DNA of 4,924 bases, taken from the IMG/VR virus record IMGVR_UViG_2713896900_000006. The stretch is one strand, 5' to 3'. Source of the DNA: a virus (lineage: Duplodnaviria > Heunggongvirae > Uroviricota > Caudoviricetes). Every line of letters starts with the position of its first letter. The first letter of the stretch is position 1. The translations under genes and the position numbers were made by a program. Positions 1 through 4,924 of the stretch are shown here, one piece after another. A model generated the notes under the pieces. It searched no databases and was not told the DNA's origin. It saw only the letters and a program-made list of their open reading frames with translations.

Positions 1-56
1 TTTTGTATCGGCTTACCTGCACCATCTTTCAGTACACCTGAAATCTTTACTGCCAT
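1..56 (-). CDS. stf: Side tail fiber protein Stf (lambda orf-401-like), N-terminal 18 codons only; CDS runs off the window start
   Basis: Minus-strand ATG at 56..54, then in-frame codons reading MAVKISGVLKDGAGKPIQ to the window edge (hand translation). This matches the lambda Stf N-terminus as I recall it (MAVKISGVLKDGTGKPVQN). It lies 64 bp downstream of the lom stop, the same position and spacing as in lambda. A weak Shine-Dalgarno-like GGGGTGAG lies just upstream. Confidence 0.6.
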   Translation of the reverse strand, partial: MAVKISGVLKDGAGKPIQ

Positions 57-65
57 ACTCACCCC

Positions 66-94
66 ACAAAAAAGCCCGCCTGAACCGGCGGGCT
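66..94 (-). terminator. Rho-independent terminator-like hairpin downstream of lom
   Basis: Plus-strand 73..80 (agcccgcc) is the exact reverse complement of 87..94 (ggcgggct), with a 6-nt loop at 81..86. On the minus-strand RNA the 8-bp GC-rich stem is followed by UUUUUGUGGGG (plus-strand A-run 68..72). It sits between the lom stop (121..123) and the stf start (56). Confidence 0.6.
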
Positions 95-120
95 GTCATA
101 ACACTGTGTTACCTGGCTAA

Positions 121-720
121 TCAGAATTTATAACCGACACCAACGATGAAACCATCAGTGCGCCAGTCACCACTGCCGGAGCCTTCATAAGCAATATCAA
201 TGGCCACGGATTCGGTCGGGTTAAACTGCACGCCAGCCCCCCACGCCAGAGACGTGTTGCTGTGGCGACCGTCATCACTTCCGGTCAGCACGTCGTGCGT
301 TTTTCCCTTGTTGTCAGTTACGCGGAGATAATCCCCGGAAAAAGTCGACACACGGCTGTAAGCCACACCCGCCATCGCATACGCGCTGAACCATTCATTC
401 ACGCGCACAGACGGCCCCGCCATCACGCTGAACCAGCGGTTACGCACGGAATCTTCATGCCAGCGGGTATCGCTGTAATGGGTCAGCTGGCGATTCTTGT
501 CTCCTGCATAGCTGAATGACGTCACCAGCCCCAGCGTGTCCGTAAACTCATAACGGTATTTCACGTTAATCCCGTTCAGATCATCGCTGCCGGGAACGTT
601 CGTCGAGGCATGAAGATACCCCGCGCTCAGTGTGGACTGATGTTCTGAGGCCCCTGCAGGCGCACCGGATACGGCCAGACAGATGGCTGCGGACAAAATT
701 GATACACAAACTTTACGCAT
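121..720 (-). CDS. lom: Lom-family outer membrane beta-barrel protein (Ail/Lom/OmpX/PagC family), 199 aa
   Basis: Complete ORF in the six-frame track. The N-terminus MRKVCVSILSAAICLAVSGAPAGA/SEHQ looks like a signal peptide with an AxA cleavage motif. The C-terminal segment AIDIAYEGSGSGDWRTDGFIVGVGYKF matches the lambda Lom C-terminus as I recall it and ends in a terminal aromatic Phe typical of outer membrane beta-barrels. The internal motif INVKYRYE is also shared with lambda Lom. It lies immediately downstream of J, as in lambda. A Shine-Dalgarno GAGAGG (plus-strand 726..731) sits 5 nt upstream of the ATG. Confidence 0.9.
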   Translation of the reverse strand: MRKVCVSILSAAICLAVSGAPAGASEHQSTLSAGYLHASTNVPGSDDLNGINVKYRYEFTDTLGLVTSFSYAGDKNRQLTHYSDTRWHEDSVRNRWFSVMAGPSVRVNEWFSAYAMAGVAYSRVSTFSGDYLRVTDNKGKTHDVLTGSDDGRHSNTSLAWGAGVQFNPTESVAIDIAYEGSGSGDWRTDGFIVGVGYKF

Positions 721-725
721 AATTA

Positions 726-731
726 CCTCTC
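726..731 (-). promoter_or_regulatory. Ribosome-binding site for lom
   Basis: The minus strand reads GAGAGG-TAATT-ATG, a Shine-Dalgarno-like motif 5 nt upstream of the lom start codon at 720..718. Confidence 0.55.
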
Positions 732-741
732 GCTTTTCTGC

Positions 742-769
742 AATAAAAAAGGCGCCATTTCTGGCGCCC
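742..769 (-). terminator. Rho-independent terminator-like hairpin between J and lom (tJ-like)
   Basis: Plus-strand 751..757 (ggcgcca) is the exact reverse complement of 762..768 (tggcgcc). The minus-strand RNA reads GGCGCCA-GAAA-UGGCGCC, a 7-bp stem with a GNRA-type GAAA tetraloop, followed by UUUUUUAUU. It begins 19 bp downstream of the J stop codon (788..790). Confidence 0.65.
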
Positions 770-787
770 GTATCTGGGTTATAAAAT

Positions 788-3700
788 TCAGCTAATCGTG
801 ATGCCTGCAGTGGCTTTCTTCATCACCACAACCAGCAAATCGCTGATACTGGCTGTGGGATACCAGTTATTCATCAGCCACGCTGATACCGAAAACTCCA
901 GCGTCATGTGGCCGCGACCAGCTGGCATATCAATAACGCCTGTATAAATCAGCGTACTATCCTGTGTGGTACGGTTATAAATCTCAGCACCGTTTTTCTT
1001 CACAATCAGGCGGCAGGACGAATAAATATCGTTATTCTCCCGCTCATGCTTAGCACCGCGAAACGCCACTGCGGGAATAACAATCTGCCGATCAAACGGC
1101 TGATCGTCATAGACTCTGACGGTAATGGTCCCTGATGGCCACTGCGCAGGTGCCCGGGAGTCCCGCGGGAAAGCTTTTCCTACTGTTTTAACAATATCGC
1201 CTTCAATCTGGTTGGCAGACAGCTTTCCCATAATCCGGCAATTCTGGTTAATCGTGACATTGTTGAGCGTCCCGGAGTTCGCATTCACGTTACCGCTGAT
1301 ATCAGCGTTTTTCGCCGTCAGCCGCCCGTCCGGTGTCAGGGAAAATGCCGGTGGATTTCCACCACTGGTAATGGTCGGGGCCGTCAGGCGCTTCAGGAAC
1401 ACGTCGTTCATAAATATCTGATTGCCCTGCGCCACAAACATCGGCGTTTCATTCCCGTTTGCCGGGTCAATAAACGCGATACGGTTAGCGGCAACCAGAA
1501 ACTGGCTCAGCTTGCCTTCTTCCGTGTCCTCCATGCTGAGGCCAATACCCGCGACATAATGTTTGCCGTCTTTGGTCTGCTCAATTTTGACGCCCCACAT
1601 GGCATTCCACTTATCGTTAGCATCCTGCCACTCTTTCGAAAACTCCTCCAGTTTGCTGGCGTTATCCTCCGTCAGCTCGACTTTTTCCAGCAGTTCCTTG
1701 CCGAGATGAGATTCGGTTATCTGGCCTTTAAAAAAATCCAGGTAACCTTTTGCATCATCGCTCGCCCGACCGACAGCCTCCACAAATGCCGATTTGCCAA
1801 CGGTGTTCACACTGCGGATATAAAAGTAGTAATCAGAACCCGGCTTAATATTGATACTGGCGGCTATCCAGTACATCCCCGTGCCAAGATAGCGCGCGCT
1901 GGTTTCAACCTGCCGGATATCGGCAATCCGCTTTTCCGAAAACCAGAACTCAAACTGTACCGTCGGGTCATAAACTGCAAGATGCGGCGTGGCGGTTATC
2001 TGAAAATAGCCCGGCGTCAGCTCAATCTGTGACGGCGCTGCCGGTGCGGCAATCCTGAACGATACCGACGCCGGGTCGCCCTGCTGTCCCCACGCATTTA
2101 CCGCCCGGACTGTCAGCCTGTAGTTCCCCAGCGCCAGTTGCCTGAAACGATATTCGGTTTCCGTCGTCCGGGCCGTGCTGACCAGCCGCTCACTGCCGTC
2201 ATCTGCTGCCACGGTCAGACGAAGCATAAAGCTCACCCCCTTCACCACCTTCGGCGTGTCCCAGCGCGCCAGCACCTGATATTCCCCGCTGTCTGCGGTG
2301 ACTTCGGCGGTCAGGTGCTGCACCGCTGGCGGCGTGACACCATTCACCGTGCCGCTCTGGTCGCCGTCAAAGTGCGCACCGTTATCCACGATAGCCTCTT
2401 TTTCAGGCACATGCTGCACGGCAGTGACAGCGTACGTGCCGTCGTCGTTCCCACGGATACTCACGCAGCGGAACAGGCGCTGGCGCAGCGTCGGCAGCTT
2501 CAGCCCCCACACGCTGTATCCGGCAACGCCGTCAGGAACCCGGCTCACTTTCACCTTCACGCCGTCGGTGACGGACTGGACCTCCACGCTGACCGGATTG
2601 CCACTTCCGTCAACCAGGCTTATCAGCGTGGTGCCGGAGGATGGCAGCGTGATTTCACGGTCGAGCGTCAGCGTCCGGGTCTGGCTGTTTACCGCCAGCA
2701 CGCGCCCGCCGGTGCTGATACCGGCATAGTCATCATCACAGATTTCAATGACATCGCCCGGCACATGGCGAAGCCCTTCTGCGCCCACGCTGAAGTCCAC
2801 GGTCTGCGTTTCCAGCAGTTCTGTTTTAATCAGCCACAGCCCGGCGCGGTGTGCCTGCCCCCGGCTGGTACAGCCAAAAGCATCCATCTTCGTGACGTTA
2901 CGACCGTAACGGGCAATGGCCTGCGTATCCTCCACAAGCTCTGTCGCCGTCTCCCAGCCGTTGTTCGGGTCAATCCAGTTCACCTCAACGGCATTATGGC
3001 GGTCTTTCAGGGCGCTAAAGCTGTAGCGGAACGGCGCGCCATCATCCGGCATCACCACATTACTGCGGTTATAGGTCCACACCTTATCCGACGGTCGGTC
3101 CTGCACGAACGTCAGCGTCTGCCCGTTCCATACCGGCATACAGCGCATCGCCGAGCAGAAATCACTGAGCACATCCCACGCCTTGCGCTGTGTGGTCAGG
3201 TAAGCGTTACAGGTGATGCGCGGCTCCGTGCCACCAAAGCCGTCCGGCACCGACTGGTCGCAATTCTGGCCGATGACATACAGCGCCCATTTGTCCACAT
3301 CCGCCGCACCGAGACGCTTCCCCATGCCGTAGCGCGGATGGGTCAGCATATCCCACAGACACCAGGCCATGTTGTTGCTGTATGCCGGTTTAAACGTCCC
3401 GTCCCAGATACCGCTGTATTGCCGCGTCTGCGGGTTATAGTTCGACGGCACCTGCAGAATGCGCCCGCGAAGATGATAATTACGGCTCACCTGCTGGCTG
3501 CTGAACTGTTCCGAGTCCACCTGCACGCCGACCAGTGCCGTGTTCGGGTAGCACTGTTTCACATCGATGATTTCGGTGTATGACGACCAGAGCGTTTTGT
3601 TCTGCAGCTGGTCTGTGGTGCTGTCCGGCGTCATCCTGCGCAGCCGGATGTTGAACGGGCGCGGCGGCAGGTTACCCACCACCACCGAGGCCAGATACTG

Positions 3701-4183
3701 CGAGGTGGTTTTGCCCTTAATGGTGATGTCTTTTTCCGTCACCCAGCCACCGTTACGTTGTATCTGAACCAGCAGGCGGACTTCCGACGGATTCCTGTAA
3801 CCCTTTGAGGTGGTTTCCACCAGTGCCTGCACACCGAAGGTAAAGCGCAGACGGTCGATGTTTGCAGACGTGATGGTCCGGGTGATCGGCGTGTCGTATT
3901 TCACTTCCGTACCCAGCACCGTCTCGGATCCGGAGGATTCAAATCCCTCCGGCGGTGTCTGTTCCTGCTCACCTGCCCGGAACACCACCGTGACACCAGA
4001 GATGTTGGTATTCCCCTCACTGTCCAGCACCGGTGTACTGTTCAGCAGCACACTTTTTAATCCATCCACCGGACCTTCAATCGGCCCTTCGCTGATGGCA
4101 TCGATCACACTCAGCAACTGCGTGGATTTCAGGTTGTCCTTCGCTTCGCGCGGGGTATGCCCCTTACTGCTGCCTTTACCCAT
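788..4183 (-). CDS. J: Tail tip / host specificity protein J (central tail fiber), 1131 aa
   Basis: Complete 3396-nt ORF. The N-terminus [54 protein letters not shown] and most of the first ~975 residues match lambda gpJ as I recall it, apart from scattered substitutions. The length is one residue short of lambda J (1132 aa). A GGAG Shine-Dalgarno motif (plus-strand 4192..4195) sits 8 nt upstream of the ATG. The C-terminal ~155 residues are diverged (see findings). Confidence 0.95.
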
Positions 4184-4191
4184 TCGTCATG

Positions 4192-4195
4192 CTCC
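4192..4195 (-). promoter_or_regulatory. Ribosome-binding site for J
   Basis: The minus strand reads GGAG-CATGACGA-ATG, with GGAG 8 nt upstream of the J start codon at 4183..4181. Confidence 0.5.
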
Positions 4196-4197
4196 AT

Positions 4198-4225
4198 AAA
4201 CGACAAAACCGCCCGCAGGCGGTTT
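4198..4225 (-). other. Stem-loop with interrupted U-tract in the I-J spacer (possible attenuator or weak intrinsic terminator)
   Basis: Plus-strand 4206..4213 (aaaccgcc) is the exact reverse complement of 4218..4225 (ggcggttt), with a 4-nt loop. The minus-strand RNA reads AAACCGCC-UGCG-GGCGGUUU followed by UGUCGUUUAU. It lies entirely within the 60-bp spacer between the I stop (4244..4246) and the J start (4183). Confidence 0.35.
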
Positions 4226-4243
4226 CACATAAAACATTTTGCA

Positions 4244-4915
4244 TCAGCGACCAATCACCACAACCTGACCACCATCCCCTTCGTCTGCCGTGCTGATCTC
4301 CTGAGAAACCACCCGCGACCCCACACGCATTTCACCGTACAGAACAGGCAGAACATTACCCTGGGCAACCATGTTATCCAGTGAGGAGAAATAGGTGTTC
4401 TGCTTACCGTTATCCGTTGTCTGTGTGCGGGGAGTTCTGGCTTTCGGTGCCAGCATCTGAGCCACACCGCCGAGCACCATACTGGCACCGAGAGAAAACA
4501 GAATGCCGGTCATACCACCGGCACCAATGGCAGCCCCCCATGCTGCAAGGGTGGCTCCGGCGGTAAAGAATGATCCGGCAATGGCGGCTGCCCCCAGGAC
4601 AATCTGGAATACGCCACCTGACTTGGCCCCTGCGACTCTGGGAACAATATGAATCACAGCGCCATCAGGCAGAGTCTCATGTAACTGCGCCGTTAATCCG
4701 GACGTGCTGACATCCTGCCCGGCAATCCGTACCTGATACCAGCCGTCGCTCAGTTTCTGACGAAACGCCGGGAGCTGTGTGGCCAGCGCCCGGATGGCTT
4801 CAGCCCCCGTTTTCACACGAAGGTCGATGCGGCGGCCAAATCGTTGTAAATCCCCGTAAAGGCAGATGCGCGCCATGCCCGGTGACGCCAGAGGGAGTGT
4901 GTGCGTCGCTGCCAT
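4244..4915 (-). CDS. I: Tail assembly protein I, 223 aa
   Basis: Complete ORF. The protein begins MAATHTLPLASPGMARICLYGDLQRFGRRIDLRVKTGAEAIRALATQLP and is essentially identical over its full length to lambda gpI as I recall it, with the same 223-aa length. It contains the glycine/alanine-rich hydrophobic stretch GAAAIAGSFFTAGATLAAWGAAIGAGGMTG. It lies immediately upstream of J. Confidence 0.93.
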   Translation of the reverse strand: MAATHTLPLASPGMARICLYGDLQRFGRRIDLRVKTGAEAIRALATQLPAFRQKLSDGWYQVRIAGQDVSTSGLTAQLHETLPDGAVIHIVPRVAGAKSGGVFQIVLGAAAIAGSFFTAGATLAAWGAAIGAGGMTGILFSLGASMVLGGVAQMLAPKARTPRTQTTDNGKQNTYFSSLDNMVAQGNVLPVLYGEMRVGSRVVSQEISTADEGDGGQVVVIGR

Positions 4916-4924
4916 TTGTCGGTA
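4813..4924 (-). CDS. K: Tail assembly protein K, C-terminal fragment; CDS starts beyond the window end
   Basis: Hand translation of the minus strand from position 4923 gives an open frame TDKWQRRTHSLWRHRAWRASAFTGIYNDLAAASTFV ending at a TGA stop at 4815..4813. This frame is +1 relative to I and overlaps the I start by 103 nt, the same K/I overlap length I recall for lambda (K 14276..14875, I 14773..15444). I cannot confirm the residue identity of the K C-terminus from memory. Confidence 0.65.
   Translation of the reverse strand, partial: TDKWQRRTHSLWRHRAWRASAFTGIYNDLAAASTFV

Follow-up and report, generated by a model that had tools for sequence, protein, structure and literature searches.

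The C-terminal domain of J determines host range in lambdoid phages, long-tailed Shiga-toxin phages included. The J gene described here, found in a window of 4,924 nt (the whole stretch of DNA analyzed, IMG/VR record IMGVR_UViG_2713896900_000006, Caudoviricetes), ends in a sequence unlike that of lambda and raises two questions: (i) where this tip came from and (ii) which receptor it recognizes. J is carried by an Escherichia albertii prophage; its product is RefSeq WP_059275009.1 of that species (exact cluster look-up), and the gpJ annotation is already at NCBI. The source contig is a 4.9-kb piece of a draft assembly. The protein matches lambda J (PDB 8iyk) over residues 1-1130 with 2321 bits (phmmer), is 1131 aa long versus 1132 aa in lambda, and has the same domain order. 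Pfam matches to PF24801, PF13550, PF24421, PF24489, PF09327, and PF12421 make up the complete lambda-type J set of hub domains, FNIII, tail-tip domain, and C-terminal Ig domain. The I-J-lom-stf neighborhood is also that of lambda: I precedes J, and lom and the start of stf follow it, the last identified by the conserved Stf start MAVKISGVLKDG. The lom-like product is diverged from lambda Lom. Phage 21 has an annotated terminator at the site homologous to the terminator-like hairpin, and the hairpin sequence is identical in phages 640R1 and VT1-Sakai. An Rfam scan of both strands of the stretch gave no match, and a 481-aa antisense ORF within J (2138-3583, plus strand) was put down to the high GC content of the coding strand.

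Table 1. Coordinates of features in the 4,924-nt window; residue numbers refer to J.
Feature	Position	Strand	Basis
Gene J, tail tip / central tail fiber, 1131 aa, intact ORF	788..4183	-	ORF list
J residues 1-947, lambda/434-like: hub, FNIII, alpha-helical shaft, most of straight fiber	1343..4183	-	
J residues 948-996, distal straight-fiber layers, no longer lambda-like	1196..1342	-	Identity counts, mismatch map
Ig-like receptor-binding domain (RBD), residues 997-1131	791..1195	-	AF2, Foldseek, RBD identities
Predicted receptor loop L1, residues 1004-1017	1133..1174	-	Flanked by predicted strands 997-1003 and 1018-1026
Predicted receptor loop L2, residues 1047-1052, ERENND	1028..1045	-	Alignment mapping
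Predicted receptor loop L3, residues 1074-1077, QDST	953..964	-	Identical: 0/4 lambda, 1/4 A8, 2/4 640R1
Predicted receptor loop L4, residues 1104-1115	839..874	-	Identical: 9/12 A8/phi330/phage 21, 3/12 lambda
Terminator-like hairpin then T-run, directly 3' of J stop codon	750..769	-	Consensus scan
lom-like gene downstream of J (Ail/Lom outer-membrane beta-barrel, 199 aa)	121..720	-	ORF; PF06316, PF13505
Tail assembly gene I, upstream of J	4244..4915	-	ORF; 222/224 aa identical to lambda gpI

The first-pass annotation had proposed that J tracks lambda gpJ to about residue 975 and diverges over the last ~155 residues, and alignment to lambda J (NC_001416) bears this out. Residues 1-975 are 96.7% identical (943/975, 32 substitutions) versus 43.3% for residues 976-1131 (68/157 aligned columns), a contrast far greater than chance would produce (Fisher p = 6e-61). 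Positions 791-1258 correspond exactly to codons 976-1131, and the stop codon lies at 788-790. Identity to lambda in 25-aa sliding windows is 100% for starts 870-920, 80% at 960-984, 52% at 980-1004, and 23-40% past 1040. Residue 976 does not mark the start of the change at the DNA level, however, as the departure from lambda begins upstream, at ~1340-1376 (~residue 936-948). The conserved islands described within the divergent segment are genuine: FPR (1005-1007), WPSGT (1015-1019), PFDRQIV (1029-1035), and FRG (1041-1043) are common with lambda. For the island read as VIDMPAGRG, lambda has IVDMPAGRG, leaving DMPAGRG as the common part, and at the terminus, where lambda J ends in VIKKQALGISVV, KKxxxGI is common to both.

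The segment had also been described as AT-richer than the rest of J, in keeping with module exchange. The shift is real, with 49.9% GC in the last 471 nt of J versus 57.9% in the first 2925 nt, and GC3 of 55% versus 70.5%. It is weak evidence for exchange, because a drop, though a weaker one, occurs at the same place in lambda's own J (54.6% versus 57.5%) and because GC is already at 53% in the lambda-like codons 801-975. We therefore downgraded AT-richness as a sign of foreign origin.

Module exchange itself is well supported by sharp breakpoints, across which successive segments of J are nearest to lambda/434, then to 4A7, and then to 640R1/VT1-Sakai. The body (residues 1-947) is about 97% identical to lambda in protein sequence, its DNA is 85-98% identical to lambda and 434 in 60-nt windows, and over residues 640-947 dS from lambda is 0.28 with dN/dS of 0.10. 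Residues 948-996 are identical to 4A7 at all 49 positions versus 36/49 for lambda, with 7 nucleotide differences from 4A7 versus 42 from lambda, and are near-identical to the phage 21 protein. Protein identity to 4A7 extends over residues 948-1004, and the 4A7 lineage is the apparent recombination partner for this interval. For what follows we use the working name class I for RBDs of the VT1-Sakai/640R1 type, defined by equal loop lengths and identity of 85% or more over residues 997-1131. A 165-bp stretch at the 3' end is identical to 640R1 and VT1-Sakai (positions 707-872 are 100% identical to 640R1), and DNA identity with class I phages covers the final 48 nt of J together with the terminator and the lom start. 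Judged by these alignments, the last ~135-185 residues of J are a non-lambda receptor-binding module that was swapped in, and it is the version commonest in Escherichia prophages. Homologous recombination among lambdoid prophages would have joined a lambda/434-like body (1-947), a 4A7/21-type fiber (948-1004), and a class I RBD (997-1131). Such J mosaics are already well known.

The RBD is 92% identical to that of 640R1 and 90% identical to that of VT1-Sakai, with no indels, and 59-61% identical to those of A8, phi330, and phage 21, 41% to that of lambda, and 39% to that of 434. On its sequence, then, the tip is a diverged allele of the VT1-Sakai/640R1 class. Its loop lengths equal those of VT1-Sakai (Sp15), vB_EcoS-640R1, 2G7b, PPompW, and long-tailed Stx2a phages, and it differs from these at 11-14 residues, mostly in or next to loops (here/class I: PAQW/PERW, FRG/FSG, TTQDST/TALDNT, GRG/GHG, LMNNW/LVNNW). 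The tip is 87-91% identical to 57 phage records and is closest to an E. albertii fragment, P0004 (95%). Class I tips occur in about 3,390 of 5,426 complete E. coli genomes (roughly 60%), with 3,334 of the 5,426 giving hits of 80% or more nucleotide identity over at least 80% of the segment, and also in E. albertii, E. ruysiae, and Shigella flexneri. Among Escherichia prophages, class I is the J tip with the widest distribution. The homologous-protein search returned mostly short J fragments, suited to alignment rather than to a full-length census. In many of the database relatives J is truncated or frameshifted, and in VT1-Sakai it is split by mutation. Pairwise dN/dS is about 0.1 versus 640R1 and VT1-Sakai (dS 0.43-0.51), and a search for diversifying selection within class I on these pairwise values gave no overall signal. 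Variable positions within the class are only modestly more frequent in the loops (19/36) than in the framework (33/99; Fisher p = 0.047).

The segment had been read as the receptor-binding end of J, and both the PF12421 (Ig_GpJ_C) match and the fold agree with this. An AF2 monomer model of the RBD, with a mean pLDDT of 78 (82-96 over most of the domain), has eight main strands and folds like the solved gpJ RBDs. The best four Foldseek matches are 9wcb, 9wca, 8xck, and 8xcj (E 2e-19 to 9e-17, probability 1.00), with query-normalized TM-scores of 0.69-0.70 for the monomer model. The first two are from A8 gpJ, a natural E. coli prophage C terminus on lambda J (9wcb is the complex with OmpC), and the last two are the lambda RBD, closed (8xck) and open with LamB (8xcj). 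A8 is the best solved match in structure (E 2e-19, 65-66% identity, 65% for 9wcb) and in sequence (241 versus 171 bits). Protein comparison with characterized J variants likewise placed A8 nearest among solved structures (59% over the RBD) and phage 21 equally close (61%). We placed the RBD boundary at 997, which aligns with phage 21 I1025, a residue described as "just before the RBD" (PMC11336670). The residue here is also Ile.

In lambda gpJ, it is four bottom loops, L1-L4, that go into the receptor; the opening is then passed on upward (PMC11101478). We mapped the corresponding loops here, the bottom and top labels being taken from the strand order of the monomer model and the published lambda description rather than from measured coordinates or a trimer model. 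The predicted bottom loops are 28% identical to those of lambda (10/36) versus 46% in the framework, and 39% identical to those of A8 versus 67% in the framework. L1 has the lambda length, with WPS in common and 7/14 residues identical; it is 4 residues longer than in A8 and phage 21, and is variable within class I. L2 also has the lambda length, with 0/6 residues identical, and is the most variable stretch inside class I. In A8, phi330, and phage 21 its place is taken by the ENFNSNNQQS hairpin, which is 5 residues longer and is modeled in phi330 as pointing into the OmpC barrel (PMC12502783). The combination of long L2 and short L1 (RT[NS]-SYASGT) typical of A8 and phi330 is thus absent. L4, one residue shorter than in lambda, aligns with the phi330 hairpin A1015-P1020 (ANNWTP), modeled on the rim of OmpC (PMC12502783). 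Here the hairpin reads MNNWYP, keeping NNW-P, and the C-terminal strand is also common with A8 and phi330. The 4A7 J, like that of phage 21, is 61% identical over the RBD and shares L4, with L1 and L2 length differences as in A8. The classical OmpC-using tip of phage 434 belongs to the same fold family, on a lambda-like N-terminal body, but differs from the tip here in the length of all four loops, with 8/45 loop residues identical. L1-L3 match none of the characterized J proteins, and the binding surface is therefore not that of lambda.

Potentially addressing the second question, all characterized relatives use a trimeric porin, and for that reason the receptor of this tip is most likely one too. 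Lambda and phage 21 use LamB (PMC11101478, PMC11336670), and A8, 1A2, phi330, and 434 use OmpC (PMC11338833, PMC12502783, PMC11101478). The OmpC requirement is experimental for A8 (PMC11338833) and for the Stx2a phage phi330 (PMC12502783). The native receptor of phage 21 is LamB, and I1025T adds OmpC (PMC11336670); the phage 21 RBD is about 94% identical to that of A8 and aligns to that of lambda only via two loop indels. Gifsy-1 J uses OmpC in Salmonella; with 18% identity to the lambda C terminus and no usable sequence in the paper, it was set aside as a reference. A 2026 receptor-prediction preprint deals only with Drexlerviridae-type GpJ and calls the lambda C terminus unrelated to those. 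A literature search for receptor data on class I phages (640R1, 783R2, PPompW, PhiR, 2G7b) found none. The PhiR phages come from Brenes & Laub 2025. The sequence of 1A2, Eligo's second OmpC-using chimera and a possible class I tip, was not in the main text, the accessible supplements, or either preprint.

By homology with the lambda gpJ-LamB and A8 gpJ-OmpC complexes, three RBD copies would sit at the fiber tip, with loops L1-L4 of each inserted into the porin trimer in the outer membrane. Binding would spread the RBDs apart, and the conserved top loops may relay this movement to the conserved fiber, opening the tail. The conserved islands would then be beta-strands and fiber-facing loops that fit the invariant machinery, and the substituted stretches would be the receptor-facing loops. 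Taken as a whole, we consider it probable that J is a mosaic with a swapped class I tip, whose Ig-like RBD docks to a trimeric porin. Within this reading, the identity of the domain, the mosaic, and the differences in the loops are direct results, whereas how the loops are oriented, how the tail is triggered, and which receptor is bound are inferred.

As to which porin, OmpC is our leading guess, at somewhat less than an even chance. Pointing to it are the rank of A8 among solved matches and the L4 motif NNWxP, common with the OmpC binders A8 and phi330. We also counted towards it that both natural E. coli gpJ tips from a delta-lamB screen used OmpC (PMC11338833). Against it, phage 21 is as near to this RBD as the OmpC binders are (61% versus 59%) and has the same L4 hairpin as A8; since phage 21 uses LamB, NNW-P does not separate OmpC from LamB use. 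L1 and L2 lengths and WPSGT go with lambda, not with A8 and phi330, and L2 is not only shorter than the barrel-entering hairpin of phi330 but unrelated to it in sequence. Class-level homology cannot tell the two porins apart, as phage 21 and A8 show, with a common framework and different receptors. The RBD could instead still use maltoporin LamB, perhaps preferring E. albertii or certain E. coli alleles, its divergence being an alternative solution. We regard this as unlikely, though well short of negligible: the phage 21 RBD is about equally far from that of lambda and uses LamB natively (PMC11336670). The earlier reading is supported in part, for the receptor-binding role and the module exchange; divergence alone is insufficient to establish its proposal of a different receptor or LamB allele, although the tip sequence and predicted L1-L3 are non-lambda. 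Among characterized proteins WPSGT in L1 is common to lambda alone, which together with the L1 and L2 lengths favors LamB. Lambda S1012 and D1107, reportedly specificity-changing sites (in the work of Meyer et al. 2012), fall in L1 and L4, respectively. Speaking against LamB are the few bottom-loop residues that match lambda, with none in L2 or L3, and differences from phage 21 in both length and sequence of L1 and L2 (5/14 and 2/11 identical).

It is doubtful that the RBD binds another outer-membrane protein, such as OmpF, a different porin, or a lineage-restricted allele; if it did, the commonest Escherichia prophage J tip would use a receptor so far assigned to no lambdoid J. The fit of L1-L3 to no characterized J would be consistent with this, as would the greater variability of loops than framework, a pattern compatible with loops that track a polymorphic surface protein. 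The fold is also plastic, given that few mutations suffice to bring OmpF or OmpC within reach of lambda and phage 21 J (PMC11336670, PMC11101478). Yet all characterized members of the fold family natively use LamB or OmpC, and the low pairwise dN/dS within the class argues against strong diversifying selection overall. Similarly, we assign a low probability to the idea that class I tips bind neither LamB nor OmpC, or dock with a different geometry via their loop set. Finally, J could be a decaying remnant of a defective prophage, its C-terminal divergence being without current function. The short draft-assembly fragment, the truncated or frameshifted relatives, and the split VT1-Sakai J would be compatible with decay. 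We nevertheless find it very improbable: the ORF is intact, I, lom, and the stf start are in lambda order, every fold-defining residue is conserved, and dN/dS of about 0.1 at dS of about 0.45 from the nearest alleles indicates long-term purifying selection.

Returning to the preferred reading, a swapped class I tip on a trimeric porin, this J is nothing new in kind: the tip was already known to be widespread, and the E. albertii prophage carries a diverged allele of it. J tips are being modified so that lambda-based DNA delivery particles can be retargeted, as with A8 and 1A2 gpJ, and the commonest Escherichia J tip class is without a published receptor in the literature accessible to this analysis. 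If class I were to bind neither LamB nor OmpC, Escherichia lambdoid prophages would mainly enter by an uncharacterized route. A receptor assignment for class I would improve receptor prediction in prophages.

Window 791-1258 corresponds exactly to codons 976-1131 of the tail tip protein J. Identity to lambda J (NC_001416) is 96.7% over residues 1-975 (32 substitutions) and 43.3% over residues 976-1131, a contrast beyond chance (Fisher p = 6e-61) that confirms the divergence of the C terminus proposed in the first-pass annotation. The conserved islands described there are present in both proteins, with the corrections that lambda reads IVDMPAGRG and ends ...KKQALGISVV. The segment is AT-richer, as claimed (49.9% GC versus 57.9% in the remainder of J), but this is a weak argument for exchange, since lambda's own J has a smaller drop at the same place (54.6% versus 57.5%) and GC is already down to 53% in the lambda-like codons 801-975 of the window J. 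Among the 32 substitutions in the conserved body, three are clustered Glu-to-Gly changes (E555G, E560G, and E578G; residues 555-578, window ~2450-2521), and a second substitution cluster lies at residues 653-681.

That the segment is the receptor-binding end of J was borne out by a Pfam match to PF12421 (Ig_GpJ_C) at the C terminus and by structure prediction. An AlphaFold2 model of residues 956-1131, built on an alignment of 27 relatives, is a beta-sandwich with eight main strands (mean pLDDT 78; 82-96 across most of the domain). The four top-ranked PDB structures in the Foldseek search (E-values 2e-19 to 9e-17) are the A8 gpJ central fibre, open with OmpC (9wcb) and closed (9wca), and the lambda fibre, closed (8xck) and open with LamB (8xcj); the fifth is far weaker (E 1e-4). 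The segment thus comprises the Ig-like receptor-binding domain (RBD) and the final layers of the straight fibre. The start of the RBD proper was set by phage 21 I1025, placed just before the RBD (PMC11336670), which aligns with window J I997.

Coordinates of genes, mosaic pieces of J, and predicted RBD loops
Feature	Position	Strand	Remarks
Tail assembly gene I	4244-4915	-	222/224 aa identical to lambda gpI
J	788-4183	-	1131-aa ORF
Terminator-like GC-rich hairpin and T-run	750-769	-	directly after J
lom-like gene, Ail/Lom family	121-720	-	199 aa
Second terminator-like GC-rich hairpin and T-run	73-94	-	directly after lom
Side tail fibre gene, first 18 codons	1-56	-	start at 56; MAVKISGVLKDG... 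/ MAVKISGVLKDGAGKPIQ...; runs off contig end
J piece 1	down to ~1376-1340 (residue ~947)	-	lambda/434-like, 85-98% nt, dS 0.28
J piece 2	residues 948-1004	-	nearest 4A7, close to phage 21
J piece 3	~1165 to 872	-	640R1 and VT1-Sakai, yet only ~87% nt; dS 0.43-0.51, dN/dS 0.10
J piece 4	872 to 707	-	165 bp, 100% identical to 640R1 and VT1-Sakai
RBD proper	791-1195 (residues 997-1131)	-	
L1	residues 1004-1017		one sandwich end
L2	residues 1047-1052		same end as L1
L3	residues 1074-1077		same end as L1
L4	residues 1104-1115		same end as L1
Opposite-end loops	DDQPFD 1027-1031, NG 1064-1065, MPAG 1087-1090		

When its final (3') 1.6 kb is compared as DNA with lambda, 434, 4A7, phage 21, 640R1, VT1-Sakai, and phi330, J proves to be a mosaic of at least four pieces. 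Piece 2 encodes the same protein as 4A7 over residues 948-996 and has 7 nucleotide differences from 4A7 versus 42 from lambda. Piece 4 takes in J's final 28 codons and, in its variable region, the closing 48 nt; it continues through the stop codon and terminator hairpin into the first codons of lom. The 100% identity at 707-872 versus ~87% (dS ~0.45) immediately upstream suggests a recent recombination junction within the last strand of the RBD. Module exchange at the C terminus is thus upheld by the piecewise nearest relatives and the 165-bp identical stretch, and the exchanged unit begins ~30 residues upstream of the start first proposed.

A tblastn search of 50,697 phage records with the 156 C-terminal residues resolved discrete classes (the names are our own working labels), which are separated by loop indels in alignment with the reference proteins. 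Class I includes the window sequence, VT1-Sakai, 640R1, 783R2, 2G7b, PPompW, many long-tailed Stx2a phages, and several PhiR phages, with 87-91% identity to the window over 156 aa and 90-92% over the RBD. RBD identity is 59-61% for class II (A8 and phi330, which use OmpC; phage 21, which uses LamB; 4A7, BP-4795, and others), 41% for the lambda class (LamB), and 39% for the 434 class (434, mEp460, and others; OmpC). Class I sequences at ≥80% nucleotide identity occur in 3,387 of 5,426 complete E. coli genomes, usually with 2 copies in each, and also in E. albertii, E. ruysiae, and Shigella flexneri. The precise allele of the window is less common: among the matches listed, the best complete-genome E. 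coli match has 91% nucleotide identity. Six records lie between 95% and 99%, and the closest protein is an E. albertii fragment (190 aa, 95%) with the allele's signature residues. Of the RBD's relatives in the databases, many are fragments or frameshifted. The VT1-Sakai J (AP000400, 499-3971) is annotated as two overlapping shortened CDSs, 'truncated protein by a mutation'; the tip of that prophage is probably defective.

Strand order in the AlphaFold2 model separates loops L1-L4 from those at the opposite end and, with the published description of lambda, leads us to infer that the L1-L4 end faces the receptor. The opposite-end loops are kept in all classes, and class differences fall in L1-L4. 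Identity in L1-L4 versus the remaining RBD is 28% versus 46% to lambda and 39% versus 67% to A8; within class I, 19/36 loop positions are variable versus 33/99 elsewhere (p = 0.047). In lambda gpJ, four bottom loops (L1-L4) go into the receptor; the bottoms spread and the tops close, a change relayed via the beta-prism and helical shaft that opens the tail (PMC11101478). By homology, the window RBD would act through the same spreading, closing, and relay. The pattern of islands and gaps then probably reflects strands and fibre-facing loops constrained to fit a conserved trigger machinery, with the substituted stretches representing divergent receptor-facing loops.

No published receptor for class I was found in the literature searched. 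Every characterised member of the fold family uses a trimeric porin, making such a receptor likely here. OmpC is our leading candidate, at somewhat short of an even chance. A8, the nearest solved relative of the window RBD, needs OmpC, which was also used by both natural gpJ tips from the Eligo delta-lamB screen (PMC11338833). Phi330, whose RBD is almost identical to that of A8, fails on delta-ompC K-12 and is rescued by complementation (PMC12502783). Its L4 hairpin (A1015-P1020, ANNWTP), modelled on the OmpC rim, corresponds to MNNWYP in the window J, but its L2 hairpin (E953-S962, ENFNSNNQQS), modelled pointing into the OmpC barrel (PMC12502783), is replaced by ERENND, 5 residues shorter and unrelated in sequence.

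This shortened hairpin counts against OmpC; LamB is our second candidate, less probable than OmpC. Phage 21 uses LamB natively and gained OmpC only via I1025T at the trimer axis (PMC11336670); it shares its framework, L2, and L4 with A8, so likeness in these features does not discriminate between the porins. The window L1 and L2 also equal those of lambda in length, and the WPSGT of lambda persists in L1. L1-L3 match none of the characterised J proteins, which would fit a receptor other than OmpC or LamB; this is the least probable of the three outcomes, as all characterised family members natively use OmpC or LamB. Overall, the RBD identity and module exchange in the first-pass interpretation stand, and a receptor change relative to lambda is plausible only.

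The window is the complete 4,924-bp contig BBVK01000046.1 (assembly GCA_001514685.1), with lambda tail gene order and every gene on the minus strand. One end holds the side tail fibre start and the other cuts the I/K region, so both contig ends lie in sequences that recur among lambdoid prophages and that probably interrupted the draft assembly. The lom-like gene adjoining J is a further exchanged module. Its protein diverges strongly from lambda Lom except in the C-terminal strands (...DIAYEGSGSGDWRTDGFIVGVGYKF identical). The two hairpins flank lom, setting it off as a separate unit; terminator-like sites numbered 2, versus 0.9 per 1 kb expected from shuffled sequence. A 481-aa ORF runs antisense to J (2138-3583, plus strand) where J has 59-64% GC. 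Its Arg/Ala/His-rich translation is usual for antisense frames of GC-rich genes, and it was not treated as a gene.

Phe924 (window 1412-1414) is kept in J, in a run of residues with 100% identity to lambda. The F924S change lets lambda evade HepS, an abortive-infection nuclease of Gifsy-1, and the residue is Ile in Gifsy prophages (PMC13043305); the retained Phe924 predicts that the window J would trigger HepS. The J ORF is intact, neighbouring genes are in order, and dN/dS is ~0.1 against the nearest alleles with deep synonymous divergence, indicating that the RBD has been under purifying selection.

It is textbook knowledge that lambdoid phages exchange the J C terminus and that this region controls host range, and natural diversity at its positions was reportedly analysed by Maddamsetti et al. 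in 2018. PMC11101478 cites the lambda-434 hybrids, structures with the cognate porin have been solved for two RBD classes, and chimeric J proteins have found practical application (PMC11338833). The window J tip belongs to the commonest class, as a diverged allele from E. albertii, and it already carries a gpJ annotation (RefSeq WP_059275009.1, 'phage attachment tail tip protein J [Escherichia albertii]'). Its one point of wider interest is that the commonest J tip class is one without a published receptor in the literature searched, and that class-level homology fails to predict LamB versus OmpC.
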